A stretch of DNA of 64,000 nucleotides from a virus: positions 1 through 64,000 of the IMG/VR virus record IMGVR_UViG_3300022602_000067; one strand, given 5' to 3'. The notes under the pieces are model-generated. The model was not told the DNA's origin. It worked only from the letters and a program-made list of their open reading frames with translations, and did no database searches. Numbering within the stretch: position 1 is the first letter of the stretch; each line of letters starts with the position of its first letter. The translations under genes and the position numbers were made by a program. Shown here piece by piece: positions 1-64,000 of this stretch.

Positions 1-15
1 GACATTGGAGACAGC

Positions 16-249
16 ATGATTACAATTGAAGATCCTAGATCAAGATATGATCAAAGACATGGCGGACCTTTTGACCGTGGATCAGCAGACTCGTGGTACA
101 GCCGTCCATTCAATCCTCACTTCTACAGGGGTGGAACCTATGAAGGAGCCCGTGTGGAATTGGCGGATATGACAGCTGAAGAGATCGTGGCCTATACCGC
201 AGGCTATCACTGGAATGAGAAGTTCGGCGGGAAGAAAGATTACAATTAA
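16..249 (+). CDS. Hypothetical early phage protein (77 aa)
   Basis: ORF with GGAG SD at 8-11; same strand and codon style as the following early genes. Confidence 0.75.
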   Translation: MITIEDPRSRYDQRHGGPFDRGSADSWYSRPFNPHFYRGGTYEGARVELADMTAEEIVAYTAGYHWNEKFGGKKDYN

Positions 250-269
250 CCCTCCAAAGTGAATGGGAT

Positions 270-298
270 TTGACTGTCTGCCCAAAAGGCGTTATAAT
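270..298 (+). promoter_or_regulatory. sigma70-type early promoter
   Basis: TTGACT(270-275)-17 bp-TATAAT(293-298), then leader ACTAACATCAACAGCAAATAAGGAGCGAAAAATG. Confidence 0.9.
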
Positions 299-329
299 AC
301 TAACATCAACAGCAAATAAGGAGCGAAAA

Positions 330-539
330 ATGACACAATTAAAAGACATGCAAGGTAAAGAGATCAAAGTAGGCGATCGTGTAGCAATGGTCAGCTATCA
401 CAATGCCGGTAGTCTTGTTATTGGGGTAGTTGAGAAACTAGGCCGTGTTCGTGCTCAAGTTCGCCCTGTACAGGCCAGCTTCACTAACATCGACCCTCAA
501 GTAGCCAGCATTGGTTCAACTGATTTAATTAAACTCTAA
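330..539 (+). CDS. Small early protein, possible SH3/KOW-like beta barrel
   Basis: Start reassigned to ATG 330 after AGGAGCG SD; LKDMQGKEIKVGDRVAMV...GVVEK pattern. Confidence 0.75.
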   Translation: MTQLKDMQGKEIKVGDRVAMVSYHNAGSLVIGVVEKLGRVRAQVRPVQASFTNIDPQVASIGSTDLIKL

Positions 540-766
540 TGAAGCGACATTACATCAAATGGAGTGAGGTCCTGACGGGTAATATATCTCTCGAAGATCG
601 AAACAGAATTCGAAACTCTGTTCAGCTCTATGTACTCACTCCTAAGGGCTGGAAAGGTATTGCCGTGTGCTATACTCACAAAGAAGCAGAAGAGTTCAAA
701 GAGCGCATCCTTCAGGGCAAAGTCACGCTCAAATATGAGCATGAAAAAGTCTTTAAGATTGGTTGA
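539..766 (+). CDS. Hypothetical early protein (75 aa)
   Basis: TAATG stop/start overlap with the previous gene; its TGA stop overlaps the next -35 box. Confidence 0.65.
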   Translation: MKRHYIKWSEVLTGNISLEDRNRIRNSVQLYVLTPKGWKGIAVCYTHKEAEEFKERILQGKVTLKYEHEKVFKIG

Positions 767-791
767 CAGTCTAGCCCAAAGACGTTATAAT
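763..791 (+). promoter_or_regulatory. sigma70-type early promoter
   Basis: TTGACA(763-768)-17-TATAAT(786-791); conserved leader ACTAACATCAACAGCAAACAATAGGAGCGAAAA. Confidence 0.92.
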
Positions 792-826
792 ACTAACATC
801 AACAGCAAACAATAGGAGCGAAAACT

Positions 827-1531
827 ATGTTCAAACTATTATCTACAGCGAATCCCAAAATCCAAAAGGGTACTGCCAAAGGCTACCTTTCATTCATCCT
901 GCATCTTGCGCCCAGCGACTTGAGCGGACACAATGTCTGCCCTAAGGCTACCCCTGGTTGCATCTCCGCTTGCCTTAATACAGCAGGACGCGGTGGTATG
1001 TTCCGCAAGGGCGAGACTACCAATGTGATCCAAAAGGCTCGTATTCGTAAGACTCAATTGTTCTTCAATGACAGAACTACATTCTTCAACTATCTTACAC
1101 AGGACATCACTAAGGCCATCGCAATGGCTAAGAAGTTGGGATTGAAGCCCGTGTTCCGCCTTAACGGCACATCAGACTTGAGCTGGGAGAAATACGAAGT
1201 GCCCGGCACTGGCTTGAACATATTCCAAATCTTCCCAGAAGTACAGTTCTACGACTATACTGCCGTCCTGGGTCGCAAGGTGTTTCACATTAATAATTAC
1301 CACCTTACATTCAGCCGCAAAGAGTCTAACGATGCTGACTGCACCCGAGCGATTGCACAAGGCATGAACGTCACTGCCGTGTTTGATAGTATCCCTGAGG
1401 GCATATACTCAGCAGACGAAGATGACCTGCGCTTCTTAGACCCTAAGGTGGGCGTGATTGGTTTGAAGGCTAAGGGCAGGGCCAAAAAAGATTATTCAGG
1501 CTTCGTAATCCGCTTGACAGAAGTGGCTTAA
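827..1531 (+). CDS. Gp88-family protein (Cys-cluster, radical-SAM-like)
   Basis: HLAP..SGHNVCPKATPGCISACL (Cx6Cx3C), RLNGTSD, FYDYT, DLRFLDP..GLKAKG motifs. Confidence 0.75.
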   Translation: MFKLLSTANPKIQKGTAKGYLSFILHLAPSDLSGHNVCPKATPGCISACLNTAGRGGMFRKGETTNVIQKARIRKTQLFFNDRTTFFNYLTQDITKAIAMAKKLGLKPVFRLNGTSDLSWEKYEVPGTGLNIFQIFPEVQFYDYTAVLGRKVFHINNYHLTFSRKESNDADCTRAIAQGMNVTAVFDSIPEGIYSADEDDLRFLDPKVGVIGLKAKGRAKKDYSGFVIRLTEVA

Positions 1532-1542
1532 GAGGCTATAAT
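1514..1542 (+). promoter_or_regulatory. sigma70-type early promoter
   Basis: TTGACA(1514-1519)-17-TATAAT(1537-1542); leader ...CAACAGCAAATAAGGAGCGAAAC. Confidence 0.92.
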
Positions 1543-1575
1543 ACTCATATCAACAGCAAATAAGGAGCGAAACTT

Positions 1576-1761
1576 ATGTCAGATAAACTATATGCCGTCT
1601 GCGACGCAGTCGTAGCCGTCACAGGATTCTTTTTAGTCTATGGAGTGTCAGGCGCAATTGACACCGCAACAGACAGTCAATTGATGCCTTTGGCCCTTAT
1701 GGCCCTAGCAGGCTTGGGCTTGTTCTTCGCAGGCGTTAACGGCTTGACAACCCGTAAGTAA
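1576..1761 (+). CDS. Small two-TM membrane protein
   Basis: Two hydrophobic segments; own promoter and SD. Confidence 0.75.
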   Translation: MSDKLYAVCDAVVAVTGFFLVYGVSGAIDTATDSQLMPLALMALAGLGLFFAGVNGLTTRK

Positions 1762-1772
1762 GACAGTATAAT
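1744..1772 (+). promoter_or_regulatory. sigma70-type early promoter
   Basis: TTGACA(1744-1749)-17-TATAAT(1767-1772); leader CAACAGCAACAAAGGAGCAG. Confidence 0.9.
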
Positions 1773-1803
1773 AACTACTTCAACAGCAACAAAGGAGCAG
1801 ACA

Positions 1804-1899
1804 ATGGAATGTACATACTGTAGAAAATGGCATTTTAAGGGCGTGGCAACTTGTAATGCACCAGGTGCGCCAAAAGAAACTCCACACAAAGGCAGTTGA
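1804..1899 (+). CDS. 31-aa microprotein with a CxxC-x3-H-x6-C putative Zn site
   Basis: Not in the ORF track; MECTYCRKWHFKGVATCNAPGAPKETPHKGS; own promoter and AAGGAG SD; stop overlaps the next -35 box. Confidence 0.7.
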   Translation: MECTYCRKWHFKGVATCNAPGAPKETPHKGS

Positions 1900-1924
1900 C
1901 AGCATGCCCGAAAGGGCTTATAAT
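1896..1924 (+). promoter_or_regulatory. sigma70-type early promoter with hairpin in spacer
   Basis: TTGACA(1896-1901)-17-TATAAT(1919-1924); spacer contains GCCC-GAAA-GGGC. Confidence 0.9.
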
Positions 1925-1956
1925 TAAGACTTACTTAACTTAATCAGGAGCGATAA

Positions 1957-2277
1957 ATGATTACAGCAGATCAAATCAAAGCAGGTTTTGTCTTAGCACA
2001 TCTCGCAGGTGTTGAGATGTATCAAAAGATTGGCGAGCGTGATGCTTGCGGTTTTGGTTGGGTTGATGTCTACGTAGACAGAACCAATTCCAAGCAGGCC
2101 AAGGAGCTGATCAAAGCCGGCTTCCGCAAGGACTACAAACCCAAATGCTTGAGCTATTGGGATCCAGCAAAGATTCCTACTCAATCAATTTCAGTTAAGG
2201 AAGCAGGCGCTGAGGCATTGGCTACTTATCTACAGAGCTTGGGCTTGAAGGCCTACGCAGGTAGTCGAATGGATTGA
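1957..2277 (+). CDS. Hypothetical early phage protein (106 aa)
   Basis: CAGGAGCG SD; own promoter; DACGFGWV...SRMD. Confidence 0.8.
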   Translation: MITADQIKAGFVLAHLAGVEMYQKIGERDACGFGWVDVYVDRTNSKQAKELIKAGFRKDYKPKCLSYWDPAKIPTQSISVKEAGAEALATYLQSLGLKAYAGSRMD

Positions 2278-2302
2278 CCACAAGCCCGCAAGGGCTTATA
2301 AT
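2274..2302 (+). promoter_or_regulatory. sigma70-type early promoter with hairpin in spacer
   Basis: TTGACC(2274-2279)-17-TATAAT(2297-2302); AAGCCC-GCAA-GGGCTT in the spacer. Confidence 0.88.
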
Positions 2303-2333
2303 ACGAACTTAAATACTTTTTACAGGAGCGCAA

Positions 2334-3224
2334 ATGGCAAAGGTAGTCACTTCAAAGATGCTTATGGCACTACAGACAGAATCCAAATCACTCGAGCTAG
2401 ACAACTCGGCAGTCAAGGCCAAAGAGCTAGCACTCAAATCAGAATCAGACGACTCGATCCTCGCTCGTTTGCGTGATCGTTTTGAGATCCTAGACGACAT
2501 GACCCGTGCTGTCAAAGCAGGCAAGGTCAAGGCCATGATCGTAACAGGCCCTCCAGGCGTGGGCAAGAGTTTCGGTGTTGAGAAAGTACTCAGCAAGCAT
2601 GATGTGTTCGCCAATGTAGCCAACGATCAGAAGCTGAAGAAGTACGAAGTAGTCAAAGGCGCAATGAGTGCCATTGGCCTCTACAGCAAGCTCTATCACT
2701 TCAGTGAGAAGAAGTGTGTGTTGGTATTCGATGACTGCGACAGTATCCTCTTGGACGACTTGAGCTTGAACATTCTCAAAGCCGCATTGGATTCAAGCAA
2801 GAAGCGTACTATCCATTGGAACACTGACAGCAGTCTCTTACGCCGTGAAGGTGTGCCTGACAGCTTTGAGTTCAAAGGCGGCGCTATCTTTATTACCAAT
2901 ATTAAGTTCGATCACGTTAAGAGCAAGAAGCTTCGCGATCACTTGGAAGCACTAGAGAGTCGTTGCCACTACTTGGACCTGACTATCGACACAGAGCGTG
3001 AGAAGCTGTTGCGTATACATCAAGTGGTCACAGAGTGCGGCATGCTAGACGACTATGAGCTAGAGGACTATCAGAAGCAAGATGTGCTAGACTTCCTTAA
3101 GGCCAATACACATCGTGTACGCGAGCTGAGCCTGCGTACAGTACTTAAGATAGCAGACTTGGCTGCCAGCTTCCCCGACAAGTGGCAGGCTGTAGCAGAG
3201 TCTACTGTTATGCGTAGAGCATAG
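2334..3224 (+). CDS. AAA-type P-loop ATPase
   Basis: Walker A GPPGVGKS, Walker B VLVFDDCD, sensor-like FITN, ALESRC arginine-finger-like motif. Confidence 0.85.
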   Translation: MAKVVTSKMLMALQTESKSLELDNSAVKAKELALKSESDDSILARLRDRFEILDDMTRAVKAGKVKAMIVTGPPGVGKSFGVEKVLSKHDVFANVANDQKLKKYEVVKGAMSAIGLYSKLYHFSEKKCVLVFDDCDSILLDDLSLNILKAALDSSKKRTIHWNTDSSLLRREGVPDSFEFKGGAIFITNIKFDHVKSKKLRDHLEALESRCHYLDLTIDTEREKLLRIHQVVTECGMLDDYELEDYQKQDVLDFLKANTHRVRELSLRTVLKIADLAASFPDKWQAVAESTVMRRA

Positions 3225-3228
3225 AGTA

Positions 3229-3376
3229 GGGCAGGGTGCATGCATAGCACCCACCCAGTAGATGCCCAACGATTCGCTCCCGGCAAGCATCTACACCAAA
3301 AGCGCCGTAAATCCGATTCGCTCCCGGTCGCGCTTTTTAGGTCCCCAGGGGATTAGGTTCTCTGGGGATTTTTTTT
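3229..3376 (+). ncRNA. Candidate structured 3'-UTR sRNA with two anti-SD hairpins
   Basis: Hairpin GGGTGC/GCACCC; stems GTAGATGC/GCATCTAC (3258-3294) and AAAAGCGC/GCGCTTTT (3298-3337) each enclose an identical CGATTCGCTCCCGG; ends at a terminator. Confidence 0.6.
3342..3376 (+). terminator. Rho-independent terminator ending the early region
   Basis: TCCCCAGGGGA...TCTCTGGGGA stem followed by T8. Confidence 0.85.
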
Positions 3377-3511
3377 CTTTCGGAAAAGATATTTGAAAAA
3401 AAAGATATCGAGAGAGATCGGTCGGGGGGTACGGGGCATATATGTTTGCAAACTGTTGTAACAGCGCAACAGCGCATGGGTACCGAAGTATTTTCACCCC
3501 TCTCAAATTTT

Positions 3512-3620
3512 AAGTACTTCTTTATAATTTTTTACGCGGGCAATTTTTTCTAGTTAGTTTTACCTCGGGCCCGGACCCTAAGTACTTCTCACGATTTTTT
3601 TGCGCACTATTTTTTTTACC
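3512..3620. repeat. AAGTACTTCT..T-tract..(G/A)CGC..T-tract motif, two copies (others at ~4595 and ~6790)
   Basis: AAGTACTTCT at 3512, 3580 and 4595, variant AAGTAC at 6790; each followed by T6-7, TGCGC/TACGC and another T tract. Confidence 0.7.
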
Positions 3621-3649
3621 CTGTAGGTGCCTTTCGGGTAAGTATATAC

Positions 3650-3868
3650 ATGGATGCTCACTTGATAATTCCCAGGATTATAACCGCTCTGCTCAGCATA
3701 TTCCAAGCTGCCAGCCTGCGTGATCGTCTTTATCTGTCAGAACAGCGTGTGGAAGTTCTGTCACTAGCTCTAGAAGATATAGCTCGTATAAATGCCAATT
3801 CTGCCAATCCCAATGCACTTATAGCAGGCATCTGCTCCAGTCGCGTTACTCAGCGTCAGGACGACTGA
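3650..3868 (+). CDS. Hypothetical protein (72 aa)
   Basis: ORF preceded by a TAAGTA late-type box 5 nt before ATG. Confidence 0.55.
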   Translation: MDAHLIIPRIITALLSIFQAASLRDRLYLSEQRVEVLSLALEDIARINANSANPNALIAGICSSRVTQRQDD

Positions 3869-4572
3869 TCACAAAGTCCACTCAACACTCTAATACGATC
3901 AATGTCTTCGCTGATCTTGATCTTTTTATCCAAGCCTGTAGTCTGTGCTAGTGTTTGGGCATGTTTCAATTTATCCGCATCACTGACCAGTCCTGCTCCT
4001 GCTGTATAGGCCTTTTCTGCACGTCCCACTAGATCATCTGCCTGTGCTACGAAAGGATTGCCTGTATTGCGTACAGCGCCACGTATATCGCCCTGTGCTA
4101 GTTTTTGTCCCGTGTCTATAGCTGTTTGAACACGATCACTTCCCGGAACAAAATCTAGTGCAGTTTTGGCCGCATCCACATAGTTGCCCTGTGCCGCCGT
4201 TTGAGCGATGTCAGTACCCTTGGCTAGTGTGCCTAAATTTTGCGCTAGTCCGCCTCCGGCTATGCCGGCTACTGCTTGTAGTGCGCCTTTGGCATCTCCC
4301 CTAGCAATACTGGTGGCCGCATTAACTACAGTTAGCACTAGTCTAGTCTGTGGCAATAACTTCAGTGCTGTCATTATGGTGGGATGTGTTTTCATCCAAC
4401 CGTTAACTGTGTCTACTATGCCCTTGGCGGTAAGTTCACTGACACCATCATCGTCACTATCAATTTGTTTAAGCAACGCTTCAGCTTCATCCCATTCTTG
4501 TTGACGCTGTGCCAGTCTTTCAGGAGGAGTGGGTTGCACCGCGAGATTTTCAGTTATTTCTTTGATCAGCAT
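3856..4572 (-). CDS. Putative internal head/core protein
   Basis: N-terminal MLIKEITE, C-terminal EDIDRIRVLSGL, Ala/Gly-rich helical repeats; TAAATA box upstream. Confidence 0.6.
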   Translation of the reverse strand: MLIKEITENLAVQPTPPERLAQRQQEWDEAEALLKQIDSDDDGVSELTAKGIVDTVNGWMKTHPTIMTALKLLPQTRLVLTVVNAATSIARGDAKGALQAVAGIAGGGLAQNLGTLAKGTDIAQTAAQGNYVDAAKTALDFVPGSDRVQTAIDTGQKLAQGDIRGAVRNTGNPFVAQADDLVGRAEKAYTAGAGLVSDADKLKHAQTLAQTTGLDKKIKISEDIDRIRVLSGLCDQSS

Positions 4573-4636
4573 AAGATATTTACCCTAAAAACTCAAGTAC
4601 TTCTCAAAATTTTTTTGCGCAGAAATTTTTTTGGTA

Positions 4637-5284
4637 CTATATACCTTTTCTTAGTAACTCTGCATATTGATTCTGTGCTTCAATACCATAGTGATCAAAT
4701 TCTAGTGGATGATATCTCTCCGCACACCATTTGACATAGTTGGGGTATAGACTATCTCCAAGCTCAGGTGATGCTAGTATTTCAATCAATCGATAGCCAG
4801 TAGTAAGGCTACGTACTATCTCGCGTTGACGATCTAAAGTAGTATCGTCGACCCTTAACATCTGTTCTACATAATAGTCGTTGATAGGATGACGTCTTTT
4901 TACAGACTTTAGCATACTACCATACCACTGTACACCCACTTGTATGTAATTGTCTCTGTCTCTAGCTAGCCACAGACCCTGATCTGGATAGTAAAATTCC
5001 GTTCTCTGAGGTTCAGTATAAGCCACTATGATAACAGTGTCTCGAGTATAAGTAGGCAGATCCTGTTGAATCTTACGTATGGTACGTGTGTTACTACCAC
5101 CCGACATGGCTCGATTACAACAGACCACGCCCATAAATTCAGCTAACCGATTTGGCCAGCTCATGGGTCTAGTTAGATCGTCCATGTCTTCCAAATCTAT
5201 GCGGCCTTGGAGATAGTCTAGAAAAAGTTCTGAACCCAGTAATTCCATCCCGCTACTATGACTGCATCCATATGCGTATATCAC
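4637..5284 (-). CDS. SGNH/GDSL-like hydrolase
   Basis: Block I AYGCSHSSG, SWP, NRAMSGGSN, C-terminal DHYG. Confidence 0.65.
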   Translation of the reverse strand: MIYAYGCSHSSGMELLGSELFLDYLQGRIDLEDMDDLTRPMSWPNRLAEFMGVVCCNRAMSGGSNTRTIRKIQQDLPTYTRDTVIIVAYTEPQRTEFYYPDQGLWLARDRDNYIQVGVQWYGSMLKSVKRRHPINDYYVEQMLRVDDTTLDRQREIVRSLTTGYRLIEILASPELGDSLYPNYVKWCAERYHPLEFDHYGIEAQNQYAELLRKGI

Positions 5285-6123
5285 TGTGGTGAATCTCCCC
5301 AGTTGCCGCCCACTTGATTCATACCAATACTGTCGCCAATATTTTCCTTGGTTTTAGCGTCAACAGTAGTACCCGCGGGTGCGGCCACAACTGGGCTGGT
5401 ATTGGGATCTAGTCTACTGGCATACATCATTGAGCGAGACTCTCTTTCGGCTCTATGCTTCTGATTACCACTGACTAGTTCAGTGATTTTAACTGCATCA
5501 CGCCAATTTGACACATTGGGTCTAATGCGATGCAACCAGTAGTTGACTGCTCCCTGTGCCGCTGTAGTGGGCGTGGCCAAGAGTTCAGGTTTTGCGATTA
5601 CTGGTAATCCCGAATCCTGTTGAAACTGCGTGTAGTTCCAGCGTCCAGTGACTTGTATAAAGCCACGTCCAATGTATCGTTTGCCATCACCTTTTTGAGT
5701 GTTGCCCAGGATTGTAGCAGTCTTTGAAGGCGGTTCATACCACTTCATCCACTTGTTGGGCCGTTCTACTAGTGTAGTATAGCCGATGGTTTCTACATAG
5801 CACTGACCCATTAGTGCGGCCAATTCTAGGCCATGTATGCCTTTGGATCTAGCAGTTTTTTCCAATACACTGGCCAGAGGATTTTGTGTCAACGGGGGTT
5901 CAGCGCGGGGCTTGGCAGGTTCTGCACCTTGATTGGCCGTATGATCTCGACCTAGTCCAAACAAATTACCAAACATACCTAGCCCGCCCAACACAGCTGA
6001 TCTACGGCTGGGATCCTGGGGATCATCGGGCAATTCTAGCAGGTGTTGATCCTGTTCACGTTCCGAACCCATGCCCATGTGGGGATTGGTTATGTAGTTT
6101 TCCGAGAATTCTTTGAAACGCAT
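5281..6123 (-). CDS. GH19 (chitinase/lysozyme-like) hydrolase, probably virion associated
   Basis: AALMGQCYVET, LGNTQKGDGKRYIGRGFIQVTGRWNY; N-terminus MRFKEFSE. Confidence 0.85.
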   Translation of the reverse strand: MRFKEFSENYITNPHMGMGSEREQDQHLLELPDDPQDPSRRSAVLGGLGMFGNLFGLGRDHTANQGAEPAKPRAEPPLTQNPLASVLEKTARSKGIHGLELAALMGQCYVETIGYTTLVERPNKWMKWYEPPSKTATILGNTQKGDGKRYIGRGFIQVTGRWNYTQFQQDSGLPVIAKPELLATPTTAAQGAVNYWLHRIRPNVSNWRDAVKITELVSGNQKHRAERESRSMMYASRLDPNTSPVVAAPAGTTVDAKTKENIGDSIGMNQVGGNWGDSPQ

Positions 6124-6506
6124 TAGGAGTCCTGCTCTATGCTCCAGCAGGATCTAGACACACGGAACAGTGTCAGCTTGTGTACATAATGCTCTGCTTG
6201 ATGATGACTAAGACGATGTCGTACTGCTTCACGGTGTGTACGTGCCGCACGAGCCACTAGATCCTGAGCAGGGCCGTCGGGATCGCCGCTGTCTCCGCTA
6301 GGAGGATATAGGTCGGGAAACACTGACTCTAGTGCGTCCCAAGCATATTCAGCTTTATAGTTGTGACCAGGTCTACCCACAAGATATATGGTATATGAAT
6401 GTTCAGGCGGTTCGTCCAGACTGGTTGAGCTTTGCTGAGAGCCCGCAGGTGGTCTGACTAGATCGGGATTGAGTTGGAACTCACGGATTAATTCATGCAT
6501 TTTCAT
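6123..6506 (-). CDS. Hypothetical protein, putative internal head protein
   Basis: MKMHELIREF N-terminus; TATAAATA upstream; coupled to the GH19 gene. Confidence 0.65.
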   Translation of the reverse strand: MKMHELIREFQLNPDLVRPPAGSQQSSTSLDEPPEHSYTIYLVGRPGHNYKAEYAWDALESVFPDLYPPSGDSGDPDGPAQDLVARAARTHREAVRHRLSHHQAEHYVHKLTLFRVSRSCWSIEQDS

Positions 6507-6520
6507 ATAGATATTTATAA

Positions 6521-6547
6521 AGAAAAAGCCCTCTCTAAGAAGGGCTT
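6521..6547 (-). terminator. Rho-independent terminator
   Basis: Minus strand AAGCCCT-TCTTAGAG-AGGGCTT-TTTCT. Confidence 0.75.
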
Positions 6548-6592
6548 GGGTGCGGGCATGTCCCGTATAGAAGTCTAGCAGTGATCAACTCG

Positions 6593-6667
6593 TTAGTTTG
6601 GCGGATTCTCACTGTGCATTAATTTGGCTTGAGGCTTGTGATCTAAATACTCTGTAGTCATTTTCAT
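6593..6667 (-). CDS. 24-aa small ORF in its own late transcription unit
   Basis: TATAAATA (6705-6712), GGAGG SD, MKMTTEYLDHKPQAKLMHSENPPN, terminator downstream. Confidence 0.5.
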   Translation of the reverse strand: MKMTTEYLDHKPQAKLMHSENPPN

Positions 6668-6883
6668 CTATCCTCCTATCCACAGTACTTGTTCTGTGTA
6701 CTAGTATTTATAGATTACGGCTAGATTACATGCTGAAATGGCCAACTACAAGCGGAACGCTGAGCCGCGTTTTTCCGCTACGCTTCGCGAAGTACAATTT
6801 TTTGCGCTCTAGCTTCGCTTGTAAAAATTTTTCCGCTCCGCCTACCGGGTTATAAATATGGTGACAAAAAGGAGGGTTATCCC

Positions 6884-7180
6884 ATGAGTATATTAGATCG
6901 ACTACACACTATTATCAGTGCTGACATAGCCAAACTATTCAGCGATGCAAAACGTGTTTCTGTACAGGCTACAAATGATGTTGAAAAACTAGAAGCTGAC
7001 CTTGTACAGGCTAAACAACGTGCTATCGCTGCCGCAGAAGCTGTTAAACAACATGCCGAAGCCGCCGCTGAACAAGCACGTAAGGCTGCTGATGATTTGG
7101 CGATTGAAGCTAAAGCTGCCGCTGAAAAAGTACTATTTCACAGTGCTAGTTTGCCGCAACCAAAAGAACCCACAGTCTAA
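6884..7180 (+). CDS. Ala-rich coiled-coil hypothetical protein
   Basis: TATAAATA at 6851, AAGGAGG SD. Confidence 0.8.
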   Translation: MSILDRLHTIISADIAKLFSDAKRVSVQATNDVEKLEADLVQAKQRAIAAAEAVKQHAEAAAEQARKAADDLAIEAKAAAEKVLFHSASLPQPKEPTV

Positions 7181-7431
7181 CTGTAGGCTAAAAGGAATAA
7201 GGTACGGTGTTTATCGTATTTGAAAGCCACTGATATGTCATAGACTTCAGTGGCAGTATTCCACGCCCATCTTTGATACTGGCTACCTATGCGTGTTAGT
7301 AACCAGTCTTCTACTAGTATTATGCCATCAATCCAATCCACTTGGCCTAGCTGTCCTGGCCAATGTATGTCTGCGGTATATTGAAAATCGTGCAGATCAG
7401 GAAAGTATTTCCATGCATATCCGTGTGGCAT
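7177..7431 (-). CDS. Hypothetical protein (84 aa, Trp-rich)
   Basis: TAAATA 5 nt before ATG. Confidence 0.65.
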   Translation of the reverse strand: MPHGYAWKYFPDLHDFQYTADIHWPGQLGQVDWIDGIILVEDWLLTRIGSQYQRWAWNTATEVYDISVAFKYDKHRTLFLLAYS

Positions 7432-7458
7432 ACAAATATTTAATGTATTGCTGAATTT

Positions 7459-8769
7459 TTATGGGTTAAAGTACTGATTTGCGCCCGTGTAGACAAACAC
7501 GTGATATGTTGTGCCGCTTGATTGCACTATGGTTCCGCCCGTGCCTCTTGGTGTGCCGGGATAACTGATTATCACTATACCAGGACTGGCGTTGTTGGAG
7601 TTTTGTGTTCCTCCGAATCCTGGATAGTTAGTGCCGGTCCATATGCCCGAGTAAATTGTGCTAAATCCCGCCGTAACCGCAGTGGTATTGGGCACGTTAC
7701 TGGTTCCGTTGTTGGCAAACGTTACTGGGTTGATAACTAGTGTAGGATGATACCAACAACTTCCACCGCCTCCACCACCCATGTCTGGATAAGCTGAATT
7801 GTATCCTCCGGCACTACCGCCCCACCATCCTCCGCCGCCTGCACCGCCATAAGCGTTGGTAGTAGGATTTCCGCCCTGTAATGCGCCTTGGTAAGCAGTG
7901 GTGTTTGCGCCGTCACTAGATGCTGTAGCACCCGCGGCTGACTGAGTTCCAGCCTTGCCCGCATAACTGCTGTTATAATAATCTTGTCCCTGAGCGCCAT
8001 TAGGGTAACCGCCGCTACCGCCAAGGTCCGTATTGGTGCCTGCACTATTACTACTTCCACCGCCTCCACCACCCGCGGCCACTAGTAGCGCACTTGATTG
8101 TAAAGGAATGTTATAAGCGGCACCAGGTGGCGATATTGTAAAGGTCATGTTGGCTATGGTGCCTGATTGCCCGCCAGTGATTGCCGTGCCACCAGGAGTG
8201 CTTGATGATAATATAAACGTTGTTCCTGTAAAACTACTTAGGTAATATGCGCTGGGAGTGATGCTTGGTAAGTTCAAAACCGCAGTGCCTGTGTTGGCGT
8301 TTTGTGTAACAGTGACTATACAAGTGGCCGTAAAGTTTACAGCACTAGTACAGGTAAATGCTCCGGTGCTGGCGTTGTAGGACACCACGGATGTTATTAC
8401 TTGTACGTTGTTCGGAGTGCCAAGAAAAATACCGCTTAATCCGCCACTACCACCGCCATATCTATTATCACTAGCGTTGATACTGGCCACGCTACCGCCA
8501 AAGTACGTGCCCAAATTACTACCGTTGTTATATTGGTTTGTTGTGCCCGCACCGCCCACAGCCACTATCAAAGGCACGCCGTTACGCACTTGTAGTGAAC
8601 CGTATTGAACTCCGCCTCCACCACCGTTACTGGCATATCCCCAGCCACCGTTTGTGCCAGCCGCTCCGCCACCGCCCCATAAGTAGGCAGATATTTGATA
8701 TCCTGAATTTGTATAGCCATTGCCAAATGCGCTGGCATTTGCTGAGCCCATTGTTGCTATTGTTGGCAT
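7459..8769 (-). CDS. Glycine-rich virion/fibre-associated protein
   Basis: LWGGGGAAG, GGGGGG runs, C-terminal GIVIISYPG..GG....YHVF. Confidence 0.7.
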   Translation of the reverse strand: MPTIATMGSANASAFGNGYTNSGYQISAYLWGGGGAAGTNGGWGYASNGGGGGVQYGSLQVRNGVPLIVAVGGAGTTNQYNNGSNLGTYFGGSVASINASDNRYGGGSGGLSGIFLGTPNNVQVITSVVSYNASTGAFTCTSAVNFTATCIVTVTQNANTGTAVLNLPSITPSAYYLSSFTGTTFILSSSTPGGTAITGGQSGTIANMTFTISPPGAAYNIPLQSSALLVAAGGGGGGSSNSAGTNTDLGGSGGYPNGAQGQDYYNSSYAGKAGTQSAAGATASSDGANTTAYQGALQGGNPTTNAYGGAGGGGWWGGSAGGYNSAYPDMGGGGGGSCWYHPTLVINPVTFANNGTSNVPNTTAVTAGFSTIYSGIWTGTNYPGFGGTQNSNNASPGIVIISYPGTPRGTGGTIVQSSGTTYHVFVYTGANQYFNP

Positions 8770-8771
8770 AA

Positions 8772-10679
8772 TTAGAATTTACTCAATGAAGCTAGTACTG
8801 TAAAGGCGTTGTTGGCTGTTTTAATAATGGTATAGTTATACACATCTATTCCGCTTGCGTTACCCGCTACTGGAGCAGTTCCGCCTTGCCAATATACAGT
8901 AGGTGAAATACTAGTGTCAATATAGATAGCAGTATTATAATAAGCTGTAGCACCTTGTGTTATTAACATGGCCAAGGTTACACTTTGCCCCACGGTCAAC
9001 ACACTATTCAATGTAGTTGATAGACTGAATGATATGTTTACATTCCAGTTACCGCTGACCGCAGTATTCCAGTATTTGACTGATCCTGTTGATAGGAATG
9101 CATTTGCAGTATTGCTATTTGTATTATCGGCTTGGAAACCAATTTGTACTACTTCACCAATGTTGGTGAATATACTACTTAGGCCAGAACCGCCGCTGAA
9201 TGTCTGAGTTCCAGTAAAGGTGTTGGCCACTGTGGTAACAGGAATGTTTGCACCTGCTAGTGTACTTGCACCAGTTCCGCCATATGCGGGTTGAACTATG
9301 CTACCTTGCCATACTCCGGTACCAATTGTACCAACTGAAGTCAAACTACTGTTGACTACTGTAGATCCTAGTGTAGTTGCTGTTAGTACGCTGGTGCTGT
9401 TAATTTCATAGGCCTTGCCCGTAGCAATGTTGAAATTTTCACTTGAATTCCAAGCAGAGTTTGCTGTTAACCATTCTAAGGTTTTAGTGGTTGTTCCATT
9501 TACCTGTATGCCTGAAGCATTAGCCTGTGCGTCTGTTGTTGCACCGCTGGCAATTACAAGAACTTTTTCTGCTGTATTAACTGTGGTGCTATTCACTGTA
9601 GTTGTTGTTCCGTTCACAGTTAAATTACCCGTGATGATAGCATTTCCGCTGACTGTTAAGTTACCATTAGCGGTTGTAGTTACATTACTAGCGCCAAAAC
9701 TTGTTAAAGATGCCATCGTTGTTAGCACAGCGGCAGCGGTTACTATACCTTGGCTATTTACAGTAATTCCATTATAGGTTCCTGATGTAACACCGCTTGC
9801 AGGAAAAGGTGTATAGGTTATTTCCTTTGTGGTTGTATTATAGTATAAAATATTTGTAGTGCTAGTGTTGTCCGATCGTATAGGATTAACATAAAAACTA
9901 TTAGTTTGATTTGTTACTCCTGAAAGACTCGTACTCGAGGCATTTAATATAATAGTGCTGGCGGGTTGGTTACTATATCCAGCATTATATCCAATGGCGA
10001 TGCTATATATACCTTGATAATAGATACCTGCGGAATCGCCTATTGCGACAGAATTATTACCTTGTGTTAGATATCCAGCATTATATCCAATTGCCACGGA
10101 ACTAGTACCTTGAATCTCTCCACCTGCTTGCTGACCAATACTAATGCTAGTTTGACCTTGTTGGAAACTGCCGGCACCGGTACCTATAGCGACACTATTT
10201 TGTCCTTGGCTGTTGACAGCGGCTGTCACACCTATAGCTATTGCATTAACACCTTGTGCTAAACTTCCTGCGCTGTTTCCAAGAGCTAAAGCACCACTAG
10301 ATTGATTACTGTATCCGGCCGTGTTTCCAATTGCAATGCCATTATCGCCTTGACTAGTATATCCTGCTAGACCGCCTATAGCCACTGCATAATTAGTTGA
10401 TTGACTTATATTTCCAGCATCTTTACCTATAGCGATTGATTGCGGACCATTGTCTCCCGCAGTATTTGGTACAGGCCAAACTAAACTTGAAACTGCCTGA
10501 CTTATAGCGTTAGTCGTCCAAGATTGATTAGCTAAAGGTATTCCTCCGGCAGTGGTTCCGTCTAGCAAACGTATCGTGCCATTGGTTTCATCGTAGACTA
10601 ATTCGCCCTTATTATAAGTTAAATGGCTTAAGGCACTATAGGGGTAATTTGTTAATCTGACTCTTGCTTGTGGTTGCAT
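8772..10679 (-). CDS. Tail fibre/adhesin with YadA-head-like repeats
   Basis: About 11 x 14-aa (S/N)(S/V)AIG..AG..Q repeats; GELVYD N-terminus; NLTVNGTTTTVNST motif. Confidence 0.75.
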   Translation of the reverse strand: MQPQARVRLTNYPYSALSHLTYNKGELVYDETNGTIRLLDGTTAGGIPLANQSWTTNAISQAVSSLVWPVPNTAGDNGPQSIAIGKDAGNISQSTNYAVAIGGLAGYTSQGDNGIAIGNTAGYSNQSSGALALGNSAGSLAQGVNAIAIGVTAAVNSQGQNSVAIGTGAGSFQQGQTSISIGQQAGGEIQGTSSVAIGYNAGYLTQGNNSVAIGDSAGIYYQGIYSIAIGYNAGYSNQPASTIILNASSTSLSGVTNQTNSFYVNPIRSDNTSTTNILYYNTTTKEITYTPFPASGVTSGTYNGITVNSQGIVTAAAVLTTMASLTSFGASNVTTTANGNLTVSGNAIITGNLTVNGTTTTVNSTTVNTAEKVLVIASGATTDAQANASGIQVNGTTTKTLEWLTANSAWNSSENFNIATGKAYEINSTSVLTATTLGSTVVNSSLTSVGTIGTGVWQGSIVQPAYGGTGASTLAGANIPVTTVANTFTGTQTFSGGSGLSSIFTNIGEVVQIGFQADNTNSNTANAFLSTGSVKYWNTAVSGNWNVNISFSLSTTLNSVLTVGQSVTLAMLITQGATAYYNTAIYIDTSISPTVYWQGGTAPVAGNASGIDVYNYTIIKTANNAFTVLASLSKF

Positions 10680-10705
10680 AGCGGCTCCTCGATACTATAT
10701 TTACC

Positions 10706-11392
10706 TTATGAAAGTGCTATGGCAAGGTATATGTTTGCTTTAGTTTGTGCAAGAGTAGCAGAGGCAGTTGGATCTGGTAGTAGTTGAATTCCGGTACTAG
10801 GAATAAAGGGAGGACTAATTATTAGACTAATTGGTTGGCTAAATGTTTTACCTTGGCTATCTGTAACAGTGATAGTTGTAGCATTGTATTCGTTTGCTAC
10901 TTGGGTAGGCGTACCAGTTAAGACTCCTGTTGTAGTATTAAAAGTTAAACCTGTATTCAATATGCCGGATAGTGCCCATGTAAAAGGTGCTGTGCCTCCA
11001 GTGACTAAAAATTGCACATTCAATAAGGTATTAACTGTAACACTTAGACTAGTTGGACTAATAGCGGTTATACTAGGATATGTGACTGCGGGAGGAATAG
11101 CACCCCAGGTGATAGTTATGTTATATTGACGTATTAAATCAGTGCTCGCTACTCCATCGTTTGGTAAACTAGTAATAGTATAGCCGTTTGAGGTTAATAA
11201 ACTGCTTACTTTATTGTAGTCATTTTTGCTAAAACTAAGCGTAAGACTAGTGGCACCAGCTGTACTAGCGGCTTGAATTTGATCAAAAACATACTGATAC
11301 TGAGCTATTAGTGCAGTTAGAGCATTCTGCGCCTGTGTTGCGGCATAAGTGGCATTGGCTTGGCTAGCCTGTGAGGCAGTAAATATCGTCAT
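10706..11392 (-). CDS. Putative Ig-like (He_PIG-type) domain virion protein
   Basis: VTGGTAPFTWALSG..GLTFNTTTGVLTGTPT...TITVTDS. Confidence 0.7.
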   Translation of the reverse strand: MTIFTASQASQANATYAATQAQNALTALIAQYQYVFDQIQAASTAGATSLTLSFSKNDYNKVSSLLTSNGYTITSLPNDGVASTDLIRQYNITITWGAIPPAVTYPSITAISPTSLSVTVNTLLNVQFLVTGGTAPFTWALSGILNTGLTFNTTTGVLTGTPTQVANEYNATTITVTDSQGKTFSQPISLIISPPFIPSTGIQLLPDPTASATLAQTKANIYLAIALS

Positions 11393-11414
11393 AACGTATT
11401 TACCGCTATTTTAT

Positions 11415-11858
11415 CTATTCTTTGAAGTAATATTCGTAGTTAATAGTGCTAGAGTTTTCTTTGCGAATCTTAGCACCATTTTTTAAGTGAAATCTTCGAG
11501 CCATCGGAGTCTGTGGACTTAGAGTAACAATACCACGTAAATCTTTGTATTCCGATTTCAACCATTCGGCAGCTTGTTGTAGTAGAGTTGCACCAGCACC
11601 TGGAGCATAACTCCAGATGGTATAGAATACAGCAACTTCCTTGTCTTTACTCATGCTAACAAGATCTTCTTCTGATTCTGGAACACCATTGAGCCATTGC
11701 ATACATGTAGCCGCTAGGATTTCTTCCCCTGCTTTAAGAATAAGAATTTCTGCCGCTTCGTTGATACGTTGTTCTAGTGGGATGTGAGGACGAACAGGGT
11801 CGTCCTTAATTATTCTGACTAAGGGATCAGTAATATCTCTAATGTGATGAAGTTCCAT
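11415..11858 (-). CDS. GNAT-fold-like hypothetical protein
   Basis: Start reassigned to MELHHIRD after a TAAGTA box; AVFYTIWSY..GAGATLL...MARRFHLKNG resembles GNAT motifs A/B. Confidence 0.55.
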   Translation of the reverse strand: MELHHIRDITDPLVRIIKDDPVRPHIPLEQRINEAAEILILKAGEEILAATCMQWLNGVPESEEDLVSMSKDKEVAVFYTIWSYAPGAGATLLQQAAEWLKSEYKDLRGIVTLSPQTPMARRFHLKNGAKIRKENSSTINYEYYFKE

Positions 11859-11946
11859 GTTCGCTACCTGGTTATTATATAGGTACTTATCTCTTTGGCT
11901 AAAATTCCATAGATTTAAGGGAGGTAGCCTGTCATCCCACTGAATC

Positions 11947-13374
11947 TCAAATGTCATCACCGGGCAGATTATTTAATAGTTCTCTTAGTTTACTACTTTC
12001 GACTTGTGCTTTAACTTTTGGTAAAGCAATTCCTTGATCTAACATTTCTCCGGTATTGGCATTCACAGTCTGCCGTTGTTTTATACTGTTTAATAATGTA
12101 CTACCTGCACTTTGACTGTTATTATTACCATAACTATCTTCTTCTTCGAGGTCAGTAATTCGTAGAGTATCAATGTCAAATCCTAGATCAATCTTCATAC
12201 CAACACCACTACTCGAACGTGTCTTCATCAGCTGAATTTGATAACGTCCACGCTCACGCATAGCACGACTAGTAAAGATACCAAACACATTATCTGCTGT
12301 CTGAATCTTAGATAATCCGCCTGAAATATGACTGTGGTCAAATTCAACTTCTTCTACAGCACCACGATTCAACTGCGCCGCTGTAACAAATACACATTGC
12401 TTTTCTACTGCTAAATTCCTTAGTTCTTCCGATACATATTTGTCTTTAACAAATAAGTTTTCAGCACTAATTTTCTTGCTAAGTGGCATCAGCAAGTCCA
12501 TATAGTCTACTAGCAATACGTCGACTTTATGACCCATCTTGACTTCGTATTCTTTTAGATATGCACGAATGTCGTTGGCAGTCTTACCACTGGGCATATA
12601 CTTGACCTGTAGATTTCCGCTCTTTTTACCTATTACCTTGACCTTCATTTCTACATCATCGATGCTCTTAAAAAGTTCTCTAGTCGGGATGCCGGTTGTC
12701 ATTGCGTCGATACGCATACAAACTAGTTCTTCACTAAGTTCTAGTGTAAGATACAATACATTAAGCCCAGCAAGAGCATAATTAACACCAAGATTAGCCA
12801 GAAAAAGACTCTTGCCAGCGCCTGACCCACCAGCCCAAATATTAAGCTCGCCACGATTGAAGCCTCCAAACAACTTGTCATCTATAGCTTTCCAGCCAGT
12901 ACTTATCTGTCCATTTTTATCCTTGATCCGCATTAACCTAGCTCGAGGATCTTCAAAATAATCAGTACCCATGTCCTTCTGTAGACCAATCTGTACTGCT
13001 CGTTTGATCTTTTCTTCTACTGGACCATACTCGCCTTTTTCTAACAAGTCTGCTGATTCTAAGATTGCTCTCTCAAGGCCTTTATGCCGAATAAAAGTTT
13101 CAAATTCGTCTAGTAGCCAATCGTAATCATTTTCTTTAACACCATCTAACTGTTTGAAATTGGCATCCGTTGCCGCATTTATAATATCTAAAGGTGGCAT
13201 TGTATTATATTCTTCCACATACTTCACTAGGAATTCTGCAGGAGTCTGTAGCTTACGATCAAAAAGTGTCGGGTCAAAAATACTCTGACACCGAACAAAA
13301 CTTTCGGCATCGCTTATCATCATTTCGATGTATAACTTTTGTATGTCGTATCCGTAATTTGTATTTTGATTCAT
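11947..13374 (-). CDS. gp41: Replicative DnaB-like helicase (T4 gp41-like)
   Basis: STGWKAID, GGSGAGKS, LTLELSE, VDYMDL, AAQLNR, MKTR. Confidence 0.92.
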   Translation of the reverse strand: MNQNTNYGYDIQKLYIEMMISDAESFVRCQSIFDPTLFDRKLQTPAEFLVKYVEEYNTMPPLDIINAATDANFKQLDGVKENDYDWLLDEFETFIRHKGLERAILESADLLEKGEYGPVEEKIKRAVQIGLQKDMGTDYFEDPRARLMRIKDKNGQISTGWKAIDDKLFGGFNRGELNIWAGGSGAGKSLFLANLGVNYALAGLNVLYLTLELSEELVCMRIDAMTTGIPTRELFKSIDDVEMKVKVIGKKSGNLQVKYMPSGKTANDIRAYLKEYEVKMGHKVDVLLVDYMDLLMPLSKKISAENLFVKDKYVSEELRNLAVEKQCVFVTAAQLNRGAVEEVEFDHSHISGGLSKIQTADNVFGIFTSRAMRERGRYQIQLMKTRSSSGVGMKIDLGFDIDTLRITDLEEEDSYGNNNSQSAGSTLLNSIKQRQTVNANTGEMLDQGIALPKVKAQVESSKLRELLNNLPGDDI

Positions 13375-13389
13375 TGTTTATTATAACAT

Positions 13390-14859
13390 TTAATTAAAAA
13401 CTTTAACACCATAATGGCGTTCAAAGTTTCTGGCATCAGTGTGGTCATTTACCATGGGCTGACCTTTAATGTTTAGACTGGTGTTGAGTAACATAGGACA
13501 TCCAGTGCGAGCATACCACAATTCTAACAGTTGTCTAAATGGACTGCCGTCGTTGGGAACAGTTTGTACTCTACTAGTGCCATCGCGATGTACGATAGCG
13601 GGATAAAGCTCAGGATTCCTACAATGAGCGATAACTTGCATAAAACGACTATTGTCCCAGCCACGAGGCATGCTAAAATAATCATGCACAAGCTCTTCCA
13701 ATATAGCTGGCGCGAATGGTCTAAATTCTTGTCTTTGTTTAATTGCATTTACTTGGTCCTTTATATCATATCCCCGGGGATCTGCTAATAAACTTCTGTT
13801 ACCCAATGCACGTGGACCAAATTCTGCTCTACCACGGGCGAGTCCACAAATTTTATGTTCTTCTAAGTAATCTACAATATCTTCATTTGGCGAATGGTAG
13901 CCCATATTGTATCCTAGAAAATTATTTGACCAATCTGTATATTCTCTCCAATGAGGGTTATGTGCTAATACTGCTCCGATTGCGCTACCAGCATCTCCCG
14001 GGTTAGGATAGATCCATGTATTGTCAAAAAATTTGCCAGTGTGTCTATTAGCTAGACAATTTAGTGCGCATCCACCCATTAAAACTAAATTTTTGCTATT
14101 AACTAATCGCTTGGCTTTTACTAGTATACTTTGAAAATAATCTTCGTATATTTCCTGTGTAGCAGCCGCTATTTCAAAACTGTCTTTGACTGTTAGATCT
14201 AGCCTCCAATCTTGGACACCTCTATGACAGCTACGTATGAATTTTAAGTTGTCATAGTTGTCAATAAAATCATGACTCATGTCAAAATTTAATTTTTTAC
14301 TATCCCCATATGCGGCCATGCCCATAAGGATATATTCATCTTCGTTAGGTTTTAATCCCACCCGTTGAGTCATTGCGCTATAAAATAGTCCAATGCTATG
14401 TGGGTAACGCAAACTCCATTTTTTCTTAAGTTTGTCGCCTCTAGCTTCCCATATTGTGGCAGTATCCCATTCTCCAATAGCATCTATCACAACTACACAT
14501 GCTTCATCAAACCCACTGGTATAGTAACCGCCTGCCGCATGACTAAGATGATGATCAGTGTATACAACAGGAGCATGAATTTCATAACGTGCCATATAAA
14601 TGTCGATATCATTGTCACGTCTTTTCCATCCCTGTCCTGCATAAAACTGTCTTAAGGTCTTAAGAAAAGGACGCTCATACCAATAGACTCGATCAGGATT
14701 GCCAAATTGTTTAGCGGCATGAACCAAATTCTTACAAAGATCTCTGTCGTTTTTTAAGCCGCTGTATCGTTCGCTGTGGCTAGCAAAAACTAGTTTTTCG
14801 TCCGCAAATACAGCAATTGCCGCATCGTGGCTGTTGCCAGATATGCCCCAACTAATCAT
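13390..14859 (-). CDS. Carbamoyltransferase (NodU/CmcH/TobZ family)
   Basis: SHDAA, HHLSHAA, DAIGE, MGMAAYG, GGCALNC, PGDAG, EFGPRALGNRS, RPFAP, LLNTSLN. Confidence 0.95.
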   Translation of the reverse strand: MISWGISGNSHDAAIAVFADEKLVFASHSERYSGLKNDRDLCKNLVHAAKQFGNPDRVYWYERPFLKTLRQFYAGQGWKRRDNDIDIYMARYEIHAPVVYTDHHLSHAAGGYYTSGFDEACVVVIDAIGEWDTATIWEARGDKLKKKWSLRYPHSIGLFYSAMTQRVGLKPNEDEYILMGMAAYGDSKKLNFDMSHDFIDNYDNLKFIRSCHRGVQDWRLDLTVKDSFEIAAATQEIYEDYFQSILVKAKRLVNSKNLVLMGGCALNCLANRHTGKFFDNTWIYPNPGDAGSAIGAVLAHNPHWREYTDWSNNFLGYNMGYHSPNEDIVDYLEEHKICGLARGRAEFGPRALGNRSLLADPRGYDIKDQVNAIKQRQEFRPFAPAILEELVHDYFSMPRGWDNSRFMQVIAHCRNPELYPAIVHRDGTSRVQTVPNDGSPFRQLLELWYARTGCPMLLNTSLNIKGQPMVNDHTDARNFERHYGVKVFN

Positions 14860-14972
14860 TTGTAAATAAAAGGATCACGTTTCCGTAATTCTTCCAAACG
14901 ACGTTTGAATGCACGATGCTCCTTGTACTTGCGTAAAGGATATAAAATAAAGTTGATTATTCTTTGAACCAT
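14856..14972 (-). CDS. 38-aa basic small protein coupled to the carbamoyltransferase
   Basis: Not in the ORF track; MVQRIINFILYPLRKYKEHRAFKRRLEELRKRDPFIYK; ATGA overlap with the carbamoyltransferase start. Confidence 0.65.
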   Translation of the reverse strand: MVQRIINFILYPLRKYKEHRAFKRRLEELRKRDPFIYK

Positions 14973-15949
14973 TTTTTTGCTCTCAGTTGTATTTTTAGAT
15001 TATTCGATTCTTTGGCGCTGACAATTAACCACATAGTAGCCAGTTTACCTAGTTTAATTACTGCATCATTAATATCTTTAACATCATCCGGCCAGTCTGG
15101 CATACTAACAGACCAACCATATTCAAGGGCTTGCTCAACGGTGCGTGGACCTTCGTGATCCCTATCGGGAACCAAAACAATTTCTTTACCTAACTGTTTC
15201 AGTAAGTAATTTTGACTATCCTTTATCTCAGCACCAAGAAGAGCACAGCCGTCAATACTTAGCGCATCAAACGGTCCTTCGCTTACAATCACGAATTCTC
15301 TATCGTCCTGCTGATGATCAAGGTTAAACACGTAACCTGGTTGTTGTTCCGACAAGTATTTAGGTTTAGCATCGTTAATCGCTCTAGCAGTCCATCCTAC
15401 AATATCACCTTTATATAAAAATGGAATAATAACCCTATTACTAAATCCTATCTTGCTAGTATAGTAGAACGGATAGTCAAATAAATCTATTTTTCTTTTC
15501 GCTAGATAATCTACTACCCCAATAAATCCGTCTGGTATTTTATAATCCTGATCTGTAAGCTGTAGAAATGTCTTCCACTCGTCGAAACTACGTGACTCCA
15601 TCGGCAATACACGATTGTCGAATTTAGGAATAATACTGCGTATTTCTGTTGTATTATTTTGATCTAGTTTTAATGCTTCAAGTCTTAATTGATTAATGAC
15701 ATCATCGGGAATTGATAAATCCCGCATGAATTTATTCATATTTTTACTAATATGCCTGCCCGGTTGCCAACTACATTTGAAACCGCAATTGAAACAGTGA
15801 TAACTAACAGCATCGCCGGCATTGACTATGAATCCTCCGCGTTGCCGTTTGTCATCGCAACACACCGCGTTGAAACTAATCCATCCACTAGGAGTTGTTT
15901 TACGCTTTCCGGGCAAATAAGTTAAGAGTGTGTCCGCTATTAGGCTCAT
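14957..15949 (-). CDS. gp61: DNA primase (gp61/DnaG-like TOPRIM)
   Basis: Zn ribbon CC..HCFNC, RVIIPF, PKYL, EGPFD, PDRD, KDIND. Confidence 0.9.
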   Translation of the reverse strand: MSLIADTLLTYLPGKRKTTPSGWISFNAVCCDDKRQRGGFIVNAGDAVSYHCFNCGFKCSWQPGRHISKNMNKFMRDLSIPDDVINQLRLEALKLDQNNTTEIRSIIPKFDNRVLPMESRSFDEWKTFLQLTDQDYKIPDGFIGVVDYLAKRKIDLFDYPFYYTSKIGFSNRVIIPFLYKGDIVGWTARAINDAKPKYLSEQQPGYVFNLDHQQDDREFVIVSEGPFDALSIDGCALLGAEIKDSQNYLLKQLGKEIVLVPDRDHEGPRTVEQALEYGWSVSMPDWPDDVKDINDAVIKLGKLATMWLIVSAKESNNLKIQLRAKKWFKE

Positions 15950-15954
15950 ACCTT

Positions 15955-15983
15955 AGTATAACAGATAGATATGATTAGATCAA
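15955..15983 (-). promoter_or_regulatory. sigma70-type promoter for primase
   Basis: TTGATC-17-TATACT ending 5 nt before ATG. Confidence 0.6.
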
Positions 15984-17083
15984 GAAATAACGGTAACGCT
16001 GTTCACCGAACCAAAATATAGTAAAGGATTTTGTTGACTACCATATTGCCAAACATCAGGATATAACCAACTAATTCTCATGTAATTGTAGTTCTTTCCT
16101 GTGACAGAATTAAGAACTGGAACGTTATTAAATGAGATAGTTGTAGTAGTTGGAGTAGAGCAGGTAAAACTTTGTAATTGCGGGGCATTTAAGAATGAGC
16201 TTACTGCAATGGTCATATCTTCGGTCGCTTCTACGTAGACGGTACCAATAAAATTAGTCATCTTGACTTCAAAATTCATAAATTCCGTTGCATTAGCTTC
16301 GTAATATTTACATGGTATTGCAGGACTGTGATTAATAACATTTCCCATGTAGTTTATCTCGCCAACAAATTCATCGTAGATAATATCGTCCCTAAATTTA
16401 GGCAAAGCATTACCAATAATTTCCATTGTGCCCGGCCCTGTAAAAGATGCATCTATGTAGAGTAGAATTTGATTTCCTAGTTGATCCAATGCAGTTACAC
16501 TATATTTCAAATATTGTTTATCTAAATCATTGATATCTTCTTGTGGAATAATAATGCTGGCCAAACCTTTTAAGATACAAGAAATAGATAGGTTAGAAGC
16601 ACCTGCAACTGTTTGTTTAGGGAAAGTTACTGATATAGTGGTTGTGGCGCTATCTACATCAACTGAAACTCCTGACACTAGAACAGGTCCGACAATACTT
16701 GTTCCTGTAATTACACAGCTAGTTAAAAAATTTCCCGAAATATTAGCTGTTGGTATTGTGATGGTAGTAGTTGTTGCTTGCCCTGAAGTAGCTACAACTG
16801 TGGCATTTGTAGCAGTAGCTGAATTCAAAGGTGTTGGATAATAAGGACTAGATGGTAACGCATTTCCGCTCATATCCATTACATTAACTTCTATATCTGA
16901 AAGTGTAGATAAGTCTATACGTTTCTGATCGGAATTTTGTATGTCAAACTCGATGACGTTATCTATTCCTTGATAAATTTTTACAGTTCTTGTATACGGC
17001 ACCTTATTCTCCACAGTGAATCCTGCCAAATCGGCTAATAGAATGATTCTATTAGGATATAAATAACTTTGAACTTTTTGCAT
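15980..17083 (-). CDS. Hypothetical protein, probably structural (beta-rich)
   Basis: Long ORF; late TAAATA box at 17103-17108; ATG 17083 preferred over TTG 17089. Confidence 0.7.
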   Translation of the reverse strand: MQKVQSYLYPNRIILLADLAGFTVENKVPYTRTVKIYQGIDNVIEFDIQNSDQKRIDLSTLSDIEVNVMDMSGNALPSSPYYPTPLNSATATNATVVATSGQATTTTITIPTANISGNFLTSCVITGTSIVGPVLVSGVSVDVDSATTTISVTFPKQTVAGASNLSISCILKGLASIIIPQEDINDLDKQYLKYSVTALDQLGNQILLYIDASFTGPGTMEIIGNALPKFRDDIIYDEFVGEINYMGNVINHSPAIPCKYYEANATEFMNFEVKMTNFIGTVYVEATEDMTIAVSSFLNAPQLQSFTCSTPTTTTISFNNVPVLNSVTGKNYNYMRISWLYPDVWQYGSQQNPLLYFGSVNSVTVIS

Positions 17084-17107
17084 TGGCAAGGACCTTTAAT
17101 AGTATTT

Positions 17108-17482
17108 ATGGCAAAATTAAGAGATGATATAGAACAAAATTTACCCTTTATTAGCGTCCTTACCTACGGAGATAATGAATACGTAGGAATCATAATAAAT
17201 CAGGATCAATTTGTCACTAGTTTCTACGACTTAAATGCTATCAAAACTCAGGAAGAAAAGACAGCATTTTTAGAAATCGGAGAAACTTGGTGGTGGGAAA
17301 GCAATCGTCAGTTTCCTATCAATATTTTTTGTAGAGAGCAGATTCAACCATTTCATTATGCTATAAAAACTTTTAATAGCAAAGATACAAGAGTATTGTT
17401 AGGTCCTGTTGTAAATCTAATGAATCTCACATTAAAGCGTGTAAAGCGTAAAAGTGTACAGTTAGTCCGTAAGGTTCGCTAA
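17108..17482 (+). CDS. Hypothetical protein (opposite strand to its neighbours)
   Basis: MAKLRDDIEQNLPF...WWWESNR; fills the gap exactly. Confidence 0.75.
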   Translation: MAKLRDDIEQNLPFISVLTYGDNEYVGIIINQDQFVTSFYDLNAIKTQEEKTAFLEIGETWWWESNRQFPINIFCREQIQPFHYAIKTFNSKDTRVLLGPVVNLMNLTLKRVKRKSVQLVRKVR

Positions 17483-26322: not shown

Positions 26323-27189
26323 TTATCTGTAGTGTACTAAACTTACGATTCTCTTCAAATCGTCATAGGTTGTGCTTTCACCCATTGGTGCTGGGCCGGC
26401 TGGCATTGTTTGGGTTGCTTTTACCGCATTGGCTTGATTTTGCGAGTTGGCCGCTGGTGTTGCAGGTGCCGCCGCTGGTGTTGCAGGTGCCGCCGCAGCC
26501 GCTGGCTTGCCACCATTAGGAGCACGACTTAGGATAATATTATCATTGATATCAGGTACACCACCGCCTTTAGTCAACCATGCTTGATCTTGTGGAGTCA
26601 ATGCCGCAAATTTTGCAGCCTGAGCAGGATCTTTATAAGGGTTATTAACAGCGGGTGCCGCTGGAGTACTTGTTGCAGGTGCTGGAGCAGGTTTTGCTTG
26701 ATTGGCTGGATTTTCTAAACCACCTGTTGGGATTGCGGTTGCCGCATTAGTAGTACCGACTGGATTCTTAGCGGCATCTCCTGTAGGAGCCGCTGGAGGT
26801 GCAGTTGTGCCTGCTGGCGCTGCCGCTTGTCCGCCAAATTGTGCTTGTGCCGCTTGGGTAGCAGGACCCATGATACCATCAGCTTTAATTTTTGCACCTT
26901 TAGCAATTAAATCTTGTTGAAGTTTTATCACATTAGGATCTGACTTTGCCGCTGGTTTGCCAGCCGCATTCATAGCTGCCGCGCCACCTGCCGCGCCTGC
27001 CAAGCCTGCCGCGCCCGCAGTCTTCACAGGATTTGCACCCATCCATGATCCAACTTTTTGTGCACCAGCTTTAACAGCGTCTCCAATAGCACCAAGAACT
27101 CCTTCATTTTGTTGAGATTCTATTTGTGCTATTTTTTCTCGTAAACTTGATACTTTAGATGCTAGTTGTGTTTCGCCAATTCTTTTCAT
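26323..27189 (-). CDS. Ala/Pro-rich protein with a PG_binding_1-like domain
   Basis: VIKLQQDLIAKG...ADGIMGPATQAA; hydrophobic Gly/Ala segment before it. Confidence 0.7.
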   Translation of the reverse strand: MKRIGETQLASKVSSLREKIAQIESQQNEGVLGAIGDAVKAGAQKVGSWMGANPVKTAGAAGLAGAAGGAAAMNAAGKPAAKSDPNVIKLQQDLIAKGAKIKADGIMGPATQAAQAQFGGQAAAPAGTTAPPAAPTGDAAKNPVGTTNAATAIPTGGLENPANQAKPAPAPATSTPAAPAVNNPYKDPAQAAKFAALTPQDQAWLTKGGGVPDINDNIILSRAPNGGKPAAAAAPATPAAAPATPAANSQNQANAVKATQTMPAGPAPMGESTTYDDLKRIVSLVHYR

Positions 27190-27198
27190 TTTTAATCC

Positions 27199-29634
27199 TC
27201 ATCTTAATCCTGCAATTTTAAGTATCGCAGTTAGTTCTATATTTTCTTTCATTCCTTGCGGACCTTGTGGCATTCTAGGGTCCGCCATATGACCTAACTT
27301 AAATTTTTCAAGGTCAGCCATAGTTGGCATCTTTGCTATGTTACTAAGATCGGAGGAGCCGTGCGGTTGTCCTGGCGTAGCCAACGGGCCAGTTATGTTT
27401 GGCATATTTGGCATATTTGGCATATTTGGCATAGAAAACATGCCTTCGTCAGCTTCTTGATCGTGCATGCCTGCTAAGTGACGGATATGACCTAATTCAC
27501 TAGACGCATGCTGTTCGCTTGGATCCATTTTATCGATTAGCTTCAATACATGATGCAGATCCTGCTCTGTGGCATTACTGAATTCGCCATTCTTAAAATC
27601 TTTGAGAACTTTAGTTTTTGCACGAGTTCCGCCTATTGTAAAGTTTCTAGCTTCTTTATTCCAGAATCCACTTATACTTTTAAGCATTTGTTCCACGCCA
27701 CTTTTATCACTATCAGAATCAAACCCAAAATCTTTAGGCTCCATACCACAGTCATGTATACAATCGTGTAGTGTCATTTCTTTATGACCAAAGTCTAATG
27801 TTGTATCTAATGTTGCGCCGTGCTTTTTAGCTGTATGTATTGCTTTAATTAATCTAGCTTTAGGATGCGATCCTGTACTTTCTGCTACAGGTGGTGCTCC
27901 TGGAGGTACAGCTCCTGGAGGTACAGCTCCTGGTGCTGGTGGTGCTCCTGGAGGCATTGCACTTGCATCCGGTGCTGGTGGTGCTCCTGGAGGCATTGCA
28001 CTTGCATCCGGTGCTGGTGGTGCTCCTGGAGGCATTGCACTTGCATCCGGTGCTGGTGGTGCTCCTGCTGGAGCGCCTGGAGGAAGTTCAACTCCTCCAA
28101 CTGGAGTAGCATCACCTTCTGAATCTAGAGCCTTAGTGGCAACAATCTCTTGGGCTATTTCTTTAGCCTTAGGAGCGTCTGGTTCGCTAACCTTACCCGA
28201 GGCTAAATCTTGTAAATACAATTTGATTGCTGTACCAACATCGTCTTCATCTGAAAGACCTTCTAAATAATCATCGGTGAATACTTGACTATCTAAAATA
28301 CCTTTAAGACTTAGTGCGGCATTTATACCATCAACTCCTGGTCGTAATCCTGAGCTTATTAATTCTTTAAGTTTGTCTAATGCTTGTGATCTACGTGCTA
28401 CATCAGCACTAAACAATTCGTTATGTCCTTCTTCATCTTCGGCGTCTTCTAACAAACCGTTGACGAAATTTTCAAATTGATCTTCTGGTGATTCTTTAAT
28501 TCGCTTGCCTTCTTCGTTGTATTTTCCAGATTTTTTCTTTGAAATAGCAATGGCAGCCTGTTGCGCATTTCCTGTTTCATCTAATAAATCATCTGGTGTT
28601 AATTCCTTAATACCAACATTTTCTCCTACTAGTCTATAGATATACGGAAAGGCTGTTTTTAATTCTTCGTTAAATGTGCGGATAGTTAAGCGATCGATCC
28701 AATCATTTAAGATTTCTTCTGGAATGTCTTGAGATTCTTGTGCTGTAAAACTTTCTGCAAATGCTTGATAATATGTAGAGCGTTGGAGATTGTGTATTTC
28801 TTTTTTAACAGCTTCAATACGTTCATTGACTGTGCTGTTTATGTCATCCATTGCTTCGCTAAGTGTATCATTACGACCAACATAGTTCTTGAATTTACGT
28901 AGTTGGGCTAATTCTTCGCTTAATCCGGTAATATGCTGTCCGATCGGATCATAAGGATTACCACCGGCCTTGATATGTTCTGCTAGAGCACGGGCTCCAT
29001 TTAAGTGCTTGTAAGGATAACGGAAACGTTCACCGTTTGAATTTTCAACCCAGATACCCTCGATATGCATTGTACGTCCAGCGGCAAGTTCTGTGTTAAT
29101 TGGTTGACTGTGTTTTACTACTAATCGAGCTTCGCCTAGATCTTGATAACTCATGCGGCTTGTGCCATACATCTTGTTTTCCATCATAGATGATTTAGGA
29201 GCCATTGGTCCTTTAGGTTGCGGCTGTTGTTGAACAGGCTGTTGCATAACTGGTTCTTCCTTACGTTTTGATTGAAATTCATAGTCTCGTTTATCTAATT
29301 GATCTTTACCAATGTTTTGGATGTCAAAATTTAATAGTCGATCTTTAGCAAATGATCTTAATCCGCGAATAAATCTAAATATTCCTTCATTTTGTTTATT
29401 GGCTAGTTCTCCACTAGTTTGCACAATAATACCATCATCTTCATCTAGCGTGATAGTCACTGTTCCTAGCTTTTTACCAGCATTTTTATACTCAAATTCA
29501 AAAAATCTAGCCTTAGGTATATCTTGTTTTTTGCTCAGTACACCTGCATTTTCATCCCCAATTTTAATGTCATTAAAACGGGTGCTAATTTTTCCGTATA
29601 AATCTAAAGCAATTTTATCTAAATTAGTTTTCAT
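27199..29634 (-). CDS. Large putative head core/internal virion protein
   Basis: Start reassigned to MKTNLDKI after TAAATA; adjacent to terL; [10 protein letters not shown] and [11 protein letters not shown] motifs. Confidence 0.7.
27896..28067. repeat. Coding tandem repeats (39 bp x3.5; 15 bp x2)
   Basis: GGTGCTGGTGGTGCTCCTGGAGGCATTGCACTTGCATCC at 27932, 27971, 28010, encoding [13 protein letters not shown] repeats. Confidence 0.95.
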
Positions 29635-29644
29635 GTTATATTTA

Positions 29645-31246
29645 TCACATACCCGTCGATATGAATATAGGTAGCGGGGGTTCAAATTCTTGATCGGTAA
29701 TCCAATCGCTGGTTACCCTAATGTGTTCAAAGACCTGTGGATCCCATTCCGCAAGCACTTGACTCATACGTATCAGCAAAAGTAAAGCCGCTACTAGATC
29801 ATCGTGTTGGCCTTCTTTGGCTTTGAAGCTAGTTCCGCTGGCAATATAGGTTTTTAATTCGCTGATTAAAGGACGGCTGTTTAGAACACATTTTTCTTCC
29901 TCTATTAAGAATTTGACCTTAGCGCATGCGGCAATCTTAGTTCCGTGTGTAGTATTAAATCCTTTGCGGAATTTTTTAACGTGTCCTTTACGTGCAGGCT
30001 CGCTAAGAAAAACTCCCGGAAACGTTTCTTCTCCTAGATTATCTATTACTACTAAAGCACTTTCGCCTACTGTATTATTCTCTACACTCCAATATATATG
30101 ATTAAAAGGCTCGCCGCCTATTTCATCTGCAATATATTTTAGTATGTCTCTTAGTATTTTTACCTGACCCTGGATAGGAGTGATATTGTGTTGCCATTCG
30201 GCTACCTGTATCATGCTAGGCATTTCGAAGACTTCTATCGCTCCAAAATCTCCGCCTGTTCCTAGACTAGGGTCAAATGCTACCAGATAAACTTTGCCCG
30301 ACTCGGGTTTTTTCCACCAACGCACCTGACCCATTTTCCAGGCTGGTTCTCTACCGGCCATATCGATTAGTTTAAGACTACTAATTAGTGTTTCGTCATA
30401 GACTAAGAATTCGCAACCATACTCGCGACGGAAACGCTCTTCACCGATACGACCCATTTCAGTTTTCTTCCAGTTCTCATCGCGATCCGGATGTTCGTGC
30501 CATTCTGCACGGAATCCGTGGAATCCATTACGACCTATACCGTCGGTTCTTTCGTCACCGTACTCGTTAAATTTATCCTGGCTTTCTTTCCAGATTATAG
30601 CAAACTCGTCCTCGTCACTGTTAGGTGTTGAGGTAATAATTGCTCGTCCACCAGTTGCGAGTGTCGGGCTGATTGATGTCCAGAATTCTGTGGCAATATT
30701 TGGCTGTACGAAGGCAAACTCGTCGCAATAAAGGAGGGATATAGACATACCGCGGCCTGTGTTGCCAGTTGTTGTAGCAGATACAATTCTTGATCCGTTG
30801 TCAAATTCAATACTCCCCTTGTTATAGTTAACTACACCTGCTCGAACATATTCGTCACATAATTCGTATCCATAACGAATACGTTGCATAATTTCCTGTG
30901 AACCGGTGTATTTGTGCGCGGCTACTAGAATAGTTTGATCAGGATGGAACATGGCATACCATAACAGATATGCTGATGCACAAGTTGTCTTACCACTTTG
31001 ACGTGGCAGCATATTAATATTAAAACGATAATCGTGATATGCGTTTAGTAGTCGTTCCTGGTATTCGTAAGGCTCAAATTTAACTTTACCTTTAACAGGA
31101 TGCTGGATATGAAAGAAGTTTTTACTGAAGTAGTGATAACCAGTTGTGGGGTCAGCACAGGCTAGCAAGTCCTGAACCTGCTGTTCTGTAAACTTTTCTT
31201 TAGTGTGAGCCTTTTTTGTTAAGACCCCGTCGAGACTTTTTGCCAT
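29645..31246 (-). CDS. gp17: Terminase large subunit
   Basis: PRQSGKT, LLYCDEFAF, TSTPN, FRREYGCEF, AFDPSLGTGGD, HDDLV. Confidence 0.95.
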   Translation of the reverse strand: MAKSLDGVLTKKAHTKEKFTEQQVQDLLACADPTTGYHYFSKNFFHIQHPVKGKVKFEPYEYQERLLNAYHDYRFNINMLPRQSGKTTCASAYLLWYAMFHPDQTILVAAHKYTGSQEIMQRIRYGYELCDEYVRAGVVNYNKGSIEFDNGSRIVSATTTGNTGRGMSISLLYCDEFAFVQPNIATEFWTSISPTLATGGRAIITSTPNSDEDEFAIIWKESQDKFNEYGDERTDGIGRNGFHGFRAEWHEHPDRDENWKKTEMGRIGEERFRREYGCEFLVYDETLISSLKLIDMAGREPAWKMGQVRWWKKPESGKVYLVAFDPSLGTGGDFGAIEVFEMPSMIQVAEWQHNITPIQGQVKILRDILKYIADEIGGEPFNHIYWSVENNTVGESALVVIDNLGEETFPGVFLSEPARKGHVKKFRKGFNTTHGTKIAACAKVKFLIEEEKCVLNSRPLISELKTYIASGTSFKAKEGQHDDLVAALLLLIRMSQVLAEWDPQVFEHIRVTSDWITDQEFEPPLPIFISTGM

Positions 31247-31259
31247 ACATTATTTAATC

Positions 31260-31287
31260 AAAAAAATAGACTCCGAAGAGTCTATTT
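31260..31287 (-). terminator. Rho-independent terminator (UUCG loop)
   Basis: Minus strand AAATAGACTC-TTCG-GAGTCTATTTTTTT. Confidence 0.85.
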
Positions 31288-31321
31288 GGCACCTTGGACA
31301 GGGTGCTAACTGCGACGAAAC

Positions 31322-32566
31322 TTAACCGTTTAATCTTTTGTTTAATGCTAGCATAGCATTTAATTCTTTACTTTCATTCATTTGTTCTGGTAAGGTTGGA
31401 GTATGGTGTTGTCCTAAACTTCCTCGAATATCATTTTTCATACGCTTTCTTCTATCAGCCGTAAGTTTTCCTTTTGAGTCGCCTTTACTAGAGATACTAC
31501 CATACCCCCAGTTCTCAGGATCATTGTGATGCTTAGGTAAATTACTTCTAGTATCTAATGGATCCGTCCATACAGTATCTCTGTCAAATGTAGATCGTTT
31601 TTGACCTGGATCTTTTTTAGGTCTTTCTTTTATACCGTATCCGTAATCTATGCTGTCGTAATCATCACTGTCGCCTTTCTTTTGAGTAAACAGTTTACCT
31701 TTGTATTTAGGATCACGCCATTTAGCAGATTCTTCCATATCTTCATAATCTTTAGGATCATGTTCTTCATAGTGATAGTGCTCTAATGCCTCTTGACGAC
31801 TCCAACCGTATTTTCGCATTAGGTGTCGAATCTTTTTCTCTTCGTCATCCTCGTGATGAGCGTTTTCTTTTACGTCTTTTTTAGACATTTTTTCACTTTC
31901 ACGGCGAGCTTTGTCACTCATGTTAGTTACTTTACCCCGGCCATTTTTATCTTGGGCCTTGCGCCATGGAGTTTCTTCTTTCCACTTAATAACGTTGCCT
32001 TTTTCATCTTTTTCTTCTGTACGTTCTTCTTTAATAGCCTGATACATAGCAGATAAACGATTTACTAATGATTCATTATATGGATTTCCGCCGCCTTGCT
32101 TTTTATGCGGTTCCATAGAACCTTTGCTGTTCATGTCATCACCATGAAATGTAACGGCATCTATACCATGTGTATGATGAGTGTGGCCACCTTCAGCGGA
32201 ATTACCCCAACCTTCTTTGTCATCGTCGATTACTTCAGACATGCGTTCTTCTTCTGCACCAAATAAAGGTTCTCCGTGACTATGATCTGGTTCATGATCT
32301 GAATGATGTGCAACACCACTTTCAATATCTCGCAGTATGCTCATTAGATCTTTTACACCACCAGGCCCCGATCCATTCAGACTAACGTTCATTGTAACCG
32401 TATCTGGTTGTTTAGGCTGATCTTGATGGCCCATCATGCCTGGTAATCCCATTGGCCCGCCGATAATTATGCCTTCCTTTTCTGCAGGACCATCGGTATG
32501 GACAGGAGCGACAGGAGCCCCTTCATCTATTCTTTTTAATTTAGTTAATAAGTCTTGTAGGTTCAT
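31322..32566 (-). CDS. Charged low-complexity protein, putative prohead core/internal protein
   Basis: MNLQDLL..IDE start, His/Glu/Lys-rich, C-terminal ESKELNAMLAL. Confidence 0.65.
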   Translation of the reverse strand: MNLQDLLTKLKRIDEGAPVAPVHTDGPAEKEGIIIGGPMGLPGMMGHQDQPKQPDTVTMNVSLNGSGPGGVKDLMSILRDIESGVAHHSDHEPDHSHGEPLFGAEEERMSEVIDDDKEGWGNSAEGGHTHHTHGIDAVTFHGDDMNSKGSMEPHKKQGGGNPYNESLVNRLSAMYQAIKEERTEEKDEKGNVIKWKEETPWRKAQDKNGRGKVTNMSDKARRESEKMSKKDVKENAHHEDDEEKKIRHLMRKYGWSRQEALEHYHYEEHDPKDYEDMEESAKWRDPKYKGKLFTQKKGDSDDYDSIDYGYGIKERPKKDPGQKRSTFDRDTVWTDPLDTRSNLPKHHNDPENWGYGSISSKGDSKGKLTADRRKRMKNDIRGSLGQHHTPTLPEQMNESKELNAMLALNKRLNG

Positions 32567-33198
32567 TATCTACTCTCCATAGCTTTAGCGCCAATATCGT
32601 CTGGCCTTTTAGCAACAGGGCTACGATGAGCTTTTTCTACTGTGCTTTGTTTTTCTTTACGATATTCTTTAGCAAGTCCTGGAACACTTCTTGCTAGGAT
32701 TTCATCGTTGAATCCTTTAACTTGGGTACCTTGATGACGTTCATGAGTAAGCGAACTAAGGAAGTTCATTTTATGTTTTTCGCCTACTAGGTCGCTGTTG
32801 TCGCTAGGCTCTTGCATAGTTCCACCTAACGCTTGGCCACTAAGTTTATCGTATTGATGATTGATCATCATTTCTTTTTCTTCTGCCATGCTTCTAACTT
32901 TAACAGAAGCATGCGATATATTCATAATTGCGCATAGCTTGTCCTGTATTTGCTTGCTAGTACACGGATAGTTTGTCGCAATATCATATACTGTCATATG
33001 AACATTTCTGTGCTCAGGAAATTCACTGTGGCGTTCTTGAATAGGAGTTCGTTTGCCAGCACTACAGCTAGAGATTTCAAACTCTCCTAAGGCTGCCTTG
33101 ATTTTAGTGGCAACATCTGACTGATGCTCGCCTGCAATTTTTACTTTGAATTCGTAAACTTTTGTGCTTTCCGTTAAATATTCTTTGAATGATTTCAT
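32566..33198 (-). CDS. Putative head-associated protein
   Basis: MKSFKEYLTES resembles the T4 capsid-targeting sequence. Confidence 0.7.
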   Translation of the reverse strand: MKSFKEYLTESTKVYEFKVKIAGEHQSDVATKIKAALGEFEISSCSAGKRTPIQERHSEFPEHRNVHMTVYDIATNYPCTSKQIQDKLCAIMNISHASVKVRSMAEEKEMMINHQYDKLSGQALGGTMQEPSDNSDLVGEKHKMNFLSSLTHERHQGTQVKGFNDEILARSVPGLAKEYRKEKQSTVEKAHRSPVAKRPDDIGAKAMESR

Positions 33199-33219
33199 AT
33201 TAGTTTCCCAGTATTGTAT

Positions 33220-33693
33220 TTATTTCATATTCTTTAATTTTTCTAACAAGCTGTTGCGATCTGTAATAATAACACCGTCTCCTGGTATTGTTACGCCGTC
33301 ATCTGTATTAGCATCTTGGTCTAATTTCTGTTTTTTCAGCTGTAGTTCAATCATTCTAAGTTTTTTATCTATCTTGGCACTTTTAGCGTCAACTGCATTT
33401 TTAAGCATGCTGGCCGCTACTTCAAATAAACGACTGCTATAACGTGCTTCCACATTCATGCCCAGATCCATAAGATCTTCATAGGCCTCTGTGGCTTTTT
33501 TAGCAAGATCGTCAAATTCACTATCACTAGCATCGCCTAGACCTTTTACAGGAGGCAGTGCGGCAGAAATTTTATCAAATTCGCTAATATCACGAAGCAA
33601 CGGTGCTACATCGCGTTTTTGTTGTTTTTCATCTTCCTTTATAATTTTCTTACTTTCGGGAAGATTGAGTAGTTCTTCAAGTTTTTTTGTCAT
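33220..33693 (-). CDS. gp16: Terminase small subunit-like
   Basis: Helical core ...RLFEVAASMLKNA..., C-terminal ITDRNSLL; lies near terL and gp4. Confidence 0.6.
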   Translation of the reverse strand: MTKKLEELLNLPESKKIIKEDEKQQKRDVAPLLRDISEFDKISAALPPVKGLGDASDSEFDDLAKKATEAYEDLMDLGMNVEARYSSRLFEVAASMLKNAVDAKSAKIDKKLRMIELQLKKQKLDQDANTDDGVTIPGDGVIITDRNSLLEKLKNMK

Positions 33694-33707
33694 ACAACTA
33701 CTTATGC

Positions 33708-34136
33708 TTATGTTTGGCTGAATATATCATTTTCGTTAAGAATACGAAACTTAATGCCCTGTTGTCGACACCACGCATTTGCCGCTAACCATTTAGCTTG
33801 ATTTTTTACATATTGAGCTTGATTATACTTGTTCTTGCCCACACGCTCTAAAATAGTTTGACTTGCCGGTTTAATTTCAATTAGTTCAGTCAACATACGA
33901 TTATTTTTATCTACATACTGTATGAAAAAATCTGGAACATATACCGTTTGTTTTGCTGTTAGGGGATCTCTGTAAGGAATCTGGACTGCTTCGCTAGCCC
34001 ACTTGACTACGCTTCTATTGTTGTCGCAAAAATTCATAAATGTTAGTTCCCAGCTTGAACGATACGTAGGCATTTTTGTCCCCACATATTTTTCAGGATG
34101 CTTCATTACAAATTTTCCACGGGCAAATTTAGTCAT
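33708..34136 (-). CDS. gp4: Head completion nuclease (gp4-like, TnsA-N/PD-(D/E)xK)
   Basis: HPEKYVG, YRSSWE, WASE, YVPDF, IEIKP, NQAKW. Confidence 0.88.
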   Translation of the reverse strand: MTKFARGKFVMKHPEKYVGTKMPTYRSSWELTFMNFCDNNRSVVKWASEAVQIPYRDPLTAKQTVYVPDFFIQYVDKNNRMLTELIEIKPASQTILERVGKNKYNQAQYVKNQAKWLAANAWCRQQGIKFRILNENDIFSQT

Positions 34137-34137
34137 A

Positions 34138-34503
34138 TTAGATTAAAATATTACGTGCTTCGTAGGTATTTGTTATAGGTTGAGTCCTATAGCCCAATAG
34201 ACTAGTTTTATCTCTTGTACTGTTGAGTACTTGAGCTACTACTTGACTAAGCTGTACGTCTGTTAGACCTTTAAGTGTATCTAATAGACTAAAAACACTA
34301 ACTTTTTCTGCGCGAGCCTGTCTTAATAATACAATAGCAACAGAGCTTGCTCCAGTAGTATCAAACCCTCTTTTAAGGAAAAATGCTGTAGTAGCATCCA
34401 TTTCTCCTGCTGAAAAACTAATAGGTTGTTTTGTTAGATTATCAAAAAATGTTTTGACATTTCTGCCATTAATCGAAGATATAGGTAAATTACTAGAAGA
34501 CAT
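34138..34503 (-). CDS. Hypothetical structural-region protein
   Basis: ORF in the tail/head operon. Confidence 0.75.
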   Translation of the reverse strand: MSSSNLPISSINGRNVKTFFDNLTKQPISFSAGEMDATTAFFLKRGFDTTGASSVAIVLLRQARAEKVSVFSLLDTLKGLTDVQLSQVVAQVLNSTRDKTSLLGYRTQPITNTYEARNILI

Positions 34504-34506
34504 ATT

Positions 34507-35664
34507 TTATAAACCCAAAGCACCACTCACTGCGTCGGCGGCAGAAGAAATTGCATCTCCTACTGCACCTGCGGCATCCGATATCGCTCCGCCTACTGCA
34601 CCTGCGGCATCCGATATCGCTCCGCCTACACTAGACAATCCGCCTGATAAATCAATTCCACCAAGTCCGCCTATCGCACTTCCTAACAGGCCGGCACCTA
34701 CACCGATTACACCAGCAACTCCTGCGGCCGCTCCTATAGTACCGCCAACAGTATCTAACGGACTGCTTGACTGCTGACTATTCTGATAAGTGTTTACTTG
34801 CGAAATGGCTTTAGATAATGCTCCTGCCGCCAAACCAGTTGTATCTATAGCTGTGACAAAACTTGCTCCACCTGCGGCATTATTGATTGCCGGTGTATCT
34901 CCTGCCGCAGTATTGGCCTGCAATGGGCTAAGAGTTGTATCGTAATGTGTAATTCCAAATCCTTCGGGACTGTCTGCGCTTACTGCTCCTACACTATAAC
35001 TTACTGCTTCATAATTAACTTTCATGTCAAATGAATTTGGTTGATAGTCACTATAACTTAATTTATTATGGTTCCAGTTAGTGATAATCGGATTCCACAA
35101 CTGATACATGACATATTCATGGCGTGCCATCTGGTAGATTTTAATGTAGTTAAAAAATGGTACTGTGCTACCTGCATCATACCCATAACTAGCAGGAATT
35201 GTACTGAAAGCCTGGGTGGCATTTCTTGAATAGGCTCCTGGAATAGTTGCAGTAGTTGGATCAGCATAGTAATAACTGTAATAGTTCTGCCAGACTTGAT
35301 TAATTAATCCCATGTTGTCATCATGGAATGTTATACCAATTTCAGAAGGAATAGCCTTATATTGCACAACTTTTTTACGATTATACTGATTTAATACTTC
35401 TGTTTGTATTTGAAAATTTGGAAGGTCTGCACTCTTAACAAGCATATTGATCTCTTGGCCAAAGCTAGTCAATATCGCTGGGTTTTTTAGACAGGCAGGA
35501 TTAATACCAAAAGCAACATGAAATAAAAATTTACTTTTTGGTGCAAGTCTAAATTGATCTATGGTGAATAATTTAGCCGCATGCTGTTGGTCGCGCAGTA
35601 GCTCGGGACCTCCACCAGGTCCTGTTTGATTTTCAGTAAGATAATTGTTAGGAGTGAACGCCAT
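34507..35664 (-). CDS. Tail-tube-like protein (gp48/gp54-type tube initiator)
   Basis: Tube-fold pattern VKSADLP...QYNRK...ITFHDD...; directly after gp19; Gly/Ala-rich tail. Confidence 0.55.
   Translation of the reverse strand: MAFTPNNYLTENQTGPGGGPELLRDQQHAAKLFTIDQFRLAPKSKFLFHVAFGINPACLKNPAILTSFGQEINMLVKSADLPNFQIQTEVLNQYNRKKVVQYKAIPSEIGITFHDDNMGLINQVWQNYYSYYYADPTTATIPGAYSRNATQAFSTIPASYGYDAGSTVPFFNYIKIYQMARHEYVMYQLWNPIITNWNHNKLSYSDYQPNSFDMKVNYEAVSYSVGAVSADSPEGFGITHYDTTLSPLQANTAAGDTPAINNAAGGASFVTAIDTTGLAAGALSKAISQVNTYQNSQQSSSPLDTVGGTIGAAAGVAGVIGVGAGLLGSAIGGLGGIDLSGGLSSVGGAISDAAGAVGGAISDAAGAVGDAISSAADAVSGALGL
34559..34629. repeat. 33-bp perfect tandem duplication
   Basis: CCTACTGCACCTGCGGCATCCGATATCGCTCCG x2. 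Confidence 0.9.
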
Positions 35665-35714
35665 ACTATTATTTATCGAAATAATAAACTACGCACTTAA
35701 TGGACAATCATAAT

Positions 35715-35734
35715 AAAACCCACTTGCGTGGGTT
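35715..35734 (-). terminator. Probable terminator after the tail tube gene
   Basis: AACCCAC-GCAA-GTGGGTT-TT on the minus strand. Confidence 0.65.
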
Positions 35735-35740
35735 GTATTA

Positions 35741-36370
35741 TTAAGATCCTAGCAAGTTTACGCCGCCTGGGAAATTCTGTACTGCTGTTGCTGATCCTAA
35801 TGCATTTGTTGGGCCAACTTGTACTGCGTTGTCAAATTGTATGCTTAGGTCAATCATCACAGGACCTTGATCGCTGTATTTTAAGTCTTGATAGTTTGTG
35901 CTAACTAGATAGCAACCATAACACACCCATGTTTCTAATGCGGTTGGAGTACTGGTTCCGTTAGCGCCATCGAGAATCTCTATACGCATAGTGAACTTAT
36001 AGTCACCTGCTGATGCCGCAGAGCTTTGCTCAAAGAAATCAAATTGTTTCTGATTCTGTTCGCCCACTAAAGTTGTAACTGCGTTGGTGACGTCATCACG
36101 CAACTTAATGCTGATTGGATCCCATGCTGGTTTGCCTGCATAGTGAACTACAGAGTTGTAAATTTCAATTTTCTGATCAGCAAACTTGACGCTAGGACGA
36201 GCCGCTTCTGAAACTTGTTTAGTTAATTCTACCGTACTGTTACCTGATCCAAAATTTTCAAAACTAACTCTAAAACGATATTTCAGTTTCGGCATTAGCA
36301 TACCTTGTGAGGTAGCACTTTGGTCCGAAGCTAATGGTACTGTAAAATTTGATAGTGCCGCAATTGCCAT
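35741..36370 (-). CDS. gp19: Tail tube protein
   Basis: PKLKYRFRV, RP, YAGKPAW, LRDD, QFDNA; follows the sheath gene. Confidence 0.85.
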   Translation of the reverse strand: MAIAALSNFTVPLASDQSATSQGMLMPKLKYRFRVSFENFGSGNSTVELTKQVSEAARPSVKFADQKIEIYNSVVHYAGKPAWDPISIKLRDDVTNAVTTLVGEQNQKQFDFFEQSSAASAGDYKFTMRIEILDGANGTSTPTALETWVCYGCYLVSTNYQDLKYSDQGPVMIDLSIQFDNAVQVGPTNALGSATAVQNFPGGVNLLGS

Positions 36371-36383
36371 AATGTTCTCCTAA

Positions 36384-39300
36384 TTATTTTCCACCAAGGC
36401 CTTTGATGGCTCCAGTGTTTTCTAGACGCAATGGAATATAGATAAATTCAACTGCCTTCACTGGTTCAATGGCTATGTCAACATGCAGTTCACTTGCGTC
36501 AATTCTAGCCGGTGTATTGTTACTTGTATCGCATACAACCAAGAAATCATACAATGCACGTTGCGCTGTTAATTGTAATAACAATGCTTCAATTTGTTGT
36601 TTGATCTGATTACGTGTGATAGTATCATTTGGTTCAAAAATGTATGGTTTAGCTATCTTGTTCAATTGATAACGTAGATAAATTACTAAACGTGCAACAT
36701 TAATACGATCTAAACTGCTAGCAACTAACTGACGTGTATACTGTCCGTATGCAACCAGACCTGTACCTGCAAGATATGTAATTGGATTTACATGTACGCC
36801 TGCTAGTGTATCACGTTGTCCTTGGTTAAGAGCAACTGTATAGAACTCCCCAGTGTTTACATCAACGTAACCAACTGAACTAGCATTTGTCACACCGCCA
36901 CGACGTACACCAGCTGGTGCAAACCATGGATAAGAAACGTTGTCGCTTAGAGCGATTGTACGCAACATGATGTGACTTGGAGGAACTACAATATCATTAC
37001 CTAATAAATCTTGTGAGTAACCCCATGGATAATATATTGCTGAGTAAGCATCTGTAAATATTAATCCGGTAGGACCGTCAACTGCCGCACCCTTTGTATT
37101 GTTACCCCAGTTGCTTAATGTAGTTGCGTCTGGAGTTAAGTGCGCTGGTGTATCATGCACTATAAATGCTGACAGACCGTTGTCATTGTTCAATCCAACA
37201 AGTGGACTTGCTACTTCTAAATAACCTGGGCAACTTAACAAGTTGAAAATAACTGTGTCTGGTTGACGAATATTTTGATTGCCTTCAATAGTAGCTGTAA
37301 GAGCTTGTACAACTACAGCACGTTGAGCGGCAGGACCGAAACGTCCAACACCAAACGTATCATTGGCAGCGGAAGAAACCCATGCATCTGGATAATAGTT
37401 AGTCATCAACTGACCTGCTCCGATTGGATATGTACCGCCATTGTATTGCAAATTGTAAGTTTGTGTATTCACATAACCAGAAACATAGTGTTTAACATTA
37501 TAATCGCTACGACGTAGGTTAAACAATAGAGTGCCTTTTGGATAAAGTGCAGGACTTGGACAATCAAAGTCTACATAACTGCTTAGAAGTAAGCTAGCGA
37601 TAGATGTAGGTGTTCCTGCACCAGTTTGTACGTTACTGTTAGAAGAATTATCTACCCAACGTGCATCAGCAAACACAATGCCACTTCCTGTTGTATGATC
37701 TTGGTTGTTTACTAATATCCACTTGGCTGTTACACTATTATACTTAAAGATTTGTGGAAAACTAGCTATAGTAGCTGTGTCAATCCATAGATCACCGTTG
37801 GCTAATGGAGTACCAGCAGCCTGCGTTGTAGGCTGTGTTGCACTTACGATTGGACCTGCTGGGTCAGTGTACAACTGACTACCACTTGCGTAGACTGCAC
37901 TGTTAATAGCTTTAGCTTGTGTTGTCAAATAGCCGCGCCATACTTGACCATCATTAATCATAATGTCAAAATTAGCTAAACCACTGTTGTACCATAGTGT
38001 GCCATTTGCTGGGAATGTTGTTGGTGGTGTTGCACTTGCTGTAGCAATACCGTTACCTGTAGTTCCAATAGTGCTTGACCAGTTACTTGAGATATAAGTT
38101 GTTGAACTTGCGCCGCTAGCACCGTCAATCTTTGGAGCTGTGTAGTAGAAATTAGTTGTTGTTCCAGCAGTAAAGATCTTGCTTAATGGCGTTCCTGTAC
38201 CATCTGTAAACACAATATCGCCACCAGCAAGGTGAGTAATTGTAATACTGTTATTGGAATTTACTGTAGCCATTATCAACGGATCACTTACTGCGGCTGT
38301 CAATGCAGTTAATAGTGTTGTAGCATCACTAGTAGCGGCTACGGCAGTGAATGATACTGTAAATTGTGTACCCAATGTAGCTGAACCAATTTGACTAGCT
38401 TGAACAGTAAATGTATAGCTACCTGCTGTGAATGTACTAGCACTGATCGCACTAGATGTTACACTTGTTGGTCCGATAGCACTGCGATAGTAGATCTTCC
38501 AATCTGCGTATTGTGGAGTTTGCTCATCGTCATTATATTTTACATATAGTGTATCAAGAGCTAGGTTTATACCACCACCTGTTGGATCCAGTGCTGCCAA
38601 AGCCGCATAGTTGCTAGAATATAAAGGAGCATTTTGTGTTTGCCAACTGCTGGTTGTTGAATTGTATTGCTGGATTTGCCAGCTTGAACCCAAATTAACT
38701 GCTGTTGTTTTAACCCATACAGATCCTGTAGGAGCACCGCTAGTTACAATACCACCTGTATAACCATAACTAGGAATACTAGTATGTGGACTCATTACAA
38801 ACTGTGGACACTGATATGTAACTGATGACAAACCAACTTTAGCTACAGTTGTACCTGATAGCGTAATACTACCTGCTGGATTAGCGCCATTTGTAGTTGT
38901 ACCGTTAGAATATAAATTCAAATAACCGTTAATTGCAGCCGCTGTAACACCAGTTGCTGAACCAGCAGTAATAGCAGTTGCTAAAGCTGAAACTGTTGAA
39001 TAACCTGTGAATGTTGTTCCGTTAATAACTATACTATCGCCTGTTACTGTAACTGTGAATGATACTGGACTACCGCTAGTACCAACGTTACCTGTAACTG
39101 CTTGACTTAACACATAAACACCTGTACTACCAGTAGTACCGCTCGATTGACTAGCGATTGTAGTACCTGCTGTGATGCCGCCAGTTCCCGAAGTAAGCGT
39201 AGCACCAACTGTTATAGTACCTGTTGGAGTTGAAGTTACTGTTAGGGTTGTACCTGTAGCATATCCGTTAAATGTATAAACGCTACCTGCAATAAGAGTC

Positions 39301-40034
39301 GGGTTAGCTACCGTGCCTACTGCTGTTGCACGACTAGCAATCCAATTTGGAGTACCAACTTGAACCCATGTACCGGCTGGTGTACTGGTAAGTCCTTTTT
39401 TGTAGTACAACTTGTTAAGAGTCGTTAGTGCTACGACTGCATAATCACCTTGTTGTCCAAAACTTGGTAATGGAACATAGGTGCTAGAATTTACATAAGC
39501 TGAATTAGTAATAACTGATAGATTTCCGATTGAAGATTGTTCAATAAAGCTCTGTCCGTTAGTTGCTGTTGCTACGTTACCATTCCATTCAAATACACCG
39601 AACATAGTTGTTGCTGTGTTAAACCAGAATGTACCACCTGTTGGTGCGCCTGTTGGAATTGTCGGTGTTCCGATAAGTTGACTTGTATCTACGTTAGCAC
39701 GTACAACGTATGCACGACTGCTTACTCCTAGGAAACTATAAGCGGCTTGTAGACCATATTCATTTAGTTCGCCTGCATTGTAAGGATTGTTTTCAGCGTC
39801 AGTTTGGAAATATGGAATACCAAAAGTATTGCCAAGATCCATTTGACTTGTTAATAAGTATACAGTTCCAGCATTAGCTGTTAGTGTGCCTGGAGCAATT
39901 CCTGTTCCAGATGAATTCATTTTGTTCGCTTGAGTAGCGACTATAATTAAGGGTACGGTTCCAGGAGCCGCCGGTGTATAGAACGATTCGTCTACTACTG
40001 TTACGCTTACGCCTGGGGAACTAAGTTGAGCCAT
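36384..40034 (-). CDS. gp18: Contractile tail sheath protein with large insertions
   Basis: SPGVSVTVVDES, VPPSH, WFAPAG..RG, DRINVARL, FEPND, DIAIEPVKAVEFIYIP. Confidence 0.93.
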   Translation of the reverse strand: MAQLSSPGVSVTVVDESFYTPAAPGTVPLIIVATQANKMNSSGTGIAPGTLTANAGTVYLLTSQMDLGNTFGIPYFQTDAENNPYNAGELNEYGLQAAYSFLGVSSRAYVVRANVDTSQLIGTPTIPTGAPTGGTFWFNTATTMFGVFEWNGNVATATNGQSFIEQSSIGNLSVITNSAYVNSSTYVPLPSFGQQGDYAVVALTTLNKLYYKKGLTSTPAGTWVQVGTPNWIASRATAVGTVANPTLIAGSVYTFNGYATGTTLTVTSTPTGTITVGATLTSGTGGITAGTTIASQSSGTTGSTGVYVLSQAVTGNVGTSGSPVSFTVTVTGDSIVINGTTFTGYSTVSALATAITAGSATGVTAAAINGYLNLYSNGTTTNGANPAGSITLSGTTVAKVGLSSVTYQCPQFVMSPHTSIPSYGYTGGIVTSGAPTGSVWVKTTAVNLGSSWQIQQYNSTTSSWQTQNAPLYSSNYAALAALDPTGGGINLALDTLYVKYNDDEQTPQYADWKIYYRSAIGPTSVTSSAISASTFTAGSYTFTVQASQIGSATLGTQFTVSFTAVAATSDATTLLTALTAAVSDPLIMATVNSNNSITITHLAGGDIVFTDGTGTPLSKIFTAGTTTNFYYTAPKIDGASGASSTTYISSNWSSTIGTTGNGIATASATPPTTFPANGTLWYNSGLANFDIMINDGQVWRGYLTTQAKAINSAVYASGSQLYTDPAGPIVSATQPTTQAAGTPLANGDLWIDTATIASFPQIFKYNSVTAKWILVNNQDHTTGSGIVFADARWVDNSSNSNVQTGAGTPTSIASLLLSSYVDFDCPSPALYPKGTLLFNLRRSDYNVKHYVSGYVNTQTYNLQYNGGTYPIGAGQLMTNYYPDAWVSSAANDTFGVGRFGPAAQRAVVVQALTATIEGNQNIRQPDTVIFNLLSCPGYLEVASPLVGLNNDNGLSAFIVHDTPAHLTPDATTLSNWGNNTKGAAVDGPTGLIFTDAYSAIYYPWGYSQDLLGNDIVVPPSHIMLRTIALSDNVSYPWFAPAGVRRGGVTNASSVGYVDVNTGEFYTVALNQGQRDTLAGVHVNPITYLAGTGLVAYGQYTRQLVASSLDRINVARLVIYLRYQLNKIAKPYIFEPNDTITRNQIKQQIEALLLQLTAQRALYDFLVVCDTSNNTPARIDASELHVDIAIEPVKAVEFIYIPLRLENTGAIKGLGGK

Positions 40035-40139
40035 ATTGTAATCTCCATGAGTACATGTTTCTTAATGTATTTATGGCAATTTGAATAAATGCTAGGGTTA
40101 TATACCCCTTAAAAGGCGCTGAAAAGGCTTAAATAAAAT

Positions 40140-40466
40140 ATGAGACCTCTATGTTCGTGCGGCAGACTACCTGTAGCAATTAACTATTATAAAAACAAAA
40201 AGCCCTACTATCGTAGCCAGTGTGGTGCTTGTTTACGGGGTGTAACTATGCCTCGATGGAAGTCAGCAGGTTATGCGATGAAATCATTATGTGATAAATG
40301 CGGTTATAAGTCACCGCATCAAGAAGTTTTTAATGTATTCCATGTAGATGGAGACTTAAACAACTGTAGGCATATTAATCTTAAGACGGTCTGTGCCAAC
40401 TGTCAGAGAGTCCTACATAAAGAGGGCGTTCGATGGCGGCAGGGAGATCTAGTACCGGATCTATAA
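40140..40466 (+). CDS. HNH endonuclease-like Zn protein
   Basis: CxC, CxxC, CDKCG, HVDGDLNN...NLKTVCANC; TAAATA 4 nt before ATG. Confidence 0.75.
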   Translation: MRPLCSCGRLPVAINYYKNKKPYYRSQCGACLRGVTMPRWKSAGYAMKSLCDKCGYKSPHQEVFNVFHVDGDLNNCRHINLKTVCANCQRVLHKEGVRWRQGDLVPDL

Positions 40467-41085
40467 GTGTACGCACCTTGGCATATAGTTCATCTATGCT
40501 TCCGTCGTTGTCAAACACTTGATCAAAATCTGTTCCTACCCATGCAGTTTCCGAAGCGTGTATTTTTAGTTTATCCATGCGAGTCTTTGCCAACATCCAA
40601 TTTATATGGTGATCGCCGGCATTCATGTCTACAGCATCTTGATACCAGTCGGGTTCTGGACCTCTTTTTACACGGATAACAATACCGCCCGCATCTCGTA
40701 TTGATTTAATTTCGTTAGGAAATCTACAATCGCTGATAACAATGTCGTCTTTACTGTTACGTAGTTTATTTTCCAAGCTGGCAATCCAGATATCATCGTG
40801 GAATGCTTTGCGGCATACTTCTGTACCCCAGTATTGTAAGACCCAGCGTGGTGTGAGATTTGGCATGTCTAATCGTTCTGCCCACCATGGATCTACTTGT
40901 TCTCGCCATTCACGTGCTTGTTTAGTGCGGCCTTCCAACATGGTTCTGTCCCACCCAAAAACCATACTTACCGCATCTTTTAGAGAATTGGCAAAACTTT
41001 CTCTTCTAAATCCGTGAAAGTTAGTCAAATAATCAGCAATAGTATCTTTGCCCGAACCAATAAAACCGCATACGCCTATAATCAT
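40381..41085 (-). CDS. Deoxynucleoside monophosphate kinase (T4 gp1-like)
   Basis: GFIGSGKDT, SFA..LKD, PRWVLQYWGTE, ISDCRFPNE, HASE. Confidence 0.9.
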   Translation of the reverse strand: MIIGVCGFIGSGKDTIADYLTNFHGFRRESFANSLKDAVSMVFGWDRTMLEGRTKQAREWREQVDPWWAERLDMPNLTPRWVLQYWGTEVCRKAFHDDIWIASLENKLRNSKDDIVISDCRFPNEIKSIRDAGGIVIRVKRGPEPDWYQDAVDMNAGDHHINWMLAKTRMDKLKIHASETAWVGTDFDQVFDNDGSIDELYAKVRTLIDPVLDLPAAIERPLYVGLSDSWHRPS

Positions 41086-41090
41086 AAGAA

Positions 41091-41137
41091 ACCCCGTAAT
41101 GTAGTGCTAGTATATAACACTTTTATTACGGGGTCAA
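41091..41137 (-). promoter_or_regulatory. sigma70 promoter nested in an inverted repeat covering the kinase SD
   Basis: TTGACC-17-TATACT; ACCCCGTAAT/ATTACGGGGT 10-bp inverted repeat. Confidence 0.75.
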
Positions 41138-41153
41138 TTAATTAATTACTCAA

Positions 41154-41786
41154 TTATACTGGAACTTCTTCCCATTGTACTGAGTAAGCTGTACCTGATG
41201 AACCTGAAGCGGCACTTAGGTAAAATTCTGCGTATGCACCTGGTGGAAGAATCAATGAACCTTCCAAATCATAGTATGCACCACCAACTGAAGCTGCCTG
41301 AGCACCAACAATAGTGTGAACTACTGGAGTTGTACCACCAGTACTTGCCGCTGTACCAAAAGTTGCTACAGAGTAAGCAATACCTTGACCTTGTGCGTTT
41401 TGGCCGTTTACAAAAGCGTTACGTGTAGTAGCTAGTGTTGTGCTTGATGGAGGTTGTGTTGTAACACCAGTTGCTAGACCATATAGTGTAGCAGTTGGAG
41501 CAACAACGAATGCAAAACCTACTTTATTAATAACCAAGTTAACTGAGCTAGCTAATGGGTTGAATAATGCCAAACCTGTATAAGCTGAACCTAGTGCAAT
41601 AATACCGTTTGAAGCTGTTTGTGCGGCTGTATTTGCAACAAACACGTTACGACGGTAAGTTGTTTCGTAATAACGACCATGTAGTTCGCTAACTACTAAA
41701 TCGCCTAATTGTCCTTGACGGATTGCTGGGGTAGCGCCTGGCTGGTTTGAACCTGCTGGTGCGCCGACTTGTCCTTGAATTAACAT
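41154..41786 (-). CDS. Hypothetical structural protein
   Basis: AGGAG SD; C-terminal VQWEEV resembles ISWTEAQA of the 1674-aa protein. Confidence 0.7.
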   Translation of the reverse strand: MLIQGQVGAPAGSNQPGATPAIRQGQLGDLVVSELHGRYYETTYRRNVFVANTAAQTASNGIIALGSAYTGLALFNPLASSVNLVINKVGFAFVVAPTATLYGLATGVTTQPPSSTTLATTRNAFVNGQNAQGQGIAYSVATFGTAASTGGTTPVVHTIVGAQAASVGGAYYDLEGSLILPPGAYAEFYLSAASGSSGTAYSVQWEEVPV

Positions 41787-41798
41787 TTATAAATCTCC

Positions 41799-42248
41799 TT
41801 AATTGATCGGGTTATTGTAGACGGAGTTCACATCTGTACGCAACCCGTCGATATCGTCATTAATATTTAGCCCTTGTGCTAAAATAATGTTCATTACACG
41901 TAGTTCTTGCAAGACTTGATCCATAGTTTCTTGCATTTTTTGAATCTGGCCGCCGTATTCTGCAACGTTGTTAGACTCATATCCCGGCGCTGTATCATAA
42001 TAAACGTTAATTTTATCACTAGAATTTAGAGATGCTGTGCTAACAGCTAGTGTGATTACACTACCGTTAATGCTAGTAATACCTAATCCTGGAGCGCCAG
42101 CAATATACAATGGGGTATTAGCAGTAACATCGATTACAGCATATAATTTATCTAGATTAAAATTTCCTGGATAAGCGCTGAAATCCAGCGTGCCTACGCC
42201 TGCGGCACCTGGAGTTAATATTGGTTGAAATGGTAATAATTGTTTCAT
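41799..42248 (-). CDS. Hypothetical structural protein
   Basis: N-terminal domain resembles the N-terminus of 53896-58920 (TP...LxxIxDVTxNxxLY...DKI/L). Confidence 0.7.
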   Translation of the reverse strand: MKQLLPFQPILTPGAAGVGTLDFSAYPGNFNLDKLYAVIDVTANTPLYIAGAPGLGITSINGSVITLAVSTASLNSSDKINVYYDTAPGYESNNVAEYGGQIQKMQETMDQVLQELRVMNIILAQGLNINDDIDGLRTDVNSVYNNPIN

Positions 42249-42257
42249 GTTTGTCCT

Positions 42258-44402
42258 TTATAGCGCCAACTGATAAGCTAATACTGTTGTTAGATTGGGT
42301 ACGACCACTCCATTTTGCTTGATTGTACCTGCAAAATTGGTAGTGCTACCAGTGTTGCCTATATTTACTGTTCCAGTAACACCCGAAAATAAATTTACAG
42401 TTCCTGTGGTTACATTGGTTGTTACTGTTGCTGTTCCTGAACTAGTATTACCTAACACACTAAATGTACTGTTTCCAGTACTTTGTCCAACGTAATAAGT
42501 TACACCTGGAGCACCTTCGTTTATCGTAGTAGCCGCACCATATGCATTAATAGTTGTAGCACTGGTATTGAATATTGTAGCAGTACCTGTACTGGCAGTC
42601 GTTAAAGTTGGATTAGTAAAATTCAATACACCAGTAGTTGACAACTGCATCTGTTGACTACCACCATTATAGAAACTCAATGGTAAGTATGTACCAGAAC
42701 CGTTAACACCTGATACTAACTGTACATCGGTAGTACCGTTAGTAGCAATTAAAATCTTGCTAGCATTAGTTAAATTACTACTGTTGGCAGCTTGCCAACT
42801 GGCTGCTGTAGCAGTGCCGTTTGGAACTACATATACGCCTGGATTAGCATTTGTCGTTTTTGTTGTGAATACCGTGCGACTATTAACTGTAGCATTGTCA
42901 AAATCACCAGCAATCTGTGTACTAGTAGCATAGGTCATGTTACCGTTAACGCTAGTAGAACCATTTAGTGTTGCAGTTCCAGTTACAGTTAAACCGTTGT
43001 TTACTGTAGTGGTACCTGTACTTGCACCTATGTTCAATGCTGTTGCCGCGCCACCAAAATTTATAGTTGTTGCTGTTGTGTTTAGTAAAGGTATAATTGT
43101 TTGATTTGTTGTAATACCAAGAGAGCTGTTAGCACCAATAGCACCAGTACTGTTGATAGAAGTTACAGTTTCGGTATTGGTTGTTGTAGTAGTTCCGTTA
43201 ATTGTTAAATTACCTGAAACTGTTAGATCATTATTGATGGTTGTTACACCACCTCGGCTGTTACCACCGCCAGTGCTAGCACCAATACTGATAGTAGTTG
43301 CCGCGCCAAATGCATTTATAGTAGTAGCAGTTGTATTATATAAAGAAAACGTTGTGCTTGAAGTAGTAACACCAGTTGTTACTACCGGTGAAGATAATGT
43401 TGGACTTGAACCAAAACTAGTCAGGCTACTGCTAACTACAGTAGAATTTAATGTTGTACCACTTAAAGCGCCTGCATTGGCTGTGATTACTCCGGCTGAT
43501 GCTGTAATACTTGTACCGTCTACTTTTACTGCGCCTATCTGTGAACTGGTAGCTTGAGCTAGACCAATAGTACCATTACTGTTCGTAATACCACTGGTAG
43601 CTACAGCGGGAATTAATACGCCTCCTAGCTGAGATGAACTGCTAGCTGTTAAGTAGAATGTTACTGCGGCTGTACCATTAAATGTACTAGATGTACTAGT
43701 TAATCCGTTACCGATAGTAAGAGAATACTGATCTGCTAAACTGATTGTAGCAGAGCCTCCTAACGCAACTGTAGTTCCGTTGATAGTCACTGAATTATTT
43801 GTCAGCGCACTATTTGGAATATTAGTTAAGGTATTGTTTGACCCGTTGATAGTTTTATTGGTAAGCGTATCTGTTGTAGAGCGGCCAACAAGTGTGTCTG
43901 TTGTTGTTGGCAATGTTAATAAACCGCTATTACTGATTGAAGAAATTATAGGTTGTGTCAGTGTTTTATTTGTCAACGTAGCTGTGTTGGTCAAACTGAC
44001 AGCATCTGTAATTCCAAAACCAGCGATAGTTGTAGGTACACTTGTCAAAGCTGACCATGCTAGACTAGTAATGGGAATTGTGTAACTACTAGCACTACCG
44101 TCAAAACTCACACCGTTAATCAAGGTAGGAGTTGCTAATTTTGTAGCAGTAGTGGCTGTAGCTACTGTAGCAGTAATTGTTATATTGCTAGATCCATCAA
44201 AGCTCACACCGTTAATAGTTACCGGTGCCGCAAGTTTAGTTGCTGTGGCAGCATTTCCGCCTAAAACATAATTTTTTAATGTAAGAAGTGTAGTAGCTTC
44301 GCTGGTTGGAGTACCTGATACCGAAGCAGTGACCAGCATTAGATTTGCGTCTGCTAAACTGCTCGTGGTAGGTAGTGCGGAAAGTGTAGTGTATGATGGC
44401 AT
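42258..44402 (-). CDS. Tail fibre-like protein
   Basis: ATKLA.P..INGVSFDGS, TLTNKT, NTTATTIN.(F/Y)GAAT repeats; Thr/Ser-rich. Confidence 0.75.
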   Translation of the reverse strand: MPSYTTLSALPTTSSLADANLMLVTASVSGTPTSEATTLLTLKNYVLGGNAATATKLAAPVTINGVSFDGSSNITITATVATATTATKLATPTLINGVSFDGSASSYTIPITSLAWSALTSVPTTIAGFGITDAVSLTNTATLTNKTLTQPIISSISNSGLLTLPTTTDTLVGRSTTDTLTNKTINGSNNTLTNIPNSALTNNSVTINGTTVALGGSATISLADQYSLTIGNGLTSTSSTFNGTAAVTFYLTASSSSQLGGVLIPAVATSGITNSNGTIGLAQATSSQIGAVKVDGTSITASAGVITANAGALSGTTLNSTVVSSSLTSFGSSPTLSSPVVTTGVTTSSTTFSLYNTTATTINAFGAATTISIGASTGGGNSRGGVTTINNDLTVSGNLTINGTTTTTNTETVTSINSTGAIGANSSLGITTNQTIIPLLNTTATTINFGGAATALNIGASTGTTTVNNGLTVTGTATLNGSTSVNGNMTYATSTQIAGDFDNATVNSRTVFTTKTTNANPGVYVVPNGTATAASWQAANSSNLTNASKILIATNGTTDVQLVSGVNGSGTYLPLSFYNGGSQQMQLSTTGVLNFTNPTLTTASTGTATIFNTSATTINAYGAATTINEGAPGVTYYVGQSTGNSTFSVLGNTSSGTATVTTNVTTGTVNLFSGVTGTVNIGNTGSTTNFAGTIKQNGVVVPNLTTVLAYQLAL

Positions 44403-44451
44403 AGTGTATTTATTGCTTTTTGGTAATTATTAAGTACCTATAACCGTTTCT

Positions 44452-45135
44452 TTAGAATGGTTTACTTGTCGAAGTTGTTACTGAACCTGTATTAGTCACT
44501 GTATTAGTACCACTAGAATCTGTAGTTACACTTGCACCTAACATCAAATACTTGGTATTTGCTATACTTGTTAGCGGTGCATTTGGAACAGTAATACTGG
44601 TAAGAGTTGGATCGTAAACAAAAGATCCTACCACAGCTCTAAAATTTGTCATTTGTCCCGGCCAACTACGCACATAACTCATACCTATACGTGTTGTAGC
44701 CGCGGTATAATTAAGGGCATTTGTTTGGGCGGCACCTGCTCGTGTACCGTTAAGGAACAATGCTTCAGTTGTGCTGTTTCTTGTTAGGGCAAAGTGATAC
44801 CAAGTGTTAGCTGTCATTGTTGGCGTAGTATAACTGACACTTCCGCCGCCACCGTTCTTGTCTGAGAATATTACAGTTGAACTACTTACGATTAAATTCA
44901 TCATACCGTTACCGTCACCGGCGCTGGCATTGGCGCCAAACAAAGCATATTGATTGGTAAAGTCTGGCAATCGGAACCAACCTTCAACGGTGTAAGATCC
45001 GCCGCCTAATGTAAATCCTGTAGATAGATCTAACATACGTGTACCAGCAACTCCACCGGGAAAACTTAAACTACCAGCCAATGTGCTGCCACTAGATATT
45101 TTGTGGCTCATGTTGTGCATCATTATACCAGTCAT
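44452..45135 (-). CDS. LamG/ConA-like lectin domain protein
   Basis: YTVEGWF, NTWYHFALTR, LFLNG, GQMTNFR. Confidence 0.8.
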   Translation of the reverse strand: MTGIMMHNMSHKISSGSTLAGSLSFPGGVAGTRMLDLSTGFTLGGGSYTVEGWFRLPDFTNQYALFGANASAGDGNGMMNLIVSSSTVIFSDKNGGGGSVSYTTPTMTANTWYHFALTRNSTTEALFLNGTRAGAAQTNALNYTAATTRIGMSYVRSWPGQMTNFRAVVGSFVYDPTLTSITVPNAPLTSIANTKYLMLGASVTTDSSGTNTVTNTGSVTTSTSKPF

Positions 45136-46214
45136 TATGTTAATCCTGTTCCGTTTATAAACCAGCTTGTACTGGTAACTTTAACCGCAGTGGCCATACC
45201 ATATGCGGCCAGTGTTCGGCTTCCTGTTGTACCAGTGCCGCCTAAATACATGGTGTCAGTTGTTATAGCAATGGTCACTGTTGCTCCTGATGCCGCAATA
45301 AAAGCAATAGTTGTCCCAATAGGAAATGCTACACTACTATTGGCAGGAATAGTTACAGTGCATGTTGCTGTTACATAGATATGTTTTCCAGCGTCGCCTA
45401 TAACAATAGGGTATGCACTAGAAACACTATTTTGAGGCATGCCTAAATAACCAATACTGGAAGCTGTACTAGACGTAGTAGCTGTTGCGGCAAATCCTAT
45501 TACAGACCCTGTAAATGTTGGACCGGACAATGGCGCATAAGTTGTACTGGCTGTGCTAGTTGTTAGATAACTGCTTAGTGATGAAGTTGTGGCATACGAA
45601 GTCAGTGTGCTGGTCAAGGTACTTGATGTCACATAGGATGTCAATGTGGTTGTCAATCCGCTTGGACTAACATAATCAGTACCAGCAGTTGCGGCGGTGA
45701 GAGCGTTTGCTCCATTGCCTTTTACTATGCCGCTGATAGTTCCAATAGGTGATTGATAGTCGGTACCTGCAACCGCAATTGATAGTGCGCCAGTAGAAGT
45801 TGTGCTTTTAACTATACCAGTAGCTAAGGCGCTAGTTCCTGCTGAATAATCTGTTCCGCTAGTGGCTGACACTACTGAAGTGCCATTGCCTTTTAATATT
45901 CCAGTAACACTAGATCCAAATGTCGGGTATCCCCATGTAATACTAGTACCGTTCCAATATAAACTTGTACCAGTTGTAGTAGGTGCAGATACAAATGCTG
46001 TAGTATTCAGTGCAGATTGATATGGTATCTGATTGGCACCGCCTTGCGCTAGATTGGTAGCATTTGTGCTAGTGCCAGTCAGCATAAATGTCTTGATTGT
46101 GCTTAATGGAACTTGTACACTAGTGGCTGTGCTCGATACAGTTGCTACCAGAGCGGTGGTTTCTGAACCGGTTAAACTTTGTCCAAGCGTAGGTAGATCT
46201 GTAAATTTTGTCAT
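45135..46214 (-). CDS. Tail fibre-like protein
   Basis: GIVKGNG..A.AGTDY repeats; C-terminal TVTIPANSSVAFPIGT...WFING. Confidence 0.7.
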   Translation of the reverse strand: MTKFTDLPTLGQSLTGSETTALVATVSSTATSVQVPLSTIKTFMLTGTSTNATNLAQGGANQIPYQSALNTTAFVSAPTTTGTSLYWNGTSITWGYPTFGSSVTGILKGNGTSVVSATSGTDYSAGTSALATGIVKSTTSTGALSIAVAGTDYQSPIGTISGIVKGNGANALTAATAGTDYVSPSGLTTTLTSYVTSSTLTSTLTSYATTSSLSSYLTTSTASTTYAPLSGPTFTGSVIGFAATATTSSTASSIGYLGMPQNSVSSAYPIVIGDAGKHIYVTATCTVTIPANSSVAFPIGTTIAFIAASGATVTIAITTDTMYLGGTGTTGSRTLAAYGMATAVKVTSTSWFINGTGLT

Positions 46215-46217
46215 TGC

Positions 46218-47009
46218 TTATCCTATAACCATGGTCATTGGTATTCCACCAGCGGCATTGGTTTCTATTTCTTTTTCTAATTTTTCTATTGTTTCTTTGG
46301 CTTCTGTTATTAACGCAGTACCGTTTAACTGCATGCCACCCGAGCCTGGTCCAGCAATACTAGCAAATTTGCTTCGTGCTTGTCCTAGAATCTGTTTGCT
46401 AACTGCAAGGCTGTAATCACGTAACCATTGTTTAGCATAAGGATCTTGTAATAGCACCCAATCTGGACGGAAGTTGTAGCACTGCACTAGTATCTGCTCA
46501 CCTTGTGCGAAAGGACGTTGTAGAATATTTAGAATATGTGTTGTTGGCTTCCACAAAAATTCTATGTAGGATCCAAACATACGCCCTACTAATTTTTGGT
46601 AACCGGCAAAAGCATCATATGTTGCTAATCCGCCCATCATTGATCCAGACATTAGATACGTATTTGTATATGCCAAGTTAAAGGGTTCAAACAAAGTACC
46701 ACCAGCACCGATACCGCTACGACTGCCGATAGCACGACGGAATACTTGGCGAACTGTAATAACTTCATCGGGTAATCTGTATTCATTTTGATCCTGTATT
46801 AATTCTAAGAACATATAGCTTTCTTCTACACTGTTACTGCTACGCTGACGATAGTAGGTAAGAGCGCGATCTAGTGCTAGTTCCATATGTTGTGGATCTA
46901 ATTCCACATCAACCATACCATCGCCTAGCATGAGTTTAATATATTCAAACACTGCATTACGCTCGATAGTGCTGTTTGATTGGGTTGTTGACGGTAAGGA
47001 ATCGGCCAT
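46218..47009 (-). CDS. gp13: Neck protein gp13-like
   Basis: LGDGMVDVEL, WLRDYSLA..KQILGQARSKF..I.GP.GG.QLNG; start MADSLP after AGGAG. Confidence 0.85.
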   Translation of the reverse strand: MADSLPSTTQSNSTIERNAVFEYIKLMLGDGMVDVELDPQHMELALDRALTYYRQRSSNSVEESYMFLELIQDQNEYRLPDEVITVRQVFRRAIGSRSGIGAGGTLFEPFNLAYTNTYLMSGSMMGGLATYDAFAGYQKLVGRMFGSYIEFLWKPTTHILNILQRPFAQGEQILVQCYNFRPDWVLLQDPYAKQWLRDYSLAVSKQILGQARSKFASIAGPGSGGMQLNGTALITEAKETIEKLEKEIETNAAGGIPMTMVIG

Positions 47010-47097
47010 TTTTTGTTCTCCTACTATATTTAGCTGGCAACAGCTAACGATAAATATCATATGTCATATAATTGCAAAGTTATGTTAGGAGTTTAAC

Positions 47098-48543
47098 GTG
47101 CCCAGACTCTCCCTATACAAACCAGAAAAAGGCAACGATTATTACTTTATTGATCGCCAAGCCAACGAAATGTTCACCCTGGGTGGAACAGATGTGTATC
47201 TGCACAAATATCTAGGTGCAAATACATCGGCCGAAAATGCCACTGCTGATCAGCCTAATTACGTCAGCAATCAGGTTGCTAACATTCAAGATTTGCTATT
47301 TTTAGAAAATCGAGACGGCACCTACGATACAACAATTTACAAATTACGCGGTATCTACAACGTACAGAATATTGATTTTAATATCAGTCAATTTGGACTG
47401 TTTATTGATAACGATACACTCTATATGACTGTGCATATCAATAATTTTATTAGACTAGTGGGTCGTAAACCTATTAGCGGAGATGTTATAGAACTGCCGC
47501 ATCTACGAGAAAATTTTGCACTTAATGACTTATCAATTGGCCTGCCAAGATATTATGTTATTGAAGATGTAGGTCGTGCATCAGAAGGATTTAGCGTCAC
47601 TTGGTATCCTCATTTGTATAGATTAAAAATTAAAAAAATAGTTGATAGCCAGAAATTTGCCAGTATCTTTAATCAGACGGCGCTGGATGCTAATGGAGAT
47701 CCTACTAACTTGACTCTTAGAGATCTTCTGAGTACCTATAATAAAGAGTTGTCAATTAATAATCAAGTTGTTGCGCAGGCAGAAGCAGATGCTCCTAAAA
47801 GCGGTTACGAAACACGTCAATACTATACACTAGCGGTAGATCCTGCTACGGGTAAACCATTGCTTGAAACTACTGATACTGATAATGTATTGGCTAGCGA
47901 TACCAGTGAACGAGCTAGCGGAGTAAATGCTGTTCCCCAGCGTAGTGGTTATACAGGATATCTCTTAGGAGATGGATTTCCTGTTAATGGCTACGAATTT
48001 GGATTTGGTATACAGTTTCCGGAAAATCCTGTAAACAACGATTTCTTCCTACGTGTAGATATGCTACCCAATCGACTCTACAGATATGAAAGCTCGGGTA
48101 GTATATGGGTGGCTGTTGAAGATTCAGTAAGGATGACCATGACTCAAACAGATACTAGAGCAACACAAAAAACTGGATTTATTAACAATGATAATTACAC
48201 ATATTTTGATGCAGTTACAGCTGATTATGTTACCCTAGCACAAGGTGCAACGACTGTACCTACGATTATTCCTCCCGGAACAGTTGGACTATATCTAGTA
48301 TTAAAATACGAAGTGGCTATGCTACAATTCGTTGTAGCAGATAATCCAAACTTGCTAACTACATATCAATATGTTAATCCAGCCGGTATGACCAGTACTA
48401 TGACCCAGATAAATTTGCCAGTTACTAACGGAGTACAAACTACAATTCCATATGCAGGTCAATGGACTGTAACATTCTATAATGATAGAATAAACGAGCG
48501 ACAAAGTCTTAGCAAGGCACTTAAACCAAGGGCAGATCTATAA
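47098..48543 (+). CDS. gp14: Neck/head-closure protein gp14-like
   Basis: GGTDVYLHKY, SQFGL, PISGDVIELPHL; divergent from gp13 and upstream of gp15. Confidence 0.7.
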   Translation: MPRLSLYKPEKGNDYYFIDRQANEMFTLGGTDVYLHKYLGANTSAENATADQPNYVSNQVANIQDLLFLENRDGTYDTTIYKLRGIYNVQNIDFNISQFGLFIDNDTLYMTVHINNFIRLVGRKPISGDVIELPHLRENFALNDLSIGLPRYYVIEDVGRASEGFSVTWYPHLYRLKIKKIVDSQKFASIFNQTALDANGDPTNLTLRDLLSTYNKELSINNQVVAQAEADAPKSGYETRQYYTLAVDPATGKPLLETTDTDNVLASDTSERASGVNAVPQRSGYTGYLLGDGFPVNGYEFGFGIQFPENPVNNDFFLRVDMLPNRLYRYESSGSIWVAVEDSVRMTMTQTDTRATQKTGFINNDNYTYFDAVTADYVTLAQGATTVPTIIPPGTVGLYLVLKYEVAMLQFVVADNPNLLTTYQYVNPAGMTSTMTQINLPVTNGVQTTIPYAGQWTVTFYNDRINERQSLSKALKPRADL

Positions 48544-49994
48544 TGGAATTTTTTTATGATGGTCAAGTAAGACGTTATATTACACAGACTATTCGCGTGT
48601 TCAGTAACTTTTTAGTGAAATACGGTGATGGTACGCTGGTTAGAATTCCTGTCATGTATGGCGATGTTGACAGGCAAGTAGCTAATATTATCGCTCAAAA
48701 TAGCTCAGGCAATGCGGTAAGCAATGTTCCTAGGATTGCTGTATATGTAACTTCACTAGCCCTAGACCGAGATCGGTTAGCAGATGCTACCTACGTAGGC
48801 AAAGTTAATATTAGAGAGCGTGATGTAACTGGCGCAAGCTATAACAATGCACAGGGTCGACAATACACTGTAGAGAGATTAATGCCTACCCCATTCAAAC
48901 TTACTATGAAAGTTGATATATGGAGTTCTAGCACCGAACAAAAACTACAGATCCTTGAACAGATATTAGTATTATTCAATCCCAGTTTAGAACTACAGAC
49001 AAATGATAATTATCTTGATTGGACCAGTCTTACAGTTCTTAATCTTAATGACATAACATGGGACAGCAAAACAGTCCCGGTAGGAAACGATACACCCATT
49101 TCTATAGCTAGTCTAACAGTAGATACACCTATATGGATCAATCCTCCCGCCAAGGTCAAGCATCTCGGAGTTATTACAAAAATTATTACCAGCTTGTATG
49201 GATCATCTTCTACGACTGGAAACTATATAGAAGGACTAGGCAGTGATCCGTTAGCAGGCACTACATCTCTAACTGATTTTATCGACTTAACTGTTACTAC
49301 TGTTGGGCAAAATAGCATTGAAGTATACGGAAACACGGTAATTCTACTAAATCCTCATGAAAGCGTATTACCTAACGAGCCTACTATGGATCCCGCTCCA
49401 ACTCGCCAGGGTGCGCCTTTGAGTTGGTTACAGTTTTTTGCTAGCAGTGGCGGTAAATATGTAGCAGGTAGCAGTATGATTTATCTACTTCAACCTAATG
49501 GGTCTTATGTAGTGGGCACATTTGCTGTAAACCCTTTAGATGATACTAGTCTAACCGTAAGTTGGAATCCGGATACATTGACTACAAACACTGGTATCGA
49601 TAGTGCAGGTATAATTGAAGGCGCAGTAGGATATAATGGAAATGGAAGTTATAGATCTAATAGTCCTGGTACGTTTGATGCTATAATTAATCCGTTAACA
49701 TACGTTCCACAGAATGTAGTAGCAGGTACACGTTATCTTATTATTGAAGATATAGGTAATGTTAGCAATGTAACTCCTGCGGCGGCGTGGGGTAGCCTTG
49801 TAGCACATGCCAATGACATTATCGAATGGACCGGAACAGCATGGCATGTTATTTTCAATTCTAGTCAAGAAACTACTACAATGATGTGGCAAACTAATAT
49901 ATACACTGGAGTTCAGTACTTGTGGAATGGGGTTTCATGGGTCAAGAGCTACGAAGGTGAATATAGTCCGGACAAATGGAAAATAGTACTATAA
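48543..49994 (+). CDS. gp15: Tail sheath stabiliser/terminator gp15-like
   Basis: FFYDGQVRRY..F, IPVMYG, PRIAV, P.PF, QILEQILVLFNP. Confidence 0.8.
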   Translation: MEFFYDGQVRRYITQTIRVFSNFLVKYGDGTLVRIPVMYGDVDRQVANIIAQNSSGNAVSNVPRIAVYVTSLALDRDRLADATYVGKVNIRERDVTGASYNNAQGRQYTVERLMPTPFKLTMKVDIWSSSTEQKLQILEQILVLFNPSLELQTNDNYLDWTSLTVLNLNDITWDSKTVPVGNDTPISIASLTVDTPIWINPPAKVKHLGVITKIITSLYGSSSTTGNYIEGLGSDPLAGTTSLTDFIDLTVTTVGQNSIEVYGNTVILLNPHESVLPNEPTMDPAPTRQGAPLSWLQFFASSGGKYVAGSSMIYLLQPNGSYVVGTFAVNPLDDTSLTVSWNPDTLTTNTGIDSAGIIEGAVGYNGNGSYRSNSPGTFDAIINPLTYVPQNVVAGTRYLIIEDIGNVSNVTPAAAWGSLVAHANDIIEWTGTAWHVIFNSSQETTTMMWQTNIYTGVQYLWNGVSWVKSYEGEYSPDKWKIVL

Positions 49995-50425
49995 AAGAAC
50001 AAATAGTATGTAGCGGTGCATTATTTTATGCTAAATCTACAAGTCGTTTCTTACTACTACAAAAAGCTCATGGAAAACACGAAGGCACATGGGGACTAGT
50101 AGGAGGTACGAATGTTACAGGTGAAACACCTTGGCAGGGATTACAGCGCGAAATTCAAGAAGAAATTGGCTGTATTCCTGAAATAATCAAGACGATTCCT
50201 TTAGAAACATTTGTATCAAATGATCGCGTGTTTAACTTTCACACTTATCTTTGTGTCATAGAACAAGAATTTGTTCCTGTGCTTAGTGATGAACACTATG
50301 GATGGGCATGGGCTACTGTGGACCGCGCACCTAAACCTTTGCATCAAGGACTACGTAATAGTTTTAGTTCAAAGACTATTCGTACAAAACTTCAAACAGT
50401 CTTTGATGTAGTTGATTTAATGTAA
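49976..50425 (+). CDS. NUDIX hydrolase
   Basis: WGLVGG....GETPWQGLQREIQEEIG Nudix box; SDEH. Confidence 0.9.
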   Translation: MENSTIKEQIVCSGALFYAKSTSRFLLLQKAHGKHEGTWGLVGGTNVTGETPWQGLQREIQEEIGCIPEIIKTIPLETFVSNDRVFNFHTYLCVIEQEFVPVLSDEHYGWAWATVDRAPKPLHQGLRNSFSSKTIRTKLQTVFDVVDLM

Positions 50426-50884
50426 TGTAGGTTTGTCGTCACCAAATTGATCCATTCCGGCATCTTCCAACTCGTCTTCGATATCTTCAAGATCCTCATC
50501 ACCTAGAGCTTCGGCAACATTTTCGGGCTCAAATGTTTTATGTCCGTCCGCTTCAGGATCTACTTCAAATGTGACAAATCGAATAAAATGAAAGAAAAAA
50601 TCCTTTAATTCTTGAACGTCATCATCTGTAGCATCAGTTATGCCATTATATTCAATAAATTCACGAACTTTATTATCTAACAGTACAGATTTAACTTGTG
50701 GGAAAAACCAAGTGAAGTGTTTTTCATTTTTATAAATTACATGAACACCAACCTTTGCTAATTCTTCAGGGTCTTCGATTTTTTCTTCAGGTCCAAACCA
50801 TTCAGCCGCCCAGGCTGTACTGAGGCCGCCTGCGTCGTCGGCTTCTTCTTTCCAATCTTCGATGGTAATATTATCGTTGTTCAT
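50417..50884 (-). CDS. Highly acidic hypothetical protein
   Basis: GGAG SD, TAAATA box; D/E-rich. Confidence 0.75.
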   Translation of the reverse strand: MNNDNITIEDWKEEADDAGGLSTAWAAEWFGPEEKIEDPEELAKVGVHVIYKNEKHFTWFFPQVKSVLLDNKVREFIEYNGITDATDDDVQELKDFFFHFIRFVTFEVDPEADGHKTFEPENVAEALGDEDLEDIEDELEDAGMDQFGDDKPTLH

Positions 50885-50953
50885 GTATTCTCCAGTAGTG
50901 CAGTTATTTAATTCTATCTAAACTAAGTACATTACAAAACTGAAGGAACTGCT

Positions 50954-51259
50954 ATGTTTTCAAGGATACAAGATTTAGATAGATACAAAGCTGATTGTAC
51001 ACGATTTACCTTAGGAATACAAGGACAATCGGGCGAAATTGCAGAAGAAGGTCAACAATTATTTGAAACTCTTAAATCTGCTGTTGTAGATTTTGATAAT
51101 ACCACTATGGGACTAATTAAAAAACAAGAAAGTGGAGCACATTTGGATCATGTTAGTGCGCAAGAATATGTACACCGAGCAAAAACCAATATGGAAACGT
51201 GGATGATGCGATATGCTCCTAACACTCACGTGGAAGTCTTGCCAGAAACGGCTAAATAA
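50954..51259 (+). CDS. Hypothetical protein
   Basis: TAAGTA box, AAGGA SD. Confidence 0.75.
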   Translation: MFSRIQDLDRYKADCTRFTLGIQGQSGEIAEEGQQLFETLKSAVVDFDNTTMGLIKKQESGAHLDHVSAQEYVHRAKTNMETWMMRYAPNTHVEVLPETAK

Positions 51260-51282
51260 TAGCAATAAGCGGAGATTCTCAC

Positions 51283-53772
51283 ATGGCTATTCAAACACAA
51301 ACCGGTGCCAGCAATGCAAACGTTCTAGGAGCAGGTCTTCCTGTTGTGGGCGGGGACCAACAAGGCGCAAATTTAATCATAAGATCCAACAGCACACCAG
51401 TCAAGGGTGCGGTTATATTTGACGAACTTACACCAAGTTTTGGGCCCAATAGTGGTGCAATTCAGACTAACGGTGGTGTTGGTGTACTGAACAATGTAAG
51501 CGTAGGCGGGCAATTTATTAACATGCCCAACGGTTACAGTGTAAACAATGTTATGATTCCACCAGGTCAAGGTGGTGATTATAGAGGGTACTTTGGCCTA
51601 GTAGGTTGTGTATCAGGAACACAATCTGGTACTGTGGTTACAGTAACATTTGCTACTCAAACAGTACCTCCATTTTATATCGGTCAAACTGTTACAATAG
51701 CCGCTGCCGCTCCTTCCGCATATAATTCCCCATGGGTGGTTACCAGTTGCAGTACTAGTACTTTTACTTTCACAGCTAACGCAAGCTCTGTTGGTACTAT
51801 GACCACACTAGGATATGCTTATGCAGTATTAGGCGGTGGTTCTACTAGCCCTGCTATAACTTTCCAGAATAATACAAATACTCAAACTTTACAAAATAAC
51901 ATTAACGATATTGCGTATGCAGTTGCTAATACCAACGTTCAAACATTTGTAATTACAGCAGTAACTACTGGTACAATAACTTTTGCCAACGGTACTGGTA
52001 ATATTCCTCCATTTATTGTAGGACAATATTTCCTAGTTAGTAACTTAACTCCAACTGGTTACAACGGTTGGTGGCTATGTACTGCTAGTACAACTACTAC
52101 AGTAAGTGCTACAATGGGCGGTTCAGGTGCAAGTGGCTTTGTTGCTGGTGCAGGAACTGTTAGTTGCGGATACGTGGTTGGCACTAGCATTATTAATCCT
52201 GGAAGCGGTTATACACAACCTCCACAGATTACATTTGCTGAACCCACTACAACTGCTAGTTCTTTGTGGTTTGCTAATATGCAGGGACAGCTTGCTCCTG
52301 CTGCCATTCCGCAAACTATTACATTAAACGGATTTACAACTATCGGTGCCGTAAGCACAGTAGTAACTCCTAGTATTACAAACATCAACGGTCAAACTGT
52401 TACTGTTTCATCGTCTAGCACTTTATATCCAGGACAACCAGTTCTAATCAGCGGCTTGACAGCTGGTCAAAGTGCTACAACAGGCATGTATAATCAATTA
52501 TACTATGTAGTGGGCTATCCAGGTCCAGGTACAACAGTTAACCTTGCTATTAATCCAACCAACGCATTGTGGGGTATTATTATAACATTTACAGGCGGTA
52601 GTCAAAGTGTTTCAGCTACAATGACTAGTCAGATTACACAAGCTATGAGCAACGGTTTCGCTTACTTTGGTTGGAGTTCGATAGGATCAGGTACTCCATT
52701 TTTCCCAGGACAATTGATTAATATTTCTGGTACTAATGCTAACGGTAGTATTCCTAACTTCTACAACCAAACATGGCAGGTTTACTATGCTACAAACACC
52801 CAAGTATGGATCCAAACAACTTATACACAAAGTTTGAGTGCTAACCAAGGAACGATAACTACGCAAGGCACTAACGTGCCACAGATGTTTATCAGAGCTC
52901 CTCAGACCAGCAGTCCTTATGCAATCTACTACTATCAAGTAACTTATCCTGGTTATCTAAGCTCTACAGTGCCAAGTCATACATATGGTCTTCAGATCAA
53001 CGGATCTGCCGGATTGTTGTATGTAGGACAAGTAGCACAAGGATATCCTGTTCTAGGCTATAGCGGTATAATTACCCAAGGTGCAGTACATCAAGTTGGC
53101 TGTGTAGTTAATATTGTCATTACTAATGCCGGTAGTGGTTACACTGGAGTAAGTGCTCCCGTAGTATTATTAAGCCGCCCAGATGTGCCAGGTGGCCGTC
53201 AAGCCCAGGCAATTTGTACAGTATCTAGTGGTGCAATTACTACAATACAAGTAACAGACCAAGGTTCCGGTTATTTGAATCCACCATCTGTTACATTTAT
53301 ATCAGCTGGTAGTACTGGAACAGGAGCTACAGCAGTTGCAGTGATTGGAAATCCTGGTGAAAAACCAATTGTAAGTTCTATGCCAATAGCTACAATACCG
53401 GCAAACACATACGTTCTAGACTTTGGTTTAACCGGACACAACGTGGTATTTTTGAATACAGGTACTAACTCTACAGTGTATTTTGATAACTTAGCTAACA
53501 GCGGTGGTACTCCATATTCTAAGGGATTTCCGTTAGGACGTAGAGTTATTATGTATGTTAAAAATACATCAGGCTCGTCAATCACAATTACATTTAGTAA
53601 CTTGCTAAGTGCTAATGCCGGAAGTACTGGTAATGCTCCTGTAATTACAGCTAACCACATACTTAAAGCAGAATTTATTGTTCTAAGTCAGGGTAATTCA
53701 TTTAATCAATCTGGTGCTAGTTATGCTGGTGGAAGTGTTAATGATGTGTATGCTACATTTACACTAACCTAA
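51283..53772 (+). CDS. Virion structural/fibre protein with repeated beta modules
   Basis: PF..GQ...I....YN..W.V modules and ITN.GSGY...P modules. Confidence 0.75.
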   Translation: MAIQTQTGASNANVLGAGLPVVGGDQQGANLIIRSNSTPVKGAVIFDELTPSFGPNSGAIQTNGGVGVLNNVSVGGQFINMPNGYSVNNVMIPPGQGGDYRGYFGLVGCVSGTQSGTVVTVTFATQTVPPFYIGQTVTIAAAAPSAYNSPWVVTSCSTSTFTFTANASSVGTMTTLGYAYAVLGGGSTSPAITFQNNTNTQTLQNNINDIAYAVANTNVQTFVITAVTTGTITFANGTGNIPPFIVGQYFLVSNLTPTGYNGWWLCTASTTTTVSATMGGSGASGFVAGAGTVSCGYVVGTSIINPGSGYTQPPQITFAEPTTTASSLWFANMQGQLAPAAIPQTITLNGFTTIGAVSTVVTPSITNINGQTVTVSSSSTLYPGQPVLISGLTAGQSATTGMYNQLYYVVGYPGPGTTVNLAINPTNALWGIIITFTGGSQSVSATMTSQITQAMSNGFAYFGWSSIGSGTPFFPGQLINISGTNANGSIPNFYNQTWQVYYATNTQVWIQTTYTQSLSANQGTITTQGTNVPQMFIRAPQTSSPYAIYYYQVTYPGYLSSTVPSHTYGLQINGSAGLLYVGQVAQGYPVLGYSGIITQGAVHQVGCVVNIVITNAGSGYTGVSAPVVLLSRPDVPGGRQAQAICTVSSGAITTIQVTDQGSGYLNPPSVTFISAGSTGTGATAVAVIGNPGEKPIVSSMPIATIPANTYVLDFGLTGHNVVFLNTGTNSTVYFDNLANSGGTPYSKGFPLGRRVIMYVKNTSGSSITITFSNLLSANAGSTGNAPVITANHILKAEFIVLSQGNSFNQSGASYAGGSVNDVYATFTLT

Positions 53773-53788
53773 TATCAATAAACTAAAC

Positions 53789-53814
53789 AAAAACCCGCCT
53801 TAGGCGGGTTTTTT
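53789..53814 (+). terminator. Rho-independent terminator
   Basis: AAAAACCCGCC-TTA-GGCGGGTTTTTT. Confidence 0.85.
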
Positions 53815-53853
53815 GTTGACTTAAATTTACTTTGGTATAGATCGTAGAGTCAC

Positions 53854-53878
53854 AAAAAAAGCACCTTGCGGTGCTTTT
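53854..53878 (-). terminator. Rho-independent terminator (convergent)
   Basis: Minus strand AAAAGCACC-GCAA-GGTGCTTTTTTT. Confidence 0.85.
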
Positions 53879-53895
53879 CTTGTATAAGCGTAGTA

Positions 53896-56800
53896 TTACG
53901 CTTGTGCTTCTGTCCATGAAATACGACTGAAGATCTGGTTAGCATACTGAGTGCTTAGGTTAGTAGCAAACACAGTGATAACGTCTGGACCGTCTGGGAA
54001 CACGCCGTCACCACCATATACGCTGTTACCTAGATCCTTAACAACTGTTAAGTCTGCGCTAGTATCAGTAAAGAATGTACCACCTGATGCGTTAGCGTAG
54101 AAAGCAACAACAATATCACCACCAGTTACGATATCACTTGGGTTGTGATAGATAACCTGACTTAATGAACCTGAACCAACAACGTTAGCTGTCCATAGTG
54201 CAGGAGTAAACACTGTACTTGCACAGTTATACTTGACTGTTACCAAGAATGGTCCAGCGTTGAATACGTCCATCTGATACAAGTTTGCCTGCATACGCAT
54301 AATAATATCACGTACACCAAAGTTACGAGCAAAACCGTTTGAAGCACTTGGGCTAACACGGATACTAATCAACGGACTAGTCTGGTTAGGCTGTACAACT
54401 GCGGCTGTTGAACGTGGTGTAGTAAACACGTATGATTTATCGCTATCGTAACGTCCGTCCATAATACATGAAACACCCCAGTGTTGTACGTTTGGAGCCA
54501 ACATTATTGTTGTGTTCCATACGTTTGACAATGGATTACCTGAGTTATTGTAGTTATAGTGAACGCTTGCTGTTGAAATACCACGGTTAACAATGTTAAT
54601 CACCATCGATCCACTGCTAGTTGCTAGTGTATCAACATAGATTGTTGTACCGCTGAAACCAATAATACGAACGTTTAGATATCCAAAGTTAGTTACACCT
54701 TGTATAACCATACCAATAGCAATATTACTGGTATAACCAGCTGTTACGTTGGTAATTTGGTTTGTACCGATTAGTGTAGTACCCGAAACTGCGTTACCTG
54801 TGTTGATATAGCTAACTGCTGTCGATTCACGGAATGCACCAGTTAGTTGGTTAGCACCAATAATAACTGTAGGAGCACTAGTATATCCATAACCACCGTT
54901 AGTTACTACTACGCTTGTTACAGAACCGTTAACTACGATTGCCTTAGCAATACAACCTGCTCCACCACCACCAGCGATTGTTACTGGAGGGCTACTTGTG
55001 TAACCAAGTCCACCGCTAGTAATAGCTATCGATTGTACAGAACCGTTTGCAACAGATACTGTACCAACTGTAGCTACTGCTGTCAGACCGTTTACGCCGG
55101 TTGCCCAAGGAGCCGCAGTACTTTGAGCACCGTATGGATAAGCGATGTTCTGAGTCACAGCATCTGGATTTCCAGTTGTAGACTGTGTAGTAGTTGCGGC
55201 AACGCCTGTGTAGTAGAAAATCTCACCGTCGATATTAACTTCACCATGAGTTGATTGGTTCAACGCTTGTGTACTTGGAATAAAGAAACGACTTGCATCA
55301 TACACGTTGATAGTTCCAAATGTTGGACTTGCGCTCATCACATAACCAGTTGCATTGATTTGAGTTGTTAATGGGCTACGAGCACCTGTATTAACAACTT
55401 CAAAACGACCTGGTAGGTTACCTGAGCGTTGGAAGGCCAAGTATTCACGGTTACCGTGTTGTACTTTGTGTGCATATTGAATGTCACCGTTGATTGTACG
55501 AGCACCCCAACGGATGAAACCTGCTCCATACCAGCTGTAGTCGATATAGATCATCTGGATCTTTGTAAGATCCATGTTAAATCCTGAAGGACCTGTACCG
55601 TCGAATGAATCTAGGTTAAATTGGTATTGTGGAACACGTAGTTCACGCACATGATATTTCTTAACAGCAACATCTTCACCAAACATCTTAGTAGTACCGT
55701 ACACACTGATCACAGTTGATGCAGATACAGTTGCGGCTGTTTGATATGTTAGTGTAGTTGATGTAATAGCAGTAACTGGCCACATACCGTTAGCGTTGGT
55801 TGATGTTGCGCCTGTTACAAATATACGTGAGCCAAACACGATGTTTACGCCTGAGCTAATACCGCTACCTGTTAGACCTTGTGTAGTAGTAAACGGTGTA
55901 TACAACTGGACTACGTTAGTGCTTGTATTAATTCCAATAACAAACGTGTTAATTGGAATGTTAGTATTGGCTGTTGTAGTTACAAAGCTACCAATCTGGA
56001 TGCCGTTAACGTTGTTCATTGTTAAGAATGTACTACTTGCTGAACTTGAACTGCTTGTCTGGATTGTAATCGCATACAAACTCAAGTTAGGAGCAAATGT
56101 CAATGTAGTACTATTAGACACAGAAGTTGTAATACCTGTGTTAAGAATAACACCTGTACCTGCCGCTGCCAAACCAGCAACAACCGCGTTTCCTGGAACA
56201 CCAGTACCAGTAATGGTCATACCAGGACTAATACCATATGTTGTGTTTAGAGCGATAACGTTGGTAGTTGTTGTGTATAAGCTAGCCGCTGTATAACCTG
56301 GAACAGTACCAATTAACAATGTAGTGGTAGTTGTTGTTGCAGTCAACCCTTGGTTGATGTACAACTGGATAGTAATTGTTGCGCCTGAGCTGTTGGCTGT
56401 GTTAGTGAATGAACTTACCTGTGTACCGTTTGGAACAATACCTTGTGCCATTGTACCGGCGATAACGTTCATACCAGATGCTGGACTGTAGAAGAAGTCG
56501 ATTGTACTACCACTTGCTACACCACTTAGCATACCCTGTGTCAATGGAATTACTGTTGCGCTTGAGCCTGGAATATAAGTTGAGCTGACAAAAGTTCCGC
56601 TAGGTGTTGAACCAGCCGCTGTACAAATAACCAACATACCTGGAACAATCGCACCGCTGTTAGTACTTGTAACTGTTACAGAAGTTGCGTTAGCTAAAGC
56701 AGATGCACTTAATGTAGTACTCCAAGTTCTTGAAATTGTACCTGCGATCTGATATGCACCTGCTACACCGATACCGCCTGTACCAGCTGTACCTGTACCA

Positions 56801-58920
56801 GCTAGAGCTGTAAAGGTAATCTGCTGTGTTGTAGCATTTGTGCTGATTGTTACAGTTTGTGTAGTGCTAGCACCGCCAGTGATATATGCGATTGGAATAC
56901 CTGCTGTACCTGAAGCAACAGCTGGACTTGCCGCGCGATATGCTGGAGCAATATGAACTACGTTATCGTTTACTACTTGGCTGATTTCATAAACTTGTCC
57001 ACGGATAATAACTTTATCACCAGCTTGCACTTGACGTGTAAACAGTGAGCCTGTACCGATAACGATAGTTGATCCTGTACATACGTTAGTTGTACCGCGC
57101 ATAACAGTAGTACCGTTACGACGTACAGCATTTAACAAAGTACCGTCAAATTCATAGAAGAAACCGTTCATGTCGTCAAATAATCCGCAACGAACTGAAC
57201 CACCTTTAGCATCTGCTGTTTCAACAGTAGCAATACCAATACCTGGGGTTTGATCAACGATTGTACCTGAATATTGAACAGCAAATGTTTTGCTGGTTAA
57301 GTTTACAATAGGACTAACCGAGAAAGTGTTGTTGTAGATCGATAGATCTGCTGCCACACTTGATGCGATATTACGTAGGTTAACGTAAGCGCCTGTTTTT
57401 AATCCATGGTCTTGATCAGTTGTAATATTCATTATACCAGCACTTGGGAATGAAATACCAACGATATCCATGTTTGGTTTGAATGTACTACTTGTTGAGT
57501 ACTGAATACCTTTACCAGCTTGGTAACGGAAATAACGACGTGTTTGACGCAGTGATTGAGCACCTGGAACAGCATTACCACCAAAAATACCAATGCCACC
57601 GTCAGCTGAACGTTGTATCTGATAACCTTCTGGACGAGCATAAACAACTGTGGTATTTTGTAGAGTACTTGAACCAGACTGGCTAGCTGAAATACCTGAA
57701 CCTGGTACTTGATATGTAAAGCTGTATGGTGAAGGAACAGAAGCAACGTACTGTGGGCCGTTACCTGCTGTTAATACCATGTTACCTACATAGACTGGAG
57801 CACCTGTTACCAAATTGTGATTACTATAAGTTGTTACAGTAACAATGTGACCTGTTGAGTCTGTTGAAATACCGCTGATTGGAATAATAGATCCTAGTCC
57901 ATAACCTGCCGCATAATAACCGCCTACAAATAAACTTGTAGAAGATTTCTGTAATTGGTTTTGACTAAATTGTTGGTTAACTTTAGGGAAGTAGCTGAAA
58001 GCACCTTGTGCTTGGTTGATATAAGCTACAACGAAAGTACCATCACAGTAGGGTTCGTTTTGTGTATCTTGTGCTAGCACTGGCTGACCAGCTGTTAAGT
58101 TAACACCGCTTGATGTTAAGTTACTAGATACTTGGAATGCCGCATAAGTTGGGTTTGCTGTTGTTCCGTTTACATTACCAAAGATGATCTGTTGAACAGT
58201 TTGGTTACCACTTAGACCGCCTGGCACACCGGTGACCGTAACGCTGGTTGTACTTGCGGCTGTAATAGCATAACGGAAACTTGAAAAGTTTGTTGTTGCA
58301 TTACCTGCATCAACGACATACACATATGAACCAATGAATGGAACTGATGGCAATGTCATACCGGTAATTGTACCTGAACCGCCTGAACAGTTAATAACTG
58401 CGGCAGCACCTGTAAGACTGAAACCTGCACCACCTAAGTAAGCTGCCAATACCGAGTTGCTGGTACTTGTATATACCGAAGCGTTCCAGTTTTGTGATTG
58501 GAAGAATTCCCACTTGGTTGGTTGGAATGAATATTCAAAGTCTGTATCAATCAAACTCTGAGGAGTTGTTGTACGTAGTTTGTTAGTTGGATCTAACTGA
58601 GTTTCTGCAGGAGTAAAACGCTCCTCATACTCGTCAATCATGATTTGTAGTTTGTCAGTTGCGCTGAATACGGCTGTATTGGTATTATACGCTAGAGTGA
58701 TAGTTGTTGTACCACCTGCTGATCCCCAGTATGTTTGTCCAGCTGTTGCTACATAACTGGTTGCAGTTAGTGTGCTATCTGAAAAGTTGTAAAGAACAAT
58801 GTTCTTTGTGACATCAGTAATCAGAATCAATCTTTCTCTAGGTATATATCGTGGAATTACGATAGTGGCAGTAGAAGGAGTGAATGTGTATGCTGTGTCG
58901 ACTAGTATTTTTCTTGCCAT
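53896..58920 (-). CDS. Very large virion structural protein (1674 aa)
   Basis: QSLIDTDFEY, RQTRRYFRYQAGKG, IDYSWYGAG blocks with many inserted beta modules. Confidence 0.75.
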   Translation of the reverse strand: MARKILVDTAYTFTPSTATIVIPRYIPRERLILITDVTKNIVLYNFSDSTLTATSYVATAGQTYWGSAGGTTTITLAYNTNTAVFSATDKLQIMIDEYEERFTPAETQLDPTNKLRTTTPQSLIDTDFEYSFQPTKWEFFQSQNWNASVYTSTSNSVLAAYLGGAGFSLTGAAAVINCSGGSGTITGMTLPSVPFIGSYVYVVDAGNATTNFSSFRYAITAASTTSVTVTGVPGGLSGNQTVQQIIFGNVNGTTANPTYAAFQVSSNLTSSGVNLTAGQPVLAQDTQNEPYCDGTFVVAYINQAQGAFSYFPKVNQQFSQNQLQKSSTSLFVGGYYAAGYGLGSIIPISGISTDSTGHIVTVTTYSNHNLVTGAPVYVGNMVLTAGNGPQYVASVPSPYSFTYQVPGSGISASQSGSSTLQNTTVVYARPEGYQIQRSADGGIGIFGGNAVPGAQSLRQTRRYFRYQAGKGIQYSTSSTFKPNMDIVGISFPSAGIMNITTDQDHGLKTGAYVNLRNIASSVAADLSIYNNTFSVSPIVNLTSKTFAVQYSGTIVDQTPGIGIATVETADAKGGSVRCGLFDDMNGFFYEFDGTLLNAVRRNGTTVMRGTTNVCTGSTIVIGTGSLFTRQVQAGDKVIIRGQVYEISQVVNDNVVHIAPAYRAASPAVASGTAGIPIAYITGGASTTQTVTISTNATTQQITFTALAGTGTAGTGGIGVAGAYQIAGTISRTWSTTLSASALANATSVTVTSTNSGAIVPGMLVICTAAGSTPSGTFVSSTYIPGSSATVIPLTQGMLSGVASGSTIDFFYSPASGMNVIAGTMAQGIVPNGTQVSSFTNTANSSGATITIQLYINQGLTATTTTTTLLIGTVPGYTAASLYTTTTNVIALNTTYGISPGMTITGTGVPGNAVVAGLAAAGTGVILNTGITTSVSNSTTLTFAPNLSLYAITIQTSSSSSASSTFLTMNNVNGIQIGSFVTTTANTNIPINTFVIGINTSTNVVQLYTPFTTTQGLTGSGISSGVNIVFGSRIFVTGATSTNANGMWPVTAITSTTLTYQTAATVSASTVISVYGTTKMFGEDVAVKKYHVRELRVPQYQFNLDSFDGTGPSGFNMDLTKIQMIYIDYSWYGAGFIRWGARTINGDIQYAHKVQHGNREYLAFQRSGNLPGRFEVVNTGARSPLTTQINATGYVMSASPTFGTINVYDASRFFIPSTQALNQSTHGEVNIDGEIFYYTGVAATTTQSTTGNPDAVTQNIAYPYGAQSTAAPWATGVNGLTAVATVGTVSVANGSVQSIAITSGGLGYTSSPPVTIAGGGGAGCIAKAIVVNGSVTSVVVTNGGYGYTSAPTVIIGANQLTGAFRESTAVSYINTGNAVSGTTLIGTNQITNVTAGYTSNIAIGMVIQGVTNFGYLNVRIIGFSGTTIYVDTLATSSGSMVINIVNRGISTASVHYNYNNSGNPLSNVWNTTIMLAPNVQHWGVSCIMDGRYDSDKSYVFTTPRSTAAVVQPNQTSPLISIRVSPSASNGFARNFGVRDIIMRMQANLYQMDVFNAGPFLVTVKYNCASTVFTPALWTANVVGSGSLSQVIYHNPSDIVTGGDIVVAFYANASGGTFFTDTSADLTVVKDLGNSVYGGDGVFPDGPDVITVFATNLSTQYANQIFSRISWTEAQA

Positions 58921-58946
58921 TTTGTTATTTCTCCAATTTTTTGGGC

Positions 58947-61496
58947 TTAGGTTCCTGTTGCTATATCTAATGCATTAAACGGATAAGTTGTGTATACTGG
59001 GTTAGTAACATTACCTATCATTACGGTTGCATTAATTACATCTCCGTATTGCGGTGGGCTCATAAAAACAATACTACCTGCGGTTACTGTGTAATCGCCA
59101 TAGCGTGTATATGTATTCCACACTGGTCCACTCTTATTTAGCCAAGGTTGTTGATATACACCATTTTTATACATCAAAACTTGGATTGGGTAATTTACGG
59201 TCACCGCATTTCCGTTGTTAGTTGGTGTAAACAGTGTATTACCACCGTTAATAGTGTTTGTACTGACTAAATTTGACCCTGCCAACGAAATATTATACGT
59301 TGATGGTCTGGTCCAACTGTCTAACTGTGTGATGTTTGGTAGGACTGCACTTAGGCTAGTCCATGTAGGCGCTGTAGCAGATCCGGTGCTGGCTAGCACT
59401 TGACCAGCTGTACCTGCTGTAGGTGCGCCAGTAATCGATCCTGCAACCGCTTGGTTTCCGTATTGTCCAACTAGAGCAAAAGAAACTGTGCTATTAGTTG
59501 CTACAGTAACTTGCCATGTGCCGTTATAAATTCCAGTTACTGCACCAAGAGCTTGTGTTCCTGCTATAGTGATATAAGTTCCTACTGCATAAGGTACAGT
59601 TGTCTGTACCACAGTGAATGTTGCTGGGCTTCCTGAACTTCCTACAGTTGCCGCTATATTCAACAAATATGTTCCTATACCACCATTGGTACCGCCTTGC
59701 TGGCTAATAATTATAGTACCAGCTGTAAGTCCAGCGGTATTTGAACTGATCTGATATCCCAGTGTGATTGGAATATTTGGAGCTGTTGTGACTGTCAATG
59801 TAACTTGTGTACCTGTCATAGATACAGGGCTAACTGATGAACCAACAGTAGCTGATGCACTTAGGGTATATGTACCTTGTCCGCCTAAACCACTACCATA
59901 TGAGCTAATGTATGTGCCGCTTGGTATTCCTGCTGTACCTGAAGTAATTACATAGCCAATACTTAAATTAGTTGTTGGATTTGAAGTTACTGTAAGGGTG
60001 CTACCAACTATGTAACCGTTAAATGTAGATGTAATTGAACTAGATACATATCCATTAAATGATGCGCTGTTAAATGTAACTGTGGCTACATAGCCAGTTG
60101 TTGTAATTGATTGAGTAGCATAAGTTGTTGTGCTGACCGACAATGGGCCATTAAGTGTAACTGCTCCTGCCGCCGCCGTAGTTACTTGAACTGCGTTAGT
60201 TGTTAATAATCCTTTACTGGTCAAACTAGCAACTAGTTGAGGACTATTAAATGTACCAGTGCTATCAGTCATTTTCCAACTGAACTGACCGTTGCTTGGA
60301 CTTGAACCGCTTGGTGCGCTGGTTACAACAAATGCTTGGCTACCAACTAGTGCTGATTGACTGTTTTGATACGAAAAGAAATCGATATTACCAACAGTGT
60401 CGCCTAGTTGTGCGTTTAGTGGTACAGTAGGAGTACCACGAGCACTCTTAAATGCTATGCTACTGTTAGCCGCTGTACCTGCTCCTAAATTCCACGATTG
60501 AAATTCTGCTGAATAACCGCTGGCATCAGTACTAACTGTGAATAAATTATTAGCAACAACACTACCTGTTGGCACTGTTAGACTTACTGAACCTGCGCTA
60601 CTGCCTCCGCCTTGCACAGGAGGATTTGCAACTACAGTAGATGCTGTTCCTGTTGCACCTACTAGTAATCCTACTAGTGTACCAACGCTAGTTAAACTTG
60701 AGCTAACTACTGCTGAATTAATTGTTGTACCAGTTAGTGTATTAGCTGCCGCAGTAATTGTGCTAGTACCACCTAATGTAAGTGTTGAGCCATTGACTGT
60801 TATTGTACTATTAGCCAACATTGAATTAGTAACACCGCCGCCTGCTAATACTGATTGTAGATTACTTAAGGTAGCATACTTGTTTGCGCCTGTTCCTTGA
60901 GCAATGTTATCTGTTGTAAGAACAATGTTTCCTGTCTGGCCGTTAACTTGGTTTACTGCTTGTGTAAATGTAAATACGCCGTGAGTTGGATCGTAAGTTA
61001 AAGCGCCGCTAGGACTTGAAACAACACTAAGACTGTTAAGAACTGTATTGCTGGTCAAATAACCAACGTCGTTAGTGAATGCACTTAGGACTGTTGGAGC
61101 TGTATAACTGAATACCCCAGTTGTGCTATTATAAGAAATACTACCTGTAGCACTTACTGAACTTCTTGCACGGGCTGTAGTAAAATATAAATTACTACCT
61201 TCAGTAATTGTACTTGTTGTTACACCAACAAAACTTACTGCGCTTACTGCTGTCTGTACGAAAGCAGTAGTAGCTATCTGTGTTGTATTAGTACCACTAG
61301 TTGCTGTAGGAGCTGTAGGAGTACCGGTGAACGCAGGACTAGTTAGCGGTGCCTGTGGCCATCCGCCAACAGTTGTACCATCATGTACAATCAGCGAATT
61401 TGTTGTTGTGTTTACAATTACTTCGCCAGCCGCTCCTGTGAAAGTACTATTGTCTGTTGTAGAACCTCTACGCAGTTGAAGTGTGGTTTTTGACAT
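58947..61496 (-). CDS. Tail fibre with Mtd/hyaluronidase-type N-terminus
   Basis: LQLRRGS....FTGAAGEV.V......HDG...GG; SPAFTGTPTAPT..TQIATTAFV; EGSNLYFT..RAR. Confidence 0.75.
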   Translation of the reverse strand: MSKTTLQLRRGSTTDNSTFTGAAGEVIVNTTTNSLIVHDGTTVGGWPQAPLTSPAFTGTPTAPTATSGTNTTQIATTAFVQTAVSAVSFVGVTTSTITEGSNLYFTTARARSSVSATGSISYNSTTGVFSYTAPTVLSAFTNDVGYLTSNTVLNSLSVVSSPSGALTYDPTHGVFTFTQAVNQVNGQTGNIVLTTDNIAQGTGANKYATLSNLQSVLAGGGVTNSMLANSTITVNGSTLTLGGTSTITAAANTLTGTTINSAVVSSSLTSVGTLVGLLVGATGTASTVVANPPVQGGGSSAGSVSLTVPTGSVVANNLFTVSTDASGYSAEFQSWNLGAGTAANSSIAFKSARGTPTVPLNAQLGDTVGNIDFFSYQNSQSALVGSQAFVVTSAPSGSSPSNGQFSWKMTDSTGTFNSPQLVASLTSKGLLTTNAVQVTTAAAGAVTLNGPLSVSTTTYATQSITTTGYVATVTFNSASFNGYVSSSITSTFNGYIVGSTLTVTSNPTTNLSIGYVITSGTAGIPSGTYISSYGSGLGGQGTYTLSASATVGSSVSPVSMTGTQVTLTVTTAPNIPITLGYQISSNTAGLTAGTIIISQQGGTNGGIGTYLLNIAATVGSSGSPATFTVVQTTVPYAVGTYITIAGTQALGAVTGIYNGTWQVTVATNSTVSFALVGQYGNQAVAGSITGAPTAGTAGQVLASTGSATAPTWTSLSAVLPNITQLDSWTRPSTYNISLAGSNLVSTNTINGGNTLFTPTNNGNAVTVNYPIQVLMYKNGVYQQPWLNKSGPVWNTYTRYGDYTVTAGSIVFMSPPQYGDVINATVMIGNVTNPVYTTYPFNALDIATGT

Positions 61497-61514
61497 TGTC
61501 TTTTCCTATTATTA

Positions 61515-64000
61515 TTAATCGCCGACTAAGCTGTGCATTGTATATCTTGGTAGTGTATAGTTATTGCTGGTACTAGTAATCTGTCTGAATCTCCACAACC
61601 AATTCAGTTGTCCTTGCACACTATTTGTACTTCCAATACTACTTGCACTACCTGGAGTTGTTCCGTCACCTCCGCAGAATAACACTTGTCCATCGTCCGT
61701 CATAAACGCCGATATGTCATTACCGCCCTGTAGTCCAAATCCCATGATAGCATTAATACGTGTATTACTTGGTGTACGTAACGGCCAATAATGATATTGT
61801 CCGCCTGTTTCAGGATCTTGTGTAGGATCATTAACAGCTACAGCTATCGATTTACCTGCATAACCTAAGCTCAAACTACCATAGTTATTATAACCTTGTC
61901 CCCAGACACGACCATTTTCGTCCAGCATAACTATAGTGAAATAGCCCTGATTTCCTGAACCTATGTAGCCTGCTTCATTGTTTGTGATGGCTACAACGTT
62001 TCTTGGGCCGCGAATTAATGTCCACGGGCCAGTTACACCAGTTCCGCCTGTCGTGTAAGCATTAGTCTGACTGCTGATAGTATTATAGGTATTATCTCCC
62101 ATACCGTATGTTAATCCTGTATCTTTTTCACGAATAAACACATTATTAGAATATGTATCACCACCGATTATCCAGAAGTTATCAACCTGTTTAATATTAT
62201 AATTGGTAGTCATATATTTGGTGAATCTATTAACTACCTGTCCTTGAGTGCTTGTCTGGCTACCAGCTGGAGTATAGAATGGTTCTGTTGGGCTTTGTCC
62301 GATAGGAAATACACCTGCTCCAAATAAGCTACCATCATTAGTTAAGATCATTACAAATCTCTGTAACGGTGTATTAGGCGTAGTTTGACTATGAGCAAAA
62401 CTCATTTTCTTGATACCACCGTATTTTCTAAAGTCAAATGGTACACGAGTAGGTAGCAAACGTTGGTTACCATATGTTAAACCATACTGACCGCCCATAC
62501 CAAGTTCGCCTGAATAATCAGTGCCCCATCCCCATAACTCGCCGTCTTCGTCTAGTGCCAGGCATGATCCATAGTCACCACCAAAGCATATAAAATCGAC
62601 TATTTTCTTATTGTCAAAATAAGATGCTGGAATACGTATCGGTGAAGTCTGGCTTACACCCGACGTACCGGTACTGTTAGGATTCGTTGTTGCGTTAGTA
62701 CTACCTAGACCTAATTGACTGTAAATGTTGTTGCCCCAAGCCCACATACTGCCATCATTACCAATAGCAAACCACGAAGGATCAATAGAACCACTACCCG
62801 GATACTGCATACCAACTGTGGTAGCATCTACCTTTATAATTTTAGTTTGGTTAAAACTACGTGGCCATGTTTCGCCTATCCAGCCAGTAGTACCTAAGTT
62901 TGTTACACGAGTTGTACAGTTATATTGGCTAGTGCTTCCGTTTCCTGCCATTCCGTTACTGTTGTTATATCCCGAATAATAAACTTCTCCGTTGTTAAAC
63001 ACCCAGCAACTCGAATTGTATGTGCGTACCCACTGGATGCATCTTGGACTTAGTCCGTCTGGAGTAGGTAACCAGGCATTGGCTAATACACCTAAACCAA
63101 GACCTGTTTGGTTATCAGTTGAACGTAACCAATCTACAAATGTAAAACTACTAGCTTGCCAACTTGCTACCCAATCTCTAACGCCACGCCCAGCAGTATT
63201 AAGGCTAGTCGCAGGTCCTGGGGAATAATTAAATCCACAACTGTAAGGAACACCATCTGCTCCGATGTATTGTACACTATTACCGTCTGATATTGTTGGA
63301 TTTGGATAATCACCATTATTACGTGTCCAACCTAGAGGTTGGTGATTTGGAAATACCGCACCGTACAAACGACGTGAATCTCTGTTAGGGTTTGTAAATA
63401 TGCGAACCCAATATGTAGGATCTTCGGGATGTGTGTTACGCACAGGAGCAAAGTTAATATTAACTGTTGGAGCTGTCTGATAACCTATTCCTGGGTTTGT
63501 TATAACAATGTTAACCACTGAGCCGTTGGCCACTGTAGCATAACCAGACGCACCAAAACTACCACGCATGCTATCAAATCCAAATGTTATTAGTGGAGCT
63601 TGGCTATAACCAATACCACCATTAGTAACTGTAACTGATACAATACTACCTTGACCGTTTATTGTAGCAGTAGCAGTTGCTCCAGAACCCGGAGTACCGG
63701 TATACATAAACAAATCGCCGCCGTAACGCACAACATCGCCATATGTATATACTTTGTGAGGACCCCAACCGCGCTTGAATTGATTACCACGAACAATTAG
63801 ACGCCAGTATTGAGTTTCCAGATCAGGACGCTTGTCTGCAAAATAAATTTCAGGTGTACCTGTAAAATAACTTTGTGTATCTACCTGTTTGTCCATGGCG
63901 ATTTTCCACTCGTCTGGAATGTTTTGTAAACAGACATAAGCGGCGTTATTGTATTGAACAATATCATTCTTAAGATACAATGTGCTTGATTGCCACTGAC
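61515..64000 (-). CDS. RCC1/BLIP-II beta-propeller virion protein with N-terminal CBM-like repeats (5' end beyond window)
   Basis: GEVYYSGYN, GSMWAWGNNIYSQLGLG, GELWGWG, GRVWGQGYNNYGSL; Y..(N/G)D(I/V)V.Y repeats; frame open to the window edge. Confidence 0.8.
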   Translation of the reverse strand, partial: QWQSSTLYLKNDIVQYNNAAYVCLQNIPDEWKIAMDKQVDTQSYFTGTPEIYFADKRPDLETQYWRLIVRGNQFKRGWGPHKVYTYGDVVRYGGDLFMYTGTPGSGATATATINGQGSIVSVTVTNGGIGYSQAPLITFGFDSMRGSFGASGYATVANGSVVNIVITNPGIGYQTAPTVNINFAPVRNTHPEDPTYWVRIFTNPNRDSRRLYGAVFPNHQPLGWTRNNGDYPNPTISDGNSVQYIGADGVPYSCGFNYSPGPATSLNTAGRGVRDWVASWQASSFTFVDWLRSTDNQTGLGLGVLANAWLPTPDGLSPRCIQWVRTYNSSCWVFNNGEVYYSGYNNSNGMAGNGSTSQYNCTTRVTNLGTTGWIGETWPRSFNQTKIIKVDATTVGMQYPGSGSIDPSWFAIGNDGSMWAWGNNIYSQLGLGSTNATTNPNSTGTSGVSQTSPIRIPASYFDNKKIVDFICFGGDYGSCLALDEDGELWGWGTDYSGELGMGGQYGLTYGNQRLLPTRVPFDFRKYGGIKKMSFAHSQTTPNTPLQRFVMILTNDGSLFGAGVFPIGQSPTEPFYTPAGSQTSTQGQVVNRFTKYMTTNYNIKQVDNFWIIGGDTYSNNVFIREKDTGLTYGMGDNTYNTISSQTNAYTTGGTGVTGPWTLIRGPRNVVAITNNEAGYIGSGNQGYFTIVMLDENGRVWGQGYNNYGSLSLGYAGKSIAVAVNDPTQDPETGGQYHYWPLRTPSNTRINAIMGFGLQGGNDISAFMTDDGQVLFCGGDGTTPGSASSIGSTNSVQGQLNWLWRFRQITSTSNNYTLPRYTMHSLVGD

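Follow-up and report, generated by a model that had tools for sequence, protein, structure and literature searches.

Tandem hairpins with a shared anti-Shine-Dalgarno loop in the 3' untranslated region of a phage early block: a candidate element for self-limiting early translation

The early block of the phage studied here ends in a 3' untranslated region (3'UTR; 3225-3376, plus strand) in which two hairpins with unrelated stems display an identical, accessible loop (core UUCGCUCC). This loop is complementary to an extended Shine-Dalgarno (SD) sequence that marks the early genes, and in related phages the loop and the SD extension have changed together. We propose, with a probability of about 0.5, that this anti-RBS 3'UTR would pair with the tagged early messages and limit their translation. 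The window referred to below is the whole stretch of DNA analysed, 64,000 nt in length, which belongs to an 81-kb contig.

The early block, its hairpins and its tagged ribosome-binding sites

The positions of the features are provided in Table 1. Each of the six early genes has its own sigma70-type promoter, with all 12 consensus positions conserved in four of them, 11 of 12 in the other two, and a 17-nt spacer in every case. Promoter-like sites in 1-4200 numbered 13, against 5.6 expected. There is a single strong terminator in this six-promoter block, with the GC-rich stem, short loop and following U run of an intrinsic terminator; of the terminator-like sites in 1-4200, four in number and so not above the shuffled expectation of 3.0, it ranks first in strength. 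The element lies between the stop codon of the ATPase gene (3224) and this terminator, with no promoter between them, and a promoter scan of 2303-3257 (plus strand) found none for an independent transcript. The ~150 nt from the ATPase stop to the terminator make up the 3'UTR that the early transcripts all share, and the layout of promoters and terminator thus bears out the location that had been proposed from the sequence alone. Each early transcript contains both loops together with one or more SDs that are tagged or part-tagged.

Table 1. Positions of the early-block features in the window
Feature	Position	Strand	Details
Sigma70-type promoters (six, one per early gene)	270-298, 763-791, 1514-1542, 1744-1772, 1896-1924, 2274-2302	+	
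69-aa gene	330-539	+	
GP88-family gene	827-1531	+	
61-aa gene	1576-1761	+	
31-aa ORF	1804-1899	+	
Early gene	1957-2277	+	
NrdC.10-like AAA ATPase gene	2334-3224	+	Homologue of T4/T2 NrdC.10
Tagged SD GGAGCGAA	320-327	+	Gene 330-539; best predicted loop target, total -12.9 kcal/mol
Tagged SD GGAGCGAA	815-822	+	Gene 827-1531; total -10.5 kcal/mol
Tagged SD GGAGCGAA	1564-1571	+	Gene 1576-1761; total -9.8 kcal/mol
Partial tag GGAGC	1794-1798	+	ORF 1804-1899; rank 6 of 75 ORFs, the ORF being entered there one base off
Partial tag GGAGCGA	1947-1953	+	Gene 1957-2277; total -11.0 kcal/mol, rank 2
Partial tag GGAGCG	2325-2330	+	ATPase gene 2334-3224; rank 7
First 3'UTR hairpin	3234-3252	+	GGGTGC / GCACCC; without tag complement
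Hairpin A	3258-3294	+	8-bp stem GTAGATGC 3258-3265 / GCATCTAC 3287-3294; inner 2-bp helix; apical loop AUUCGCUCC; 14-mer 3270-3283, pairing core 3273-3280
Hairpin B	3298-3337	+	8-bp stem AAAAGCGC 3298-3305 / GCGCTTTT 3330-3337; inner 3-bp helix CCG/CGG; apical loop same as A; 14-mer 3314-3327, core 3317-3324
Intrinsic terminator	3339-3376	+	15-pair stem 3339-3371; T8 at 3369-3376

The sequence-only reading had described tandem hairpins with unrelated 8-bp stems and a shared apical 14-mer, and all its coordinates and letters proved correct. The 14-mer, CGATTCGCTCCCGG, has no other copy in either the window or the 81-kb contig with up to two mismatches allowed, and in both hairpins its apical part is a 9-nt loop on a short inner helix. 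The minimum free energy (MFE) of the plus strand was -58.9 kcal/mol (z -3.59), a value as low as which was reached by none of 200 shuffles. In this fold both loops are open except for the inner helix of 2-3 bp, and the opening energy of the core in the loop of hairpin A is 0.12 kcal/mol. The whole loops of hairpins A and B measure 21-24 nt, and neither hairpin was called as a terminator within the window. Many relatives have a hairpin at the place of the first one (3234-3252), with its sequence unconserved.

Other annotations of the region were also considered. A 44-aa ORF (3262-3396, plus strand) that overlaps the hairpins was rejected as a gene because the relatives keep the pairing and the loop but no reading frame. 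The window was scanned for tRNA and tmRNA and gave none. The Rfam 15 scan of 2800-4000, on both strands and with E up to 10, left hairpins A and B unmatched; its best match, NsiR1 (24.1 bits; gathering score 39), spans the terminator only (3328-3376). A literature search, at the level of the articles themselves, returned no description of the element. As for the first early gene, it matched a phage ProQ C-terminal-like domain with E 0.0018 and 19.3 bits (cut-off 27), and a ProQ-like identity for its 69-aa product was dropped, the match being sub-threshold and the homologues being labelled PF23835 in Pfam.

The tag GGAGCGAA consists of the SD core GGAG and a private 4-nt extension, CGAA. It occurs five times in the window, against 0.87 expected, and none of 100 shuffles reached five. 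On the plus strand it is found only at the SDs of three early genes (320, 815 and 1564), 4-7 nt upstream of the ATGs at 330, 827 and 1576, and the remaining two copies correspond to the minus-strand reading of the loops. The loop core is the exact reverse complement of the extended SD of these three genes, as had been claimed, and the partial matches reported for the genes starting at 1957 (GGAGCGA), 2334 (GGAGCG) and 1804 (GGAGC) were likewise verified. SDs of the GGAGCG type were present in five of the six early ORFs with a clear SD and in one of 30 others, which answers the suggestion that the tag be compared between early and other RBSs. That single case (75116-76177 of the contig, minus strand) is beyond the window, and the earlier remark that GGAGCG had not been seen at the start of any late or replication gene of the window holds.

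Interaction of the loop with the 75 ORFs of the 81-kb contig was predicted by an RNAup-like sum of hybrid energy and target opening energy. The six early genes occupied ranks 1-4 and 6-7, with totals between -12.9 and -7.7 kcal/mol, the median being -2.3. It must be noted that the RBS of the ATPase gene itself has in the window a match to the loop of 6 nt only, which counts against pairing.

Related loci and joint change of tag and loop

The comparison set comprised 150 non-identical related loci, all adjoining a T4 NrdC.10-like ATPase gene and belonging to uncultured aquatic phages of ~350 kb. Four scans confirmed 133, 101, 184 and 318 relatives, in overlapping sets, from each of which the top 80 were retained. 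Over 80 related loci (562,381 bases in all), TTCGCTCC was present on the plus strand in 148 copies at most 300 nt past the ATPase stop and in four copies elsewhere. In 80 related loci GGAGCGAA had 223 plus-strand copies, nearly all of them with a TATAAT box ahead and a start codon immediately following.

Among 109 unique loop-bearing hairpins there were 103 different 5' arms, and the stem score was at least 6 in 91%. The class A alignment (23 relatives) presented compensatory changes in all eight outer stem pairs around an invariant loop, with 91.7% of cells paired, compared with 65.8% in shuffles and at most 40% in slid controls. The hairpins of clade 2 likewise covary around their own invariant loop, UGUGCCCUCG. 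The view that selection acts on the loop while the stems drift is therefore well founded in these relatives. A T-rich run follows the loop-bearing hairpin in 37 of the 109 unique hairpins and fixes the plus strand; we infer that the plus-strand RNA is the active form. The conservation of the loop extends beyond the pairing core into its flanks (CCAAC..GGYAA; UAAGYCC..GGYN), which could instead point to protein binding or to tertiary folding.

A search of isolated-phage DNA yielded no close relative and one 60-nt match, to a Serratia phage. Judged by the ATPase (46% identity), the nearest isolates are those of the Pseudomonas PA5oct group, in which other genes come after the ATPase gene and the element is missing there; in T2 (nrdC.10, 34.7% identity) no anti-RBS hairpin was found behind the gene. 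The 21-nt class A loop pattern had no exact match in the genomes of 185,579 species, with no host copy or mimic among them. Contigs from four lake metatranscriptome runs, which are unstranded and come from libraries that may hold DNA, cover 16-3289 in scattered places and leave 3361-4200 without a contig, a gap that carries no weight as evidence. A relative is represented by two X16 contigs, also unstranded, that run from the 3' end of the ATPase gene into hairpin A and then into class B-like loop letters.

The sequence-only reading had asked whether loop and early SD co-vary in related phages, and in these the SD extension and the loop have changed together. The 77 loci with loop TCGCTCC have 293 SDs of the GGAGCGA type and 26 of the GAGGGC type, while in the 34 loci with loop GCCCTC the figures are 7 and 165; the 38 loci with neither loop have 6 and 17, respectively. 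On the ATPase tree no locus joins one loop type to the other tag. When early RBSs were selected on the SD core alone, the next four nucleotides were CGAA in 148 of 325 cases in clade 1 and GCAA in 58 of 137 in clade 2. Smaller lineages have matched pairs of their own, such as UUAGCUCCU / AGGAGCUAA and CUAGCUCCU / AGGAGCUAG (concordant in 13 of 13 cases). Loop UUAGCUCC goes with RBS GGAGCUAA in nine loci and loop CUAGCUCC with RBS GGAGCUAG in four, none being discordant. Further pairs are UUGUCUAGCUCCU with RBS AGGAGCCUAGACAAUG (L155/L157/L316), CAUUUGUCUG with RBS CAGACAAAUG (L250), CACUCCU with AGGAGUG (L162) and CUCCUUCAU with AUGAAGGAG (L158). At least eight matched tag/loop pairs are found among related aquatic jumbo phages.

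The weight of this joint-change signal is limited by the small number of independent co-switches. The switch between clade 1 and clade 2 is a single change on the ATPase tree, and A/G-U/C co-change amounts to only two or three independent pairs (sign test, p 0.5). The clade-1 loci include the 26 SDs of the GAGGGC type, and 12 of 76 clade-1 loci have fewer than two tagged SDs. In a global test each ATPase RBS was scored against its own 3' region and against the 3' regions of loci with an unlike RBS. The difference was weak: the mean score was 15.3 for own and 13.9 for cross pairs, a score of at least 18 was reached by 20% and 7.5%, respectively, and 4% of the loci beat all 30 cross pairs. Exact matches of at least 8 nt between the ATPase RBS and its own 3' region were present in 49% of clade-1, 18% of clade-2 and 13% of the remaining loci. 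Among the group-3 relatives, the ATPase gene immediately upstream is the only one whose RBS is mirrored by the loop, which suggests autoregulation of the message that carries it, and not a regulon-wide timer acting in trans, as the older function.

Proposed mechanism and alternative readings

With six promoters and one terminator, all early transcripts would end in the same 3'UTR, which is predicted to fold into tandem hairpins, two of them presenting the loop AUUCGCUCC. This loop could pair with GGAGCGAA at the early SDs, either in the same molecule or in a sister early message, and we infer that it does so in vivo. Once the transcript is complete, the pairing would hide the RBS, and the hidden RBS would reduce further initiation and probably invite decay. 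The early messages would in this way be self-limiting, in a negative feedback. Autoregulation of the ATPase may have come first, with the tag spreading later across the early block in this clade.

The same complementarity and co-change data are compatible with an action in trans, the model of the sequence-only reading. The 3'UTR would be cut off, for instance by RNase E, and the resulting stable sRNA of ~150 nt would build up while the early genes are transcribed and then silence the tagged early regulon as an RNA timer of the early-to-middle switch, the counterpart of T4 RegB/RegA. We hold this possible, if doubtful. Three or four hairpins and the terminator would shield such a fragment from exonucleases, and OppZ/CarZ are a precedent for the mechanism (PMC7398697). 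In two near-complete relatives, moreover, the loop motif has a complement in the RBS of a gene at a distance of ~280 kb, over the whole 14-mer in one (G002) and over a shorter stretch in the other (G001); at this distance it could be reached only in trans. RegB (PF10715) and RegA (PF01818) matched none of four near-complete relatives, a result to be read with the control genomes, also matchless, and with the 23% completeness of the contig of our phage. Against a dedicated sRNA stand the promoter scan of 2303-3257, with no independent start, and the group-3 loop, whose mirroring of the adjacent upstream RBS alone fits self-regulation better than a timer.

An extension of the tag/anti-tag system to encounters between phages is also conceivable, although we consider it unlikely. 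The pair would be an address code by which the abundant, nuclease-resistant 3' tail of the early messages of a resident phage silences the early genes of incoming relatives with the same tag, a superinfection exclusion made of RNA only, and selection to escape the loops of competitors but retain those of the phage itself would drive the diversification of tags and loops. A protein of the RegA/RegB type would be unneeded, because the class-specific shut-off would be written into the messages themselves.

Complementarity and joint change are neutral on the sign of the effect, and pairing with the tagged RBSs might instead be protective or positive, as a shield of the GGAG-type sites from a RegB-like or host endonuclease or as a stable untranslated store of messages for later. 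A duplex would block cutting of the RegB kind, which requires a single-stranded site (PMC1702504). Nevertheless, occlusion of the SD blocks initiation in all the tests cited here (PMC3868564, PMC12697547, PMC7398697), and RegB had no match in the four relatives, nor in the control genomes; a positive outcome is accordingly most doubtful, and repression remains the effect that we would expect of the pairing.

Still less weight is given to hairpins that would serve primarily as a protein-binding or terminator-accessory motif, for which the candidate proteins are an early one of the phage or a factor of the host, with the anti-SD likeness and the tag complementarity as secondary traits. The invariance of flanks and inner helix past the eight pairing bases is in its favor, as are the sub-threshold ProQ C-terminal-like match of the first early gene (E 0.0018) and the small upstream-encoded RNA-binding protein that aids CcsR maturation (PMC8034643). 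A motif of this kind leaves unexplained why two or more large clades, and several small lineages, have switched tag and loop together, and the PF23835 label of the 69-aa homologues leaves the ProQ lead unsupported. Finally, the motif might be a double-stranded DNA site for a regulator, oriented one way behind each early promoter and the other way in its two copies at the block's end. A change in the regulator's specificity would shift all sites together. This would explain the clade-level co-change too but is very improbable given the strict orientation (223 leader copies one way, 148 3' copies the other, four exceptions), the leader copies at SD distance from the ATG with the SD core kept in every lineage, and the 3' copies always in apical loops with covarying stems and often then a T run, which is an RNA signature.

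If the pairing of loop and tag is real, a temporal class of phage genes would be addressed by a private SD extension and read by a loop in the same messages, and early expression would limit itself without a protein. It would also provide natural orthogonal RBS/anti-RBS pairs that evolve by co-switching, a matched set of parts for synthetic translation control, and a case of bacterial-type 3'UTR regulation (icaR, OppZ) working operon-wide in uncultured giant phages. Such giant phages are abundant in lakes and sea. Given the comparative signal, with hundreds of loci and several tag/loop pairs, the hypothesis is directly testable without isolation of the host.

Comparison with known systems

The likeness to RNAIII and RsaE drawn in the sequence-only reading stands only as a loose analogy; the 3'UTR of icaR, OppZ/CarZ and the cuckoo/CcsR RNAs are closer. 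Among phages, the c4 antisense RNA of P1/P7 (ImmI) has loops that pair around the RBS on its transcript of origin, and small changes of loop or target set the specificity between related phages (heteroimmunity), to which the superinfection reading bears a resemblance. It acts on one antirepressor operon of a temperate phage, with two different loops for two sites.

In the icaR mRNA of Staphylococcus aureus, the message's own SD is paired by an anti-SD that lies in its long 3'UTR; the pairing prevents initiation and yields a substrate for RNase III (PMC3868564). A 3'UTR anti-SD complementary to an SD of its own mRNA is found here as well. In icaR one gene has one motif (UCCCCUG) directed at a generic SD, whereas the phage element has tandem covarying hairpins, a private 4-nt SD extension and six nested transcripts, and is known from sequence alone. 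OppZ and CarZ of Vibrio cholerae are RNase E products involved in negative feedback, with Hfq among the keywords of the paper (PMC7398697). With them the element shares an operon 3'UTR with the operon's terminator and, at the level of sequence complementarity, a match to an RBS region in its own transcript; each of the two acts on one cistron, while up to six cistrons have the target site here.

The cuckoo RNAs or CcsR1-4 (alpha-r14) of Alphaproteobacteria consist of 2-4 adjacent hairpins with a shared pyrimidine-rich, anti-SD-like loop and highly variable stems (PMC4615179, PMC8034643). Adjacent hairpins, one shared loop motif and variable stems are all found in the phage, but its loop is AUUCGCUCC and not the cuckoo motif CCUCCUCCC (PMC4615179). 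The targets of the cuckoo RNAs, which are chromosomal stress RNAs, are scattered, in contrast to an operon that mirrors its own RBSs.

RegB of T4 cleaves the GGAG of early SDs, and its site has to be single-stranded over 11 nt (PMC1702504). With RegB/RegA the present element has in common a T4-type phage whose early messages are marked at the SD (GGAG and the next bases) for inactivation as a class; RegB is a protein nuclease that reads GGA and an A-rich tail, whereas in the present case an RNA loop would read the tag. Lastly, pyrimidine-rich aSD-like 8-mers in Bacillus subtilis mRNAs can pair with an RBS from which they lie hundreds of nt downstream, with inhibited initiation and promoted decay as the outcome; these are synthetic substitutions, and natural genes are depleted of sequences of this kind (PMC12697547). 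By comparison, the phage sequence is conserved, displayed in a loop and matched to a private tag.

The early block and its 3' tail

The window covers the initial 64 kb of an 81-kb IMG/VR contig (23% complete by CheckV). Because relatives reach 345-383 kb, it represents part of an uncultured jumbo phage. It encodes T4-type replication genes together with myovirus structural genes, and the runs containing it are lake-water and freshwater metagenomes. Small plus-strand genes occupy bases 1-3224. Each of the six early genes is preceded by one sigma70 consensus promoter (12/12 matches in four, 11/12 in two) with a spacer of 17 nt in all cases, and a single strong plus-strand terminator follows the block. 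Given six promoters and one such terminator, all six early transcripts should be 3'-coterminal, having in common a 150-nt tail from the ATPase stop to the T run. The ATPase is a homologue of nrdC.10, a conserved T4-like gene of T4 and T2; ATPases of this type were found at 34-46% identity across 1306 phage records, in which the gene often bears the erroneous label thioredoxin. The 69-aa early protein has 11 homologues, all uncharacterised and most of them with PF23835.

Features of the window and one distant gene of related phages
Feature	Position	Strand	Remarks
69-aa gene	330-539	+	First of early block; sub-threshold match to ProQ C-terminal-like phage domain, E 0.0018
GP88-family early gene	827-1531	+	PF17338, E 1.7e-36
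AAA ATPase, nrdC.10 homologue	2334-3224	+	Last early gene; Pfam matches to AAA ATPase families only
First 3'UTR hairpin	3234-3252	+	Predicted fold
Hairpin A	3258-3294	+	Predicted fold; 8-bp stem, 14-mer
Hairpin B	3298-3337	+	Predicted fold; 8-bp stem, same 14-mer
Terminator hairpin, fourth of 3'UTR	3339-3371	+	Predicted fold; T run 3369-3376
Conserved non-coding stretch	3440-3600		3' of terminator
280-aa protein, glycoside hydrolase 19 (chitinase class I) domain	5281-6123	-	E 1.5e-07; presumably a lysin
~195-aa gene with hydrophobic stretches, putative membrane protein	L087 1516-2103; L089 (G002, G001 at ~279-284 kb)	+ (L087)	

The plus strand of the 3'UTR folds with an MFE of -58.9 kcal/mol (z -3.59). 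The stems of hairpins A and B are unrelated and their 14-mer is identical; its apical 9 nt, AUUCGCUCC, sit atop an inner helix of 2-3 bp, and opening of the 8-nt loop core costs 0.12 kcal/mol in an ensemble computation. The coordinates and sequences of this element in the sequence-only reading were all correct on re-reading the window, and none of the Rfam models matched it.

The extended Shine-Dalgarno (SD) sequence GGAGCGAA, here called the tag, occurs five times in 64 kb versus 0.87 expected, namely as three early SDs and, on the reverse strand, in the two loops. The ATPase's own RBS retains GGAGCG alone. The association with early genes was confirmed: among early ORFs whose SD is clear, 5 of 6 have one of the GGAGCG type, versus 1 of 30 others. 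When targets were scored by hybrid energy plus target opening energy (RNAup style) over 75 ORFs of the 81-kb contig, the six early genes, the proposed targets, occupied ranks 1-4 and 6-7, with totals of -12.9 to -7.7 kcal/mol versus a median of -2.3; the sequence-only reading had called for this check.

At the switch from plus- to minus-strand genes, the conserved non-coding stretch, which is also present in the related loci L080, L081, L094, L096, L134, L142 and L143, contains a CTGTTG..CAACAG-type inverted repeat, a box (..AATCACCAGG..) and repeated AAGTACTTC-like words, with G-rich and A/T-rich runs on its flanks. It may serve as an origin or packaging signal, or encode another RNA.

Conservation and joint change of tag and loop

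Four ATPase-seeded scans confirmed 133, 101, 184 and 318 relatives in overlapping sets, of which the best 80 each were kept. In the best 80 loci of the first scan (69-86% identity, 562 kb), TTCGCTCC had 148 plus-strand copies within 300 nt past the ATPase stop and 4 elsewhere, and GGAGCGAA had 223, nearly all with a TATAAT box ahead of them and a start codon directly after. The 150 loop instances comprised 109 unique hairpins with 103 distinct 5' arms. An alignment of 23 class A hairpins bore out the proposed selection on the loop amid differing stems: the 21-nt loop region was invariant, 8 of 8 outer stem pairs showed compensatory changes, and 91.7% of cells were paired versus 65.8% after shuffling and at most 40% with a slid partner. 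A T-rich run followed the loop-bearing hairpin in 37 of the 109, which fixes the strand as plus and sets the loop at the extreme 3' end of the RNA. Since the invariant flanks extend beyond the pairing core, the loop may possibly have an additional partner beside the tag.

Two more scans, seeded with more distant ATPases, brought the total to 150 non-identical loci, among which loop and early SD covary, in keeping with the shared SD barcode that had been proposed. The 77 loci with the loop TCGCTCC after the ATPase (clade 1, that of the window) hold 293 GGAGCGA-type and 26 GAGGGC-type SDs; the 34 with GCCCTC (clade 2) hold 7 and 165; the 38 of 150 at which such a loop element is absent hold 6 and 17; and one locus, L080, has both motifs. 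Exceptions in number are the 26 GAGGGC SDs within clade 1 and the 12 of 76 clade-1 loci with at most one tagged SD. Clade 2 is a single branch of the 149-sequence ATPase tree, on which the switch is one event and no locus joins one loop type with the other tag. With RBSs chosen by the 4-nt SD core alone, in crude ORF sets, the next four bases were CGAA in 148 of 325 clade-1 early RBSs and GCAA in 58 of 137 of clade 2. In clade-2 hairpins the loop, UGUGCCCUCG, is again invariant and the stems covary (compensatory changes in 5 of 6 pairs; 91.7% paired versus 61% shuffled).

In a large third group, from the fourth scan, the special RBS sequence is confined to the ATPase gene itself, and the hairpin loop 3' of that gene mirrors its RBS, sometimes from SD to AUG. 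Matched pairs are UUAGCUCCU with AGGAGCUAA, CUAGCUCCU with AGGAGCUAG, UUGUCUAGCUCCU with AGGAGCCUAGACAAUG and CAUUUGUCUG with CAGACAAAUG; two small lineages have CACUCCU with AGGAGUG and CUCCUUCAU with AUGAAGGAG, respectively. One base pair, RBS A/G versus loop U/C, was concordant at every one of 13 unique loci; on the tree each trait changed three times, and all 2-3 independent pairs were concordant, a number too small for significance. In global tests, the ATPase RBS and its own 3' region gave a modest excess over cross-locus controls. T2 has no such element behind its nrdC.10. At L209-L247, a clade at 64-66% ATPase identity, a promoter and gene directly follow the ATPase, with no hairpins and with very short, A/T-rich leaders, which suggests that SDs are used weakly in the host or gene class concerned.

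Probable pairing of the loop with early leaders

Coincidence is excluded by the recurrence of matched tag/loop switches, and we consider it very probable (about 0.85), from comparison of sequences, that loop and tag form an RNA duplex. Pairing of the tail loop with a tagged SD would exert negative feedback on early translation; this sign was chosen because each tested precedent consulted is repressive, SD occlusion repressing in icaR (PMC3868564), OppZ/CarZ (PMC7398697) and aSD-like 8-mers (PMC12697547), according to these reports. The RNA evidence consists of unstranded contigs from RNA libraries that may contain DNA; they span some stretches of the early block and, in a relative, hairpin A. 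The third group, in which the 3'UTR of one gene mirrors that gene's RBS, suggests that self-regulation of the nrdC.10-like message is the older state; in the window phage's clade, the tag would later have spread across the whole early block.

As the sequence-only reading proposed, a stable RNA released by processing may also act in trans; that such action is at least possible is argued by the distant RBS that, in two relatives, is complementary to the loop. Across three near-complete relatives, the 11-mer GATTCGCTCCC is present at the element alone, except that its complement forms the RBS of the putative membrane-protein gene ~280 kb off. In the near-complete relative G002 this RBS is the full 14-nt complement; in G001, another, a shorter complement is accompanied by an extra copy upstream. 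The gene, which does not belong to the early block and may be a target in trans, lies between a cspA-like cold-shock gene, which it adjoins, and a 249-aa putative desaturase ORF.

A duplex-DNA operator would likewise change in concert across clades, but it is very improbable, leaving unexplained why leader and 3' copies have strictly opposite orientation, why leader copies keep an SD core at SD spacing, and why each 3' copy occupies the apical loop of a hairpin that covaries and is often trailed by a T run; these failures, together with the matched switches, are the grounds for RNA pairing.

Relation to known systems

T4 RegB/RegA is a parallel in biological role, and a search of four near-complete relatives, run without a positive control, found no RegB or RegA homologues. 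Literature searches found no description of the element. Among published systems, cuckoo/CcsR is nearest in anatomy, with hairpins in tandem, a single loop motif, stems that vary and a 3'UTR origin, although the phage element lacks its motif CCUCCUCCC, and icaR and OppZ/CarZ are nearest in logic. The kind of element is already known and that of the phage is a variant of it; what looks new is that one entire temporal class has a private SD extension in common, that a common mRNA tail presents the tag complement, and that co-evolving tag/loop pairs make up a family.
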